Under the pieces are notes generated by a model. It had not been told where the DNA came from. It made no database searches and saw only the letters and a list, made by a program, of their open reading frames with translations. Both the position numbers and the translations under genes were made by a program. Below are positions 1 through 64,000 of a stretch of 64,000 nucleotides of DNA, piece by piece; positions within the stretch are counted from its first letter, which is position 1; each line of letters begins with the position of its first letter. This stretch comes from Promethearchaeota archaeon (lineage in GTDB: Archaea > Asgardarchaeota > Lokiarchaeia > Sigyniarchaeales > SOKP01), in assembly GCA_019058445.1 (NCBI GenBank), contig JAHPZA010000003.1, forward strand, positions 607,811 through 671,810. The letters run 5' to 3'.

Positions 1-537
1 TCTCATTTAATTCCTAAGATGCGAAAAATCAGCCAACCCATTATAGCAGTTATTCATGGTCCTGCTACGGGAGCGGGATTTACATTTGCTTTAGCCTCTG
101 ATATTCGAATTATAGGTGAGAATGGAAGGTTTGCTAATTCTTTCATAAATATTGGATTTTCAGGATCAGATTTGGCCAGCAGTTACCATCTACCTAGATT
201 AATAGGTATGTCCCGAGCTGCCGAGATTTTATATACTGGACGATTTGTTAATGCCGAAGAAGCCGAAAAAATAGGGCTAGTTTTTAAGCTAGTAAAAGGT
301 GATGAAAATAAATTATTAGCAAGTGCAATGGAAATTGCTGAAGAACTTCTTACAAAAAGCCCACTAGGCCTTCGGATGACAAAAGAAGCTATTAATTTAA
401 CTATGGATTCACCCAGTTTAGAGACCATGATGCAAATAGAAAACCGATCACAAATGCTTTGCTCAACTTCTGCAGATCTTATGGAAGGAATAAATGCTTT
501 CTTTGATAAAAGGAAGCCTAAATACCCAAAGTTATAA
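1..537 (+). CDS. Enoyl-CoA hydratase/isomerase (crotonase) family protein, 5'-truncated by window edge
   Basis: Frame open from base 1; QPIIAVIHGPATGAG...ASDIRI, LPRLIG, FFDKRKP crotonase motifs; paralog of next gene. Confidence 0.9.
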   Translation, partial: SHLIPKMRKISQPIIAVIHGPATGAGFTFALASDIRIIGENGRFANSFINIGFSGSDLASSYHLPRLIGMSRAAEILYTGRFVNAEEAEKIGLVFKLVKGDENKLLASAMEIAEELLTKSPLGLRMTKEAINLTMDSPSLETMMQIENRSQMLCSTSADLMEGINAFFDKRKPKYPKL

Positions 538-557
538 TAAATCAAGAGGGATGAAAT

Positions 558-1403
558 GTGGATTTAGAAACTATGAAATTTGAACTGCGCGATAATGGGA
601 TAGGAATCCTCAGTCTCAACCGCCCAGAAAAATTGAATGCGATTTCATTTCAGATGGAAGAAGATTTCCATCAAGTTTTAGATCATTTAATGGTGAACTT
701 GGATTGTAGAGTTCTTATACTGAGAGGAGAAGGGCGAGCATTTTCTGCGGGCACAGATCTTCAAGAAGGATTAACGTTAAATTCTAAAAAAACCCCCGAG
801 GGGTATGATAGATTCTATTTTTTAACCGTAAAGGAACCTATAAAAAGGAAGATGTATCATCAATGGCGCATTACTCAAATTATTGTTAAGCTACGCAAAA
901 TATCACAACCCATTATTGTTCTTGTTCAAGGAGCAGCAGCTGGCGGAGGGCTTGCTTTCGCATTGGCATCAGATATAAGAATTGTAACGAAAGATGCAAA
1001 ATTTATTAATGCTTCAATCAATATTGGGCTTACAGGAGCTGATATGGGGGGGAGTTATTTTCTTCCCCGATTAATTGGAAGAGCTAGAGCTTCTGAAATT
1101 CTAATGAGTGGTAGAGTTGTTGATGGGATTGAGGCAGAAAGCATAGGATTAGCAGTAAAACTCGTCGATGAGGCAGATTTGTTAAATACTGGACTAGAAA
1201 TCGCAGAGGAACTATTAACTAAAAGTCCACTCGGATTAAGGATGACAAAAGAAGCTATAAATCTTTCTTTAGATTCCCCAAGTTTAGAAAATATTGTTCA
1301 GTTTGAAAATAGTTCAATTATGATTACATTTTCCTCCAAAGACGTCAATGAAGCTTCAAGTGCATTCTTTGAAAAAAGAAAACCGAAATATCCATTAAAA
1401 TAA
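558..1403 (+). CDS. Enoyl-CoA hydratase/isomerase family protein
   Basis: LNRPEKLNAI, AFSAGTDL, AAGGGLAFALASDIRI, C-terminal FFEKRKP. Confidence 0.92.
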   Translation: MDLETMKFELRDNGIGILSLNRPEKLNAISFQMEEDFHQVLDHLMVNLDCRVLILRGEGRAFSAGTDLQEGLTLNSKKTPEGYDRFYFLTVKEPIKRKMYHQWRITQIIVKLRKISQPIIVLVQGAAAGGGLAFALASDIRIVTKDAKFINASINIGLTGADMGGSYFLPRLIGRARASEILMSGRVVDGIEAESIGLAVKLVDEADLLNTGLEIAEELLTKSPLGLRMTKEAINLSLDSPSLENIVQFENSSIMITFSSKDVNEASSAFFEKRKPKYPLK

Positions 1404-1412
1404 TCTTTTCTT

Positions 1413-1443
1413 TAACAACTTGAAAAAACTTTTTTTTGATCGA
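1413..1443 (+). promoter_or_regulatory. Upstream motif pair TAACAACTTG / TTTGATCGA, also present at 2688-2708
   Basis: The same two words occur in the same order just upstream of TATA-like boxes of two consecutive genes. Confidence 0.35.
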
Positions 1444-1538
1444 TAAACATTTTATATGCTCTTTTTCAACGATCAGTTATAACTAATTCAACTTAAAAAG
1501 GTAGATTATAAATTACATCAAATAAATTATGGTATAAA

Positions 1539-2627
1539 GTGGCTAGAGCAATAATTAAAGCTGGCAGTTTACCCATCCCGATTGTGGATACCTTTTATGA
1601 ATTACTTAAGCTATTATTGACTGAAGAGCAAGCCGAGTTTATCTTGATATTTAGCAAAAAACCATCGCTAAATATGGATGAAATTAGAAGTAAAACTGAC
1701 TTAGATGATAATGCGATACATAAAATGCTGAATGATTTAATGTATAACGGCATAATTACAGGAACACGTAGTAATCGTTCTGGAATTAGAGTTTATCGGT
1801 TATTACCTCCATTTCCAGGGATTTTTGAAGCCCAATTTATGAGGGGAGAGAGGGGAGAAAAACAAAAGAATTTAGCGAGAGTATTTGATAAGTTATTCGA
1901 TGATTGGAGTAGCGGTATTCAAATGAATTATGATAATATGATCCCTCAATTTAAAAATGCACCTCCAATAAATAGGATTGTCCCGGTTGAAGAGGAAATA
2001 GACATAGGAAATGAAACCGTACTACCCTATGAAGTTGTCCAAAATATTATAGGGCGGCATGAATTTATTGCTGTAACAAATTGCTATTGTCGTCATGAGA
2101 AAAGTCTTATAAATGAGCCATGCAAATTAGATGCTCCAATACAAAATTGCCTTTTGTTTGGGAAAAACGCTCAATTCTCAGTAGAATACGGGTTTGCTAA
2201 GCAAATATCTAAAGAATCAGCTCTGAAAATATTAAAAGAAGCAGAAGATTATGGCCTCGTTCATAAAGCATTTCATACCCACCAAGATATAGAAAGAGGT
2301 GAGGAGGCCATTTGTAGCTGCTGCAAGTGTTGCTGTGGCGTATTTCAACTCCATTATAAAGGGGTTGCTCCAATCCATACTGTATCTTCCTATATCGTAA
2401 TGTTAAACAAAGAAAAGTGCATTGGCTGTGGGATGTGTATAGAAAAATGCCCCATGGAAGCAATTAATTGGTACAATTCAGATGTAGAAATACTTGAAAA
2501 TAGATGTATTGGTTGTGGTGTATGCGCCTACCATTGTCCTGAAGACGCACTCAAATTAGTAAAAATTCAATCAAGAAATATATTTATTCCCCCTCCAAAA
2601 CTTCTTAAAGAGTTAAATAATCTTTAG
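1539..2627 (+). CDS. 4Fe-4S dicluster protein with N-terminal wHTH-like and central Cys-rich domain
   Basis: CYCR...C...C, CSCCKCCC, then CIGCGMCIEKCP and CIGCGVCAYHCP. Confidence 0.85.
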   Translation: MARAIIKAGSLPIPIVDTFYELLKLLLTEEQAEFILIFSKKPSLNMDEIRSKTDLDDNAIHKMLNDLMYNGIITGTRSNRSGIRVYRLLPPFPGIFEAQFMRGERGEKQKNLARVFDKLFDDWSSGIQMNYDNMIPQFKNAPPINRIVPVEEEIDIGNETVLPYEVVQNIIGRHEFIAVTNCYCRHEKSLINEPCKLDAPIQNCLLFGKNAQFSVEYGFAKQISKESALKILKEAEDYGLVHKAFHTHQDIERGEEAICSCCKCCCGVFQLHYKGVAPIHTVSSYIVMLNKEKCIGCGMCIEKCPMEAINWYNSDVEILENRCIGCGVCAYHCPEDALKLVKIQSRNIFIPPPKLLKELNNL

Positions 2628-2773
2628 TTTCCAGTATACTTGAATCTTATTGATTAAATATTTCAAATCTCTTTTTTTTCCAACTGATAACAACTTGTAT
2701 TTGATCGAATAATGTTTAAAAAGTGTGAATATTGTTTTTCTCAAATTCAAGATATAAAATAAAATGAATAAAT

Positions 2774-3709
2774 ATGGGAATGTTAGAAGATAAGGTTGCT
2801 ATTATAACTGGTGCTGCCCGAGGGATAGGGCGGCAAGAAGCACTAAGTTTTGCGAAAGAAGGATGTCATCTTTTAATTAATGATTTAGGGTGTTCTCTAG
2901 ACGGTTTTGGAAGTGAACGAATTGCAGATAACATTGTTAAAGATATAAAAAAAATTGGGGTTAAAGCAGTTGCTAATTATGACTCTATTTCAAACTTTCA
3001 AAAAGCAAAAGAAGTAGTAGATCAAGCGATTTCTGAATTTGGTAAATTAGATATTGTAATCAATAATGCAGGAATTTTAAGAGATCGGATGAGTTATAAT
3101 ATGACCGAAGAAGAATGGGATGATGTTATATCAGTTCATTTAAAGGGAACTTTTAATATGTGTCGGCATTCTGCTGCCTATTTTAGGGAACAGGGAAAGT
3201 CAGATAAAAAATTTTCTGGCAGAATCATTAATGCGATTTCAGATGCGGGAGTATTAGGAAATCTTGGGCAATTAAATTATGGAGCCGCCAAGGCTGGAAT
3301 TGCTGCAATGACTTTAATATTATCTAGGGAATTAAAGAAATATGCTACTGTCAATAGTGTAATTCAAATAGCAAGAACCAGATTCACCTTAAACTCTAGT
3401 GCGCAAATTGCTAGACTTATGAACAAAAAGGATGAGAAGGGTTTTGATATATTTGATCCTGCTAATGTTATTCCAATTGTAATCTTTCTTGCTTCGAATA
3501 AAGCTAAAAAGATTAGTGGAGAAGTATTTCGAATTGCAGGTGATAAATGCTGGATTTTACGGGGATGGCATTCTGTAAACCGAATAGATAATAATAGTAA
3601 AGCGTTTTCTCCCCAAGTTCTTGGTGAAAGAATAAAACAAGAATTATTAAAAGGTATTCCCAAAAAAGAGACAGTGATGGAAATCTTTAGTCAATTGGTA
3701 AATATGTAA
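2774..3709 (+). CDS. Short-chain dehydrogenase/reductase (3-hydroxyacyl-CoA dehydrogenase-like, MFE-2 type)
   Basis: TGAARGIG, INDLG, NNAGILRD, YGAAK. Confidence 0.9.
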   Translation: MGMLEDKVAIITGAARGIGRQEALSFAKEGCHLLINDLGCSLDGFGSERIADNIVKDIKKIGVKAVANYDSISNFQKAKEVVDQAISEFGKLDIVINNAGILRDRMSYNMTEEEWDDVISVHLKGTFNMCRHSAAYFREQGKSDKKFSGRIINAISDAGVLGNLGQLNYGAAKAGIAAMTLILSRELKKYATVNSVIQIARTRFTLNSSAQIARLMNKKDEKGFDIFDPANVIPIVIFLASNKAKKISGEVFRIAGDKCWILRGWHSVNRIDNNSKAFSPQVLGERIKQELLKGIPKKETVMEIFSQLVNM

Positions 3710-3719
3710 CAAGATTAAT

Positions 3720-4604
3720 CTATTCAAAGGCACTAAATATCCATAAATTTAGAAATTTTTTTCTTAGTTCTAAGGCTAATTTTGGATCTAAGACATTCAA
3801 ACACGCGAAAATATCTGAAGGATTTAACGGATTTTGAAGTTTTAAAATTACCCTTTCCTTATCAAATATATCGTAGAAAGTGGGTATTCTTTTAAAAGTA
3901 TATTTTATCTCCAAACCATTTTTTTTTGGAGATATGTTAAAGAAATCTTCAAATTTGCTAATAAATTCATTAAATAGCTTTATATTATTTAATTCATTCT
4001 GCTCAGGTGAGATTTCTTGATCCGGGTCAAACGAACATAAATATTTTATATTAACACCCCGATCTAACACCGTAGACATCTCTTTAATAATACGTTTTAA
4101 GAAGGGAAGTCTTTTAACCGAATTAGGGTTTAAAGAAACATTTATTAATAATTCTTCCTCTAATTCCTTTATACTATTAATATAAAGGGATTCAATGGAA
4201 ATATAGCCTAAGGCTGTAGACCAAAAAACTCTTGAGGTTTCACTTCTCTTCATTAAATCAGATTTGTATAAATCAGATTCTAATTTTTTTGCTATATTTA
4301 TTAAGGAAGTAATTTTTCTCTGATTTTCTTCCGTTAAATGAGAGATTAAATTGTGAAACGCTAGATTCGGAGGGATGGCTATATATTTTTTTGGTCGAGA
4401 TTCTTGAATTCTTATTAATCCCTTTTCTTTTAAGTCTTCTAGTACTTCATAGATTCTTCCACCTGGAACACTTGATCTTTTACTTATTTCTTTAGCTGTT
4501 AAAATATTTGTAGGTAATAGTGAGATATAAGAAGCTATAGCATATGAGGATAACTTCATATTTTTTAGAAATTCCTTTAATTCTTCAATTAAATTATTAT
4601 CCAT
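3720..4604 (-). CDS. TrmB-family transcriptional regulator
   Basis: TAKEISKRSSVPGGRIYEVLEDLKEKGLI..SRPKKYIAIPP wHTH; C-terminal effector-like domain (FYDIFDKERV). Confidence 0.88.
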   Translation of the reverse strand: MDNNLIEELKEFLKNMKLSSYAIASYISLLPTNILTAKEISKRSSVPGGRIYEVLEDLKEKGLIRIQESRPKKYIAIPPNLAFHNLISHLTEENQRKITSLINIAKKLESDLYKSDLMKRSETSRVFWSTALGYISIESLYINSIKELEEELLINVSLNPNSVKRLPFLKRIIKEMSTVLDRGVNIKYLCSFDPDQEISPEQNELNNIKLFNEFISKFEDFFNISPKKNGLEIKYTFKRIPTFYDIFDKERVILKLQNPLNPSDIFACLNVLDPKLALELRKKFLNLWIFSAFE

Positions 4605-4650
4605 TAATTATCAGCTTTCTATTGAACCGAGTATTAGCAGTATATTACTA

Positions 4651-4678
4651 TCTGTAAAAGAATATAAATATTTACAGA
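4651..4678. promoter_or_regulatory. Inverted repeat TCTGTAAA-N12-TTTACAGA flanking a TATA-like box; candidate operator
   Basis: Perfect 8-bp arms around AGAATATAAATA, between two divergent TrmB-like genes. Confidence 0.45.
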
Positions 4679-4801
4679 ATAATAACAGTGTATTTCTTTC
4701 GTTAGAGGAATTTTAAAACAAATTAAAAAAGAGGGATTTATATTAGATATTTAAAATTATCATTTTACTATTATTTTAATTACAAATTTAGGCGGGAGAA
4801 T

Positions 4802-7210
4802 ATGATCGAATTTGTAAAATCACTAGATTTATCGGATAAAGCAATCTCTCTTTATCAAGCTCTTTACGGTAAAAATCCATTAACAATTAATGAAATACAT
4901 TTATTAAAACCTAAGTTGTCAAAAAAAGAGCTAATTGAGATTATTAATGAATTGTTTCAAACAAAATTATTAATTAAAATCAGTTCTAAGGATGCTTCAA
5001 TTATAGGGCATTATATTGCGATACCACCATTTTCTATTTTAGGTGATTTAGTTTCTCAAATTAAAGATTCGCTCGTTGGAAAAGAAGGATCTGCCACGAA
5101 ATTTGAAACTGTAATAAATAATATCTTCAATAACCAGAGTAAAATAGAGTTAGAAAATATTTATAAGGATTTTCAAAGACTCCAAAGTGATGTTAAGAAT
5201 GATATCACTACAATAAAAAAAGAATTGGATGCCCTCTTAGACGAAATAGAAAGTAAAGAAGATAAATTAGAATTTTTAACTAAATACGAGGAAGAATTAA
5301 AAAATATCATAAATTCAGAGTTAGCCTCAATTGTAATTATAGTTCTTCAAATGAAAGCTGAATTTCAGGAAAAACTTAAAAAAATAGGCATTTCAAATAC
5401 ACAATGGAGTGCGCTAAAAGATGAAATAAAAAATACTTTAGCATTAGGCGTTCATGAAAAATCCGGGGAATTGGGAGAGATTCTTTCAGAAGAATTCAAG
5501 GATATTCACAACACTTTAGAGCAGAAGCAGATCAATGTTCTAAAAGACAGATTTGAGCAGAAATCGATATATTTAGGTATTTTAAATTTGTTTAAAACTG
5601 AGATAGATAAATTCCATAAAGCGCTACTTATGAAAAAGAAAAATTTGGAATTAGACATGAAAAACCTAGAAAAGGTTATGAATACAGAAATTGCAAATAC
5701 TTTTCAAAAATCAATTACAAATGCTTCAGAAAATAGTTTATTCTTAGATAATTTCTATCATACATTTTTGGAAGAATATAGTGGAGCAGATCAAATATCT
5801 GTTGATAATTTCTGGCCGATATATAGCAAGGCCAAAATCAGCGAAGAAATTTTATCCTATTTAAAAAAATCAAAAGAAGAACTTATAGTGATTATTCCCG
5901 AAATAGAGGGATTTATTCTTCAGAAATCTTTAAAAAGTATAGCCGAAGGACCTAATATACAAATTATTTCTTCTGATCCTCATGAGAGCGAAACTATTCA
6001 ATCATTAGTTACCAAGAAAAATCTCGAGTTTAAAAGATTAGAAAATAATGATTTTATTGGAATTTTAAGTGATAATTCCTATTTAATATTAGGATTATAT
6101 CGTAAATTTGAGAAAGATCCCTTAAAAAATGTAATAGGTTTTGGAACTAATAATAAACAAATGATTAATTTCTTAATGCCTATTTTTTTAGAGAAATTAG
6201 ATGCCGCTAAGCCTCCAAAAAATCTGCAAATTAATAATAGATTTAATTTTATCATTAGAAACATAAATGATATTAAAGGAAAGAAAATTAGTAAGCTTCT
6301 CCAAGAAGTTCTGGATATTGCTTTTCAAATGGAGGGCATCTCTTTAGATGTGTTAGAATTAAAAATATTAATTAGTAAATTAAAAAATGTAAATGCACCA
6401 TTAAATAATGATTGGAAACAGCATGTGGTTGAGAAAATTGATGATTTTAATCAGAAATTCTCTAAGTTAATATTAGCAATTCCCCCAGAATTTAGAGAAT
6501 CTGCTATTCCAGCTTCAATTGATGAAAGTGAACCTGTAGCATTAACCAGAGATATCAAATTAGAATATGTCGAAGATATGAATGCGATGTTTGATCTATT
6601 TTTAGAAAAAATTGAGGATCTTAAAGGAACTGAAATCTCAGGTTTAATAGAAAATATGATTGAGATGGTCATTAAATTTCAAGGACATTCAAATATTGTA
6701 GAATGGAAAGAAAATTTGAATACCATTAATGAAACGCTACAAGAACCGTTTAAAGAAAAACTTAGAGATGAAATAACTAATTGGAAAACTGATCTCCTTA
6801 TACCAACAACTCCTATAGAGTCATATTCTATACCTTCAGAACAGAAAATAGTAGATGATATCACTCAATCAGGAGAAGCAACCAAAATTGAAGAAGAATA
6901 TTACAGTCCCGCTTTAGCAGAATTAGCGGAAAATCCTGAAGAAGTACCCTCAGATATCGAAAAGGATGAAGGTATTAACGAGATTTTTAGTGAGATCTCT
7001 CAAAATTTAGATCAGCTTATTGGGACTGAAATAAGTAAAAAACTACAAGCGATAATGGATATCGTTCTTGAAACTAAAGGGTATTCTTTGGGTCTCAAAG
7101 ATATGAGACAATGGATAAGCAAACTACGTATGATAAAAATTCCCCTGGTAGATGAAGTTAAATCTACATTTAAAGAAAAATTAGAAAAGTGGAAAGGAGA
7201 ATGCTCTTAA
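4802..7210 (+). CDS. TrmB-like wHTH + coiled coil + PLD/effector-like domain + three ~70-aa C-terminal repeats
   Basis: YIAIPPFS TrmB-like wing; long heptad-rich region; three G(T/K)(E/K)IS-containing helical repeats. Confidence 0.7.
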   Translation: MIEFVKSLDLSDKAISLYQALYGKNPLTINEIHLLKPKLSKKELIEIINELFQTKLLIKISSKDASIIGHYIAIPPFSILGDLVSQIKDSLVGKEGSATKFETVINNIFNNQSKIELENIYKDFQRLQSDVKNDITTIKKELDALLDEIESKEDKLEFLTKYEEELKNIINSELASIVIIVLQMKAEFQEKLKKIGISNTQWSALKDEIKNTLALGVHEKSGELGEILSEEFKDIHNTLEQKQINVLKDRFEQKSIYLGILNLFKTEIDKFHKALLMKKKNLELDMKNLEKVMNTEIANTFQKSITNASENSLFLDNFYHTFLEEYSGADQISVDNFWPIYSKAKISEEILSYLKKSKEELIVIIPEIEGFILQKSLKSIAEGPNIQIISSDPHESETIQSLVTKKNLEFKRLENNDFIGILSDNSYLILGLYRKFEKDPLKNVIGFGTNNKQMINFLMPIFLEKLDAAKPPKNLQINNRFNFIIRNINDIKGKKISKLLQEVLDIAFQMEGISLDVLELKILISKLKNVNAPLNNDWKQHVVEKIDDFNQKFSKLILAIPPEFRESAIPASIDESEPVALTRDIKLEYVEDMNAMFDLFLEKIEDLKGTEISGLIENMIEMVIKFQGHSNIVEWKENLNTINETLQEPFKEKLRDEITNWKTDLLIPTTPIESYSIPSEQKIVDDITQSGEATKIEEEYYSPALAELAENPEEVPSDIEKDEGINEIFSEISQNLDQLIGTEISKKLQAIMDIVLETKGYSLGLKDMRQWISKLRMIKIPLVDEVKSTFKEKLEKWKGECS

Positions 7211-7243
7211 TGGTTTATTTCAGAAGCATATAAAAAATAAGTT

Positions 7244-7399
7244 CTATGTTCCATACTTTTCTTTCCATTTTTTTATTTTTTCGTCAGTGCTATCACTCAT
7301 TTGACATCTTGGGTGGATTTGATCTTGTCTTTCAAATTCCTTTTCTAAAAGATCATCCAAATCATCTTCCTCATCAATTTCTTTTTCTTTTTCTTTCAT
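7244..7399 (-). CDS. Small acidic hypothetical protein, 51 aa (MKEKEKEIDEEDDLDDLLEKEFERQDQIHPRCQMSDSTDEKIKKWKEKYGT); not in ORF track
   Basis: ATG-to-TAG frame read by hand; protein-like composition; fills an otherwise empty gap. Confidence 0.6.
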   Translation of the reverse strand: MKEKEKEIDEEDDLDDLLEKEFERQDQIHPRCQMSDSTDEKIKKWKEKYGT

Positions 7400-7645
7400 A
7401 AAAATAATTCACGCAATTTTAGGAGTTTATTTCTGATAAATAATAAATCTTTTCTGCAAAAATACTTTCTATTTATAGAATATAACTTGTAGATTATACT
7501 TCAAATTTATTTTAAAATGATTATCTCCAAGACTTCTATAGTTTATAATTAAAATAGAGATAATATCGTTATATATATAAATCTTCTTGAAACTGCCATT
7601 TCACGAATAATAGAATAATTGAGAAAGAAGAAATGTTGTAGGATT

Positions 7646-8782
7646 TTATTGTGTTTTAATTGATTCCAAAATTGCATCTGTAATGTATTTATATTCTTTT
7701 CCTAATTGCTTCTTATAATTCACATATCTAAAGTTGAAAACACACAAAGGGCAAGATGATACAATTTCATTTGTGTTTATTTCATTTATTAGTTGAGCTC
7801 CAATATCGATACATAATCCACTATCGATGCCTCGTATTCCTGAACCTGCTCCGCAACAAGGCGAATTTCCACGATTTTTTTCTAAATTTTCTATAGTTAA
7901 GCCACAATTGGCCAATAGTTCACGGGGTTCATTATAAATATCCATTCCATGAATTTTTCGGCCCATACGGCAAGCATCATGATACGTGATTTCTCTGTTT
8001 AATGGATTTAATTTAATTTTTCCCTCTTTTGCTAAATCATACACAACCTGAACGATATGCTTAACATTAATATCCCAGTCGTTAAGGTAATTCGGATAAA
8101 CATTATTAAACGCATATAAACAGCCTCCACAGGTAACAATTATGTTTTTAATACCATGTTTCTTAAACCGTTCAAAATTCTCTTGGAATATCTTCTTTGC
8201 TAAAGTCAGGTTGCCAGCAGAATATACATATTCCCCACAGCAGGGCTCATTTTTCAAAATTTTAAAATTATAGCCCCCCTCTTTTAAGATTTCATAAGAT
8301 GCAGTGGCGCTTTCTTTTACTCTAAAAGATGACATGCATCCCAAATATAAAAGTGTATCAGAATCGGCTTCCTCATATTTTTCTTCACCTCTATATGTTT
8401 CAGGCAACCAATCTAAACGTTCTTCAGGTTTACCACTCACTGAATTATCATTGTCAACGATACCTTTGATTATCTTATTATGAATCTCATAGGGAGCCTT
8501 ACCTTGCTCCACTAGTTTTGCTTTAGAAGCATGAATGATTTTAGAAATGGGGATATTTTGCTGGCAAGTAAGATCACATAGAGCACATAAAGTACAAGTA
8601 TAAAGTCCGAATTTTTCATCCTCACTAATGTCTCCACCATTAAATACTTTTTTCGCAATTTGTAACCTTCCATTTGGGGATTGGAAAGGATTTTGAGTTG
8701 CGATAAAAGTATCACAAACTTCATTACAATTTTTACAGTCTATGCATGAATTAATATCTTCTAATATCTTATTTTCATCCAT
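7646..8782 (-). CDS. Fe-S oxidoreductase, HdrD/GlpC-like (4Fe-4S dicluster + two CCG domains)
   Basis: CIDCKNCNEVC, CTLCALCDLTC, YLGC, EPCCG, YHDAC, PCCGAG, SSCPLC. Confidence 0.9.
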   Translation of the reverse strand: MDENKILEDINSCIDCKNCNEVCDTFIATQNPFQSPNGRLQIAKKVFNGGDISEDEKFGLYTCTLCALCDLTCQQNIPISKIIHASKAKLVEQGKAPYEIHNKIIKGIVDNDNSVSGKPEERLDWLPETYRGEEKYEEADSDTLLYLGCMSSFRVKESATASYEILKEGGYNFKILKNEPCCGEYVYSAGNLTLAKKIFQENFERFKKHGIKNIIVTCGGCLYAFNNVYPNYLNDWDINVKHIVQVVYDLAKEGKIKLNPLNREITYHDACRMGRKIHGMDIYNEPRELLANCGLTIENLEKNRGNSPCCGAGSGIRGIDSGLCIDIGAQLINEINTNEIVSSCPLCVFNFRYVNYKKQLGKEYKYITDAILESIKTQ

Positions 8783-8868
8783 AATTTAACCAACTTAAAT
8801 GCTTTAGTTGTTAGATATTAATAATTTACTTTTTATTTGTAATAAAATAATCGATTTCTCAGAGAAAG

Positions 8869-9612
8869 CTATTCTTTTAAACACTTCACGATTACATTTA
8901 CAAAAATTTTAACAAATATTTTGGTAAGCTTAACATTTTCTCTAATATATTTTGCGACTTCCAGCTGGAACGCATTAGACTTAGCTTTTCTATAGAATTG
9001 ATGAGTAATATAGCCTCCAGAATATGCAAGGTTAAAATCCGATATCGCTAATCCGTCATCTAAAGTAAAATCCTTTGATAATTCCCGAACCATATCTGAA
9101 AAACCCCAATATCTCTTAGAATCTTGGGATTCTGAAGAATATACAATTTTAAGGGTTTTTCCAAATATATTACCAATAATTATATCCGGATAATCTCTCT
9201 GCGGTTTGGTAAATCCATGGAGGTCAATAACTAAACACTTATCGTAGACAGATATGCATTCATTGTAAAAATCTTCTAATGTTTGGTGGTAAAAGTAGTG
9301 AATTTCTTTTGCTTCTGCAGAATTGTGGTTAAACGCTCCATGAGCTCTTGCAGGGCGGTTAAAATCCACCTTACTCCTATGGATTTTGCTTAATATATAA
9401 TAAGGCTTTATATCAAACTTTCTCAATACTTGAAGGATCCTTTTTGTAATAAGATATTTATTTTTATCCGCTAATTGAGTGCCTACGAGTTTATCTGGGA
9501 TATTATTCGGTTTTAAAAAGCCACCGTGTGGACATGATAAAATAAATGGAACGGATCCGGGTCTACATTCAACATATTTTTGGAAACGCTTCAAGATAAC
9601 CTCAAGAAACAA
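8869..9612 (-). CDS. N-formylglutamate amidohydrolase-like protein
   Basis: LSCPHGG, HRSKVDFNR, IDLHGF, YSGGYIT, FQLEV. Confidence 0.8.
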   Translation of the reverse strand: MFLEVILKRFQKYVECRPGSVPFILSCPHGGFLKPNNIPDKLVGTQLADKNKYLITKRILQVLRKFDIKPYYILSKIHRSKVDFNRPARAHGAFNHNSAEAKEIHYFYHQTLEDFYNECISVYDKCLVIDLHGFTKPQRDYPDIIIGNIFGKTLKIVYSSESQDSKRYWGFSDMVRELSKDFTLDDGLAISDFNLAYSGGYITHQFYRKAKSNAFQLEVAKYIRENVKLTKIFVKIFVNVIVKCLKE

Positions 9613-9665
9613 GCTTCTTATAATAAAAAAAATAATAAACGATTTGATTTAAAAATGTAAGATTT

Positions 9666-10013
9666 TTACGGTAAGGCATCTAAAAATGTTAAAAATACAT
9701 TCTGTGAGGGCTCAGGTAAGTCAGTAATACTTTTCTTGACTTTCTCTATAAAATCTTCTTTTGATGCTGCTTCAGGAAGTATATAATTATCAATATCTTG
9801 AAACTTTTTGACAATTTTCTCGTATGCTAAGATGAGATTATCAAGATGTTTGCTTACTTCTAAGGCCCATTCGGATTCTAATTTAACCTTTTTCTCTTTT
9901 TTATTTTCCTTTTTTTCTTTCTTTTCCTTCTTATCTTTCTTTTTATCCTTTTCTTCCTTATCTTTGTGTTTATCTTTAGTTTTTTCTTTGTCTTTCTTTT
10001 TTTCTTTTCCCAT
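9666..10013 (-). CDS. Hypothetical protein with Lys/Glu/Asp low-complexity N-terminus
   Basis: About 43 aa of KEKK/KDK repeats followed by a helical globular domain. Confidence 0.7.
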   Translation of the reverse strand: MGKEKKKDKEKTKDKHKDKEEKDKKKDKKEKKEKKENKKEKKVKLESEWALEVSKHLDNLILAYEKIVKKFQDIDNYILPEAASKEDFIEKVKKSITDLPEPSQNVFLTFLDALP

Positions 10014-10241
10014 TTTATCTCAATTCCTCGGAATTTTTTATTATCCAAATAATAATTGATAGATATTTAAACTTTAGTTCTAAAATTGTTTTTTCAAATT
10101 TAAGTAATGTAAAATATCTTGTATTAAATGAGTTATAATAATTTATTTACCGTAAAAACCAAATTTTTAAAAGTTCTAAAAATTTTCTCTAAATACAAAT
10201 TAGTAAAAAATAATTTAGTCACTAATTGAGGTAAAGGGATA

Positions 10242-10544
10242 TTGGCAATAAATGAGGTTATAAGTTTTCTCAAAAAGAAAGGCTTTCGTGACACTTTTCA
10301 AGTGCTTACACAATTTAAGAATTTTGAAACTGACAAACATACGTTCTATAATGAGTTAAACAAATTTAGCTATTACAATTCTTTTTTCAGAGTGAAAGAA
10401 GACTTAATTGACAAAGGTCTAATCAAAATTGAGAAAAATGCAAAAAAGAAGATGGTTAAGCTCACCAAAAAAGGATTAGATGTTTATAATAAGTTGGTCG
10501 AAATAAACGATCTCATTAATCATACAGCCGTCAAAAAGAAATAA
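10242..10544 (+). CDS. Small winged-helix DNA-binding protein
   Basis: LIDKGLI...VKLTKKG wing motif; GAGGT ribosome-binding site upstream. Confidence 0.75.
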   Translation: MAINEVISFLKKKGFRDTFQVLTQFKNFETDKHTFYNELNKFSYYNSFFRVKEDLIDKGLIKIEKNAKKKMVKLTKKGLDVYNKLVEINDLINHTAVKKK

Positions 10545-10615
10545 TCTAAATCATATCAAAATTTAAAACCTCTTTTTTCTTTTTTTATTTTTAAATTATA
10601 AGCTAATGATTCAAG

Positions 10616-11245
10616 ATGATTCTTAAAAAATTAACAGTTGGACAATTATTTACGAATTGCTATATTTTTGGCTCTGATGAGCATGTTGTCATCATCGACC
10701 CAGGTGGCGATAGCAATGTCATCATTAAAAGTGTTGACGAAGAATTTAACGCAAAACCTATAGCAGTGTTATTGACTCACGGTCATTTTGATCATTCAAC
10801 TAAAGTTGGTAGGATCAAACGTAATTACCAAATACCACTAATGTATAATAAAAAAGAGTATGATTCTGGAATTTTTTCGCAAATAGAAGCTGATAGATGG
10901 TTAGAAGAAGGTGATACAATTGAAATTGATGATATAACTCTTCATGTATTAGAAACTCCGGGGCATTCTCCTGGTAGTTTGACTTTCTATTCTAAAGATG
11001 TTAAACAACTAAATGGTATCAAATGTGATGGAATTATCTTCACAGGAGATTTATTGTTTCGCAGAAGTATCGGCAGATCTGATTTTGGTGGGGGAGATCA
11101 AGGACTTTTGTTTAGTAGCATTAAAACAAAAATAATGTATAATTCGAATTTAACAGATAATTTTTTAATTTTCCCCGGACATATGGGCAATACATCAATT
11201 GGCGAAGAACGTAGAATGAATATGTTTAAAACTTATTTTTTATAA
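10616..11245 (+). CDS. MBL-fold metallo-hydrolase (glyoxalase II-like)
   Basis: THGHFDH, TPGHSPG, FTGDLLF, PGH. Confidence 0.92.
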   Translation: MILKKLTVGQLFTNCYIFGSDEHVVIIDPGGDSNVIIKSVDEEFNAKPIAVLLTHGHFDHSTKVGRIKRNYQIPLMYNKKEYDSGIFSQIEADRWLEEGDTIEIDDITLHVLETPGHSPGSLTFYSKDVKQLNGIKCDGIIFTGDLLFRRSIGRSDFGGGDQGLLFSSIKTKIMYNSNLTDNFLIFPGHMGNTSIGEERRMNMFKTYFL

Positions 11246-11261
11246 AAAACATAGAAAGAGA

Positions 11262-11702
11262 TTAATCAATTTTTAATGTATTTATATCATATTCTATTTT
11301 TTCTCCCCTTCCTATAATTTCAGCTAAATCTTTCATAAATGAATTCATTAGGAACGTTTTTGTCTGTTCAGAAGCATTATAATTTCCGATGAATTTCTCA
11401 ATAAACAAGTTGATTATCTTTTTATGAGTTTCGAAAACTTTTTTCTGTTTAATATTTTTTTCGCATTTTAAAATAAATTCAATACCAGTGAGCTTATCCT
11501 TAGTGAGAAAAAATTTACTATTTCCCAAATCAATTATTTTCACTTCTTCTTCTCCAATTTTTTGAGCGATTGTTTGTAAAGTCGTAAAAAAATTAGATAA
11601 ATAATCTGGGTCTAGCTCCTTGGAACTTGGAAGAGTATTCTCTTGTAAATAAATTAGTTCTCCTCTGTGGTTAAGAATATATAATCCAACTACATCAGAC
11701 AT
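11262..11702 (-). CDS. Longin-like domain protein
   Basis: GLYILNHRGELIY beta-hairpin start, helix, three strands, two helices (FIEKF); pattern typical of longin/sigma-adaptin-like folds. Confidence 0.6.
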   Translation of the reverse strand: MSDVVGLYILNHRGELIYLQENTLPSSKELDPDYLSNFFTTLQTIAQKIGEEEVKIIDLGNSKFFLTKDKLTGIEFILKCEKNIKQKKVFETHKKIINLFIEKFIGNYNASEQTKTFLMNSFMKDLAEIIGRGEKIEYDINTLKID

Positions 11703-12230
11703 AATTCAGATAACTTTTATATATAATAGCGATAATTTTCTTAAAATTCTAATATTATATTTTTGATTTTTAAGAAATAAAAAGATATATATTAAATTCA
11801 TAGTGAATAACAAAATAAGTTTATGCTACTATTTCAAAAATAATTATTACTTTAGAATAAATGATTGATATTTTATTTCATCCATTATCCCAATAAGATG
11901 TACTTTGATTTTCATTTTATTCGATTTTAATGTTTTAACTAAGATTTTTCAAATTATCTATACCTTTCTACGTTAAATCATGGAGAAGCTCTACACGAAA
12001 ATTAAAATTTTAAGATAGTTCTTTTTAAATAGGGGACTATAAGATTAGGATTACATAGAATCAGTTTGCATACTTGAATATGACTTGGTAAATCTGATGT
12101 AAGGGAATATATTGACCCACTTAACTTAAAATTTTTATTTTTAATTTTCCGTTAAAAGTAAAAGATTAAAAGTACCATCCAATATTATTTTTATAAATAT
12201 TAATTTTTTTAGTGGTATTGTGAATCAGTT

Positions 12231-12515
12231 ATGATTGATGTTAATGAAGTAAAGGCAATAATAAAACGTTTTGAGGAGAAAGAAGGCGTTCGGGGAGTAA
12301 TCATCTGTGATTCTAGCGGGCTTCCAATAAAATCTAATCTTCCTACCGACCAGACAGAAGAGGTCTCTGCTTATATTACAGCTCTAATTGGAAAATCTCG
12401 CCAATGTGTTGATGCTTTAAAGGAGGGTAATTTGAAATTTATAAGGCTGGAAACCTCTAAAGGAGAAGTTATGATTGCCCTGGAGGACAATCTTATCCTA
12501 ATTATCTTAAAATAA
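12231..12515 (+). CDS. Roadblock/LC7 domain protein (dynein light chain roadblock-like)
   Basis: EGVRGVIICDSSGLPIKS, LKFIRLETSKGEVMIA; 94 aa. Confidence 0.85.
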   Translation: MIDVNEVKAIIKRFEEKEGVRGVIICDSSGLPIKSNLPTDQTEEVSAYITALIGKSRQCVDALKEGNLKFIRLETSKGEVMIALEDNLILIILK

Positions 12516-12879
12516 ACTCGAGACTTTTTTATATCTATCAATATCCTTTTTTTAAAATAATCTTAAATAGAAAATTCACATTTAAACTTAGAAATTTTTA
12601 TTAAACATAAAGTATAATATTGAATATTTTTTCTTGAAAGCACTAGAAAGAAAAAATCATAACTGGTTATTGGCCTTATGCTTTCCTTCAAATAAAAATT
12701 TTAAAAAATCTGTGATAAAAAATTAATATGATTAGGATTTATATTTTAGATACTAATAAAAAGTTTAAATTTATTTTTGAATATTTATACTATATATTCA
12801 AGTTATATCTATTCTAAAGAATAAAAACAATCTTAAAATTCTATTTTTACCGATTTAAAGTTAAAAGAGAGTTCTTCCA

Positions 12880-13230
12880 ATGAGTAAAGCAGATATTGAG
12901 AAAAAATTAGCACAACTAATGGATACCGTTCCAGAGTGCGAAGGGTTAATCGCAGCAGATTTAGATGGTAAGGTGATTGTAGGGCAGACAATTACAGAAA
13001 TGGATCATGCGAAAATTGCAAAATCCTGTGTATCAATCATTAAAGATTCCAATACCTTAGGGAACAATATTGACAAGGGATCTCTGAGAAATACCACAAT
13101 TGAGCTAGAAGAGGGTTTTGCAGTATTAGTAGGCTCAGATAAAACGGTGTTAATTGCTGTAGCCGGAATTGATGGAAAAGCATCACTTGGGCTTCTAAAA
13201 CGAAATTTAATAAGTATTTCTAAGTTATAA
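12880..13230 (+). CDS. Roadblock/LC7 (MglB/LAMTOR-like) domain protein
   Basis: EGLIAADLDGKVI, IELEEGFAVL, C-terminal helix ASLGLLKRNL. Confidence 0.75.
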   Translation: MSKADIEKKLAQLMDTVPECEGLIAADLDGKVIVGQTITEMDHAKIAKSCVSIIKDSNTLGNNIDKGSLRNTTIELEEGFAVLVGSDKTVLIAVAGIDGKASLGLLKRNLISISKL

Positions 13231-13334
13231 TTTTATTTTCTTCTTTTTTTAACTCTAAGTTACATTATAAATAACAGACTCTACTATTCTTTACAATATC
13301 AAAATTAGAAAGGAGTATTTAAAAAGTGATTATT

Positions 13335-16300
13335 TTATTTCTTATCGTCTAACCCTTCTTCTTCCAGAAGCGAATCTAAATCAGCAGTTTTTTTCGGTTT
13401 GGCTTTTTTTGGCTCTTCTTTCTTTTTTCTGAGGGCTTTTTTCGGTTTGGATTTTTTGTCTTTTTTGGTTATTTTTAGTCTCTTTTTTTTCTTTTTCTTT
13501 TGTTCAACCATTTGCCTTGTTGAGATTCGCCCTTTTTTGGGCTTCTTTTTTTTTTTCGGTTCTTTTATAACTTTTTTTGGAGGTAATTGTAATTCCACCT
13601 TTTCAGGAGGGTGTTCCACAGGAGATTCTTCAGCTTTTTCAATAGGTTCTTCCTCAGCTTCAAGCTCCTCTTCTAATAGTTCATCCAAATCAACCGTCTT
13701 TTTTGCTTCAAGCTCCTCTATATCTTCTTCTTTCTCTTTAACTTCAGGAGGTTCAAGTTTTAATTCAGAAACCTTCACATACTTTCCTCTCCTTGGACGC
13801 TTCTTTTCAACTTCTTTAACTTGTTTCTCAAGCTTTTTCTTAGTTGATCGATAATAAAAAACTGTAATCACACCAATAAGTGCAATGAATGCTAAAATGA
13901 AATACATGAAATAGCCAATAAAATAATCAAATAATGGTTTATGAGCAACATCCAAATCAATCGTCATGTGAGCTATTATTATCTCTCCTGAAACAATATT
14001 TTGGGCAGTTATTGTTATTTCTACATCCAATTCATCTGAGTCGATATCTCCTGCATCCAATTCGATGGTAATTGTTGTGGATTCTCCTGATATAAGGCGA
14101 TCCAAAATGGTATTATCTTCTCCTTTAATTTCATAATCAACACTATTTTCATCAATTTCTATATCTATTTCAAGAATTTGTAAAATTGAATTTCCAGTAT
14201 TCCTTAAACCTACTTTTATGATAGATATGGTATTTGTATAAATAAAAGACTCATCTTCCTCACTACTTAACCGTATACTATTAGTTTGTACAATAATATC
14301 AATATCAAGATTTTGACTCCCATTTAGAGTAATTGTATCTCCGAACCAAACCAAACGAAATAATTTACTTACCTCTGCATTGATTTGTTTAAGTGAAGAA
14401 TCTATTTTTAGATTAATATAGCCATTTGGACCTGTTAAGCCAGAGGTTATATTTATCCATGAATCTCCATCATAATATTGACAATATACTTTTTTATTAG
14501 ATAAAGAAATATCGAATTCTGTTGCTAAATTCGCGCTAATAATAAAAGTTTTTCCCTCAATAGGGGTTTCTGGATTTATCGTGATATTCCAAAATTTAGT
14601 AGGGCTTTTCAATCCTATAGTAAGGTTAACTGAATGATAAATACTTATATAATCTTTATTTATAACGTTAGCAACAAAAGTACAATTTTCCGGTAGATAG
14701 GTACACTTGTCTTTCTCAAAATATTGCAAAATAGCACGACTAGATCCTGGTTTCTTTAAAGCTATAATATATCCTTCGTAAGTCTCCTCTTTCTCTGGTA
14801 TGAGTAATGAATATTCATCACTTACATAAGTGCCCGCATGATTATCTTCAATATATACATCAAGAATTGTTTTCACACCACCCTGTCGAATGGGAGCATT
14901 TATACCGTCCCAAGTTAAATCATTTTCAATCGAAGGTACTGTTAAATTAACACTAAATGTTTTTGTATCGCCAGATTGTCCGAAGGATTTTAAATTATGC
15001 GTAATAGAAGTACTACTATCTATAATCCATTCCTCATTTTGGTATGAAACTAGCTTTACTTCAATTCTTACATCGAGATCATATCCAAAAAGGTCTCTAT
15101 TTTGGATTGTGGCCTTAATTTGAATTTCTTCTTCTGGATTAAGAATTGTCTCATTTTGCATGAAATTATTGAGATAAACATCGAATTCATATCCCGTATA
15201 ATCTTTTGTATATGTGAAAATTCCATCATCAATAGAAATTGAAGTATTTACCGGATAAAATCCGGGATTATATTTCCCCGTTGTCTCATTTACTATGCCT
15301 ATTAACATCTGAGCATCATAGGGATAACCTTTAGAATTATTGAGCTGTACCGTACCGGCAAGCAAATATTTATCCGCGATATTATCAAAAGTACAATTTT
15401 CTAGGACTAATTCATAGGAATCTATATATATTGGTATTTTATTGCATCCCACAATAGAATCATTTGTCCAAAAATACCCTAAATAATATGTTCCTTGAAC
15501 GGGAATATCCTGAGTAATATTATAAATTGTTTGATGATTAAAATCATAAAAAAGAAGAGTTTCATCTTTTGATAAATTGCCGTTTGTATATTCAAGATTA
15601 TTTATTAGAGTTCCATTTGGATAATATAATGATACATTAACAAAACCGCTCTTTGGTGCTAAGTTATTAGGACCTTGAATATCGGCGCGAATTGAAATAT
15701 TATCTCCAAACATGAAACCATTGGATTCCCATAGGATTCCTTTGTAATTAATATAACTATGCATTCCGCTATCTTTTATTGCATTAAACCCCGTTAAATA
15801 AAGCGAATAAGTTCCATTATATTCCGTTCTTTCGGAAAGTGAAGTGTTAATTATGCTTGTAGATACAATAACTCTTAAGTATCCCGGCATATTTGGCATC
15901 AACGATTCACTGGTTTGAGGGAATATTTCAGTACCGCCTGGGGTAGTTAAATTATGAGCGGTATAATAATTAGGATATATAAACCAAAGTTGAGTAAAGT
16001 TCCACTTATAAGCATTAAATTTATCTAGATCTAAGGTGTAATTAAAGACCCATTCTGGATCATAGTCATAATTTGCATTGTAATAAGTTGTAGCATTTTC
16101 AACTCTATAGGCAATCGCAGTATAATTTACATCAAATTTGAAACCTTTAATATATGTCATATTCCATGTTAGATTTACCCGGAAATTATTTAATGCATTT
16201 ATTTTGATTGGATTAGCAAAACTATAGTTCCATATTCCAAATCCCCATTCAAGATTTGGACTATCACTATATTCGATTTTAAAATTATTTAAATATTCTT

Positions 16301-17807
16301 CATTTTCAACTTGTAATGTTTTTTGAGTATCAATTTCAAAATCGGATGGCATATAAGCTCTTGTTACATTCAATTTAAAAAGATGAGCATCTAAATATAT
16401 GGTATTAAGAGCTCGAGTATTTAACTTACTTCTTGCTATATTCCATGAATTTCCATTATCTTCTGAGATTTCTATTTGATGGTCCACCTCATTGTCTCCA
16501 TAACCTCCAGTATGAAGAGTAACTAAACTATAAACCCCGCTCGAAACATTTGATTTAATCACAATATAGTAAATGGATCCGTTTAAATTATTAGTATTAG
16601 CTGTATCAAATTCAAAATAAGTTAAATCATCATCGTGGTAGCTATTGAAATCTAATTGTATCGAATCTAACAACTGGTATAAATCTGGCTCAATGAGTAA
16701 ATTAGTCCTTGCCAGATTGTTTTTGTTATCAGAGTTAATAGTATCATTTGCTCGATAGAGAGTTATGTTTAAGTGACCAAACCTTGCTAGATCCAAGTCT
16801 AGAGTTCTTATCCACGCATGAAACCCATTTACTGTTGAATTATATCCTTTTAAATCAAATTCTAAGGCTATCCAATTATCATTTGTTATTGGCAATTCTA
16901 AAAGAACAAATGCGTATACATTGAATTCATTCACTGTTACGTTGAAAATCTTATCTAGTTCACCTGATCTATCAAACAAGAATTGAAATAGTACGCAGTC
17001 TGATTCATTAATGAAACCTAGATTTTCATTAATAATTTTCAGATCTTCAATATTAAATGGACCTTGAGTATGATTGTATCTAAATGTAGTTGTTACATTT
17101 TTCCATATTTTACTAGTAGAGTTTAACCATTTCATGTAAACAGTAACATCTACGCTTTTATTAAGATTAAATTCAAAATCTAGGTTAAACCCACCAATGT
17201 TACTTCTATTAAATGGTAAATCTATACTTGGACTGGCATCAGAAAAATTTGCACATATCGTAAGGTTTACAATCCCATTAGCAGAAGAAGTTATATTCCA
17301 AAATGTACTAGAACTAGATGTTAAATCATCTATTCCTTTACCTACTTCACCTATTCCCTCTTTAACTATTGCAGACGAATCATCTCGTACAAAACCATAT
17401 TGTTCAAAAAAGGAACTACTTGGATTTAACGCGCTATCATCTTCTATGATATATTCAGTGGTATAATTATTATTGAACTCAAATATAAAATCTCCAGAAT
17501 CGAGATACATATTGTCTGCGGGAGCAGGAATTTCAAAATATCCATTTTCATTATCCATAGTGCGAGACTGATTTTTCATATAAGTTCTAACTGTTTGGTT
17601 AACCCCTTGACCAGTTATATCGCTTGTCAAGTTATATGTAGCACTCTTTGGATAGTTGGTGTTCTCCTCATGAAAGGGAACAGTAGAATTTTTTGTATCC
17701 ATTAGTGGATTATCCCCGGTAAAGGTGGCAATATTTGAAAAAAGTATTAAAATTAAGAGAGTACTTACTAGTACTATTCCTTTGACTTTGATTTTGTGCT
17801 GAATCAA
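13335..17807 (-). CDS. Large single-pass cell-surface (glyco)protein with charged cytoplasmic tail
   Basis: N-terminal hydrophobic signal; beta-rich ectodomain with many N-x-S/T sequons; CARDB/Ig-like segments; C-terminal TM (FMYFILAFIALIGVITVFYY); ~170-aa acidic/basic tail. Confidence 0.8.
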   Translation of the reverse strand: MIQHKIKVKGIVLVSTLLILILFSNIATFTGDNPLMDTKNSTVPFHEENTNYPKSATYNLTSDITGQGVNQTVRTYMKNQSRTMDNENGYFEIPAPADNMYLDSGDFIFEFNNNYTTEYIIEDDSALNPSSSFFEQYGFVRDDSSAIVKEGIGEVGKGIDDLTSSSSTFWNITSSANGIVNLTICANFSDASPSIDLPFNRSNIGGFNLDFEFNLNKSVDVTVYMKWLNSTSKIWKNVTTTFRYNHTQGPFNIEDLKIINENLGFINESDCVLFQFLFDRSGELDKIFNVTVNEFNVYAFVLLELPITNDNWIALEFDLKGYNSTVNGFHAWIRTLDLDLARFGHLNITLYRANDTINSDNKNNLARTNLLIEPDLYQLLDSIQLDFNSYHDDDLTYFEFDTANTNNLNGSIYYIVIKSNVSSGVYSLVTLHTGGYGDNEVDHQIEISEDNGNSWNIARSKLNTRALNTIYLDAHLFKLNVTRAYMPSDFEIDTQKTLQVENEEYLNNFKIEYSDSPNLEWGFGIWNYSFANPIKINALNNFRVNLTWNMTYIKGFKFDVNYTAIAYRVENATTYYNANYDYDPEWVFNYTLDLDKFNAYKWNFTQLWFIYPNYYTAHNLTTPGGTEIFPQTSESLMPNMPGYLRVIVSTSIINTSLSERTEYNGTYSLYLTGFNAIKDSGMHSYINYKGILWESNGFMFGDNISIRADIQGPNNLAPKSGFVNVSLYYPNGTLINNLEYTNGNLSKDETLLFYDFNHQTIYNITQDIPVQGTYYLGYFWTNDSIVGCNKIPIYIDSYELVLENCTFDNIADKYLLAGTVQLNNSKGYPYDAQMLIGIVNETTGKYNPGFYPVNTSISIDDGIFTYTKDYTGYEFDVYLNNFMQNETILNPEEEIQIKATIQNRDLFGYDLDVRIEVKLVSYQNEEWIIDSSTSITHNLKSFGQSGDTKTFSVNLTVPSIENDLTWDGINAPIRQGGVKTILDVYIEDNHAGTYVSDEYSLLIPEKEETYEGYIIALKKPGSSRAILQYFEKDKCTYLPENCTFVANVINKDYISIYHSVNLTIGLKSPTKFWNITINPETPIEGKTFIISANLATEFDISLSNKKVYCQYYDGDSWINITSGLTGPNGYINLKIDSSLKQINAEVSKLFRLVWFGDTITLNGSQNLDIDIIVQTNSIRLSSEEDESFIYTNTISIIKVGLRNTGNSILQILEIDIEIDENSVDYEIKGEDNTILDRLISGESTTITIELDAGDIDSDELDVEITITAQNIVSGEIIIAHMTIDLDVAHKPLFDYFIGYFMYFILAFIALIGVITVFYYRSTKKKLEKQVKEVEKKRPRRGKYVKVSELKLEPPEVKEKEEDIEELEAKKTVDLDELLEEELEAEEEPIEKAEESPVEHPPEKVELQLPPKKVIKEPKKKKKPKKGRISTRQMVEQKKKKKKRLKITKKDKKSKPKKALRKKKEEPKKAKPKKTADLDSLLEEEGLDDKK

Positions 17808-17978
17808 AAGAATTACCGTGTATAATCCAATTTAATTTATTTATTAAGTTAATTAATTGTATTAAAATTTGCTAAATTTTTTAAACTTATTAGAAAGCTT
17901 TAGTTTTTTGTAAAATTATATAATTCCTTAAACCATTTTATTACTTATATATCTACCAAACATTTAAGTAGACCGAAT

Positions 17979-19328
17979 ATGAGTGAAGAATTAATTCTTA
18001 ATAGAATAGAAAGCAATAGGGAAGAATATATTGAATTTTTTAGAGAATTAATCAAAACAAAATCATATAATCCCCCGGGCAACGAAAAAAATGTTGCGCT
18101 AAAGATAGAAGAATTCTTAAAAAAGTCAAACATCAAATGCGATATCTTTCCTTTTGGAGATAATCGTGCCAATTTAATTGCATATTTAAATGATCAGTTT
18201 GAAGGTAAAAATTTGCTGTATAATGGACATATGGATGTTGTTCCTCCAGGGAATGTTGATGATTGGAAATATCCTCCCCTTTCAGCAACTATAAAAAGGA
18301 AAAAATTTATTTACGGTAGAGGCACTGCCGATATGAAAGGAGGTGTAGCGGCAATGGCTATAGCTTTAAAAATTTTGAAAGATTTAGAGATTGAATTATC
18401 TGGAAATTTAATTTTTAACGCAGTCGCTGATGAAGAAACAGGAGGGAAGTTTGGGACAGGATGGTGTTTAGAAAATGTGTTAGAATCAATTAAATGCGAC
18501 TTTGCTATTGTAGGTGAGACTTCAAATTATAAACCATTATCACATGCCATTGTTTTAGGTGAAAAAGGGCGTGTACAACTTAAAATAATTACTAAAGGGA
18601 TATCTGGTCATGCTTCTGTACCATTTCTAGGGAAAAATGCTATTTACATGATGAGCGATTTAATGCAAAACTTAGATAAATTGGATGATTTAATGCCGAA
18701 AATTAAACCTCCTATCTCATTAGAAAAACTTAAAACACTTTTACGTGCCTCTTTTCCAAATCAAGAAAGTTTTGAGCGTGTCTATAAGGAGCAACCACTC
18801 TTAGCTAACGTATCTAAAGCACTTACCCAGTTCACTAAAATAGTCACAATGATTAAAGCAGGAATAAAAGAAAATGTGATCCCAGATCATTGTGAAGCAA
18901 TAATGGACTTTAGATTACTTCCCGGGCAAACTAAAGAAATGGTTCTTGATGCATTAAGGCAATTAATTACAGATATTGGATATGAAGTGAAGGATGAACC
19001 AACAGGCCATCCAGATGAGTATTTTTTCTATTTAGAAGTAGAAGGTGCTGGTAAACCGTCATATTGGAGTGACTGGGAAAATTCCGAAGATTTAAAGATT
19101 TTCTATGATATTGTTGAGAAATGTTATAATAAAAAACCGTTTTATTTCTTATTACCAGCTTCAGCAGATGTCAGCTATTTACGAAATACTAATTATTGCA
19201 AAAACTCAATTATTTTTGGTCCTGGAGTCGGAACTACGGCCCATTCTGTGGATGAATATGTTGAAATCGAAGATTTCATTAACGCGATAAAGGTTTACAC
19301 CCTTTATGCTTACAATTTCTTGAAATAA
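17979..19328 (+). CDS. M20 metallopeptidase (ArgE/DapE family)
   Basis: NGHMDVVP, GRGTADMKGG, DEETG, GHAS, AHSVDE. Confidence 0.92.
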   Translation: MSEELILNRIESNREEYIEFFRELIKTKSYNPPGNEKNVALKIEEFLKKSNIKCDIFPFGDNRANLIAYLNDQFEGKNLLYNGHMDVVPPGNVDDWKYPPLSATIKRKKFIYGRGTADMKGGVAAMAIALKILKDLEIELSGNLIFNAVADEETGGKFGTGWCLENVLESIKCDFAIVGETSNYKPLSHAIVLGEKGRVQLKIITKGISGHASVPFLGKNAIYMMSDLMQNLDKLDDLMPKIKPPISLEKLKTLLRASFPNQESFERVYKEQPLLANVSKALTQFTKIVTMIKAGIKENVIPDHCEAIMDFRLLPGQTKEMVLDALRQLITDIGYEVKDEPTGHPDEYFFYLEVEGAGKPSYWSDWENSEDLKIFYDIVEKCYNKKPFYFLLPASADVSYLRNTNYCKNSIIFGPGVGTTAHSVDEYVEIEDFINAIKVYTLYAYNFLK

Positions 19329-19405
19329 TGATCTTTTTTTAAAATAAATACTTATTTATTTTTTTTAAATTATTATTTCTTAAAACACCTATCGAGCAAA
19401 CACAA

Positions 19406-20584
19406 ATGCATGATATCAAACTTGAAGATACTATACTTGTAATAGATACCTCGAGATCGATGCTAAGAACAGATTTGAAACCTAATAGACTCATAATTGC
19501 ATTGCTGGCCGCAAAGAACTTTATTCAAACCAAATTTGCAATTGATCCTAAAGATAGGATTTCAATTGTCTGCTTTGGCAAAAATTCTCAAAAAATGACA
19601 TCATTTTCTCAAGACGAAACACTTTTGATAAAAACTTTACAAGAAATTCAAGTATCTGGTAAAGGAGTTGTTCATGAAGCTATTGCTCTTTCATTACAAA
19701 TTATTGTTGAAGAAATGAGAAAGCTCGGTGGAAAAGTAAATAGAATTTTCATTATAAGCGACAATAAGTTAAAAACTGATCCTGCGAGATTAGAGAAATT
19801 AATTAATGTTTCAAAAGGATTAGGCGTCTTTATTGATACCTGTCAGATAGGAAAACCGTCAGGTACAAATCAGAATATTTTAAAAAAAATTGCTCAATTA
19901 ACAAACGGAGAGTATGGATATTTTACTAATGAAAAAGCTATAATAAATTCTGGGAAATCTTTTGCTTCTAAAAAGATGATTCAGCAAGCACCAGACTTCT
20001 ATAGACCCCAAGTAGAAGAAAAATCACCACCGTTAGTGAGTGAAATAGCATTATCATTAAGAAGACCTAGCGTCATGGAAATTCGATTTATGATGAGGAA
20101 TGGAGGAAAGGAGCAAGAAAAATGTCAAATATGTCATTCAATTAAAGCTCCTACGGGTTCAGATTTTTACACGGAAGGACGATTTTGTCCCAATTGTGAT
20201 CGCCCCATGCATTTATCGTGTGCATCAATGTGGGCAGCCAAATCTGAACACAAAGAAAACGTGTTCCGATGCCCGTTTTGCTATTTTCTATTAAAACTTC
20301 CGAAATCTGCTTCAAAATTAATGAAGGCAAAGGAGGAGGAACCTAAAAAGGTAAGCATAATTGACGATGATAACTACAAAAAAACAAGGATGATCGAAAT
20401 TGATGAAAAAAATATCAGTCAAATAGATGAGTCATGCACGTATTGCCATAATATTTTTTTAGGTGAATATAAAGTATTCCAGTGCATAAAGTGCGGATCA
20501 TATTATCATGAACCTTGTCTTCAAAAAATCTTTAATGAACTCAAAGCTTGTATGTTCTGTGGAGCTGAAATTATCCTTGAATAA
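19406..20584 (+). CDS. vWA domain protein (Ssl1/p44- or Rpn10-like) with two C4HC3 zinc fingers
   Basis: IDTSRSMLRTDLKPNRL; CQIC..CPNC-x4-HLSC..CPFC and CTYC..CIKC-x4-HEPC..CMFC. Confidence 0.8.
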   Translation: MHDIKLEDTILVIDTSRSMLRTDLKPNRLIIALLAAKNFIQTKFAIDPKDRISIVCFGKNSQKMTSFSQDETLLIKTLQEIQVSGKGVVHEAIALSLQIIVEEMRKLGGKVNRIFIISDNKLKTDPARLEKLINVSKGLGVFIDTCQIGKPSGTNQNILKKIAQLTNGEYGYFTNEKAIINSGKSFASKKMIQQAPDFYRPQVEEKSPPLVSEIALSLRRPSVMEIRFMMRNGGKEQEKCQICHSIKAPTGSDFYTEGRFCPNCDRPMHLSCASMWAAKSEHKENVFRCPFCYFLLKLPKSASKLMKAKEEEPKKVSIIDDDNYKKTRMIEIDEKNISQIDESCTYCHNIFLGEYKVFQCIKCGSYYHEPCLQKIFNELKACMFCGAEIILE

Positions 20585-20714
20585 TTTGAACATAATAGTT
20601 TCTATTGAAAAAGCAGATTAGACGCTTTTAAATATTAATTAAATCTTGGTTTTGTTTAAAATATTTAAGGGAACAATCGTTTTATTAATAATAAAATAAA
20701 TGAGGTAGTTCAAT

Positions 20715-22772
20715 TTGACTAAGAGTGGAAAAAGTAAAAATAAATGGATCGTAACTAGCGCTTGGCCTTACGTGAATGCTATACCTCATTTAGGAAACAT
20801 GATTGGCAGTGTCCTGTCCGCGGATGTTTTTGCGAGATTTCTTAGATTAAAAGAAAATGATGTAGTCTTCGTCTCAGGTTCAGATGCTCATGGCACACCT
20901 GTCGCAGTAGCAGCTAAAAAACAAGATATTCCTGCTGAAGAATTAGCAATGAAAAATCATGCGATAATTAAGAAATTATTTGAGAGATGGAATATATCTT
21001 ATGATAACTACACTCAAACACATAATCCAACTCATATTGAATTTGTTCAAAATTTTTATCTTGACATACAAAAAAATGGATATATCTTCGAAAAAGAGAT
21101 AAAATCACTATACTGCGCACATGATAATTTATATCTTCCAGACAGATTTGTAGAGGGTATTTGTCCACATTGTAAAGATGATAGAGCACGCGGAGATCAA
21201 TGTGATGCATGTCAAAAACTATTAACGCCTCTTGAATTGATAGAACCAAAATGTGCGATTTGCGGAAAAACTCCAGAAATACGGAACACAAAACATTGGT
21301 ATATGGATTTTCCAAAATTACAGGATCGCCTTGCCGCACTAATTAAAAATAACAAAATTATCCCTCCAAATGCTAGACAAGTGTGTCTAAATAGTATTGT
21401 CGAAGGTCTTCCAGAGAGAGCAATAACCAGAGATTTGGAATGGGGTATCCCTGCTAAGTTCAAAGGTGCTGAGGAAAAAACAATTTATGTCTGGTTCGAA
21501 GCTGTTTTGGGCTATGTATCTGCTGTAAAGGAATGGGCAGAAAAAATCGTAAAGAAACCAGAACTCTTCGATTATTTTTGGAAAGATTCTAATACTAAGA
21601 CAGTGTATTTTATTGGAAAGGATAACATCATTTTCCATTTAATTGTATTTCCCGGATTGCTTTTAGCATATAATGAGAATAAAAAAAAGCAGGACCAATT
21701 AGTGCTTCCCTATAATGTTTCATCCACCGAATTTCTCATGTATGAGAATGATAAGTTCTCTAAATCTAGAAGAGTAGGTATCTGGATAGATGAAGCTTTG
21801 GAATTAGCCCCTTTAGATTATTGGAGGTTCAATTTATTATACAATAGACCAGAAAAAAGTGATACGTCCTTTTTATGGTCTGAATTTGATAATAATATTA
21901 AAACACTAAACGATAATATCGGTAATTTTATTCATAGGACGCTTACATTTATTAACAAGCAATTTAAAGGGATCATACCAAATAAAATTGAGTATGACAA
22001 TATCGATAAGAAGTTCATTTCAAATCTAAATACAATTAGCGAAAGAATAGGAAAGCTTTTAGAACAATTTAAGCTTAGAAAAGCGTTAAGAGAAATAGTA
22101 ACATTTGCTAAAGAAGGAAATGTGTATTTAAATGATAAAGCTCCCTGGCATTTAATTAAAGAAAATAAGGAAGCTGCGGGGAATGTTTTTAATATATGCG
22201 CACAAGCAGTTTATGCTTTTGGTGTGCTATTAGCACCATTCATTCCTGAAACTTCCGAAAAGATTTTGGATTTTTTAAACGTCTCTGAAAAATTAACTCC
22301 ACTTTCATGGGATAACATTAATGAAGATGCTTTAAAGGCAGGTCAAAAAATAAATACTCCAAAACCTCTTTTCCAAAAATTAGATATTAATGAAATGCAA
22401 GAAAATCTTGAAAAAATAAGAAAAAAGAAAGAAGGCAAAGGTGAAGTTGAATTGGTCTCATATGATGAATTTTCGAAATTAGATATAAGAGTTGCTCTAG
22501 TTGAAAAAGCAGAAAAAGTGCCGAAAGCAGATAAATTGATAAAACTGTCCATTGATTTAGGAACTGAAAAAAGAACTTTAGTAGCAGGATTGGCAGAATT
22601 TTATGATGCCAAAGATTTAGTGGGTAAAAAAATAATCATTTTAGCAAATTTAGAGCCAAGAAAACTCAGAGGAATAGAAAGTCAAGGCATGCTTTTAGCT
22701 GCTGATGATGGTAAAAACGTAGCAATGTTAATCCCAGATAAGGATATAGCCCCTGGTTCAAAAATAAGGTAG
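20715..22772 (+). CDS. metG: Methionyl-tRNA synthetase with C-terminal tRNA-binding (Trbp111-like) domain
   Basis: SAWPYVN..HLGN, zinc knuckles, YVWFEA, KFSKS, LEPRKLRGIESQGM. Confidence 0.97.
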   Translation: MTKSGKSKNKWIVTSAWPYVNAIPHLGNMIGSVLSADVFARFLRLKENDVVFVSGSDAHGTPVAVAAKKQDIPAEELAMKNHAIIKKLFERWNISYDNYTQTHNPTHIEFVQNFYLDIQKNGYIFEKEIKSLYCAHDNLYLPDRFVEGICPHCKDDRARGDQCDACQKLLTPLELIEPKCAICGKTPEIRNTKHWYMDFPKLQDRLAALIKNNKIIPPNARQVCLNSIVEGLPERAITRDLEWGIPAKFKGAEEKTIYVWFEAVLGYVSAVKEWAEKIVKKPELFDYFWKDSNTKTVYFIGKDNIIFHLIVFPGLLLAYNENKKKQDQLVLPYNVSSTEFLMYENDKFSKSRRVGIWIDEALELAPLDYWRFNLLYNRPEKSDTSFLWSEFDNNIKTLNDNIGNFIHRTLTFINKQFKGIIPNKIEYDNIDKKFISNLNTISERIGKLLEQFKLRKALREIVTFAKEGNVYLNDKAPWHLIKENKEAAGNVFNICAQAVYAFGVLLAPFIPETSEKILDFLNVSEKLTPLSWDNINEDALKAGQKINTPKPLFQKLDINEMQENLEKIRKKKEGKGEVELVSYDEFSKLDIRVALVEKAEKVPKADKLIKLSIDLGTEKRTLVAGLAEFYDAKDLVGKKIIILANLEPRKLRGIESQGMLLAADDGKNVAMLIPDKDIAPGSKIR

Positions 22773-22773
22773 G

Positions 22774-24018
22774 TTATACTTTTAGGCTAAAGATTGGATT
22801 TAAACGAGCAATCATATCTCCTAAATCTAATTGAATTGTTTTTAATGCTATGCTTCTTCCACGATATTCAAATTGTAAATTGGTAACATCACGCACTATT
22901 TTTACTCGTTCTGTATCCGATCGTAATTCACATTCGAAATATCTTTGATCTTTATATTCCATGATACTTCTCACTTTTTTTATATCTGGAAAAGCGTATC
23001 CTCCTCCATGAGGCAAAATATTAGCAGTTCTCAAATTTTCTAATACTTCTAGTCGCTCTCCTCTTTCAATAAAATGCATATTTCTTAAGGTGGTCTCAGA
23101 TAAATTTTGTTTGCCTTTAAACAGATACGCCGCAATATCTGCTCTTAATGTTATGGGAAAAATGTTATTTCTAATTGCTTCAGAATTTATATCTGTACAA
23201 TTAGTACCCAAATACATAGTGTTATAATCTTTTAAGAATTGATGAGGTTGATTACAGATAATTTCATAATTATTTCCAAATAACTTATCCGCTATAATAC
23301 GTCTCTTCATATTTGAAAACTCTAATGCCTTATTATTAAACTCTAAATATTCATCTGCTTCATTATCAATAAGAATATATTGCTTTCCAAATACGGTGGT
23401 CTCTTTTATTGCTGTATTTCTTAATGTCTTTGATTTATCGATATAAAGTCCTATTCCATATTTATCATCTCTAAATTCTGGAGCAGAACCATGAATCATA
23501 AACATATAGGGGGGTAAATCTAAGCCAGAAAGGTTTTTCGTTTCAAAACAGTTAATAAAATGATTTGAGATTCCATAATCCCAATTTATTTGAATATTAT
23601 CATAGTATAATTCTGTAGCTTTTACTTCATCAATTCGCGTTATTATCTTATAAGCATTGGGTAATTCATCTAAACCACCTACAAGAATTCCACAATGGTT
23701 TGGCTTTACGTTTAAAAAAATGAGTTTCTGCTTTCCATTTCCCCAATTTAATTTTCCCCCATAACCTAAACCAGAATTCCATCGAAATGCATTTCTCGAA
23801 ATTGTTTCATCTGGAGATGATATAAATAAAGCCTTCGGGTCAAAACCGTATTTCTCTTGTAAAAGATGAATCTGGGCAAGCCCATACTTCATATTTGCTT
23901 TACATAACTTTGACGCACCATCATTTAAACCGGTAGAAAATATAAATTCTTTTGCTCTTTTTAATAATTCAATTTTTTGTAAATGGGATACTTTTTGCGT
24001 AATGCTGGTTGAGCCCAT
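22774..24018 (-). CDS. Divergent RtcB-like protein
   Basis: Motifs in RtcB order: SPD, NHCG, SNHF, IHGS, PHQ, PHGGG, C-terminal LNP...LKV. Confidence 0.65.
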   Translation of the reverse strand: MGSTSITQKVSHLQKIELLKRAKEFIFSTGLNDGASKLCKANMKYGLAQIHLLQEKYGFDPKALFISSPDETISRNAFRWNSGLGYGGKLNWGNGKQKLIFLNVKPNHCGILVGGLDELPNAYKIITRIDEVKATELYYDNIQINWDYGISNHFINCFETKNLSGLDLPPYMFMIHGSAPEFRDDKYGIGLYIDKSKTLRNTAIKETTVFGKQYILIDNEADEYLEFNNKALEFSNMKRRIIADKLFGNNYEIICNQPHQFLKDYNTMYLGTNCTDINSEAIRNNIFPITLRADIAAYLFKGKQNLSETTLRNMHFIERGERLEVLENLRTANILPHGGGYAFPDIKKVRSIMEYKDQRYFECELRSDTERVKIVRDVTNLQFEYRGRSIALKTIQLDLGDMIARLNPIFSLKV

Positions 24019-24190
24019 TTTACCTTTTTTAAATCCGAATGTAATTTATATGATTATTGAAATTATATATTATACACTTATATATATATTCTTGAAAATT
24101 GTGATATAAAGATATAACATTCTTTATTGAATGAGAATGAGAAAATATCGATTTAACTAAAATAGTTGGATATATGTGTACTAAAGTAAA

Positions 24191-24841
24191 ATGGAAATAA
24201 TGACCGACAATAATATAGTGTTATTTGATTACCTCAACAATACTAAAATTAATGGGGAATTTAACGGTTCTATCATATCTAAATTTAAGGAATATGTGAA
24301 TTATTTAATTTTTTCTGATAATATTAAGATTTCTGAGGATGATGGGATTCAAATTTCCCAAGGATTAATGGTGGGATTTGAAAGAGATGTAAACAAACAT
24401 CTCGCATTTTCTAAAAAGGATGATTTTATATGGAGAGATCTTGAGAATTGTCCATTGGAGTATTCAATTTTAGTTCCAAGTGTGATTATGGAACAATATG
24501 ATGAGGGGCAATTCTCTGATGCGTTTCCTTTTACTATCACAATGCTTCATACGGCAGGATTATATCAAAAAGAACCTGATGGATTATATGTGGATCATTT
24601 AGATTTTTTTCAGGGTGAAATACTGAGGAATCCTGTCGGATTATTTAATAGAGGAATCTGTATTGCCGATAGAGTTGTAATAGATCATAGAGGAGATCCT
24701 GTTTTTTATGATTCTATCTTAGTAGGTCGAAATGAAAATGATATCTTAGAAGTTAGTTATGAGCCATTAGTTAATGTGAAAATGGATTATGATGTAGTGC
24801 GTTTCATCATAATTTTAGGAATTGAAAATCTAAAAGAATAG
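24191..24841 (+). CDS. Hypothetical protein
   Basis: 216-aa ORF; 21 bp from the downstream ATPase; no motif recognised. Confidence 0.7.
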   Translation: MEIMTDNNIVLFDYLNNTKINGEFNGSIISKFKEYVNYLIFSDNIKISEDDGIQISQGLMVGFERDVNKHLAFSKKDDFIWRDLENCPLEYSILVPSVIMEQYDEGQFSDAFPFTITMLHTAGLYQKEPDGLYVDHLDFFQGEILRNPVGLFNRGICIADRVVIDHRGDPVFYDSILVGRNENDILEVSYEPLVNVKMDYDVVRFIIILGIENLKE

Positions 24842-24862
24842 TATTTCTACAGGATGTAAAAA

Positions 24863-26080
24863 TTGCTCATATATGAAAACAGAAAAGCAAAGCTACTTAA
24901 TATATTTAAAATAGGGATTAATCCATTCAAAAAATTTGTAGCGACTGGTGAAATTAAAGAAGAGCTCGGATTTGTCACTTCCAGAAAGGAGTTGACGGAA
25001 TCCATCATTGATATAATTGAAAATAATAAAAACATCATATTACCAATTATTGGTGAAGTTGGAGCCGGAAAAACACACTTATTTTGGAATTTAAAAAAGA
25101 AGCTTCATAATCATAATACATTTTATATTTCATTGGAAAATTATCGGAAGTTTTATTACAGTCTCTATTCAGAGTATATTGAAGAACTTGGAGTTGGGTT
25201 CTTAAGAAGTATTGCTAATGAATTATGTAATAAATGGGGCGCACTTGAGAGAAAATTTGGATTTTTTCACGTAGCTGACATTGAAAAGGTGCGAGAAACA
25301 GCATTCGAACAAATATCAAAAAATTTTGAAGATAAAATCGCCTTAAATGATATAATTAACGCAATTACAGCTCATCAATTAGATCCTTATAAAAAATTGG
25401 AAGCAGAAAATTGGTTATTAGGAGAACTCATGGATTTTAGAGATTTAGCTCATCTTAATCTTTTATATGACCTCCGAAAAAAATCATATGCATTTACTAT
25501 GTTAAAAATTACAATTGAAAATTCAAAACTAGGAAGCGTTTTATTTATTGATGATTTTGAGAAGATTATTTCATTAATGAAAAAATCTGAAGAAGGCTCT
25601 GAGGAGATTTTTGATCCAAGTTATCTTTATGGCAGTGAGGGAAGTACTTTAGATAATAGAGCGGCTCAAAAAATTCTTGATAAAATCTTAAATTTACAAA
25701 AAATAAGAAGTATTAAAATAATAATTACGTTAAATTCAATTGATTCCTTAGAAGAAATAAAAAGAAAAATTCAAGAAAAAGACAAGAAATTATTGCTCTT
25801 GTTTAAAAATCCACTTTTTCTATCAAATTTTGAAGAAAATGATATTTTTGAGTTTTATAAAAAAAATATGAAAAATTTCTTGAAATCGGTTAATTATCTT
25901 GAATTCATGGAAGAATATCCAGACTCTTACTTTCCATTGAATGAGAAGACGTTGAGAAATATTAATGACAAAGTTAATGGGAATCCAAGAGAAATCTTAA
26001 AACTTTTAATAAAAATCTTTAACGAGATTATTTATTCAGATGAGAGCTTAGAAAATATCATTCACTCTTATGAAAATTAG
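24863..26080 (+). CDS. AAA+-like P-loop ATPase
   Basis: Walker A GEVGAGKT, Walker B LFIDDFE, GNPRE sensor-2-like motif. Confidence 0.85.
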   Translation: MLIYENRKAKLLNIFKIGINPFKKFVATGEIKEELGFVTSRKELTESIIDIIENNKNIILPIIGEVGAGKTHLFWNLKKKLHNHNTFYISLENYRKFYYSLYSEYIEELGVGFLRSIANELCNKWGALERKFGFFHVADIEKVRETAFEQISKNFEDKIALNDIINAITAHQLDPYKKLEAENWLLGELMDFRDLAHLNLLYDLRKKSYAFTMLKITIENSKLGSVLFIDDFEKIISLMKKSEEGSEEIFDPSYLYGSEGSTLDNRAAQKILDKILNLQKIRSIKIIITLNSIDSLEEIKRKIQEKDKKLLLLFKNPLFLSNFEENDIFEFYKKNMKNFLKSVNYLEFMEEYPDSYFPLNEKTLRNINDKVNGNPREILKLLIKIFNEIIYSDESLENIIHSYEN

Positions 26081-26087
26081 CTTAAAC

Positions 26088-26834
26088 CTATAAACTTTTT
26101 AATAAAAGCTTTTGATATATATCAATTTCATTTAAAAACATCACTTTATATTCATTTTCCCATTCAGAGCTTTCAAAAAGTTCTCTGAAAGATTCTAACT
26201 TACTCACACTCATGGCTGAATTAAAAAAGGTGAGTAAAAGAAATCTAAATGCCTTTTTTGTAAACATCTGGTAAATTTCAGCAGCATTTAATAACTCATA
26301 CAAGTGCTCTTCATTTCTAATAAATTTCTTTAATACGCTTGAGATGAGATCTTGAAGCGCTACATCTGGATTTTGCAATAATTTAAAAAATTTTTTGAAG
26401 GTATTGATAGGAATGGTTTCATAAAGCAACATAGCTTTTAACGCATTAATTGAAATTGGTAAGTATTCATCTAATAAGGCATATTCTAACATATTAAAAA
26501 TTTCTTCAGAAAGTTGAATATGATTAGCTATCTTATTTATGGCACTTAGAATCTCATTGCGAACCCATCTATCCGAGGAATAATAGTGTTCTATCAAGAA
26601 GTTAAGGTATTTATCATCTAGACTCTGTTCCATTCCGATTTGTCCAAGAGTATATATCAAATTTAGTTTAATCTGACTAAAAATCTCTGGATTATAATTT
26701 TCTACAAAGTAATCAATAATGGCTAAATATTCTTTTTTAGGATTATTGCCCAATTCAATCAAGAAGGTATTAATTTCATCTGAATCCTTAGACGCTTTGA
26801 TTTTTTCAAACTTTTCAATCAATTTTCCCATCAT
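26088..26834 (-). CDS. HEAT-repeat protein
   Basis: IYTLGQIG, DRWVRNEILSAI, ALLDEYLPISINAL. Confidence 0.7.
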   Translation of the reverse strand: MMGKLIEKFEKIKASKDSDEINTFLIELGNNPKKEYLAIIDYFVENYNPEIFSQIKLNLIYTLGQIGMEQSLDDKYLNFLIEHYYSSDRWVRNEILSAINKIANHIQLSEEIFNMLEYALLDEYLPISINALKAMLLYETIPINTFKKFFKLLQNPDVALQDLISSVLKKFIRNEEHLYELLNAAEIYQMFTKKAFRFLLLTFFNSAMSVSKLESFRELFESSEWENEYKVMFLNEIDIYQKLLLKSL

Positions 26835-26872
26835 TATTTTTAGATATAGTATTAAAAAAAAACTTTATTATT

Positions 26873-27613
26873 CTATACTTTTTTTCCAACAACGCCTACA
26901 TAAATAGCAGTTTCACTTTTTCCATCAATATCCAATATTGTATTTAGTTCATCATCGAAAATTGCTCCAATTGCACAAGCTCCTAACCCGAGAGCTTCAG
27001 CAACAAGATAAAAATTCTGACCAATATGCCCACAATCTAGATATATGTACCGGTAGCATCTCTGTAAATATTTCCATTTAGATCGTTCTATAATCGCAGT
27101 AAATATGAAATTCACAGCCGAATTAAAAGCCATTTTTTGCCCTAAACATCCATTCGCAACTTCAGTGCGAAAATCCCCAACTTTTATTAATTCTAAGCTG
27201 TGTTCTGGAATATTAAAGTGATACACTCCTTTTTGTAATCCCTCAACATTATTTACTACAGGATAAATTTCAATAGGATATAACCCGCCAGCTGAAGGGG
27301 TAATTCGGTAAGAAAATTGGGTAAAAAGACGAGTAAGCCCTTCCATTCCAAATAGGAGAAGACTAATATCCATCAGAGTAAGAGAATTTTTTGAGAAATT
27401 CCTTGTAGAATGCCTCTTCACTAAAATGTCCCAGAATTTTATTGTATCATCAAATTCAGGTGAAGGGAGTTTAGTTTTCGATATCGCATTGTCATAAATT
27501 TTGTAAGTTTTTGGCTTTTTTGACCAATCCAAATAATGTTGAGGTAAATTCTCCCTTGTGTATTTAGATTTTTGCTGAAAATTATCTCCATAATTTTCGG
27601 AAGATCCATTCAT
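26873..27613 (-). CDS. SagB/ThcOx-family nitroreductase (FMN oxidoreductase)
   Basis: RHSTRNF, PSAGGLYP, KY..RCYRYIYLDCGHIGQN, GACAIGA. Confidence 0.9.
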   Translation of the reverse strand: MNGSSENYGDNFQQKSKYTRENLPQHYLDWSKKPKTYKIYDNAISKTKLPSPEFDDTIKFWDILVKRHSTRNFSKNSLTLMDISLLLFGMEGLTRLFTQFSYRITPSAGGLYPIEIYPVVNNVEGLQKGVYHFNIPEHSLELIKVGDFRTEVANGCLGQKMAFNSAVNFIFTAIIERSKWKYLQRCYRYIYLDCGHIGQNFYLVAEALGLGACAIGAIFDDELNTILDIDGKSETAIYVGVVGKKV

Positions 27614-27766
27614 AATATAAATGATTGAACTTCAATTTAAATAATTTGAGTTAAATTGAAAATTATTCTTCAGTTTTAAGCTATAAACAAATCATTTTTA
27701 AAGAGTAAATTATTCATATTCAAACCCAGCTATAATCACTTTTAGATTAATAAAAAATTTGCACAT

Positions 27767-28411
27767 ATGACTCAAGACCTTAAACAATTCCGACAAGCTA
27801 AAAAGATTAGAATATTTCGTATTTATTTAATCATCGAGCTAATAATCTTAATTCTCTCAATTATTATTCCGCATAATATTATAATTTTAATCCACGCTTA
27901 TTACGGCTGTGGACATCATAGCGGAGGAATAGACGGGGATCTCTGGGAATGGGGCAGAGCTCTTGGATGGACAGCCTTGATATGGTTTATTATATCCTTT
28001 TTTCAAGGATTTACTATTAACAAACACGCCAAATTTTTTCTTAGAAAAAGAAAAGCTCGAGATTTGCACTGTATCAGTTCTATGCTATGTATTTTGTTTT
28101 TTCTTTTACATATTTTTTTCCTATTTATTTCAGAACCTTGGAGATCCATCTTTTTGTTGAGAGATAGAAAGCATTTTCCTTATCAATTATTTCAATTCAA
28201 AATTGGTACCGGAATATATATGGCGATTGTAATGTCCTTAGTTTCCATATTATCCTTCGCAGCCCGGGATGCAAAAGTTATGAAAAAGATAGGGTATAAA
28301 CGATTTCGCATAATTCACTGGATAATGATTATCTCCACAATTATTCTAATCATCCACATCGTATTCATAAATACGGAAATTTGGATTATAAGCGGTCGTA
28401 AAATTAGGTAA
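27767..28411 (+). CDS. Ferric-reductase-like (MsrQ-type) heme b membrane protein
   Basis: About 5 TM segments with paired His (DLHC..LLHI; IIHW..IIHI); KKIGYKRFRIIH. Confidence 0.65.
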   Translation: MTQDLKQFRQAKKIRIFRIYLIIELIILILSIIIPHNIIILIHAYYGCGHHSGGIDGDLWEWGRALGWTALIWFIISFFQGFTINKHAKFFLRKRKARDLHCISSMLCILFFLLHIFFLFISEPWRSIFLLRDRKHFPYQLFQFKIGTGIYMAIVMSLVSILSFAARDAKVMKKIGYKRFRIIHWIMIISTIILIIHIVFINTEIWIISGRKIR

Positions 28412-28446
28412 TCCTAAAAAAAATAATATAAAAAAAAAGTATTATT

Positions 28447-29979
28447 TTAAAATTTATCTTCATCCTTGTACCAAGCTGGATACCAGCGATAGTAATCTTC
28501 CGGGAACGCTTTTTTTAGACCCTCGTAAGTTGCTTTTACTAATGCGATTTTACCATCTCGGTCGCGATTGGTAGCGATTAACTTCTTTTCTTCAAGGCTT
28601 TCAAAGGTTTTTCTAATTGCTGAGCGACTGCCGCCTATATCTTGTCTTACATCATCAGGAGTCATATAAAGACCTGGATTAACTTTATAGTCATGTGCAA
28701 TCACCTTTAAAATATTTTCCTCATTTATCTCTAATCCTTTAAATTGAGATTCCTTTTTTGAGACAAGAGGAGCGTTAACCTCATCATTCCAACGTAGTCT
28801 CATAGGTTCATTATTCTCTGGCAACATAGAGGCAAAACGGTAGATTATCATCTTTTGTATTTCAGAAGTCCCTGCGACAATTTCGCCGATTTTTCCTTCT
28901 CTAACAATGCGTTCTGCTCCATAGAATTTAGTAAGTCCATCTCCACCCATTGCTTGTACCGCTAAAAGCCCAGCATCTCTCACATATTCACTAATGAACC
29001 ATTTTGCGATGGATGCATTAATCATAGGTTCTTGTCCGTCATCCAATTGTTTGGCACAATTATAAGCGAAAACGCGTCCCATTCTGTATTTGGCAATTAA
29101 TTCTGAAATTTGGTTTTGAACTCCAGGGAATTGGTTAGTGGATCTCCTAAATTGAACCCGCCTCTTGGTATAATAGAATAATAGCTTAATAATGTCTTTA
29201 ATTACTCCAACATATACTGCACCTGCAATAAGGCGTTCGAAATTTAAACCCGCCATCATTACGTTCCAGCCTTTGCCTACGGCTCCAACCCGATTCTCAT
29301 CAGGAATTCTAACATTATTAAATGATAGATATGTGTTAGGTACATTATCGAATCCAATTAAAGGATTTACTCTTTCCAAATGAAATCCTGGCAATCCTTT
29401 TTCAACGATAAAAGAAGTGATATGAGAATACTGCTTACGATCAGACTTGTCTTCACTGGTTTTCGCATAAATAAAATAGCGATCAGAAACACCACCACCA
29501 GTGATATATCTTTTCTTACCATTAATTATCCACTCATCACCTTCTTTCACGGCCGTAGTCATGACATTCGCAGCGTCAGATCCTGCATAAGGCTCAGTAA
29601 TACAAACAGCACCTAATTGGTCTCCACTTGCCATTTGAGGTAGCCATTTCTGTTTTTGCTCCTCTGTAGCATATCTTAACATTTGTTCTAAACCAGCAAG
29701 CATAGATACTACAAATACATGACCGACTGAATAAAGCCTTCCTAGTGCTTCCGCAACGATACATGAACCCGTGGCACCCAATTCTAATCCACCATATTCT
29801 TTGGGAATTCCTGCTCCAAAATATCCTTCGGCAGCAACTTTTTTCACTAAAGGCCAAGGAAATTCTTGTTTCCAAAAGAAATATTCAGCATCTTCAAAAT
29901 TCTCATCGACAAACTGATTTACTTTCTTGGAAATTGCCTTTTGCTCCTCAGTCCACCAAAAAAAAGTTTCATCACTCAT
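28447..29979 (-). CDS. Acyl-CoA dehydrogenase with C-terminal wHTH-like extension
   Basis: CITEPYAGSD, INGKKRYIT, RVQF, QAMGGDG, GTSEIQ; ~130-aa extension. Confidence 0.9.
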   Translation of the reverse strand: MSDETFFWWTEEQKAISKKVNQFVDENFEDAEYFFWKQEFPWPLVKKVAAEGYFGAGIPKEYGGLELGATGSCIVAEALGRLYSVGHVFVVSMLAGLEQMLRYATEEQKQKWLPQMASGDQLGAVCITEPYAGSDAANVMTTAVKEGDEWIINGKKRYITGGGVSDRYFIYAKTSEDKSDRKQYSHITSFIVEKGLPGFHLERVNPLIGFDNVPNTYLSFNNVRIPDENRVGAVGKGWNVMMAGLNFERLIAGAVYVGVIKDIIKLLFYYTKRRVQFRRSTNQFPGVQNQISELIAKYRMGRVFAYNCAKQLDDGQEPMINASIAKWFISEYVRDAGLLAVQAMGGDGLTKFYGAERIVREGKIGEIVAGTSEIQKMIIYRFASMLPENNEPMRLRWNDEVNAPLVSKKESQFKGLEINEENILKVIAHDYKVNPGLYMTPDDVRQDIGGSRSAIRKTFESLEEKKLIATNRDRDGKIALVKATYEGLKKAFPEDYYRWYPAWYKDEDKF

Positions 29980-30208
29980 CTTATATTCCTTTTATAATTA
30001 GTTTTAAACCAAAATTATTGTAATTTTTGATTTTAAGTATTACGTATGTAAAATTTTCATTTTTGATAAATCTTAAAGTTTTATAGTTCGATTTTTTTAC
30101 ATTTCTCACTGACAATTATGTTATTGCTCTTTAGATAAAATTAATTAGAAGCATATTCTTATTTTAAATTTACATATAATATAATCCCAGAAGTAAGAGC
30201 TGATTGAA

Positions 30209-31828
30209 ATATCTATTCCAGCATCCATTCGAGAAGGTCCTCGAACTACAAATACCTTAGTCAAGAAAAGATATTTAATTCTATATTTTACTTTAATTAC
30301 AGTAAGCTCTCAACCTACATTATTATGGTTCTGGTATTTTTGGCAATTATTTCCAAAAGAAAGTATTCTTTTCTTTATATTCTTCCCTTTAGCGTTTCTT
30401 ATTGGTGTCATAATTTTAATTATAAGTTCAATAATTATTGCCAAATTCTTTCTTTCTATTATAAATACAATTCATAAACCTAAAGAGGGAATCTTTAACA
30501 GGAATAAGAAAGATAAAGATTATTGCTATTGGAGTATGAGAAATATCATCAAAAAGTGGCCTTTATGGTTGACAAGGCAATTAAACTTACCACTTCTTGA
30601 AACACTCGCACTTAAAGTTTTGGGAGTAAAATCCTTTAAAATTAACTGTGTTAATGGGGGCTGGCTTGATTGTGAGTTTATTGAATTTGGAAAAAATATT
30701 AAAATTGGCCAAGGAAGCATTATCATGTCTAATATTATAATTAGAGATAGACTAATGATAAAAAAAGTGGTGTTAGAAGATAATGTAATCGTTGGCGCTC
30801 ACTCTGTTGTCTGTCCGGGAACGATAATTAAAAAAAATACAATCCTTGATGCGCTTTCAATGACTTCAATAGGTCAAGTGCTCGAAAATGATTCTGTCTA
30901 TAGGGGCACACCAGCAAAGAAAACCATGAATAACCAACCAATTGCAAATATAGATGAGTTAGAAAAAGTCATATTTACACAAAAAATTAAGAGTAGAGAA
31001 GAAAATGAGGATTTAAGGACTGATATGAAAGAGATGTCAGTTCCCTTTCATGTGTATATCCTCTCAGGATGGTGGATCATGGGAGGCTCTTTTATTATCC
31101 CGGGATTTTTGTTCTTTATATTTATGTATTGGTTATTAATTCCAAACCTGTTTTCAAACCCATTTTCTTTAATTCTCTTATTAAACTTAGAGATTATCCT
31201 CATTATTTTACTTACACCAATCATCCTCATAGGAATATACTTACTACACTTATTTTTTGTAGCATTATTTACAAGCATTTTTTACCATTTCGCTGATTAC
31301 AGAGGTCCGGCACAAGGGATCTTTGACAGGAATTTAAATGAGCATTGGAAAGCCTTAGATTATTATCATTGGCGATCCTTTCTTTTAAAATATCCTGTAT
31401 TTGTATTTCTCAGATCTCCTTTTCCTTGGCTGCTGAATTGGGAACTAAGATTTATTGGCTCAAATAAAATAGGGAAGGGTACTGTATTTGAAGAGTGTTT
31501 CATTCATTCGCACTTAAATTTCGGGAACAATTGTTATATGGGTACATTTGCCCATATCAGCAATCACATGGTTGATGGTGTGTATGGCACCGAAAATTTA
31601 ACGTTTTATGGTGCAAAAATAGGGGATAATTGTGTATTTAATGCCTTAATTGGGGGAATGCCCGGCTTAGAGGTAGGTGATAATGCCACCTTTTTACCTA
31701 TGGCAACTACTATAAAATATGATAAGATGGAAGACAATGGAATCTATATAGGTTTTCCTGCGCGTAGATTGAATAAAGAAACAGCAAAAAAATTTATAGG
31801 TGAAGAGTTTCATGACAGCGGAGAATGA
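30209..31828 (+). CDS. Membrane protein with two [TM pair + left-handed beta-helix acyltransferase-like] units; start extended ~110 codons beyond the track
   Basis: Frame open from the TAA at 30194-30196; the extension encodes TM helices and HKPKEGIF..KDKDYCYW matching the next gene; hexapeptide repeats. Confidence 0.75.
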   Translation: MSIPASIREGPRTTNTLVKKRYLILYFTLITVSSQPTLLWFWYFWQLFPKESILFFIFFPLAFLIGVIILIISSIIIAKFFLSIINTIHKPKEGIFNRNKKDKDYCYWSMRNIIKKWPLWLTRQLNLPLLETLALKVLGVKSFKINCVNGGWLDCEFIEFGKNIKIGQGSIIMSNIIIRDRLMIKKVVLEDNVIVGAHSVVCPGTIIKKNTILDALSMTSIGQVLENDSVYRGTPAKKTMNNQPIANIDELEKVIFTQKIKSREENEDLRTDMKEMSVPFHVYILSGWWIMGGSFIIPGFLFFIFMYWLLIPNLFSNPFSLILLLNLEIILIILLTPIILIGIYLLHLFFVALFTSIFYHFADYRGPAQGIFDRNLNEHWKALDYYHWRSFLLKYPVFVFLRSPFPWLLNWELRFIGSNKIGKGTVFEECFIHSHLNFGNNCYMGTFAHISNHMVDGVYGTENLTFYGAKIGDNCVFNALIGGMPGLEVGDNATFLPMATTIKYDKMEDNGIYIGFPARRLNKETAKKFIGEEFHDSGE

Positions 31829-32840
31829 AAAAACTCAAGGTCCGCATGAAAATTCAGTGGATATTGCTAAGTATCCAATTACTACCAATGTATTCGCGTG
31901 GTCACCCGCTTCAATTTTAATTTATTTATTATTACACATCTTTTCTTTTTTGATACCTTCTTTAATGATATTAACATTTTATTCTGGTGCACTTGATTTT
32001 GATCTTATATCAAATTGGTGGAGAATCCTTCTTATTTTTTTAGATATAATGGTATGGTGGTGGATTTATTTATTATCGGGGCTACTCTTAGGAAAATTAT
32101 TATTGATTATACTCGGATTAATTCATAAACCAAGAGAAGGTTTATTTAAAGTAGATAGGAATGATAAAGACTATTACTATTACTGCCTACGATATACCAT
32201 AAAAAAATTCATTTTCTGGACATGGAACAATTTTTGCTTTCCTTGGGTGTCCAACTTAGCTTTTAAGATCTGTAATATGAGAGCGGATTTTAAATCTACG
32301 ATGTTCGATGGATGGAGTGATTTAGAGTTTATTGAATACGGAAATAACATCATGATTGGACAAGGTGCGGTCGTACTTTCAAGTATGATCATAGGAGATC
32401 ATTTTTTAATTAAAAAAGTAATCATTGGAGATCATGTGGTTTTAGGAGGCAATTCAATTGTGAGTCCCGGGACAGTTATTGGCAGTGGAACTACTTTAGG
32501 AGTATGGGCAAGCACTCACATAGGACAAATATTAGAATCAGACTGGATTTATATTGGAAGGCCCGCTAGAAAGTTTAAGCAAACGAAAATCATTTATGAA
32601 GAGAGTAAAAAAGAAAGTGAAGTTGGTACCTTTAGACGGTTGGTCGATACAAACGAAAAAGCTCCACATACTGTAAAACGATATGTTAAGAAAGACATGG
32701 TAGGGATTGCAATAGATAATTTAGAAAAACTCTACGAAAAATGGAAAGAATCAGTAGAAGTGAAAAATAAAAAAGAATTAAAGAAGAAGTATAAGAAAAG
32801 TAAAAGAGAAATTAAAAAGAAGCAATTTAATGAGGTATAA
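31812..32840 (+). CDS. Membrane protein with one [TM pair + left-handed beta-helix] unit
   Basis: HKPREGLF..DKDYYYY, VIIGDHVVLGGNSIVSPGTVIGSG; overlaps the upstream stop. Confidence 0.8.
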   Translation: MTAENEKTQGPHENSVDIAKYPITTNVFAWSPASILIYLLLHIFSFLIPSLMILTFYSGALDFDLISNWWRILLIFLDIMVWWWIYLLSGLLLGKLLLIILGLIHKPREGLFKVDRNDKDYYYYCLRYTIKKFIFWTWNNFCFPWVSNLAFKICNMRADFKSTMFDGWSDLEFIEYGNNIMIGQGAVVLSSMIIGDHFLIKKVIIGDHVVLGGNSIVSPGTVIGSGTTLGVWASTHIGQILESDWIYIGRPARKFKQTKIIYEESKKESEVGTFRRLVDTNEKAPHTVKRYVKKDMVGIAIDNLEKLYEKWKESVEVKNKKELKKKYKKSKREIKKKQFNEV

Positions 32841-32990
32841 TTTTTAAAAAAAAATCGTATTTTCTTAAAACTTTAAATACTAAATTAGCTCTATAAATAC
32901 TATATTACTAAATTTATTCAAGAAATTTAGTTACCAAAAAAAAAAAAATCAATTTTTAAAAATTAATTTAATATAAGGTGTAAGGATAAA

Positions 32991-33689
32991 ATGGTATCAA
33001 CTCTAGGTTATCTTGATGGCCTTACGGCTACAGGTATTATATTGTCTGCTGTTATATTCGGTCTTTTGTCTTTTCATTCCGCCAGAAAATTGGATGCTAG
33101 ACTCCTAGCTGTGGCAGGGGTGATGATGATCTTTATAGGACTTTTTTGGTTAGGACCTTTTGTTGATTTTCTTTCAATACTATTTACAGGTAAAAATATA
33201 AGACCTATATACGTTTATGGTTGGTTATCCTATGTCTGGGTGGCTCCTGCGATCATCGTATCCATGTACCTAGGTTCTGAGCTTTTGGTTCCGGAAAAAA
33301 AGAAGATAGTAATAGCAATTTACGCAATATTGGGTATAATTTTTGAATTTCTTATTTTTCTAGACGTATCAGGAACTTTTACATTTACGCTAAACAATCC
33401 CGGTCAAGATACAATTGACTCCAGCTTTAATCGAACCTCTCCCACTTATTGGATCATTATCTTTTTTCTAATCTCAACATTGATATTTGAAGGTTTTGGT
33501 TTTGCGATTAAAGCTAAACAGGCAACTGGTGAAATACGGAAAAAATTCACTTTTCTATCAATTGGTTTCATAGTATTCGTAGTATGCGGTGCTATTGACT
33601 CGATTTTACCTTTAGGAGTTGCGATTGGATTTAGCAGAGCGGTAATGATGTCGTTTTCATTGTGGATGTACCTTGGTCTTAAGACATAA
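32991..33689 (+). CDS. Seven-TM membrane protein of unknown function
   Basis: Seven hydrophobic segments; close paralog immediately downstream. Confidence 0.75.
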   Translation: MVSTLGYLDGLTATGIILSAVIFGLLSFHSARKLDARLLAVAGVMMIFIGLFWLGPFVDFLSILFTGKNIRPIYVYGWLSYVWVAPAIIVSMYLGSELLVPEKKKIVIAIYAILGIIFEFLIFLDVSGTFTFTLNNPGQDTIDSSFNRTSPTYWIIIFFLISTLIFEGFGFAIKAKQATGEIRKKFTFLSIGFIVFVVCGAIDSILPLGVAIGFSRAVMMSFSLWMYLGLKT

Positions 33690-33868
33690 TTAATAATCTA
33701 ATATTTTTTTTTATTTATTTCAATCGGGAGTTTTTACCTTAGAGAATTTAGGGTAATTAAAATGAAATTCATAATTAAAAGTTTAAATAAATTTTAATCA
33801 TAATACTATTAAATAATGATTTAAAAATTTGAAAAATTAGCAATGAATTAACCAGAGGTAGACATAAA

Positions 33869-34569
33869 ATGGTTTCTCAAATGGGTTTATTAGATGGCCT
33901 AACTGCCTTAGGAGTTATTATCTCTTCTCTCATCTGTGGTTCCTTATCTATTTACAATTCAAAAAAACTGGATGCAAAACTCCTTTATTATCAGGATTAT
34001 CAATGGTTTTATCAGGTTTATTATATCTGGGACCTGCTACTGATTTTATCTTAGTCTTAACAACTGGAAAAAATATTAGGCCGATATATTGGTATGGAAT
34101 TTTAAGTTATATGTGGGTAGGAGCATCAATACTACCATCTATGTACGTAGGTGCTGAACTTATAGCTCCTAAGAAAAAGAAGGTTATATTAGTAATATAT
34201 CTAATTTTAGGTTTAATTTTTGAAGCATTCTTATGGTTAGATACTTCAAATGCGTTTACTTTCACGCTTGGCACCCCAGGGGAAGATTTAATTGACGCAA
34301 GTTATAATCGGAATCATCCAACTTTCTTCTTTATCGCATTTTTTCTTTTGTCAGTTTTTATTTTTCTAGGAATAGGTTTTCTTGTAAAAGCTAAACAAGC
34401 CACTGGTGCAATAAGAAAAAAATTCATATTGATGTCTTTAGGATATTTAGATTTTGTAATTTGTGGGATGCTGGATTCTTTATTTGCTCCGGGTATAATG
34501 CTGTTTTTTGTTAGACTTGCAATGATGGGCAGTTCATGGTTAATCTATATTGGATTAAAACCGGGATAA
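33869..34569 (+). pseudogene. Frameshifted paralog of the upstream 7TM protein (or sequencing error)
   Basis: Track ORFs 33869-34054 and 34003-34569 match the N- and C-parts of the paralog; adding one T at 33984-33986 restores KLLLLSGLSMVLSG. Confidence 0.75.
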
Positions 34570-34719
34570 CAATTTTAAACCAATTTTTTTTAAATTTAAT
34601 TTTTATTTACTCTTTTATATACTAAAGAATTAAATTAAACCAAGAAATCATATTCATTAAAAATGGATTTAATGAAAAAAACAAATTTGAGAATATAACC
34701 AAAACTTTAGGTGATAATA

Positions 34720-35466
34720 ATTATTAAATTAGTGTTATTAAGGCATGGAGAAAGTGTATGGAATAAAGAAAACAGGTTTACTGGCTGGACTGATGTGGAT
34801 CTTTCAGAGAAAGGAATTGAAGAAGCAAAAGAAGCGGGAAAAAAATTAAAGGAAGAGGGTTATATATTTGATGTAGCATATACTTCCGTGTTAAAACGGG
34901 GTATTAGAACACTTTGGATCGTATTGGATGAGATGGATTTAATGTGGATCCCCGTCTATCGATCATGGAGATTAAATGAAAGACATTACGGGGCTTTACA
35001 GGGCTTCTATAAATCCAAAATGGCAACTGAAGTAGGGGAAGAACAAGTATTAATTTGGAGGAGAAGTTATGATATCCCTCCTCCCGCTCTAAAGACAAGT
35101 GATACAAGATATCCCGGTAACGATCCAAGATATAAAGAGATAAATCCCGATGAAATTCCATTGACAGAGTGTTTAAAAGACACTGTAGAGAGGTTTATGC
35201 CATATTGGCACGATACTATTGTCCCTACTCTTAAGGCTGGGAAAAAAGTATTGATTTCTGCACATGGCAACAGTTTACGAGCATTAGTAAAATATCTTGA
35301 TAATGTCCCAGAAGAAGAAATTGTAAGCCTAAATATTCCAACAGGAATCCCTTTAGTATATGAGCTTGATGAGGATTTAAAACCAATAGAGCATTATTAT
35401 CTTGGCGATGCTGAAGAAATCCAAAAGGCAGTTAAAGCCGTTGAAGACCAGGGGAAAGCTAAGTAA
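34720..35466 (+). CDS. gpmA: 2,3-bisphosphoglycerate-dependent phosphoglycerate mutase
   Basis: [40 protein letters not shown]; start placed at ATT after AGGTGA (track start 34711). Confidence 0.95.
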
Positions 35467-35534
35467 ATAAATTGAAGTAATTTTGATTTATAATTCGAAT
35501 CATAAAAAAATAAACAAGAAAAGGTTGCTAAGAA

Positions 35535-36104
35535 TTGACAAAAAAAAAATTTCGGGCTAGAGCATTCTTTTATCCTCTCACAACGATTATTGCTGGGGTA
35601 GATATCAATGATAAACCAAACTTCCTCACAATTGCTTTCTGCGGAATGTTTCATTATAAACCTCCAATGCTTTACATATCTTCCGGAAAGGCTCACTATT
35701 CTAATCAAGGCATATTGGAAAATGAAACATTCAGTGTAAATTTTCCGTCAGTTGATATGGTTAAAGCAACCGATTACGTTGGAATGAAATCAGGAAAAGA
35801 AATTGATAAAGCCTTACTATTTGATGTCTTTTATGGAGAACTAAAAACTGCTCCAATGATAAATGAGGCTCCCATGAATCATGAATGTAAATTGGTAAAA
35901 GTTCTTGATTTTGGTGGAACGAATGAAATATTTGTCGGAGAAATCATTCAGACTTATATTGATGAAGAATGTCTAGTAAATGGAAAGCCTGATATAAGAA
36001 AAATACGACCCATATTATTTTCTGGTTATAATAATAATTATTTAGAGATAGGGAATAATATCGGTCAGGCTTATAAAATTGGTCGTGACTATGAAAAAAA
36101 ATAG
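35535..36104 (+). CDS. Flavin reductase family protein (flavoredoxin-like)
   Basis: KPNFLTIA, FSVNFP, VGMKSG, APMI.E...ECK, FVGEI. Confidence 0.88.
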   Translation: MTKKKFRARAFFYPLTTIIAGVDINDKPNFLTIAFCGMFHYKPPMLYISSGKAHYSNQGILENETFSVNFPSVDMVKATDYVGMKSGKEIDKALLFDVFYGELKTAPMINEAPMNHECKLVKVLDFGGTNEIFVGEIIQTYIDEECLVNGKPDIRKIRPILFSGYNNNYLEIGNNIGQAYKIGRDYEKK

Positions 36105-36152
36105 AATCTTTTTTTTTTAATTTTAATAAAGTACATTATGTAACTAATTTAT

Positions 36153-37466
36153 TTAGCTTTGAAATCTAATTATATCTATTTTTAAAAGGGAAGCTAAATA
36201 TTCTAAAGATTTAAGATAATTACCATAAGCTATTATCCAGTGATGTCCCAATCCAAATTTTTCAACGATTTCCAAATATTTATTTATTGAAGTCGGTAAT
36301 TTTACTCGGATTGGATTTCCGGGGAACACCATTTCTGTTTTGATCGCTTCTCCTTCAATTATACCCATTCGATAGGTCCCTTTTCGACCCACTAAATTTA
36401 CCATGGTTACTTTTCCCAGTTTTGAGGGGAATAACACGCAAAGTCCTCTATTCGCAAGTCTTACGTTGGCAAGTTCAATTTCTTGATGACTTTTAGCCAA
36501 CTCAAAAGAGCCGCTTCCACAATGACTCCCTATAATACTATTATCATCCTCAAATAAATATAAGGGATCAATATTGTGGACAGGACTTCCCGATAAGTTC
36601 ATTAAAATATACATAAGGATGAGTGCATTGATATCACCTTCACAAGCTCCTGGAATGCCCTCATCTGCCAGAAGACTAAATGCTAAACAAAGCTCTCCCA
36701 TATAATCGGGGTAACATTCTATGGTTACTCCAGAGATGTGCTCAGTTTTTAGAATCCTTTTTAAGGCCAAATAATTCTTTATAGCTTTTATTCCATCAGA
36801 TTCACTCACAGAAATTTTACCCACTTTTTCCCTTACATCCCCCCATAAATCTGAGGCACTATTATCAGCTATATAATTAACCTCTTCCTTAAATTTATCA
36901 ATTCCAATTGATATAATTCTTGGTCCAAAGATTTCTTTAACCGAATATTCATCACAGATTACTTCAGCCATGCCCTGAGTTCGATGCCCTATTTTTAAAA
37001 ATCGTAAGGATTTCATATTATTTTTTAAGGAACTACATGTGGCATAAGTCTTTATTTTTTCAAGAGCTTGTTCATCATCTCTATAAACAAATATGCATTC
37101 CTTTTTTAATTCTTTAAACACCATGTTAAATTGTAAACCCCCACACATACTTCCCGCATGCATATGAGGATAAGTCCAAAATATAAAGGGGATATCGCAT
37201 ATTGAACTCATATCTAATATATAATCATCTGAACTCCAAGTAACAAGCTTTACACATACAATATCCACCTCAGCTTTTTTAAATTGATTTCCAACTAATA
37301 TGGCAGAGTCAACATCTTTCACCAATTTGTCAGCAACTATTAGTTCGAGATTTTTGATTGATTTCAATAAAGTTATTGAATTTTCAAAAATCGTAGGAGC
37401 CTTTTCAGCATTCTGTTCAAATGGATGATAAATTACACAAAATCCGACTTTAGGTAGCATTACCAA
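36153..37466 (-). CDS. L-fucose/L-arabinose isomerase family protein
   Basis: ACEGD, SHCG, GHHW motifs. Confidence 0.85.
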   Translation of the reverse strand: MVMLPKVGFCVIYHPFEQNAEKAPTIFENSITLLKSIKNLELIVADKLVKDVDSAILVGNQFKKAEVDIVCVKLVTWSSDDYILDMSSICDIPFIFWTYPHMHAGSMCGGLQFNMVFKELKKECIFVYRDDEQALEKIKTYATCSSLKNNMKSLRFLKIGHRTQGMAEVICDEYSVKEIFGPRIISIGIDKFKEEVNYIADNSASDLWGDVREKVGKISVSESDGIKAIKNYLALKRILKTEHISGVTIECYPDYMGELCLAFSLLADEGIPGACEGDINALILMYILMNLSGSPVHNIDPLYLFEDDNSIIGSHCGSGSFELAKSHQEIELANVRLANRGLCVLFPSKLGKVTMVNLVGRKGTYRMGIIEGEAIKTEMVFPGNPIRVKLPTSINKYLEIVEKFGLGHHWIIAYGNYLKSLEYLASLLKIDIIRFQS

Positions 37467-37590
37467 AACCTTCTCAAATTAATATTTGAATTGTAGTTTA
37501 TTTTTTTCTTTCTATATTATATTTGAAATCAATAACAATTTAAAAAATAGGAAGTAAATATTTTTAAGCACGTGAAATTTATGTTTAAAA

Positions 37591-38379
37591 ATGGAGAAAG
37601 AATTGTTTATTGATGATCCTAGAATATCAAATGTTGTATTCTATCCTCGTAAAACTTCAATACCAAGTGATTTGCCAACCAATATGAAAGTATTAAACTT
37701 TAATATTAATGAAGATATTCTAATTGGAGGTTATTATTTCCTTCAAGATGAAAACCTTCCAACAGTATTATTATTTCATGGAAATGGCGAAGTTGCTCTT
37801 GAATATCATTATTTTATTGATTTATTTTTCGAATGTGGCGTGAATTTAGCGGTTGCTGATTTTAGAGGGTATGGACACAGCTCTGGAAAACCCACATATA
37901 GCAGCTTAATAACAGACGCATTGCCAGTCTACAAAGAGTTTAAAAAATGGATTGATGAAAATGGCTTTAAAAATTCACTTTTTATTCAAGGACGCTCTCT
38001 TGGAAGTGTATGCGCATCAGAAATTGGATCGCATAATCCTAAAGATGTGCGCGGGATTATTTTTGAATCAGGATTTGGGAGTGTTTATAATATGATGACA
38101 AGATTGTTCAGAGTAGAAATCCCCGATGACATGCGCGAAATTATTCAAAAATATTCCAATGATACAAGAATAGAAAAATTTCAAAAACCCACTTTAATCA
38201 TCCATGGGACGATGGATTGGATTATCCCAAGTAGCGAGGCAGAGGTGATTTTCAATGCTTTACCTGAGGAAATTGATAAGAAATTGATCATGATTGAGGG
38301 TGCCGGACATAATAACATCTTTTCCTATCAAAACGAATATTTTACTCCGTTCAAAGACTTTATTGAAAAATATAAATAA
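37591..38379 (+). CDS. Alpha/beta hydrolase (ABHD13/17-like)
   Basis: FHGNGE, DFRGYG, GRSLG, HGTMD, GAGHN. Confidence 0.9.
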   Translation: MEKELFIDDPRISNVVFYPRKTSIPSDLPTNMKVLNFNINEDILIGGYYFLQDENLPTVLLFHGNGEVALEYHYFIDLFFECGVNLAVADFRGYGHSSGKPTYSSLITDALPVYKEFKKWIDENGFKNSLFIQGRSLGSVCASEIGSHNPKDVRGIIFESGFGSVYNMMTRLFRVEIPDDMREIIQKYSNDTRIEKFQKPTLIIHGTMDWIIPSSEAEVIFNALPEEIDKKLIMIEGAGHNNIFSYQNEYFTPFKDFIEKYK

Positions 38380-38488
38380 TTTAATATAGTTCCATTCCAA
38401 TTTTTTATAAAGCTAAAAGTCATCTATACAATTTATCACTTACTCTATTAAATAATAAAAAACAACAGATATTTCGGCCTTATTTCTC

Positions 38489-39475
38489 ATGAAGCTTTAT
38501 GTATTAGTTTTTGTTTTACCATCATTTGTGATTATAAGCGCTATATTAATTTATATCCTATTTCTTGAATTAGATGCATTATTTTTGGGAATTATCTATA
38601 GCATCATTGCATGTTTAGTTATAATTATCCTCTTTAAAGCGGGAATTCATTCCACTCAAAGCCACTTTGATCATATTTCAAAAGATTCAGTAGATATTCA
38701 AAAAGTAGAAGTAATTTTCGATGATGGTGTGAAGTCAATAGGGAATTTTTACCGTTCCATGTCAGAAACGATATTAACACCTCAAGGAAGGCGTTATCCC
38801 GAACCGAGACCAACTATTTTATTTTTTCATGGATTTTGGAATAAAAAGGAAATTAACGAATTACATTTAATACCATTAGCCCACATGGGCTATATTAGTG
38901 TTGCTTTTGATCAGAGAGGTCATGGAGAAGCAGGGGGTAAAAAAGGTGATTGGTATAATATGTTTAACGATGTTGTTGCTGTGCTAAATTTAATCTGCTC
39001 CATTGAAGATGTTCGAGAGGGTTACATATGCTGCATTGGTAAATCTATGGGGGGAACTTCTGTCCTTACACGATGTTATCAAGATGAGAGAGTTGCGATG
39101 GTTATCGCGATGAGTGCATTGCACGATGTAGATCTTCTGCTTAATCATAAGTTTCGCTTTTTATCAGCCGGATGGTTCGTAAGGCATGAAATCTCTAAAG
39201 TTAAGAATAAAGCTGCTTTAAAAATTGCCGCTCATTATTTTCTGAAACATGACCCAAGCTTCAATAAAAACCGCGTTTTTTTAATTCATGCACGTAAAGA
39301 TCAAATTTTCCCTCCCCAGCTTACATTTAAATTAAATAAAGAGCAGGCAGGAATTCCTGAAAATCATGCTATCTTACTAAATAATTGCGGGCATAGTTTA
39401 GAGGGTCAAGAGTCCTTAGTTTTCGGGATAATCCTTAAATGGATACGAGAAAATAAAGCCATGAAATTAACATAA
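38489..39475 (+). CDS. Membrane-anchored alpha/beta hydrolase
   Basis: Two N-terminal TMs; FHGF, DQRGHG, GKSMGG, D and CGH triad residues. Confidence 0.85.
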   Translation: MKLYVLVFVLPSFVIISAILIYILFLELDALFLGIIYSIIACLVIIILFKAGIHSTQSHFDHISKDSVDIQKVEVIFDDGVKSIGNFYRSMSETILTPQGRRYPEPRPTILFFHGFWNKKEINELHLIPLAHMGYISVAFDQRGHGEAGGKKGDWYNMFNDVVAVLNLICSIEDVREGYICCIGKSMGGTSVLTRCYQDERVAMVIAMSALHDVDLLLNHKFRFLSAGWFVRHEISKVKNKAALKIAAHYFLKHDPSFNKNRVFLIHARKDQIFPPQLTFKLNKEQAGIPENHAILLNNCGHSLEGQESLVFGIILKWIRENKAMKLT

Positions 39476-39490
39476 AACAAGCTTAAAAGG

Positions 39491-40012
39491 TTATTTCTGT
39501 TGGTTTACAATATGTTCTGTTAAAATATTGAAACCCTTGCCCACATTTAGTCCTGTTTTTGAAGAAGTTTTAATATAATCAATCATATTTAATTTTTTTT
39601 GCTTTAGCTCGGCGTAGTAATCCGCAACCATGGAATATTCTTTTAAATCATATTTAGTAGCTAAAAGGAGGATAGGCAGATTTTTATCATAAATTCTAAG
39701 AAGCTGAGTCCATTTATCTATATTTACAAAACTCTTCCAGCTGGTTGTATCAAAAAGCAGTAATGCGCCTCGAGCTCCAGGTATATATTCTTTAACCATA
39801 TATCGAAATCGTTCTTGTCCCCCAATATCGAAGATTTGAAGATGGCAAGTTATATTATTTTCTAATTCGATTTCTTTTAGAAAAAATTCAACTCCAACTG
39901 TCATAGTAGTTGTATCGATGAATTTTCCTTCTAAAAACCGATGGACTAATGTAGTTTTACCTACTGAAGCATCTCCTGCTATTAACGTCTTTAATAAAAC
40001 TTGTTTTTTCAT
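39491..40012 (-). CDS. Rab-like small GTPase
   Basis: G1 GDASVGKT, TVGVEF, G3 DIGGQERF, G4 TKYD, G5 TSSK; no C-terminal Cys. Confidence 0.92.
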   Translation of the reverse strand: MKKQVLLKTLIAGDASVGKTTLVHRFLEGKFIDTTTMTVGVEFFLKEIELENNITCHLQIFDIGGQERFRYMVKEYIPGARGALLLFDTTSWKSFVNIDKWTQLLRIYDKNLPILLLATKYDLKEYSMVADYYAELKQKKLNMIDYIKTSSKTGLNVGKGFNILTEHIVNQQK

Positions 40013-40305
40013 GTGAAGCTTAGTGATTTTAAAAAATTTGCAGATTATATTTTATATCAAAATACTCCATTATAAAATTATATTTTACGTTAAGTTTTTT
40101 ACCTTCTATCTTTTTTTTATAAAATATAATTTTTATCTTAAAATTCTTATAAGATAAAAGTGTTTGGAAGAATTTACTTATACCAATTAATTATCACTCT
40201 TAAATTTAGAATTTTCTGAACTATTGGACTACTTAAGTTTTTAATTTCCTGTTTCTCATATGAATAATAGGAATAAATTAATTTTATACCAAGGAGGTAG
40301 ATTAG

Positions 40306-40452
40306 ATGGAGAAAAAAAATAAATTAAAGTTTTGCTTTTACTGCGGTTCTCTATTACCGCGCTATAAAGAAGGCGAAACTAAATATTGTGTCTATTGCGG
40401 AGTGAAATTACCGTACAAAATAATTGTTGGAAAAAACCCGGTTGATACTTAA
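40306..40452 (+). CDS. 48-aa zinc-ribbon microprotein (MEKKNKLKFCFYCGSLLPRYKEGETKYCVYCGVKLPYKIIVGKNPVDT); not in ORF track
   Basis: Two CxxCG knuckles; AGGAGGT ribosome-binding site just upstream of ATG. Confidence 0.8.
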   Translation: MEKKNKLKFCFYCGSLLPRYKEGETKYCVYCGVKLPYKIIVGKNPVDT

Positions 40453-40590
40453 TAATTTAATAAAAAGCAAGTAAATTCAATTTATCTTAGAATATAATAA
40501 GAGAACTTTAAAGATATTTTTATTTTATTAAGCAATGCTTATCAAGTGCAAAAGTCTAATAACTAAAACAGAGATAATACGAAAATATTA

Positions 40591-41232
40591 TTAAGCTTTT
40601 ATTGCATAAATTCCTTGAGCACCCAGCCATGCAATAATAGCAAAAAAAGCTAACCATTCAGTAAAAACAGTCAATTCCCTGCTGAATTCAGGATATAAAC
40701 TCAATAGGAAATAAAATGATAAAAATAGAAAACTTAAGGGAGCCAATATAAATCCTGATATTGAAAGTTTTCTTGGAAACTCTTGAATTAAATATTCTGT
40801 AATTCCAAATAAAATCAAAACAAAAAAGTTTCCAAAAAAGAATAATGTCGCACCTAACCTATGCAATTCAAGTTCTGCATCAGCGGTAAAAACTAATACT
40901 AATATAGCGCCAACTGATGCTATGAAACCTGATAATAATGATATTAAAGCTAATATTTGATTTCCTCCCCTCTTCTCTAAAAATCGCATTAAATAAAGAA
41001 AAAAGAAATTATAAAAAATTGTTGAAATAACCACTCCAGTTTTATATACAATATCGGAGTTATTTGGTCCGTGTCCTAAATCACTAATGTAATTCGAGAA
41101 TAAATTAAAGCTTGGATCTACTTGCATAAATAATATAACAGCAATTAATTTTGTTAGTAAAGAAATTCCAATTCCAATAAAAATAAAATAACTACCATTA
41201 AATTTCTCATAAAAATTGTCTACTTTTTCCAT
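40591..41232 (-). CDS. DUF998-like membrane protein
   Basis: NYISDLG, LHRLGA, TEWLAF; ~6 TMs. Confidence 0.75.
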   Translation of the reverse strand: MEKVDNFYEKFNGSYFIFIGIGISLLTKLIAVILFMQVDPSFNLFSNYISDLGHGPNNSDIVYKTGVVISTIFYNFFFLYLMRFLEKRGGNQILALISLLSGFIASVGAILVLVFTADAELELHRLGATLFFFGNFFVLILFGITEYLIQEFPRKLSISGFILAPLSFLFLSFYFLLSLYPEFSRELTVFTEWLAFFAIIAWLGAQGIYAIKA

Positions 41233-41379
41233 AACTTCATAAATGTAATATTTTTTTGGAAAGTTAAAATCTCAATTTATAACCAGCTAGTTAAAAATCA
41301 GCTGTGTTGTATTTAAAATTTTTCACAACAAGATAACTCATAGATTAAAAAAGAGCTATAACATTACTAAATTAGAGTT

Positions 41380-41640
41380 TTATTCCATCAAATTATTAAT
41401 GGTTTTGCTAAATTCTTTAATAGCATTTGAAAATTCTTTCCTTAAAATGCTTTTAAAGAGAGGATCTCTCTTTTCAAATGGAATAGACTCTTCTCCAGTA
41501 TAAATATCTCCTGGATGCAAATGTTTAACTAATCCTGAAAATGGAACTGTGAATCCTGAACCTTGAACTTGGAATGAGAAAACTCTATCCAAATTTTTAG
41601 AAGGACGTTTGCTCTTATCTTTTAACGTTTGTAGGCTCAT
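41380..41640 (-). CDS. Small hypothetical protein
   Basis: 86-aa ORF with GAGTGA upstream. Confidence 0.55.
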   Translation of the reverse strand: MSLQTLKDKSKRPSKNLDRVFSFQVQGSGFTVPFSGLVKHLHPGDIYTGEESIPFEKRDPLFKSILRKEFSNAIKEFSKTINNLME

Positions 41641-41767
41641 TTTTTAAATCACTCAAATCTATATTATTTTTTATGTTCTCTATCCCGTTAATTCGATAAA
41701 TTATCTTTTTTACTATATTCTTCCAAATGCCTTATCCTAATAATGATAAAAATAAATTTGAAAGTGA

Positions 41768-41980
41768 GTGATATCTAAATATCACGAAAATAGAAATTAA
41801 GAGAAATGATAGTCACCATCACATCAAATTTAGAAAAATGAACACCCCGCTCACTATCTTCTTCGCAGAATCGATGTGACGTGACTATCAATAATAGTGT
41901 AGTTTTTATACTTTAAAAAGAAAAATAGTGCCTTGGTTTATGTACGCACAAAATTTAAAGACTTTTACTCATGTGCGTAC
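41768..41980. repeat. Cluster of inverted repeats (7-bp hairpin, 18/19-nt long stem, 9-bp arms)
   Basis: GTGATAT/ATATCAC 41768-41785; TGATAGTCACCATCACATC 41807-41825 vs GATGTGACGTGACTATCA 41873-41890; GTACGCACA 41942-41950 vs TGTGCGTAC 41972-41980. Confidence 0.7.
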
Positions 41981-42033
41981 GTCAGACAAGAATGATAAAA
42001 AATTTTAAAAGTAAACACAATTACTGTATCAAT

Positions 42034-42519
42034 ATGAATGAGAATGGTAGCGAAAGTAAGGTCACGGTATCATTTAAGAGGTCTGATTGGGAAGAGGTCA
42101 ACACTCTACTAGAAAAAGAAGCTAAAAAAAAGGATCGCATACACTTCAGAATAGAAGAACATGAAAAAACACAGTGGGAAGAATTTGTTGATGATAATCC
42201 AGAATATGAGAGCATGACCGATTTAATTTTAAAATCTGTTCGCAAAATCGTCACTCCCAAAAAGCTGCGAGGAAGTTTGAAATCTCGGAATCCGATAGAA
42301 GAGCGTTTTTTAAGCCTCTGGGGCATTAAAAGAATAAATAAGGAAATTAGTAATAGCGTGCTTAAAACTGAAAAACATGTGAAAAAAATTAACCAAGTGG
42401 TTATGGACTCAAATATCCCTGACGACCTTACCGTTGACATGATGATCCAAAAAATCCAGCAAAATAATATTGAGAACTTATACTTGAGCGCGATAATTAA
42501 GAAAAAAATGCAAAATTGA
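42034..42519 (+). CDS. Ribbon-helix-helix-like DNA-binding protein
   Basis: RIHFRIEEHEKTQWEEFV...SMTDLILKSVR RHH pattern; start at 42034 preferred over track start 41971, which lies in the inverted repeat. Confidence 0.6.
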   Translation: MNENGSESKVTVSFKRSDWEEVNTLLEKEAKKKDRIHFRIEEHEKTQWEEFVDDNPEYESMTDLILKSVRKIVTPKKLRGSLKSRNPIEERFLSLWGIKRINKEISNSVLKTEKHVKKINQVVMDSNIPDDLTVDMMIQKIQQNNIENLYLSAIIKKKMQN

Positions 42520-42908
42520 TGTGAAACATTAAAAAAAAATAGGAAAATTAAAGTCATTTACTTACATGAACAAGTTTATAATTCATTCTTCGCAAAGCTT
42601 ATTTTATTTAACAGTACCATTAAATTATTCAAAATCCAATACCCTCCTTTTGTTTATAAAATCTGTGAATAAATGGGTAATCCGTTGTGATTTATATATT
42701 CGTAAGTGACTTACATAAATTAGACCCCATTCACTATTTAATCATTTATTAAGGTTAGAAATCGTGATTTATACTATTATATATTTAAACTCCACGAATT
42801 CATTTAGACATACACTAACCAAAAGATAAAAATCCTAAAATCATCACCTCCCAAGTGAGTGGGGTTTTTTTAGAAATTCTTAAAATTTTTAAAAATCAAA
42901 ATTAAAAT

Positions 42909-45149
42909 ATGGAAGATTTTATAGAAATTGCTAAAAATGCTTTTCCTCTAATGGACGGAATTGAAAAAGTGGGGAGTCTTCGAAATGAAGTAAAAATCTT
43001 ATGGGATACATTTGGAGTCCCTCATATATATGCTAAAACTCCAGAGGATGCCTATTTCGCGCAGGGATATGTTCATGCTCGCCACCGATTGTTCCAAATG
43101 GAATTATTTCGACGTATAATAACTGGAGAACTTTCAGAAATAAATGGCGAAGAGAGCCTTGACAGTGATAAGCATTATAAAATAATTGGATTACATCGAT
43201 TAGCGAAAAATAGTGCAAAAAGAATTCGACAGAACCCAGAAACTGACTTGTTTCGTCAATTAGAAGCTTATAGAAATGGTGTGAATGCTGGAATAGCGAA
43301 AGCTAGAATTCGTCCGCCCATAGAATTTGCTGCTTTAAAGTTGGAAATTAAGGATTGGAAAATTGAGGATTCACTTAAAGTTCTGACTTTTATGGATTGG
43401 GGTCAAAGTACTTGGAACTATCCAATGGAAATATTACGTGAACAATTAATTAATAAATTAGGAAGTGATATGGCAGATAAACTCATTCCTCTCTATTTTG
43501 GGGCAAGTGTTTCAAATTCGATTGGGAGTAGTAGCTGGGTTGTAAGTCCACATAAATCTGAAACAAATTCAGTTCTTTTTGCGAATGACCCCCACCTTCC
43601 ACTTACCCTTCCAGCAATCTGGTTTTTAGTCCATTTACACTATCCCAAATTCAATTGTAGTGGGGCGTCCTTTCCTGGAATCCCTTTAATAGTTATAGGA
43701 CATAATGAACATATAGCATTCGGTTTAACTAATGTACATTCTGATACAATTGACTTATTTAAACTTGAATTAAATCCTGAAGATAATGAACAATATAAAT
43801 ATAACGGACAATGGATAGATTTTGAATTTCTTGAAGACCCTATTAAGATAAAAGATACCGATCCCTTACCGTTTAAAATACTTATATCAAAGTTCGGACC
43901 CGTTGTGAAATATTTCGAAAGAGACGATAAGTTATATAAGATACCACTTCCCGGTACATATTCTCTCCGCTGGTCTGGTTTTGGAGCTCACATCGAGGAT
44001 TCTTTTGAGGCATTCATGAAAGTAAATGCGGCTCCAAATTGGAAGGAATTTCGGGAGGGCATGAAATTATTAACAATCAATCCAATAAATTTTGCTTATG
44101 GAGATGTACATGGAAACATAGGACTCCAGCATGGAGGAAAGATCCCGGTACGGAGATATGGAGATGGCGCAACTATTACTCCCGGAACGGACGAGAAATA
44201 TAATTGGGAACGTCTTTCAAATTTTGAAGAGATGGTTTCACTTTTCAATCCTGATTGCGGTTATATATTTAATGCAAATTTTAACGAGGATAAAGCTCCT
44301 AAAGGACTAATCCTTGCTCAAGATACTGATGAACCTTATAGACACAGAAGGTTAAAAAGTATTTTTCCATTTAAAGAAAAATTTTCATTTCAGGATTTTA
44401 TTGATCTTCAACTTGACCAAAGAAGTGAAGAAGCCGCAGAAATTTTACCTATAATATTAAACAACTTAAAGCTAAGCAAAATCCCTGAGAAGTATTCTGA
44501 CATTATCTCTATTTTAGAGAATTGGGACTTTCATTTGACGAGACACAGTGTCGCTGCCGCATTTTATAAAGTGTGGTTTTTAAAGATTCAGCAAGCTATC
44601 CTTAAGCCTCTTATTGGAGAAGACATCTTAAATCCATTTTTAGGGAGTGTTTCCTTTGAATTGCCACGATTATTTAAATTATACGAAACCAAGCCTTCTG
44701 AACTCGCAGAGCTGCTGTTAAATACATTCCAACTTACAGTAGAATTTCTATCAAAAAATTTTTCTCAAGATTACTCTAAATGGAAATGGGGGAATATCCA
44801 TAAACTAACATTGGTTCACCCTTTTTCTCTTGCTGATGAAGAAGCCAATATCTTAAACATCGGCCCTTATAAAATTGGAGGAGATAGAAATACCTTAAAC
44901 AATGCGTATTCTGATCCTTTAAATCCGTTTGATACCCTCGTCGGACCGTCTTACCGTCAAATCCATGACATGTCAGATTGGGATAAATCGATTTGCATAC
45001 TTCCCGGCGGGCAATCTGGCCTTCCATTTCACAAGCATTATAATGATTTAATTAAGCTTTACGTGAAAGGAAAATATATCCCAATGTTATTCACTAAAGA
45101 AGCTATATCAAAGAACTTAGAGGGAATCCTGAAACTTCAACCTAAATAA
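42909..45149 (+). CDS. Penicillin acylase family Ntn-hydrolase
   Basis: DTFGVPHIYA, QGYVHA.HRLFQME, GSSSWVV..ANDPHL, GPSYR, PGGQSG. Confidence 0.92.
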   Translation: MEDFIEIAKNAFPLMDGIEKVGSLRNEVKILWDTFGVPHIYAKTPEDAYFAQGYVHARHRLFQMELFRRIITGELSEINGEESLDSDKHYKIIGLHRLAKNSAKRIRQNPETDLFRQLEAYRNGVNAGIAKARIRPPIEFAALKLEIKDWKIEDSLKVLTFMDWGQSTWNYPMEILREQLINKLGSDMADKLIPLYFGASVSNSIGSSSWVVSPHKSETNSVLFANDPHLPLTLPAIWFLVHLHYPKFNCSGASFPGIPLIVIGHNEHIAFGLTNVHSDTIDLFKLELNPEDNEQYKYNGQWIDFEFLEDPIKIKDTDPLPFKILISKFGPVVKYFERDDKLYKIPLPGTYSLRWSGFGAHIEDSFEAFMKVNAAPNWKEFREGMKLLTINPINFAYGDVHGNIGLQHGGKIPVRRYGDGATITPGTDEKYNWERLSNFEEMVSLFNPDCGYIFNANFNEDKAPKGLILAQDTDEPYRHRRLKSIFPFKEKFSFQDFIDLQLDQRSEEAAEILPIILNNLKLSKIPEKYSDIISILENWDFHLTRHSVAAAFYKVWFLKIQQAILKPLIGEDILNPFLGSVSFELPRLFKLYETKPSELAELLLNTFQLTVEFLSKNFSQDYSKWKWGNIHKLTLVHPFSLADEEANILNIGPYKIGGDRNTLNNAYSDPLNPFDTLVGPSYRQIHDMSDWDKSICILPGGQSGLPFHKHYNDLIKLYVKGKYIPMLFTKEAISKNLEGILKLQPK

Positions 45150-45176
45150 ATACAAAAAATAAAATAAAAAAAATTT

Positions 45177-46076
45177 TTATGAATTAATATTTCTAGGTTT
45201 AGAGCGCCATGCCAACATGATTATAATTGAAATCATGAAAAGAAATATTGAAAAAGCAAGCAATCCTATCGAGAGCATGGATATTGAAAGAATTCCGTTG
45301 TTCATGATAGGGGGAAAATCGCATAAACCCGATAATTGACGCAAAACAAAAAGTACAGAAAATGCCACTAAAATAAGGCCGTTTATAATGAGGTATGCTT
45401 GCTCCTTATTTTCTTTAATTCCGCGGATGTCACCAGGAGATTTATCCCATTTTACAAAAGATACTAGGGCCTCTCGCACATTAGAGCCTTCAGGTACAAC
45501 ATCGCAGAATAAATGCAGCGCCGCTCCGACAGTCAAACCGAATAAAAGCATACATACTGGCAGTAGAATTGTACTCGTGAAAAAAATACAAACGATAGCA
45601 ACAGTACTGGGGATAATAGCCGAATGCGTCCATTTATTTCTATGATTTTCTATCCCGAGCATTAAATCTGAATCTGGCAGTATAGATCCGATATAGGAAA
45701 ATAGAAACCCAGTCATTATCACAGCCTCATCAAAATTATCTAACCTATTTAAAGCCCTCATTGAATGAAAATAAATCAAAGAAACAAGCGCTATAAGCAA
45801 AAATACTACGGAAACTTCTCTTGTTGCCAAATAAGACTTTCGCATCTTTTTTTTTTGTTTTTTCGAAATATTATTTTTTCCTTTTAAAGCCTTATATTCC
45901 CGTTCCTTTCTAGACGAGCGCGTCTGAAAAGTTATCGAAATAAAAGTTGCAACAGATGCAATAATAATCGCCCTGAAATCTCCTACGGGATAAAAGATTG
46001 ATGTTACCATTAACATTGCCACAATAAACGCACTCGCACTCCAAATATAATGGGCGTAACCTTTCATAAAATACAA
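45177..46076 (-). CDS. Membrane metal-dependent hydrolase (YdjM-like)
   Basis: LPDSD, HRNKWTHS, LHLFCD in a multi-TM protein. Confidence 0.7.
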   Translation of the reverse strand: MYFMKGYAHYIWSASAFIVAMLMVTSIFYPVGDFRAIIIASVATFISITFQTRSSRKEREYKALKGKNNISKKQKKKMRKSYLATREVSVVFLLIALVSLIYFHSMRALNRLDNFDEAVIMTGFLFSYIGSILPDSDLMLGIENHRNKWTHSAIIPSTVAIVCIFFTSTILLPVCMLLFGLTVGAALHLFCDVVPEGSNVREALVSFVKWDKSPGDIRGIKENKEQAYLIINGLILVAFSVLFVLRQLSGLCDFPPIMNNGILSISMLSIGLLAFSIFLFMISIIIMLAWRSKPRNINS

Positions 46077-46236
46077 ATCCGTAAATAAGCATAAAAACCT
46101 AGTGGAAATCTATTGTTAATCCATTATTAGGAGGTAATTTATTATGAAAGTAAAAGTGAACTTTCTTATGTGTAAGAAGGTTATTAAACTTAATTTGATG
46201 TTGATTATTAATTCAATACGAAATAATGTGAGATAA

Positions 46237-47619
46237 TTGTCGGTTAAATCAGATGGTATAGTTGAAGTCGAAACATCAACTTCAATGAAGAATGTACTTT
46301 TATGGGCTATGTTCGACTTAGCTAACACGATATATTCTATGGTAATAATTAGCTTAATTATTTTTCGGTATATAGCAGTTATTGGTCAAAAAGAGCATGG
46401 ATTAACTTATGGGCAGGCTAGTCTTATTTTTGGACTTGCTCAAGGCATCATGCAAGCTGGATTAACTCTTTTAGTTCCTATTATAGGTGCCTTTAGTGAT
46501 AATGCAGGAAAACGGAAACCCTTCGTAATCAGCTTGGGAGGTTTAACTCTTTTATTTGCTTCATTGCTAGGTTTTTTTCATGATATTACTGTTGTGTTGA
46601 TATTTTATATCCTTTCGAACATTGCCTATCAGTGTAGTTTGATTTTTTACGATGCTATGATTCCATTTATCGCAAGTAAAGAGGATATTGGTAAGGTTTC
46701 TGGATTTGGGGTCGCGTGGGGATATTTAGGAACAATTATTTCTTTAATTGTTTTATTGCCATTGATGTTCATGTGGGGTGATGTGGTAAGTGATCCTAAT
46801 CAAGGAACTGTTTCTTATGGATATACCGGGTATTGGATAACGTTTGTTTTGCCAATGATTCTATTTTTAGTTTTAGGAATTCCATTCATATTTGTTCGTG
46901 AAAAACAAAGAACAGAAAAAGTTCCCCCACTACGTAAGGTAATTGCGGACTCCATTAAACAATTAAGAAGCACATTTAAGGATATTAGAGCGCACAGACC
47001 GATGTTTATCTATCTTGTTGCCTATTTTTTAATATCCAACATCGCAAACACGTTAATTATTTACATGATGCCTCTGATTACGGATGGACTTATTATTGGC
47101 AGTCGAGGAAAAGCTTCCGATACCTTCGGCGTTATCTTTATCATAATCGCGACTGTTTCAGCTGTTTTATTTACGTATTTCGTAGGGCTCTTCGGAGAAA
47201 AATTCGGTCCAAAAAAGGGCTTTTATTTCGTGGGTGCGTTATGGGGTATTACGTTGGGAATGGGAGTTATCTTAATCTTTAGTTTACCTTACATCGATAT
47301 TGGTTTCAACCTTCCATTTATCATGAGTATCATAATGGGCTTAATAGCGGGACCCGCGTTAGGAGGAACGTGGACGGTTAATCGTATCATGGTAACCAGA
47401 CTTTCCCCTAAAGAAAAATTCGGAGAATATTTCGGGTTTTCAGACATCAGTGGAAAAGTGTCGTCTTCCATCGGACCCATTATTTTTGGAGCTGTATTGC
47501 TCACGGCCGATGTGATCGGGAAATACGCCTGGGGATGGGCATTAATCGCGGTTGGAATTGTTATGCTAATTGGATTAATAGTTATTTCTTTTGTAGATGT
47601 CGAACAAGCTAAAAAATAA
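46237..47619 (+). CDS. MFS transporter (UMF1/ATG22-like)
   Basis: WAMFDLAN, GAFSDNAGKRK, GKVSGFG, GEYFGF. Confidence 0.88.
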   Translation: MSVKSDGIVEVETSTSMKNVLLWAMFDLANTIYSMVIISLIIFRYIAVIGQKEHGLTYGQASLIFGLAQGIMQAGLTLLVPIIGAFSDNAGKRKPFVISLGGLTLLFASLLGFFHDITVVLIFYILSNIAYQCSLIFYDAMIPFIASKEDIGKVSGFGVAWGYLGTIISLIVLLPLMFMWGDVVSDPNQGTVSYGYTGYWITFVLPMILFLVLGIPFIFVREKQRTEKVPPLRKVIADSIKQLRSTFKDIRAHRPMFIYLVAYFLISNIANTLIIYMMPLITDGLIIGSRGKASDTFGVIFIIIATVSAVLFTYFVGLFGEKFGPKKGFYFVGALWGITLGMGVILIFSLPYIDIGFNLPFIMSIIMGLIAGPALGGTWTVNRIMVTRLSPKEKFGEYFGFSDISGKVSSSIGPIIFGAVLLTADVIGKYAWGWALIAVGIVMLIGLIVISFVDVEQAKK

Positions 47620-47816
47620 TAATTAATTCTATTTTTTTCTTTTATTTTTTCTGTTGATCAACAATAAAACATTACTAATTAACTCAATATAATGACTATT
47701 TTATCCTTTATTTCATAACAAAACTTTTTACTCCCCTTTAATTTAGCTCTATAGATATTTGGGTTCATTAATATTGGTGATAAAGAATTACAACTTTAGA
47801 AAGCAAAGATTCTCCT

Positions 47817-49295
47817 GTGAGATCAAGGGAAGAAATTAGAAAGAGTAATATCCCTTTTCAGAGAGAAAATATTCCCTTTGAATATTTATTTAATCCCCGT
47901 GCTGTAGTAGTTGTTGGTGCTAGTAAGGGAAAAGATTGGGGCGGGGCTCATTATTTAGAAACTTTTAAAGAATATAAATTTCCCGGACCTGTATATCCAG
48001 TTAATCCTAAGTATGAGGGAGAAGAAATACATGGATTTAAGGTGCGTGGATCAATTTCTTCCTTACCAGATGATCCATCAATCGATGTCGGAATAGTGGC
48101 CGTTCCAGCTAAATTCACACCGCAAATAATTGAGGAACTAGGTCAAAAGGGCGTCCTTTTTGCACATATATTTTCAAGTGGATTTTCAGAACTAGGAGAA
48201 GAAGGAAAACAACTTGAATTAAAACTATTAGAAAAGGCAGAAAAGAACTATATTCGTATTCTCGGTCCTAATTGTATGGGAATATCCAACCCTAAAACTC
48301 GTATTTATTTTGCGCATAAACTCCCTTTGGTAAGTGGTTCTGTAGCTTTTATAAGTCAATCAGGCGGAAACGCCTATAGACATTTATATGCGGCTAGAAT
48401 AAAGGATTATCATTTTTCAAAAATAATTTCTCTCGGAAACCAAATAGATCTTGATATTATTGATTTCCTAAGGTACCTTCAATCTGATCCAGAAACTAAA
48501 GTAATTTCTATATATATTGAAGATATAAAAAGAAATGGTAATGAATTTGTACAACTACTAAAAGAAACCACAAAAGATAAACCAGTTATAATATGGAAGG
48601 GTGGTAAATTAGAAGCTGGAAATAGCGCAGTAAAAAGCCATACAGGGGGATTGGCAGGCAATATTGATATATGGAAATCTATGACATACCAAACTGGTGC
48701 TATTCTTATAAATAATTTCGAAGAGCTAATTGAAATGATTCAAACTTGTTTATTTTATAAAATTCCTGAAAATCTTGATACAGCCATCATTACTGGAGGA
48801 GGAGGTCCAGCAGTAGAGTTAACTGATGAGTGTGAAGCATTTGGGCTTAAAGTACCAAGGTTAACAAAAAAAGCCCAGAAAATGATAAATGAATTTATCC
48901 CTCAGGTAAATTCAAATCTTTCCAATCCATTAGAATTTGGTGCTCACGGAACTTATGAAAATATCGTCAAGGTTATGAAAATTCTTGATAAAGAACCCCA
49001 AATCTCCACTATACTGATGACAAACAATCTTGAATGGTATACTTCAGGAAATCTAAAAATCGAAGAGGCATCAAAGAGTTTTGCTGAAACATTATCACCA
49101 GACTCGAATAAAAATATTGTTAACATCTATAATCCAATTTGGGTAAGGAAAGAAACATTAGATATCGTAAATGAATTAATTTCAAAAATGAGAGATAATG
49201 GAATAATTGTTTACGATTCGGCTCAAGCAGCTGCTAAAAGCATTTATCGCTTATGGAGCTATGGAAATTATCTTAAAAATCAGGGATTAATTTAG
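47817..49295 (+). CDS. Acyl-CoA synthetase (NDP-forming) alpha-subunit-like
   Basis: VVGAS, YPVNP, GPNCMG, SQSGG, SHTGGLAG phospho-His, NPLE. Confidence 0.88.
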   Translation: MRSREEIRKSNIPFQRENIPFEYLFNPRAVVVVGASKGKDWGGAHYLETFKEYKFPGPVYPVNPKYEGEEIHGFKVRGSISSLPDDPSIDVGIVAVPAKFTPQIIEELGQKGVLFAHIFSSGFSELGEEGKQLELKLLEKAEKNYIRILGPNCMGISNPKTRIYFAHKLPLVSGSVAFISQSGGNAYRHLYAARIKDYHFSKIISLGNQIDLDIIDFLRYLQSDPETKVISIYIEDIKRNGNEFVQLLKETTKDKPVIIWKGGKLEAGNSAVKSHTGGLAGNIDIWKSMTYQTGAILINNFEELIEMIQTCLFYKIPENLDTAIITGGGGPAVELTDECEAFGLKVPRLTKKAQKMINEFIPQVNSNLSNPLEFGAHGTYENIVKVMKILDKEPQISTILMTNNLEWYTSGNLKIEEASKSFAETLSPDSNKNIVNIYNPIWVRKETLDIVNELISKMRDNGIIVYDSAQAAAKSIYRLWSYGNYLKNQGLI

Positions 49296-49310
49296 GCTAG
49301 AATAACTTAA

Positions 49311-49763
49311 TTATTTATTTTTAGAAATTAAACCATTCTCATAAGATAATTCTAAGCCAACGTTTAGCAGATCTTTTCTATGACCAAAAATCACGTTTTC
49401 TAATGTTCTTTCATTAACTTCTAAGATTTCCGCTAACTTGGCGGCACTAATTGAATTTATAGTTTCAAATAGTTCAGGTAATTGATTTATGATTTCTTTC
49501 TCTAATTGTTCTAATTCTTTTTTAATTGATAAACCCTTTGTTTCCGCTTGTACTTGTCTCCGTATTCCTGCTAAATCTATCCCCCACATTTTCATGATTC
49601 TCTCAGAATTTTGATTAATCCATTCCCTTATCATCTGATTTATCACTGATGAGAAAGAGCTAGCAATGACACCCTCTAAAGCTTCGATTACTTTAAAATC
49701 GATATCCTCTAAATTAACAGTTATTCGTTTTTTTTCAGTTTTTGAGTTTGTTTCGGGTGTCAT
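49311..49763 (-). CDS. Ribbon-helix-helix transcriptional regulator
   Basis: KRITVNLEDIDFKVIEAL...SFSSVINQMIREW; possible C-terminal HTH (SAAKLAEILEVNE). Confidence 0.7.
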   Translation of the reverse strand: MTPETNSKTEKKRITVNLEDIDFKVIEALEGVIASSFSSVINQMIREWINQNSERIMKMWGIDLAGIRRQVQAETKGLSIKKELEQLEKEIINQLPELFETINSISAAKLAEILEVNERTLENVIFGHRKDLLNVGLELSYENGLISKNK

Positions 49764-49850
49764 TGTAGAAAAAAATGTGTTTTATCTGTAAATGAGTATT
49801 CTAATCCTATTAAAACCTAAAAAACACAGGTATTTAAATCTTCCGAAATT

Positions 49851-49877
49851 TGCATCTTAGTGATGCATTATGCATCA
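49851..49877. promoter_or_regulatory. Triple TGCATC/GATGCA box operator between divergent promoters
   Basis: TGCATC-N5-GATGCA and a perfect TGATGCAT-T-ATGCATCA, between TTTAAAT(A/C) boxes at ~49833 and ~49880. Confidence 0.55.
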
Positions 49878-49948
49878 AGTTTAAATATGAGAATGATATT
49901 AAGTTACATATCTAAATATTATTCCCATAATATACTTCGAAAGGTGAT

Positions 49949-50605
49949 GTGTGTAAAATGTTAGAATTAGTTAATATCAAAAAGAAAAGGATAAATACAA
50001 AAGATCAGATCACCATCGATTTTCTTAAAGATGGACAAGAATTTTTAGAAGAGTTCGATATTGACTATGAAATCATTATGGATTGTGTGTCAATAATCTA
50101 TCGATTTCTTAAGAGGAACGACAAAATCCCGCACAATTTATATAAATTTTTTATTGCAGCATATTATATTGTATCTCGGCACCCACAAGCATTTCCTGCT
50201 CATGAATCGAAAAAAAAGTTTTGTAAGAAGTTTGGAATTCAACCGGGATCCTTAGATTATTCAGTAGAAAAACTGACATATGAATTAGATTTTAAAAAAA
50301 TCCTTGATGAAAAGAATTATCCCTATTTTATAGACTTAAAAGCTGATATAGGCTTTAAACTGGCTAAAAATATAATTAAGCAAGAAGTTGATAAGGCAAT
50401 GATGAATTTCTTAATAAACCACCAACCAATAAACTCTCAAATTCTCAGTGAAGAATTAATAACAACATTAGTCTTTGAAATGAATGTATTTCGTGAAGAA
50501 TTATTCGCCCAATTTTATGAAATAGTCCTCGAATTAGTTGAGAATTATCTCAGAGAATACTATGAATATATAGAATTACAGCAAAATTTCTTTATCAAAT
50601 TTTAA
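49949..50605 (+). CDS. Hypothetical protein with cyclin/TFIIB-like helical repeat
   Basis: FFIAAYYIVSR...KKFCKKFGI resembles TFB AAxLYIACR..KEIAEV. Confidence 0.55.
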   Translation: MCKMLELVNIKKKRINTKDQITIDFLKDGQEFLEEFDIDYEIIMDCVSIIYRFLKRNDKIPHNLYKFFIAAYYIVSRHPQAFPAHESKKKFCKKFGIQPGSLDYSVEKLTYELDFKKILDEKNYPYFIDLKADIGFKLAKNIIKQEVDKAMMNFLINHQPINSQILSEELITTLVFEMNVFREELFAQFYEIVLELVENYLREYYEYIELQQNFFIKF

Positions 50606-50614
50606 CATAAAAAA

Positions 50615-51274
50615 TTATCGTAATTGCGCATAAGGCAATGTAAATACCAGTTCTGCGTGCTCTTTCGGTGCGATTTGTCGGAGTTGGGTAAAAAAATCTC
50701 TGCTAAAATCAACAGGTGGTTCGTAACCTTTTGTATACCCATCCAGTATAAAATCCATCCCTCTCCATAAATCAATCACCTCATTAGGGCTTCCGCCAAT
50801 TGGTCGCCAACTAGCGATAATAGGAAACACTTTGGCCGCTTCTTCCAAGCCAGTTCGAAATTCAGACATCTTATCAGGCGCTACTTCGAGTGTTGCCAAC
50901 AGATAAACCTTGAGGGGCTTTCGTTGACTTCTTTTTATTGCCTTATGTAAAACTTTTGGTTGTACTGGTCCAAGTGGCTCTAATAGCCGAGATTTTCGTT
51001 CAGGGGCAAATTCCTCCAAACGAGCAGAATATTCTCCCCATGCAGAATCTTGACTAGCTTTCATACGGAAAGACTTCAATGCCTCCATATCATCAAACTC
51101 CATAATTTGAGTTACTTGAGAGAACCATTCGGTGTTACTATACCAACTAGCTATTAGACGTGAACCAAGGCGTTCACAAATAGGAACCAATTGTTTCTGA
51201 GCGAAATTAATAAATTCTTCAAGAGTTACTGGACTGGCTGGTATGAGATTAAATTTCTCCTCTAAATAAATCAT
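50615..51274 (-). CDS. NIPSNAP-family protein (two domains)
   Basis: Two dimeric alpha-beta barrel units: LIASWYS..QVTQIMEF; IIASWRP..NEVIDLW. Confidence 0.7.
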   Translation of the reverse strand: MIYLEEKFNLIPASPVTLEEFINFAQKQLVPICERLGSRLIASWYSNTEWFSQVTQIMEFDDMEALKSFRMKASQDSAWGEYSARLEEFAPERKSRLLEPLGPVQPKVLHKAIKRSQRKPLKVYLLATLEVAPDKMSEFRTGLEEAAKVFPIIASWRPIGGSPNEVIDLWRGMDFILDGYTKGYEPPVDFSRDFFTQLRQIAPKEHAELVFTLPYAQLR

Positions 51275-51478
51275 ACGTTCTACCCTCTATTCTATTACTT
51301 TTATCTTGATTTAGATTTTAATTTTTTATTAAAAAGCAATATGAATAAAAAAAGATTAACTTAATTGAAATTTAGCTTTTTATCCTACAATAGGAATAAT
51401 TCTTCAATTAATTTTGTGACTTGAAATAATCCATAAGTCATTAATTTATTTTAAAACTATAGTTATCTTCTAATTAAT

Positions 51479-54382
51479 TTAATCAGATTTAGGGAGTAAG
51501 ATGACAATATTGTTACCTTTGGTATAATCTCCTTTTACCTTATCTTCAATCCAAATTTGTCCACCATAACTATTTAGAATTCGGTCTGCAAGTATAAAGC
51601 CTAATAAAACACCTTTTGTGTCTCTCTCATTTCTTTCAAAAAAGTTTCCCCTTTTTTCATCTGAATGCCTAATCCCATTATCCATAATTTCGATTTTTAA
51701 ATAGGTTATATCGTCATTATGCTCGTTAGAGATTTTAATCTCAAGTTCTACTACAGAATTCTCATTATATTTCACAGCATTAATCAAAATATTTTCAAAT
51801 AGATCTAGTAAGAGATCATTTGCTTTAATAATGAATTCATTACAGTTAGGGTCAATATTTACTTTAATTTTTTTATGGCTGAAATTATTTTGTATTTGCT
51901 CTATTGCTTTTTGTAAAATACTTAAAACATCTATTCTTTTTATATTAATCTTAGCGTCTTCAATAGCAGATAATTTTTGAACCTTGGAAACTAAATCTAC
52001 TCCCTCTATGCAATGCTCTATGACAGTTTGCAAAACTTTACCCATTTGATCCAACTTTTTGGGATTGTTATGATAATCTGATAAATGATTTAAAGATAAT
52101 TGGATATTTTTAAAAATTTTTGACATATCATTAGCAAAAAGCTCTTTGTAAAAATTTACTCGATCATAAGCATCATGAAATTTTGCCTCACTTAATTGTA
52201 ATGCCTCCATTGTGTGCTTTAATTTCAATTCAGCTTCTTTTCGTTCTGTAATATCGTTAGCAATTATCTGTATGAAAATATCACCGTTAACTTTGACAAG
52301 AGAAGCATATACATTTGTCCAAATGCTTAAGCCGTCTTTTTTTTTCATTTTTATATCAATAAAAGTTAATGTTTCTCCTTTTATTGTATTTTTAAGGGAT
52401 TCTCCTAACAGTAAAATATATTTTGGATGAAAAATGGATAATTTTTGATCAAATAGTCTTTTTTTTATGAGTTCTTCCCTTGTATGACCAAATAATTCTT
52501 CTACTGCAGGATTACAATCAATAATTACTCCATTGAAATCGATTAAAAAAATAGCCAATGGAGAGCTTTGAAAGAGATGCCTATATTTGTTTTCAGAAGA
52601 TATTAACTGTTTTTTTGCTTGAATACGTTCAGTAATATCCCTTAGGATACATTGTATTAAGTTTTGGCGACCAATTTGAATTTCACTGGTATTTACTTCG
52701 ACCGGAATAAAATAATCATGTGGGGTTCTAATCTTCATTTCAATTGGTGGTGAATTTGCCAATTCAATTTGCATTAAAATTTGATCTTTAAAATTTTGAC
52801 TATACTCCTCAATTTCAATTTGGCTTGAGTGAATCCCGATAATATCTTCAAGAGGTTGTTGTAGCAATTTTTCTGCTTGTTCATTAGCATCTACAATAAT
52901 TCCTGACTTTCTATCTATAATAAGAATCGCATCTCTTGCAGCTTTGAACAAAGCTTGATAGCGTAGCTCAGCAATTCGTAGAGCTTGAACTGTAGGTTTA
53001 AAAGTTTTTAGTTTCTCTAAAATAGTTTCATGAATTTCTTCCAATACTTTTAAAACTCGAGAAGTGTTGCTATAAAATTTTTTTATTTGAGTAAATTTCT
53101 CAAATACATAAATATTAAATTGATTGATAATTCCTGTTGGAATATCATCAGTATAAAAGATAACGAGAGATAAAGGAAGTCGCCCTCCTCTAATATTCTG
53201 ATCATACACATAATCAAAATATACAGCTGCTTTCATTTTAAGATGCGAAAGAGGTAATGTTAAAGAAGTTCTTTTGAACTTATCTCCTCCAAATATAAAT
53301 TGAGAGATTGAGAAACAGCGGATCGCAATTAATTCAGGATCATCAAAAAAATCCTGAGGATATAATTTTAAAGTATTAAGACCTAAATTATCATCCCAAA
53401 TTGAGAAGAGAACTCCTAAATTATTTTTTTGAGTTGGATTTATTTTATTTGATATTTTTTGAGAAAGCCAATAGAAAGCTTCTCCTATATTTTTACCTGT
53501 AAGACCACATGTAGGAAAGATTTTAAAAGATCTATCTCCAAGTCCATCTAAATTCATTATTTTGCTTAATGTTTTAATATTAGGTTCTTTTAAATCAGTT
53601 TTATTAAAAAGAATAAGAATAGGAACATTTTTCATTTCTGATTTACTAACAATCTTGTGGAAGATATTTCGAGCGTAATCAAATTTTTCAATATCAGCAA
53701 TATCTAAAACAAAGACAAGCCCATCCTGATTTTTTAAGTAAGGTTCCCATAAACTCCTTAATTTTATTTGTCCAGGCGTATCATATATATAAAGTGATAA
53801 ATTATTGATTAATATTCGTGAAATATCTATATGCCTTGTAGGAAGTGGATTTTTTTTTATAGTTTTTTTAAGACAATTTATAATTGTTGTCTTACCTGCC
53901 TGATAAAGTCCAAATATCAAGATTTTTGCGTCTTTGCGGTCAAGTACAACACTTTCTGTGGGAAATGTCTCGTAAAAAGAATAAAATAATTTCTTAATTT
54001 CTTCTAATTTTTTTTCATCTCCTTGAAAATCCTTATTATCTATATAAAATGCTTTATATGCCTCATTAATTTTCTTAAATTCTTTTTCAAATCCTTCTAA
54101 TAGTTCTTTTGATAAATCAAAATTTATATTAGTACTAATGTCAATAATGAGTGAAATGAGCAATAATTCTCTTTTACCACGTCCATATTCACTTGGAATT
54201 TCAAAAATCAGATTAGCACTCTTAAAACTTCCAAATATATGAATATAAAATCCCTCATCATAGATATCCATTAAAGAAGTAATTTGTTCTAGTTCATTTT
54301 CTATTACTATAGACTTTGGAGTTTTTAATAATATTTTTGGTCCGTAAAAAAGATCAAAATAACTTAAAGCTAGAATTCTCAA
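51479..54382 (-). CDS. Longin/uDENN - Arf-like GTPase - longin/uDENN - PAS - PAS - degenerate histidine kinase fusion
   Basis: FDLFYGPK; GLYQAGKTT, DTPGQ, NKTD; WDDNLG; two PAS domains ending DITER; ANDMSK H-box; ENILINAVKY N-box. Confidence 0.85.
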   Translation of the reverse strand: MRILALSYFDLFYGPKILLKTPKSIVIENELEQITSLMDIYDEGFYIHIFGSFKSANLIFEIPSEYGRGKRELLLISLIIDISTNINFDLSKELLEGFEKEFKKINEAYKAFYIDNKDFQGDEKKLEEIKKLFYSFYETFPTESVVLDRKDAKILIFGLYQAGKTTIINCLKKTIKKNPLPTRHIDISRILINNLSLYIYDTPGQIKLRSLWEPYLKNQDGLVFVLDIADIEKFDYARNIFHKIVSKSEMKNVPILILFNKTDLKEPNIKTLSKIMNLDGLGDRSFKIFPTCGLTGKNIGEAFYWLSQKISNKINPTQKNNLGVLFSIWDDNLGLNTLKLYPQDFFDDPELIAIRCFSISQFIFGGDKFKRTSLTLPLSHLKMKAAVYFDYVYDQNIRGGRLPLSLVIFYTDDIPTGIINQFNIYVFEKFTQIKKFYSNTSRVLKVLEEIHETILEKLKTFKPTVQALRIAELRYQALFKAARDAILIIDRKSGIIVDANEQAEKLLQQPLEDIIGIHSSQIEIEEYSQNFKDQILMQIELANSPPIEMKIRTPHDYFIPVEVNTSEIQIGRQNLIQCILRDITERIQAKKQLISSENKYRHLFQSSPLAIFLIDFNGVIIDCNPAVEELFGHTREELIKKRLFDQKLSIFHPKYILLLGESLKNTIKGETLTFIDIKMKKKDGLSIWTNVYASLVKVNGDIFIQIIANDITERKEAELKLKHTMEALQLSEAKFHDAYDRVNFYKELFANDMSKIFKNIQLSLNHLSDYHNNPKKLDQMGKVLQTVIEHCIEGVDLVSKVQKLSAIEDAKINIKRIDVLSILQKAIEQIQNNFSHKKIKVNIDPNCNEFIIKANDLLLDLFENILINAVKYNENSVVELEIKISNEHNDDITYLKIEIMDNGIRHSDEKRGNFFERNERDTKGVLLGFILADRILNSYGGQIWIEDKVKGDYTKGNNIVILLPKSD

Positions 54383-54728
54383 TGATATACCCCTTGATAT
54401 TCCATTGTATTGTAAATAATATGGAATTTTATATTTTAAAAGTGTATTTATATAAGTTTCCTAAATGGTTTATGATTTTTAGAGCAATATAACACAAGTT
54501 TTTATTAATTTATTTTCAAACTTTGTGCTTTTGATATTTTGCAATAAAATTTTATCCGAATTTATAGTAGTCCTACTTAATTTAAATTTATGCCTTTTTT
54601 CACAGGAAAAATATGAATTTCAATCTAATAAGAAATCTTTGCTAAAACTCTCAAAAGAATAATTTACTTAAAAATAAAGATATAAATTGGATAATTTTTA
54701 CCATATTAAATAAAGATATTTTAGACAT

Positions 54729-55700
54729 ATGGAAAAATATTCAAGGTTAGAAATTTTGAAAAATAAAGAAAAGGAAAATTCCAATGGGATTAAAATTTTA
54801 TTCACAGGGCTGGATAATGCGGGTAAATCGTCAATAATTCTATCACTATTACGTGAATTCTCAAAAATTGGGATTATTAGACCAACAAAAGGAGCTCAAA
54901 GAAGAGTTTATGAATTCTTAGGAATGAATATAAGCGAATGGGATCTCGGAGGTCAAAAGAAATATCGTGATTCATACTTAAAAGATTATGATTTGTTTTT
55001 TGGTAGAACTGATATAATGATTTATGTGATTGACATTCAAAATCCTGACAGAATTTCAGAATCTTTAACTTATTTAAATGATATAATAGAGAATTTCAAA
55101 AAGCTGAAGATCGAACCTGGAATTTATGTATTTTTTCATAAAATTGACCCAGAGATATATAATAAAGCTCAAAAAGAAATTGAGAGTATTATATCAAAGA
55201 TAAAAAACCAAATGGAAAAAAAAATCAATTATAGAAAAATTAATTTTAATTCAACTTCGATCTTTGATTTATCATCAATTCTTAATGCGATGTCTGAAAT
55301 TCTAATAACTAAATTTCCGAAATCTAGATTAATTAACGATACGATTGATGAATTTACCAGAAAATTTAATGTAGAAGGATTAGAAATTGTAGATGATAAC
55401 TCTTTCATTATTGGATCTTACTATAATGATGATTTTATTAAAAATTTATTAAATTCTACTGTTCCCTACTTCTTAAAATTAAATGATGCCTTTGAAGATG
55501 TGAAATCCGAACAATGTCAACCTGAAGATAAAATGATGATTCATAGATTCGGAAAAGTCTTTTTATTTAAAAAATTCACTTTGCAGAAAGAAGCTCCATT
55601 TTATTACCTGCTAATCTGCAAGGAAGAGGGATCAGAATTGAATGAACAAGATTATAAAGCTCTTATTAATTTATTAAAAAAAATTTTATCTAAAGAATAA
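54729..55700 (+). CDS. Rag/Gtr-like small GTPase with C-terminal roadblock/longin-like domain
   Basis: GLDNAGKSS, PT, WDLGGQ, Rag-type G4 HKID and G5 TSIFD; ~120-aa C-terminal alpha/beta domain. Confidence 0.85.
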   Translation: MEKYSRLEILKNKEKENSNGIKILFTGLDNAGKSSIILSLLREFSKIGIIRPTKGAQRRVYEFLGMNISEWDLGGQKKYRDSYLKDYDLFFGRTDIMIYVIDIQNPDRISESLTYLNDIIENFKKLKIEPGIYVFFHKIDPEIYNKAQKEIESIISKIKNQMEKKINYRKINFNSTSIFDLSSILNAMSEILITKFPKSRLINDTIDEFTRKFNVEGLEIVDDNSFIIGSYYNDDFIKNLLNSTVPYFLKLNDAFEDVKSEQCQPEDKMMIHRFGKVFLFKKFTLQKEAPFYYLLICKEEGSELNEQDYKALINLLKKILSKE

Positions 55701-55897
55701 TATAACGAATATCAATTAAATTATTTCATGTTTTTTTAATTTTTTAAAAATTTTCAAGATGATAATAAATTTAGATTACAGAAAACAGACATAAAGTAAA
55801 TATTCATTGTTCAAATTTTACACTCTTTATAGGATTATATTTAATTTAAGAAAGGATTTAATTATAATGAAATAGTTAGGTGGAAATAAAAAATAAA

Positions 55898-57313
55898 TTA
55901 ATTAAATTTTGGTTTTTTATCTTGCCAGGGGGCTATTTCTTCAAATGCTTGAGAAACTTGAAGTACTGTTAACTCATCATATTTTCTTCCAATAATTTGC
56001 AAACCAATTGGTAATCCATTTTTAGACCATCCACAAGGAATAGAGGCAGCAGGATTCCCGATTAAATTAATTGGAAATGAAAATGCCTGCCATGCAGTAG
56101 GTGAAACATTTTTATTGTTAATTTGAGATGGGTAAGTTATTCCTAAATCAAATGCGGGAACAGCGGTCATAGGAGTAATCAAAATATTAAAATCTTTGAA
56201 AATTTTATAAAAACTATCATAAATCTCTTTTCTTGCATTCATTGCATTTATAATGGCCATCCCATCATAGCCTAGTCCGCCATCAATCATTTTTAATAAC
56301 GCGGGATCCATTTTTTCTCTCCATTTTCTTAAGTTTGATTTCATACTGTATGCAATTTCAGATGTCCATATAGTGTAAAACGCTAACTCTTGTTTTCTAA
56401 TTTTCATTTTAATCTCCTCTGGATCCCATCCAAACTTATTAAATTTCTGCACCGATTCTAGAACGTTCTTTTCTACTTCCATATCAATTTCTTTGGCATA
56501 TCCCATATTAAGGGAAAAAGCTATTTTTAGTTTATTTGGTTTTTCATCAACTTTATCTAAATAATTAATATTGTTATTTGGTAGGGAATATCTATCTCCC
56601 TCAAAAAACCCTTTCATCACATCTAACATTAAAGCAGCGTCTTTAACATATCGAACAAGGGGTCCTGCAGCAGATAATGTGTGAGCAAAAATATATTCTT
56701 TAGGATAATTAGGTACTCTTCCAAAATTAGGTTTTATACCATAAACTCCATTTAGAGACGCTGGAATTCTTATTGACCCACCTCCATCAGAACCTTGAGC
56801 TAAAGGACTTATTCCTGAAGCCACAGCAGCCCCAGCTCCGCCACTTGATCCCCCACATGTTTTTTTGAAATTCCAAGGATTTACAGTTGTCCCGAAAATT
56901 GCATTGTCTGTGACCCCTTTGAATCCAAATTCTGGTGTATTGGTTTTTCCCAGAATAACACACCCTGCCTCCTTCAATCTTTCAACATATATACAATCCT
57001 CTTCAGGGATATAGTTTTCATAAATTTTTGAACCAAATGTGGTTCTTATCCCTTTGGTTAATGATAAATCTTTAATTGAGGTTGGAACTCCATTAATTAA
57101 TCCTCCTTCACCCATTTTAGCAATTTCATCAGCTTTCTTAGCCATTTCTCTCGCTAAATCGAATGTTGGAGTACAATAAGCATTTATAATGGGATTAATC
57201 TTTTCAATTCTCTCAATTATAGCTTCCGTAATCTCTATTGAGCTTAATTCTTGGGTTTTTATCTTTTCTGCCATTTCATAAGCAGGCATATAGCAAATAT
57301 CTTCTTTATTCAT
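55898..57313 (-). CDS. Amidase signature family protein
   Basis: SIKD, GKTNTPEF, GGSSGG, GSDGGGSIRIPAS. Confidence 0.92.
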   Translation of the reverse strand: MNKEDICYMPAYEMAEKIKTQELSSIEITEAIIERIEKINPIINAYCTPTFDLAREMAKKADEIAKMGEGGLINGVPTSIKDLSLTKGIRTTFGSKIYENYIPEEDCIYVERLKEAGCVILGKTNTPEFGFKGVTDNAIFGTTVNPWNFKKTCGGSSGGAGAAVASGISPLAQGSDGGGSIRIPASLNGVYGIKPNFGRVPNYPKEYIFAHTLSAAGPLVRYVKDAALMLDVMKGFFEGDRYSLPNNNINYLDKVDEKPNKLKIAFSLNMGYAKEIDMEVEKNVLESVQKFNKFGWDPEEIKMKIRKQELAFYTIWTSEIAYSMKSNLRKWREKMDPALLKMIDGGLGYDGMAIINAMNARKEIYDSFYKIFKDFNILITPMTAVPAFDLGITYPSQINNKNVSPTAWQAFSFPINLIGNPAASIPCGWSKNGLPIGLQIIGRKYDELTVLQVSQAFEEIAPWQDKKPKFN

Positions 57314-57430
57314 TTTTCATCACATTTAATGTTCTAATATAATTTTTAATTATGATGAGAGAACTTAAAAGATTTAATATAAAAAATTAAAAATAAAAAT
57401 ATTAAAAAATAATAGAAATGCTTTTATTAC

Positions 57431-58831
57431 TTAGGTTTGTCTTTCCCTCTTTTTGGCATGCAATTTTTCGATATCTTGTTTTAGTTGTTCATACTTTTCC
57501 TTTGTAATCGGAAAACGTGAAATCACGATTAGCCCAATGGTTAATGCAATTGCCGGGAAAACGAACATCAATATCCTTAGTCCTAATATTATATTTTCGG
57601 TGGCAACAGGTTCAAATACAGCCCAACCGACGGTATTAAAAACAAGACTTATACTAATTATTACTAAAATGGTGGATAATTTAGTAATCAACGCATTTAT
57701 GCCAAAATATCCCCCATCACGCCTAGTACCTATCTTTAATTCGTCATCATCGATAATCGCTGAAAGAATAATATCACCAAAATAGATCGCACCTGAAAGA
57801 CCTAATCCAACAAATATAAAGGCGAAAAAAGCAGCTGTTATATCAGATATAAACATAAATGGCGATAAGGTTGCTATAAATGTGATTATCGAAATCATTA
57901 CTCCCTTCTTCATCCCCACTTTAATCGTGATATACCGCCATAGGGGCATACAAAATGCAGCAGATATGAATGCTAATCCAAGTAATAGTCCCAATAAATA
58001 AGCATCTCCCTCTCCAATCCCCAGAACAAATCTTCCATAGAGTGGAGCAATAATTGGAAGCATACCGACCACAAACCAATACATCAAGTTCATTACAATA
58101 AAAATCCGAAAGTTTTTGTTCTTTAATGAATATTTTAATGAGGTTAGTATAGGAGGAGCGGTTTTATAATCTTCCGAAAATTCTATTCTTTCTTTAATAC
58201 CAAATTTTATCATTATTATTGCCCCGAAAATTATGAAAATTATCATCGTCAGTGCGGCATACATATAATTAACAATATATTTTTTATTTGTTAAATCGGG
58301 AATGATAATTGTAGGGATTATGAATACAAATAGCAGACCAATTATTGTAAATAGTTGTTTAAAAGCACTTGCCTTTGCTCTTTGGTCTAAATCCTGAAAT
58401 TGCTCTGGAAAAAGAGCGCAATAATTTAAATCGTACATTGTAAAAAAAGTATCAAATAATATTAATATAACAAGAAAATAGATAAAGGAAATTAATTCTC
58501 CGCTAACTGGTGGGGTGTATAGCAAAACTATAACAATGCATAAAGGAATCAAACCACCTACGATATATGGAGTTCTTCTTCCCCATCTCGTTTTCGTTCT
58601 GTCGGATAATGCCCCAAGCAATGGGTCGTTAATCGCGTTCCATAAAGACCAAAGAATGAATCCTAATGTAATAAGATTGACATTTAATCCCACTATCGCA
58701 AAGTAAAAAGTAAAAAGATAAATCGTGATCATTTGAAGAGCTATAGCATCCGAGAATTGGCCTACTCCAAATGCTAAAAAACGTTTTGTAGATATTTTTT
58801 CCCCTAATTCCGTTTTTTTATCCATAATCAA
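57431..58831 (-). CDS. GPH-family (MelB-like) MFS sugar/cation symporter
   Basis: NAINDPLLGALSDRTKTRWGRRTPY, IIDDDE..GTRRDG.YFG. Confidence 0.9.
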   Translation of the reverse strand: MIMDKKTELGEKISTKRFLAFGVGQFSDAIALQMITIYLFTFYFAIVGLNVNLITLGFILWSLWNAINDPLLGALSDRTKTRWGRRTPYIVGGLIPLCIVIVLLYTPPVSGELISFIYFLVILILFDTFFTMYDLNYCALFPEQFQDLDQRAKASAFKQLFTIIGLLFVFIIPTIIIPDLTNKKYIVNYMYAALTMIIFIIFGAIIMIKFGIKERIEFSEDYKTAPPILTSLKYSLKNKNFRIFIVMNLMYWFVVGMLPIIAPLYGRFVLGIGEGDAYLLGLLLGLAFISAAFCMPLWRYITIKVGMKKGVMISIITFIATLSPFMFISDITAAFFAFIFVGLGLSGAIYFGDIILSAIIDDDELKIGTRRDGGYFGINALITKLSTILVIISISLVFNTVGWAVFEPVATENIILGLRILMFVFPAIALTIGLIVISRFPITKEKYEQLKQDIEKLHAKKRERQT

Positions 58832-59031
58832 TCAATCTACCTTAATTATTCTGTTTCAATAGAATATTAAAGATCAAATTATTGATTTAACAATTGTTTT
58901 TCCTCTATATATACCTTAACGAAAAAAGGGTTTTCTAAATATTTTTATAGAATCTCATTCAATTATCAATTAATTTTCTTTTTTATATTTATTTTAAAAT
59001 TTTTAGGTAATTAAAAAAAGAGTTGATTTAA

Positions 59032-60705
59032 ATCGAAAGTAATCTTCTTGAAGAAATTACAGAATTAACTTTAAAGGGAAAATATAAGGAAATAGGAAAA
59101 ATAGTAAGAAAAGCTAAGAGAGAAGGGTTTAGTCCACAAGAAATTATCCAAGCCCTCTCAGCGGGAATATCTTCTGTAAGTCGGAAGTATAAGAAAGAGG
59201 GGATGTATTTAGATGATATTGTCGTGTCGGCTGCGGCATTTGAAGTGGGGGCTCGATCGCTTCCCGTCTCGGATGAGGAGAAAAGTCCCGAGGAGAAGGT
59301 CGTAATAGGTGTTATGGGAGGTCCTTGGACTATAGGGAATGCTATCATTTCTGCTAATCTAAAAGCACATGGCTTTGAAGTTATTGATGCGGGTTCAGAC
59401 ATACCCCCTGAAAAAATAGCTCAAGCTGCTGCTGATTCAAATGCAAGAATTGTGGCATCAGCTATTTATCTTATGCAATCTCAAGCGGAAGTAGCAAAAT
59501 TAGAACAGGAATTATGGAATCGTGGTGTTCGCCATAAAATTAGGACAATTCTTAGCGGCCCGGCAGGTTCTCGTGCGATGGCAGAGAAATACAATATTGA
59601 TGCGTATGTAGAAGATGTAAACGAATTAATAGTAAAAGTAAAGGAATTTTCGGAAGACCTTAAAGCTGAAATGACTTCATGCGATCGCGTTATGACTTCG
59701 ATTAAGCATAACGAACCTGATAGAGTTCCTTTTATGCCGTTTGCTCAAACATTTACCGCAAAATTTGCGGAAATCCCCTTTTCTGAATATGTGTGTAAAG
59801 CTGAAAAAATGGCAGAGGGACAGTTGAAAGCTTATAATGCCTTTGGTTGGGATGCGTTTTGCTTTTCTTCGGACGTTGGGATATACGCCGAGGCATGCGG
59901 GGCCACGTGCGAGTATCCTTACGATGATGTTCCTCGAATCATAAAGCCAGTTCTATCTCAAGGGAATTTGTATAGGGATTTTAAAAGCTTGAAAATGCCT
60001 GATCCTTTAAGCCCCAGCCGTTTAGCAGAATCTATTAAGGCAATCAGAATCGTAAAAAAGGAAGTTGGAGATGATGTACCTCTGATTGGTTGGTTAGAGG
60101 CCCCCTTTCAAGGGACTGCTTTATTAGGCGGGGGAGATCCGTTTCTTCTATTTTATGTACTCGACCACCCCGATGAATTTAAAGAGATACTTGATTGGTA
60201 CGCCGACTGGGCAATTGATATAGCTAATGCAATGTACGAAGCGGGCGCAGATATCATTGGAGCAGGTGAAACCGCAGGTTATTTCATGTCTCCGAAATTT
60301 TTCAAAGAATACGTACTGGAACCGGAAAAAAAACTATGCCGTGCTATTAGAAAAATGGGTATGTATCCACTAATTCATTGCTGTGGATACGTCCCTCAAT
60401 GTGTTCCTTTCGTCAAAGAAACCAATCCTGGGGGCGCCATCCAGTTCGATTATCAAGTAGATCTGGCATGGGCTAAAAATATATTAAAAGATAAAGTAAC
60501 TATCATGGGAAATCTTAATTATAATAAATTAATGACTGCAACTCCTAAAGCAGTGTATGAAGATTGTGCAGAACATATAAAAATAGCGGCCAAAGGAGGA
60601 GGATATTGGTTAGCATTTGGTTGCGAAATTCCGAGAGATATGCCTTCAGAGACAATGAGAGCGATATTAAGAGCAACTAAAACTGTGGGGAAATATAGTA
60701 ATTAA
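59032..60705 (+). CDS. Corrinoid-protein-like (cap + B12-binding) fused to MtaA/URO-D-family methyltransferase; start extended to ATC 59032
   Basis: In-frame 57-codon extension encoding cap helices (GFSPQEIIQALSAGISSVSRKY); GFEVIDAG.DIPPE; EPDRVP, IHCCG, FGCEI. Confidence 0.85.
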   Translation: MESNLLEEITELTLKGKYKEIGKIVRKAKREGFSPQEIIQALSAGISSVSRKYKKEGMYLDDIVVSAAAFEVGARSLPVSDEEKSPEEKVVIGVMGGPWTIGNAIISANLKAHGFEVIDAGSDIPPEKIAQAAADSNARIVASAIYLMQSQAEVAKLEQELWNRGVRHKIRTILSGPAGSRAMAEKYNIDAYVEDVNELIVKVKEFSEDLKAEMTSCDRVMTSIKHNEPDRVPFMPFAQTFTAKFAEIPFSEYVCKAEKMAEGQLKAYNAFGWDAFCFSSDVGIYAEACGATCEYPYDDVPRIIKPVLSQGNLYRDFKSLKMPDPLSPSRLAESIKAIRIVKKEVGDDVPLIGWLEAPFQGTALLGGGDPFLLFYVLDHPDEFKEILDWYADWAIDIANAMYEAGADIIGAGETAGYFMSPKFFKEYVLEPEKKLCRAIRKMGMYPLIHCCGYVPQCVPFVKETNPGGAIQFDYQVDLAWAKNILKDKVTIMGNLNYNKLMTATPKAVYEDCAEHIKIAAKGGGYWLAFGCEIPRDMPSETMRAILRATKTVGKYSN

Positions 60706-60748
60706 AGAAAAAAATTAAGAAAAAATTATATGCACACTTAAAAATTAG

Positions 60749-61843
60749 TTATTTTTTCATTTTTTTTCTGAGTTCTTCTTTTATTTGAGCGATTTCAGCA
60801 TACAGATCATCAACAGTAGAAGGGGGCACAATTTCCTTCTCTTTTTTACGTAGATGAATAGCCTCTTCGGGACATGTTGAGACACAAAGTCCACATCCAA
60901 TACATCGCTTTAAATTTACTTTAGAAATATTATTCACTAATTTTAATGCATTCATCTGACATCGCTTTAAACAAGTACCACATCCCGTACATAATTCTTT
61001 ATCGACCTCTGCATAAAAATTACTTGCTAAAAATTGGGCGGGACGAGGGATTTCTTTAGCTTTTGATAAAGATAAGCAACAACAATTACAACAATTACAA
61101 ATAAACTCGGGATTCTTAGTATTTCCGGATTGAAGGACCAAGCCATTTTTTTCAGAGTTTAGTAAAATTTCCAAAGCTTTATCTTTAGATATTGGTCGTG
61201 CCCAGCCCTGGTCTAAAAATAAACGACCTGTATTTCCTAAATAAAGACATAATTCACGCTCAGATATTTTACTACAAGGTTCTCCCTGTAAATCCTTAGA
61301 TTGTCGACAAATGCAATTTGCCAAACCGATTGAATCTTCTTCTGTGTTTTCAATAATTTTTCTTATTTCATCGTAGCTGGCTACTTGATTCTCAGGTGTT
61401 AAACTTTGTTCTAAAGGGATTATACGTACCTGCAGATTGTTTGTACTTATAATTTCCAATGCAAATTCGTTATCTTTGTATAGTTCAAAATCTTCTATGA
61501 ACTCATTTGTCAGCTTATTGATCTGGTATTCATATATTCCAACCACTAATGGGAGAATCGCATAATATTTCTTATCTCCTTCTTTTTTAAAATTAATTAA
61601 TCCCTTACTGACCATGACATCTAATGCCTCTTCTAATTGACTAAGAGAATTTTGAGTTTTAATAGTCTTATGGATATTTTCTAAGATTTCATACTCCCAT
61701 TTCAAGTTTATGGCAATTTCAGCTTCCTCAGGGTTAAATAAATGCTTTAATACTCTTATTTCAACCCCGCTCTTAGTAGCAGGATATCCAATTGGAAATT
61801 GATCCAGATGTTTTTGCAAATTTTGATATACTTCTTCGGTCAT
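60749..61843 (-). CDS. 4Fe-4S dicluster protein, paralog of 1539-2627
   Basis: CICR, CNCCNCCC, CTGCGTCLKRC, CIGCGLCVSTCP. Confidence 0.88.
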   Translation of the reverse strand: MTEEVYQNLQKHLDQFPIGYPATKSGVEIRVLKHLFNPEEAEIAINLKWEYEILENIHKTIKTQNSLSQLEEALDVMVSKGLINFKKEGDKKYYAILPLVVGIYEYQINKLTNEFIEDFELYKDNEFALEIISTNNLQVRIIPLEQSLTPENQVASYDEIRKIIENTEEDSIGLANCICRQSKDLQGEPCSKISERELCLYLGNTGRLFLDQGWARPISKDKALEILLNSEKNGLVLQSGNTKNPEFICNCCNCCCLSLSKAKEIPRPAQFLASNFYAEVDKELCTGCGTCLKRCQMNALKLVNNISKVNLKRCIGCGLCVSTCPEEAIHLRKKEKEIVPPSTVDDLYAEIAQIKEELRKKMKK

Positions 61844-61964
61844 TTTGAGTTTTCCACAAAATTTATGATTAATTATTATGATTGATTATTCTAAGTTACG
61901 TCAATTGTTTTATTAAAGCTAATTAGAAATACCTTAATTTATGAGTTGGATTATGTTCTCTGTT

Positions 61965-62807
61965 TTACATTTCATAAGGTTTAGCTTCTTTTAGAATTGA
62001 ATCTACCTTCGAAAAGAGCCCAAGTATGAGACTTAATTCCTTTTTTGAGATAAAGGCACGCTCAAATACATTTTTAAATGCTTGATATACATTATCTTCA
62101 CGAAATGTTCTTATTTTCAGATATTCAATTATATCACTTATGAAATTATATAGTATTATTCGATCTTCTTTATTAGCTAACAATACAGGCTTTTCTCCTC
62201 TTCCAATCCTTAAAACATGTATTTTTTTAAAAATTTCATATAAGATAATTCCACATCCGTGAGAAAGATTTAAAGAAGGATATTCTTTACTTGTGGGTAT
62301 TCTCAATAAAACATCGGCTAGTTTGATTTCTTCATTGGTTAAACCACGTGATTCTTTACCAAATAAAATCGCAATTTTCAGTGGTTTCTCTGAGACAGGA
62401 ATTGAGAAATTATGAGGAAAAGTTGCTACTCGTTTGATATTTGAATATTTTTTTCCTTTAGCGGTAGTGGCTATGATTAAATCAAATTTTCTTAAAAATG
62501 CACCAAGTTCAATTAAATGAGATCTTTCATTCTCAACAGTTAGAATCTTTGCATTAAGCAAAATATCTTTTCCGTGCATCGCATAACCGCAAGTTTCATG
62601 GCTTTTGATGTTATTAATTTTTTCAATAGGATTAAAGATTACCAGATTCTGAAAAGCAAAGTTTTTCATAATTCTTGCTATACTACCTATATTCCCTGCG
62701 GTTTCGGGTTTGACCAAGATTATAGTAAAAGAAATGTTCTTATATTTCTCATTTAATTGAGTTTCTTTAAAATCTTCGAGTTCTCTGAATTTTCTTTTTT
62801 TATCCAA
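61965..62807 (-). CDS. trmJ: TrmJ/TrmH-family SPOUT tRNA methyltransferase
   Basis: LVKPETAGNIGSIARIMKNF, LFGKESRGL, IPTS.EYPSLNLSH. Confidence 0.85.
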   Translation of the reverse strand: MDKKRKFRELEDFKETQLNEKYKNISFTIILVKPETAGNIGSIARIMKNFAFQNLVIFNPIEKINNIKSHETCGYAMHGKDILLNAKILTVENERSHLIELGAFLRKFDLIIATTAKGKKYSNIKRVATFPHNFSIPVSEKPLKIAILFGKESRGLTNEEIKLADVLLRIPTSKEYPSLNLSHGCGIILYEIFKKIHVLRIGRGEKPVLLANKEDRIILYNFISDIIEYLKIRTFREDNVYQAFKNVFERAFISKKELSLILGLFSKVDSILKEAKPYEM

Positions 62808-62847
62808 ATTTAATCACAACCAAGTATATCATTTTAAGATTCTATAA

Positions 62848-63486
62848 TTGACAAATGATAAAAAAGTTAAAGTTAAATTTATAGAACAGATCTTAAATAT
62901 AATGTTAGAGGATATCAAAGAATATATACAATTCATAAACATATCTAGTGAAGATCTCGTTTTATTTGAATGGAAGCCACTAAGATCATTTAAAAGCTAT
63001 ATTTTAGACATGAATATAATTAAAGAGAATAAAGTCAGCGATATTTTCTTCCACATTAATAAGGGTAATCTAAAAATAGTACACATAAGAAAGCACGATT
63101 TAATCTATACAATTGGAGCCAATAATATACAATACCAAATTTTGGAAGCTTTACTCGAAGAAATCGATAGACAATTTAATGAAATGTATGATCTAGATGT
63201 ACTCCTTTCATTTAGTAATACAAATCCTTCCATGTTCAAACATTTTAAAATACAAATAGAGCAGATCATGGAGAATTTTCACAGTTCTAATTTAGTAAAA
63301 AAGGTTGATGTTCTCTGCAGGGTATGTAAGGCTACTTTACCAATGTATGTTAAAAGAAGCATTATGGAAAGCGAAACTTCTTTTCCTGTACCTCTTGTTT
63401 ATATCCATAAAGGACACGCAATTGTAACCTACATTGATAAAGATTTTGTAGTACGTGGAGTTGAGTTAGTTCATATTAATTCTTAA
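62848..63486 (+). CDS. Hypothetical protein: longin-like N-terminus + C-terminal CxxC/HxxH metal-binding domain
   Basis: CRVC...PVPLVYIHKGHAIVTYIDKDFVVRG. Confidence 0.6.
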   Translation: MTNDKKVKVKFIEQILNIMLEDIKEYIQFINISSEDLVLFEWKPLRSFKSYILDMNIIKENKVSDIFFHINKGNLKIVHIRKHDLIYTIGANNIQYQILEALLEEIDRQFNEMYDLDVLLSFSNTNPSMFKHFKIQIEQIMENFHSSNLVKKVDVLCRVCKATLPMYVKRSIMESETSFPVPLVYIHKGHAIVTYIDKDFVVRGVELVHINS

Positions 63487-63500
63487 TCTGAGTATTTTGA

Positions 63501-63758
63501 ATGGAAAATTTAAATAAAAATATGGTTAAAGAAATCCTAAGTACCATTCAATCTGAAGGCATTATCGGCTTTCGCCTCTTAAGCATATTAAAAGAAAGGA
63601 ATCCTGATTTTAACGAAACTGTTTTATATTCAACTTTAAAGACTCTCACCGAACATAACTGCATCGATAATTATATTGCGAATGAAGATAAGAATTGTAA
63701 AGTTAAAATACAGTATAAATTATCTGAACAGGGTAAAATACTTCTAAATTCTTTATAA
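63501..63758 (+). CDS. PadR-like winged-helix protein
   Basis: ILSTI..GFRLL, VLYSTLKTL, YKLSEQGK. Confidence 0.7.
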   Translation: MENLNKNMVKEILSTIQSEGIIGFRLLSILKERNPDFNETVLYSTLKTLTEHNCIDNYIANEDKNCKVKIQYKLSEQGKILLNSL

Positions 63759-64000
63759 GCATTGATGTATTTCGTTTGTTTTAATTAGATTCATTCTATT
63801 TTTGAAACAAATATATATATTGTCAATTTAATCAATTATATAAGAAATTCAATCTAAATTTCAATTTATTAAACAATGATGGAGATAAATAAGATGAATG
63901 AAAAAAATTGGAGAGAATGGCTTTTTATTATTGCTATGTGTGTTCAGACCATTAAAGTAAGTAAAAATATACTCATTTTATTTCAAATAAGATTATCAAC

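Follow-up and report, generated by a model that had tools for sequence, protein, structure and literature searches.

Two longin domains with conserved Arg-Gly loops flank an Arf-family GTPase in a lokiarchaeal protein: a possible built-in GTPase-activating module

A 967-residue protein encoded in the window, the 64,000-nucleotide stretch of lokiarchaeal DNA that was analysed, holds an Arf-family GTPase domain between two longin domains, D1 and D2, each of which carries an Arg-Gly motif in its beta4-beta5 loop (R68-G69 and R398-G399). Both motifs had been noted in the first-pass annotation, and this observation is confirmed: the four sequence strings that it quoted were all found in the translation of 51479-54382 (minus strand), and the two arginines are encoded where it had placed them, R68 by codon 54179-54181 and R398 by codon 53189-53191. 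The interpretation attached to them, that a longin finger for GTPase activation predates eukaryotes, is partly supported. Both arginines are tied in evolution to the catalytic Gln205 of the enclosed domain, which favours the fused GTPase as their client, and the chances are about even that the longins form a built-in GTPase-activating protein (GAP), predicted to act on this Arf-type GTPase through one or both arginines.

Domain architecture

The gene occupies positions 51479-54382 on the minus strand (ORF, translation and Pfam) and starts at position 54382 with a TTG codon, a start supported by homologs having an initial Met at the same alignment column. The order of domains is D1 longin, Arf-family GTPase, D2 longin, PAS, PAS and a histidine kinase-like module. 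The N-terminal module is common to more than 120 Asgard homologs; conservation counts refer to 120 of these unless stated otherwise.

D1 (residues 1-145; 53948-54382, minus strand), supported by AF2 topology and hhalign to D2, has the topology bb-a-bbb-a-a with a pLDDT of about 85 (DSSP of the AF2 model of residues 1-470). D2 (residues 318-470; 52973-53431, minus strand), supported by an AF2 model of this domain by itself (pLDDT 88, pTM 0.86) and by structure searches, has the topology beta-beta-alpha-beta-beta-beta-alpha-alpha, with two strands first and without the N-terminal helix of roadblock domains, whose topology is alpha-beta-beta-alpha-beta-beta-beta (DSSP, AF2). The earlier description of both regions as longin-like agrees with these models, in which the order of elements is that of a longin. 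Profiles of the two families aligned to each other by hhalign (80%, E 1.4e-5), with G14 opposite G334 and R68-G69 opposite R398-G399; judged by these profiles, D1 and D2 are homologous. The pTM of the 470-residue model was 0.43, so the arrangement of the domains relative to each other is not readable from it, and a predicted complex between both longins, the GTPase domain and GTP scored 0.01, which is uninformative either way.

The GTPase domain (residues 146-317; 53432-53947, minus strand; Pfam Arf, 1.3e-39) matched Arf6 (Z 24.1), Arf1 (Z 22.7), Sar1 (Z 22.1) and HodArfR1 (Z 21.1) in VIA structure searches. All nucleotide-binding motifs are kept: motifs G1-G5 and DxxGQ are present, and G158, G163, K164, T182, D201, P203, G204, N260 and K261 are invariant among the homologs. 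The N-terminal amphipathic helix of Arf proteins is absent and the 145-residue D1 longin precedes the G domain instead. Arf-like GTPases require an arginine supplied in trans. The catalytic glutamine of the DxxGQ switch II motif, Gln205 (53768-53770, minus strand), is retained in 65 homologs and replaced by Lys in 47, His in four and Tyr in four.

The C-terminal part comprises two PAS domains (residues 474-716; 52235-52963, minus strand; Pfam PAS, PAS_9 and PAS_4; TIGR00229, 1.5e-39) and a HATPase_c domain (residues 856-965; 51488-51817, minus strand; Pfam PF02518, 2.4e-11). A sensor histidine kinase combines HATPase_c with an H-box His; here the position expected for the phospho-accepting His is occupied by Asn751 (52130-52132, minus strand), the protein reading A-N-D, and this column holds Asn in 63 homologs, His in 25 and Gln in 12. 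No Pfam match to HisKA was found in the 967-residue protein. A literature search returned no mention of a combination of longin and histidine kinase in Asgard archaea.

Structural affinities of the longin domains and their arginine loops

The best VIA match of D2 was 8yqg, a Lokiarchaeal Roadblock-Longin protein (Z 15.5). Longins of eukaryotic GAP complexes were also matched, including Lst4 (Z 12.3-12.9), the FLCN-FNIP2 chains of 6nzd and 8dhb (Z 11.0-11.3), chains of GATOR1 (Z 9.4-11.6), 7o2w_A (Z 10.7-11.0) and 7mge_C (Z 10.2; C9orf72-SMCR8). The SNARE/TRAPP-type longins VAMP7, Sec22, sedlin and Ykt6 reached Z values of at most 9.5, giving the GAP-complex longins a modest margin of about 1-3 units over other longins, and roadblock chains reached Z 7-8.6 over about 99 residues. 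The low roadblock scores and the lack of an N-terminal helix identify D2 as a second longin rather than a roadblock. GATOR1 chains were the top Foldseek matches (E 8.5e-5), and the Atlas neighbours were SMCR8, FLCN/SMCR8-type and C9orf72 clusters (TM 0.71-0.75). A feature-based Atlas search with D2 found nothing, and matches to the 470-residue model were filled by GTPases. As modelled, D2 is structurally nearest to the longins of FLCN/FNIP, NPRL2/3 and SMCR8/C9orf72, above other longins and roadblocks.

The tie of D1 to this GAP-type group runs solely through its hhalign to D2 (80%). Among 54 D1 relatives, three had sub-threshold matches to Pfam Folliculin (PF11704; best E 0.0027), and NPR2 was assigned to 19% of the members of the nearest named Atlas cluster. 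A search for stand-alone D1 domains returned three unnamed proteins, and cluster names yielded the labels 'Arf family' or 'PAS domain' only.

Sequence searches linked neither domain to the eukaryotic GAP families. There was no match of D1 or D2 to Pfam Folliculin or NPR2 (PF06218) at E values up to 1, and nothing relevant was found for them in Pfam and NCBIfam. Across the genome PF06218 had no match, and PF11704 had only sub-threshold matches, to other longin proteins, of a kind also obtained at the same E-value cut-off in eight of 14 control genomes. Neither phmmer with D1 and D2 nor the two family profiles recovered a longin from the solved structures, and in the same set the Roadblock-Longin profile recovered 8yqg only and not FLCN. 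Pfam placed no DENN domain after the longins, finding Arf, PAS and HATPase_c instead. The surroundings of R78 in NPRL2 and R164 in FLCN presumably resemble Y-[SAG]-R-[GT], the consensus of D1; this resemblance was given no weight. The D2 profile did align with that of the Asgard Roadblock-Longin family (76%, E 2.3e-5), so that R398 was paired with its invariant ARGG, and six of the 18 members of this family have precomputed Pfam Folliculin matches.

The GP motif of Asgard longins lies in the beta1-beta2 loop or at the start of beta2 (PMC12290439). In D1, G14-P15 (54338-54343, minus strand) is at the start of beta2 (strand 14-21, AF2). P15 is present in all 95 homologs having that region, while position 14 is Gly in 41, Pro in 37 and Arg in 14. 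The D2 counterpart of the glycine, G334 (53381-53383, minus strand), aligned to G14, is invariant among the 120 homologs and is followed by Ile, Val, Leu, Ala or Pro (Pro in 9/120); Pro follows the hairpin Gly in four of five D2-type paralogs in the genome. The first-pass annotation cited the F-x4-GP hairpin of NPRL2/FLCN longins; at this place D2 reads G-L in place of G-P.

Both candidate arginine fingers lie between beta4 and beta5 in the AF2 models, R68-G69 (54176-54181, minus strand) between strands 53-63 and 71-81 and R398-G399-G400 (53183-53191, minus strand) between strands 383-393 and 401-411. In the known longin GAPs, paired longins cup ARF1 or RagC and supply the finger, which is R147 in SMCR8 and R164 in FLCN. 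On the strength of fold class, position of the loop and a chain of profile alignments, R68 and R398 are candidate equivalents of these residues. A coincidental R-G dipeptide in the loop of a generic longin fold is extremely improbable: the motif is short, and the sequence searches gave no link to FLCN, NPRL2 or SMCR8, but it is conserved in the 120 homologs, D1, D2 and the Folliculin-matching Asgard family have it in one shared column, D2 is structurally closest to GAP-type longins, and all 13 D1- or D2-type domains of the genome have Arg at the finger column. Conservation in homologs, the pairing of R68-G69 with R398-G399 and the Arg of the 13 paralogous domains together argue that the motif is not due to chance.

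The loops might also be non-catalytic, the double longin serving as a platform for binding, dimerization or a GEF-like function, with the Arg stabilizing the loop or binding phosphate or another ligand. This reading is unlikely, though most longin/roadblock platforms do have a GEF or scaffold role, and D2 is as near to non-catalytic partners (FNIP2, Lst4, NPRL3 and C9orf72) as to catalytic subunits, the Z differences being below 1. Against it, this is the loop that bears the finger in eukaryotic members of the family, beside the GP hairpin. In addition, 8yqg reads K-E-P-E-K where its relatives read K-A-R-G-G, and since it was solved without the Arg, the residue is dispensable for the longin fold.

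Covariation of the arginines with Gln205

Of the 120 homologs, 118 retain R398, 119 retain G399 and 114 retain G400. Position 68 is Arg in 78, Lys in 22 and Asn in 11. Conservation of the arginines, proposed earlier as a check of the finger assignment, is therefore strong for R398 and moderate only for R68. Both arginines are present in every one of the 65 homologs that keep Gln205.

On a maximum-likelihood tree, 15 of the 16 changes at position 68 fell in lineages without Gln205 (P=3e-8), although the Gln205 state covers 73% of the branch length. The single change under Gln was a regain of Arg, coincident with a Lys-to-Gln change at 205. A His-to-Tyr change at 205 coincided with Arg-to-Leu at 68, and a Gln-to-His change retained the Arg. 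Position 68 ranked first of 470 positions for bias towards change in non-Gln lineages, while the other core residues of D1 (P15, N57, F60 and E72) remained fixed. The position-specific nature of this covariation, with the rest of D1 conserved, speaks against loops without a catalytic role. Losses of R398 showed the same direction, with five of five in lineages without Gln205 (P=0.005) and three on the very branch that lost Gln. The Gln-to-Lys change at 205 is essentially confined to one large clade, and an independent-pairs sign test of Gln205 against R68 was not significant (five pairs, about two of them informative).

R398 is retained in 45 of the 47 proteins with Lys205, so Gln-dependent hydrolysis alone does not explain its constraint. 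From the alignment, the two arginines are unequally constrained, R398 being near-invariant and R68 relaxed after the loss of Gln205. Of 49 two-domain relatives with a D1 and a GTPase, 16 retain the Arg next to non-Gln or degenerate G motifs, and seven that have Gln lack it. The persistence of R398 in Lys205 lineages and of the Arg beside pseudo-GTPases in two-domain relatives is consistent with the non-catalytic reading. The first-pass annotation had left the client as a fused or a neighbouring GTPase; covariation with Gln205 favours the fused one, but the Arg that persists beside degenerate GTPases in two-domain relatives weighs against this choice.

A neighbouring candidate does exist. A 323-aa Rag/Gtr1-like GTPase, extended at its C terminus (54729-55700, plus strand; Pfam Gtr1_RagA, 3.2e-29), is divergently transcribed from the adjacent position and matches PDB 8yl2 (LokiRagO; E 4e-72). 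In three of seven homologous loci the gene immediately upstream is a Gtr1_RagA gene of 314 aa, the one compared being 50% identical, and in four of seven this linkage is absent. The Rag-like protein may be a partner, or a client in place of the fused domain. In the latter case a separate GTPase, most obviously this one, would be served in trans by the longin arginines and above all by R398, and the fused Arf-like domain would be a regulatory or scaffolding switch, as might be compared with the action of FLCN and GATOR1 on Rag GTPases. The adjoining gene and its close homology to LokiRagO, the retention of R398 in Lys205 lineages and of the Arg in D1-type domains beside degenerate GTPases, and the Rag GAP activity of eukaryotic FLCN and NPRL2 are all consistent with action in trans. 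It is nevertheless quite improbable, as Rag linkage is missing from four of the seven loci and arginine loss, seen only where the fused GTPase is without Gln205, points to the domain in cis.

If the fused GTPase is the client of a built-in GAP, residues 1-470 would constitute a self-contained GTPase switch. Each longin would present its Arg-Gly loop adjacent to the G(P) hairpin, where eukaryotic longin GAPs have their arginine finger. D1 and D2 may associate as a platform of longins in which the fused GTPase is cupped, an arrangement that would be intramolecular or would span a dimer of the sort expected from the kinase-like end. One or both arginines would reach the nucleotide and work with Gln205 to hydrolyse GTP, and the PAS domains and kinase-like module might read or set the state of the switch. 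A fuller version, in which the protein is a single-chain longin GAP, namely a pseudo-heterodimer of FLCN-type longins with its own Arf client, two functional arginines and gating by PAS, is doubtful.

Relation to known longin systems

Asgard longins with GP and Arg motifs are already published, as are longin-GTPase fusions, while the sandwich of a GTPase between two longins and the covariation of arginines with Gln205 appear to be new. Asgard longins of FLCN/SMCR8 type have been described with a GP motif and an Arg finger and with potential GAP activity towards ArfR or Rag GTPases (PMC12290439). These and the Roadblock-Longin 8yqg come from the same phylum as the present protein and have the GP/Arg signature that it appears to share, D2 having Leu in place of the Pro. 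However, they are stand-alone or roadblock-fused and have been assigned no client, whereas here two copies flank a GTPase, and the crystallized 8yqg protein is itself without the Arg, unlike D1 and D2.

The C9orf72-SMCR8 complex (CSW) resembles the present protein in having two longins, an Arf-family GTPase as proposed client and an Arg loop by a G(P) hairpin, and the Atlas SMCR8 and C9orf72 clusters match D2 with a TM of 0.71. Unlike in CSW, a single polypeptide holds the longins and the GTPase, Arg occurs in both longins, DENN and WDR41 are lacking, PAS and kinase-like modules are fused, and there is no match at the sequence level. Among eukaryotic structures, D2 is matched best by the Rag GAPs FLCN-FNIP2 (Lst7-Lst4) and NPRL2-NPRL3 of GATOR1, and a Rag-like gene adjoins the present one; the fused GTPase, however, is Arf-like and not Rag-like, and DENN, DEPDC5 and other partner subunits are absent.

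Eukaryotic nutrient and trafficking signalling relies on three longin GAP complexes, GATOR1, FLCN-FNIP and C9orf72-SMCR8, and the present protein is a good test case of whether longin GTPase-activating machineries predate eukaryotes. If the single-chain reading is true, longin GAP chemistry with an Arg finger and an Arf client would have existed in Asgard archaea before CSW, FLCN and GATOR1 diverged. A 2025 study of the GP/Arg signature asked which GTPase it served in Asgard archaea, ArfR or Rag (PMC12290439). With a candidate client covalently attached and arginines evolutionarily tied to its Gln205, this protein may offer an answer. The question of longin GAP activity can be reduced to one soluble fragment, residues 1-470, and the natural Gln205-to-Lys clade with its relaxed R68 provides a built-in comparison.

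Fusions of longin-GTPase and longin-GTPase-roadblock type are known from MK-D1 (PMC10933270). They are similar to the present protein in that they occur in Lokiarchaeia and have a GTPase preceded by N-terminal platform domains of longin type. In contrast to them, the C-terminal flank here is a second longin and not a roadblock, and the chain continues into PAS and kinase-like domains. The present genome also encodes a fusion of the longin-GTPase type (L002, 467 aa).

Architecture of the double-longin protein

The double-longin gene (51479-54382, minus strand) is a single ORF translated to 967 aa. Its start codon at 54382 is TTG, and homologs have a start Met at the same column. With this start, the codons named in the first-pass annotation are right (R68, 54179-54181; R398, 53189-53191), and all four strings it quoted were found in the translation. 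Pfam assigned residues 145-311 to an Arf-family GTPase (E 1.3e-39), 474-716 to two PAS domains and 856-965 (51488-51817) to HATPase_c; D1 (residues 1-145) and D2 (318-470) had no family match in Pfam or NCBIfam. The D1-GTPase-D2 module is common to more than 120 proteins with 45-65% identity, every one of them annotated as Asgard archaeal (Promethearchaeota/Lokiarchaeia, Hod-, Thor-, Odin-, Heimdall- and Hermodarchaeota); the majority extend into PAS and kinase-like regions. An exhaustive search also detected D1-GTPase proteins about 315 aa long, as well as D1 joined to other partners.

The H-box column of the kinase-like end holds Asn751 (52130-52132), so the output end of this protein is probably not a canonical kinase. 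Among 120 homologs this column contained N in 63, H in 25 and Q in 12; His occupies it in the syntenic orthologs P0011, P0016 and P0021, which also have the Rag-like neighbour, and was never found together with Lys205 of the GTPase.

Fold and relationship of the two longin domains

An AF2 model of residues 1-470 (mean pLDDT 79; pTM 0.43, domain arrangement unreliable) showed the longin order of elements in both D1 and D2. In this model R68 falls in the loop that connects strands 53-63 and 71-81, and R398 in the one that connects strands 383-393 and 401-411, with strand beta2 opened by G14-P15 in D1 and by G334 in D2. D2 modelled alone was confident (pLDDT 88, pTM 0.86) and was structurally aligned against approximately 48,000 solved chains. 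The top match was the longin of the Lokiarchaeal Roadblock-Longin protein 8yqg (Z 15.5), followed by K. lactis Lst4 (Z 12.3), with FLCN-FNIP2 chains (6nzd, Z 11.0; 6ulg, Z 10.6), GATOR1 (8fw5, Z 11.0), C9orf72-SMCR8 (7o2w, Z 11.0) and the SEA complex (Z 10.2) all above VAMP7, sedlin and Sec22 (Z ≤9.2) and roadblocks (Z ≤8.3). A second-look alignment left this order unchanged. GATOR1 chains headed the Foldseek list (E 8.5e-5, 18% identity), and ESM Atlas neighbours of D2 (TM 0.71-0.77) comprised Asgard clusters carrying partial Pfam labels for Folliculin or NPR2 as well as eukaryotic SMCR8, FLCN/SMCR8-type and C9orf72 clusters. This structural ranking indicates that D2, as modelled, is a longin of the GAP-complex kind, by a modest margin over other longins. 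Similarity scores were alike for catalytic and non-catalytic subunits of these complexes; the assignment of chain letters to subunits is our assumption, the search output giving entry titles only.

When profiles of the D1 family (54 sequences) and the D2 family (30 sequences) were compared, they aligned over 102 columns at 80% probability (E 1.4e-5), with G14 paired to G334, P22 to P342, R68 to R398 and G69 to G399. D1 and D2 are homologous duplicates that share this motif. The D2 profile also matched the longin of the Roadblock-Longin family (76%, E 2.3e-5), with R398 paired to that family's Arg; D1 gave the same alignment weakly (20%). GP and A-R-G-G are invariant among the 18 members found for this Roadblock-Longin family, 6 of which have precomputed Pfam Folliculin hits. 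Folliculin was likewise the Pfam family with the most matches among D1 relatives, yet these numbered 3 of 54 and were below threshold; the nearest named Atlas cluster to D1 carried NPR2 on 19% of members. The crystallised 8yqg has K-E-P-E-K in place of its relatives' K-A-R-G-G, indicating that the loop Arg is dispensable for the fold.

Conservation of the loop arginines and association with Gln205

The R-G motif reported on both longin-like domains in the first-pass annotation was confirmed, and conservation counts in 120 homologs show that the two motifs are real but unequally constrained. R398 was kept in 118, G399 in 119 and G400 in 114; R68 was variable (R 78, K 22, N 11), as was position 69 (T 61, G 50). 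P15 and G334 showed no variation, and the nucleotide-binding residues of the G domain (G158, G163, K164, T182, D201, P203, G204, N260 and K261) were invariant (120/120). The catalytic Gln205 of DxxGQ (53768-53770) was present in 65 homologs and replaced by Lys in 47, by His in four and by Tyr in four. The Lys205 proteins (~40%), mostly of a ~1120-aa subfamily, retain all nucleotide-binding motifs and may be naturally occurring switches that are 'locked' or catalysed in another way.

R68 was present in 65 of 65 Gln205 sequences versus 9 of 47 Lys205 sequences. The 470-residue module, its motif columns masked, was used to build a maximum-likelihood tree on which changes were counted by parsimony. 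Gln205 lineages comprised 73% of branch length, yet 15 of 16 changes at position 68 fell outside them (binomial p 3.3e-8), and the sole change under Gln was an Arg regained, coincident with K-to-Q. The same count run on all 470 positions ranked position 68 first (Bonferroni-corrected p ~1.6e-5), while the D1 core residues P15, N57, F60 and E72 showed zero changes. H-to-Y at 205 coincided with R-to-L at 68, and three Q-to-H changes kept Arg. On a second tree of 109 proteins, with divergent members added, R398 underwent five losses, each in a lineage lacking Gln and three of them on the same branch as the Gln loss itself (p 0.005); both arginines were present in all 65 Gln205 proteins.

The Gln-to-Lys change marks what is essentially a single large clade, a strict independent-contrast test of Gln205 against R68 was not significant with its five pairs, and 45 of the 47 Lys205 proteins still have R398. 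The two-domain D1-GTPase set (49 proteins) includes 16 that keep Arg beside non-Gln or degenerate G motifs and seven that have Gln but no Arg. Given these caveats, Arg-Gln coupling is clear inside the three-domain family and is no general rule for D1-type domains.

Candidate GAP function, neighbouring GTPase and paralogs

Arf-type GTPases require an Arg supplied in trans. In eukaryotic complexes, two longins make a bowl cupping ARF1 or RagC, and one longin provides the Arg finger. Here the same longin type is found twice, on either side of an Arf-type GTPase and with short linkers between; read most economically, the pair would act as the fused GTPase's own built-in longin GAP or as its regulatory platform. 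Of the two arginines, R68 would have the more specific link to Gln-dependent catalysis, and R398 could be a second contributor or serve something else as well, possibly the Rag-like neighbour. The earlier proposal that a GAP finger may predate eukaryotes and act on a fused or neighbouring GTPase is partly supported, by the predicted GAP-complex-kind fold of D2 and the Arg-Gln205 covariation; R68 and R398 are candidate fingers whose placement may match that of FLCN R164 and SMCR8 R147.

The core idea is not new, and the interpretation is in part already published: Asgard FLCN/SMCR8-type longins with the GP and Arg motifs were described in 2025, with the question raised of whether their partners are ArfR or Rag GTPases (PMC12290439), and MK-D1 GTPases are fused to longin, to roadblock or between the two (PMC10933270, 2024). 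The D1-GTPase-D2 architecture is not discussed in the ArfR paper, and none of the papers searched brings together Asgard, longin, PAS and histidine kinase. What appears to be new is the sandwich of two longins, the joining of that sandwich to PAS and kinase-like modules, and the covariation by which the fused GTPase is nominated as client.

A Rag/Gtr1-like GTPase with a C-terminal extension (54729-55700, plus strand; Pfam Gtr1_RagA 3.2e-29) is encoded next to the double-longin gene, transcribed divergently from it, and is a close homolog of the solved, homotetrameric LokiRagO (PDB 8yl2, E 4e-72), with H-K-x-D replacing N-K-x-D. A 314-aa Gtr1_RagA gene lay directly upstream of the double-longin gene in three of seven homologous loci examined and was not found at that place in the other four; one such gene was 50% identical to the neighbour in the window.

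The host genome (4.6 Mb, 92.6% complete) encodes eight D1-type and five D2-type domains in varied architectures; the loop column is Arg in all 13, and G-P is present in 12. The paralog P0117 (contig C3:109189-111744, plus strand, 844 aa) has the same D1-GTPase-D2-PAS layout, is 47% identical over the module and carries A-R-G, Gln205, G-P in D2 and V-R-G-G. Another Lokiarchaeal contig contains a tandem pair of double-longin-family genes (L008:361-3234, plus strand; 957 and 971 aa). A 280-aa Roadblock-Longin protein on contig C10 of the host genome (L001:1498-2340, minus strand), homologous to 8yqg (E 1e-16), has GP and A-R-G-G invariant across 17 relatives and is the genome's best, sub-threshold, Pfam Folliculin match. 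A 467-aa protein on contig C3 (L002:1276-2679, plus strand) can be read as a longin (GP, A-R-G-N), a Rag-like GTPase and a C-terminal roadblock-like region, a second way in which this genome joins a GAP-type longin to a GTPase.
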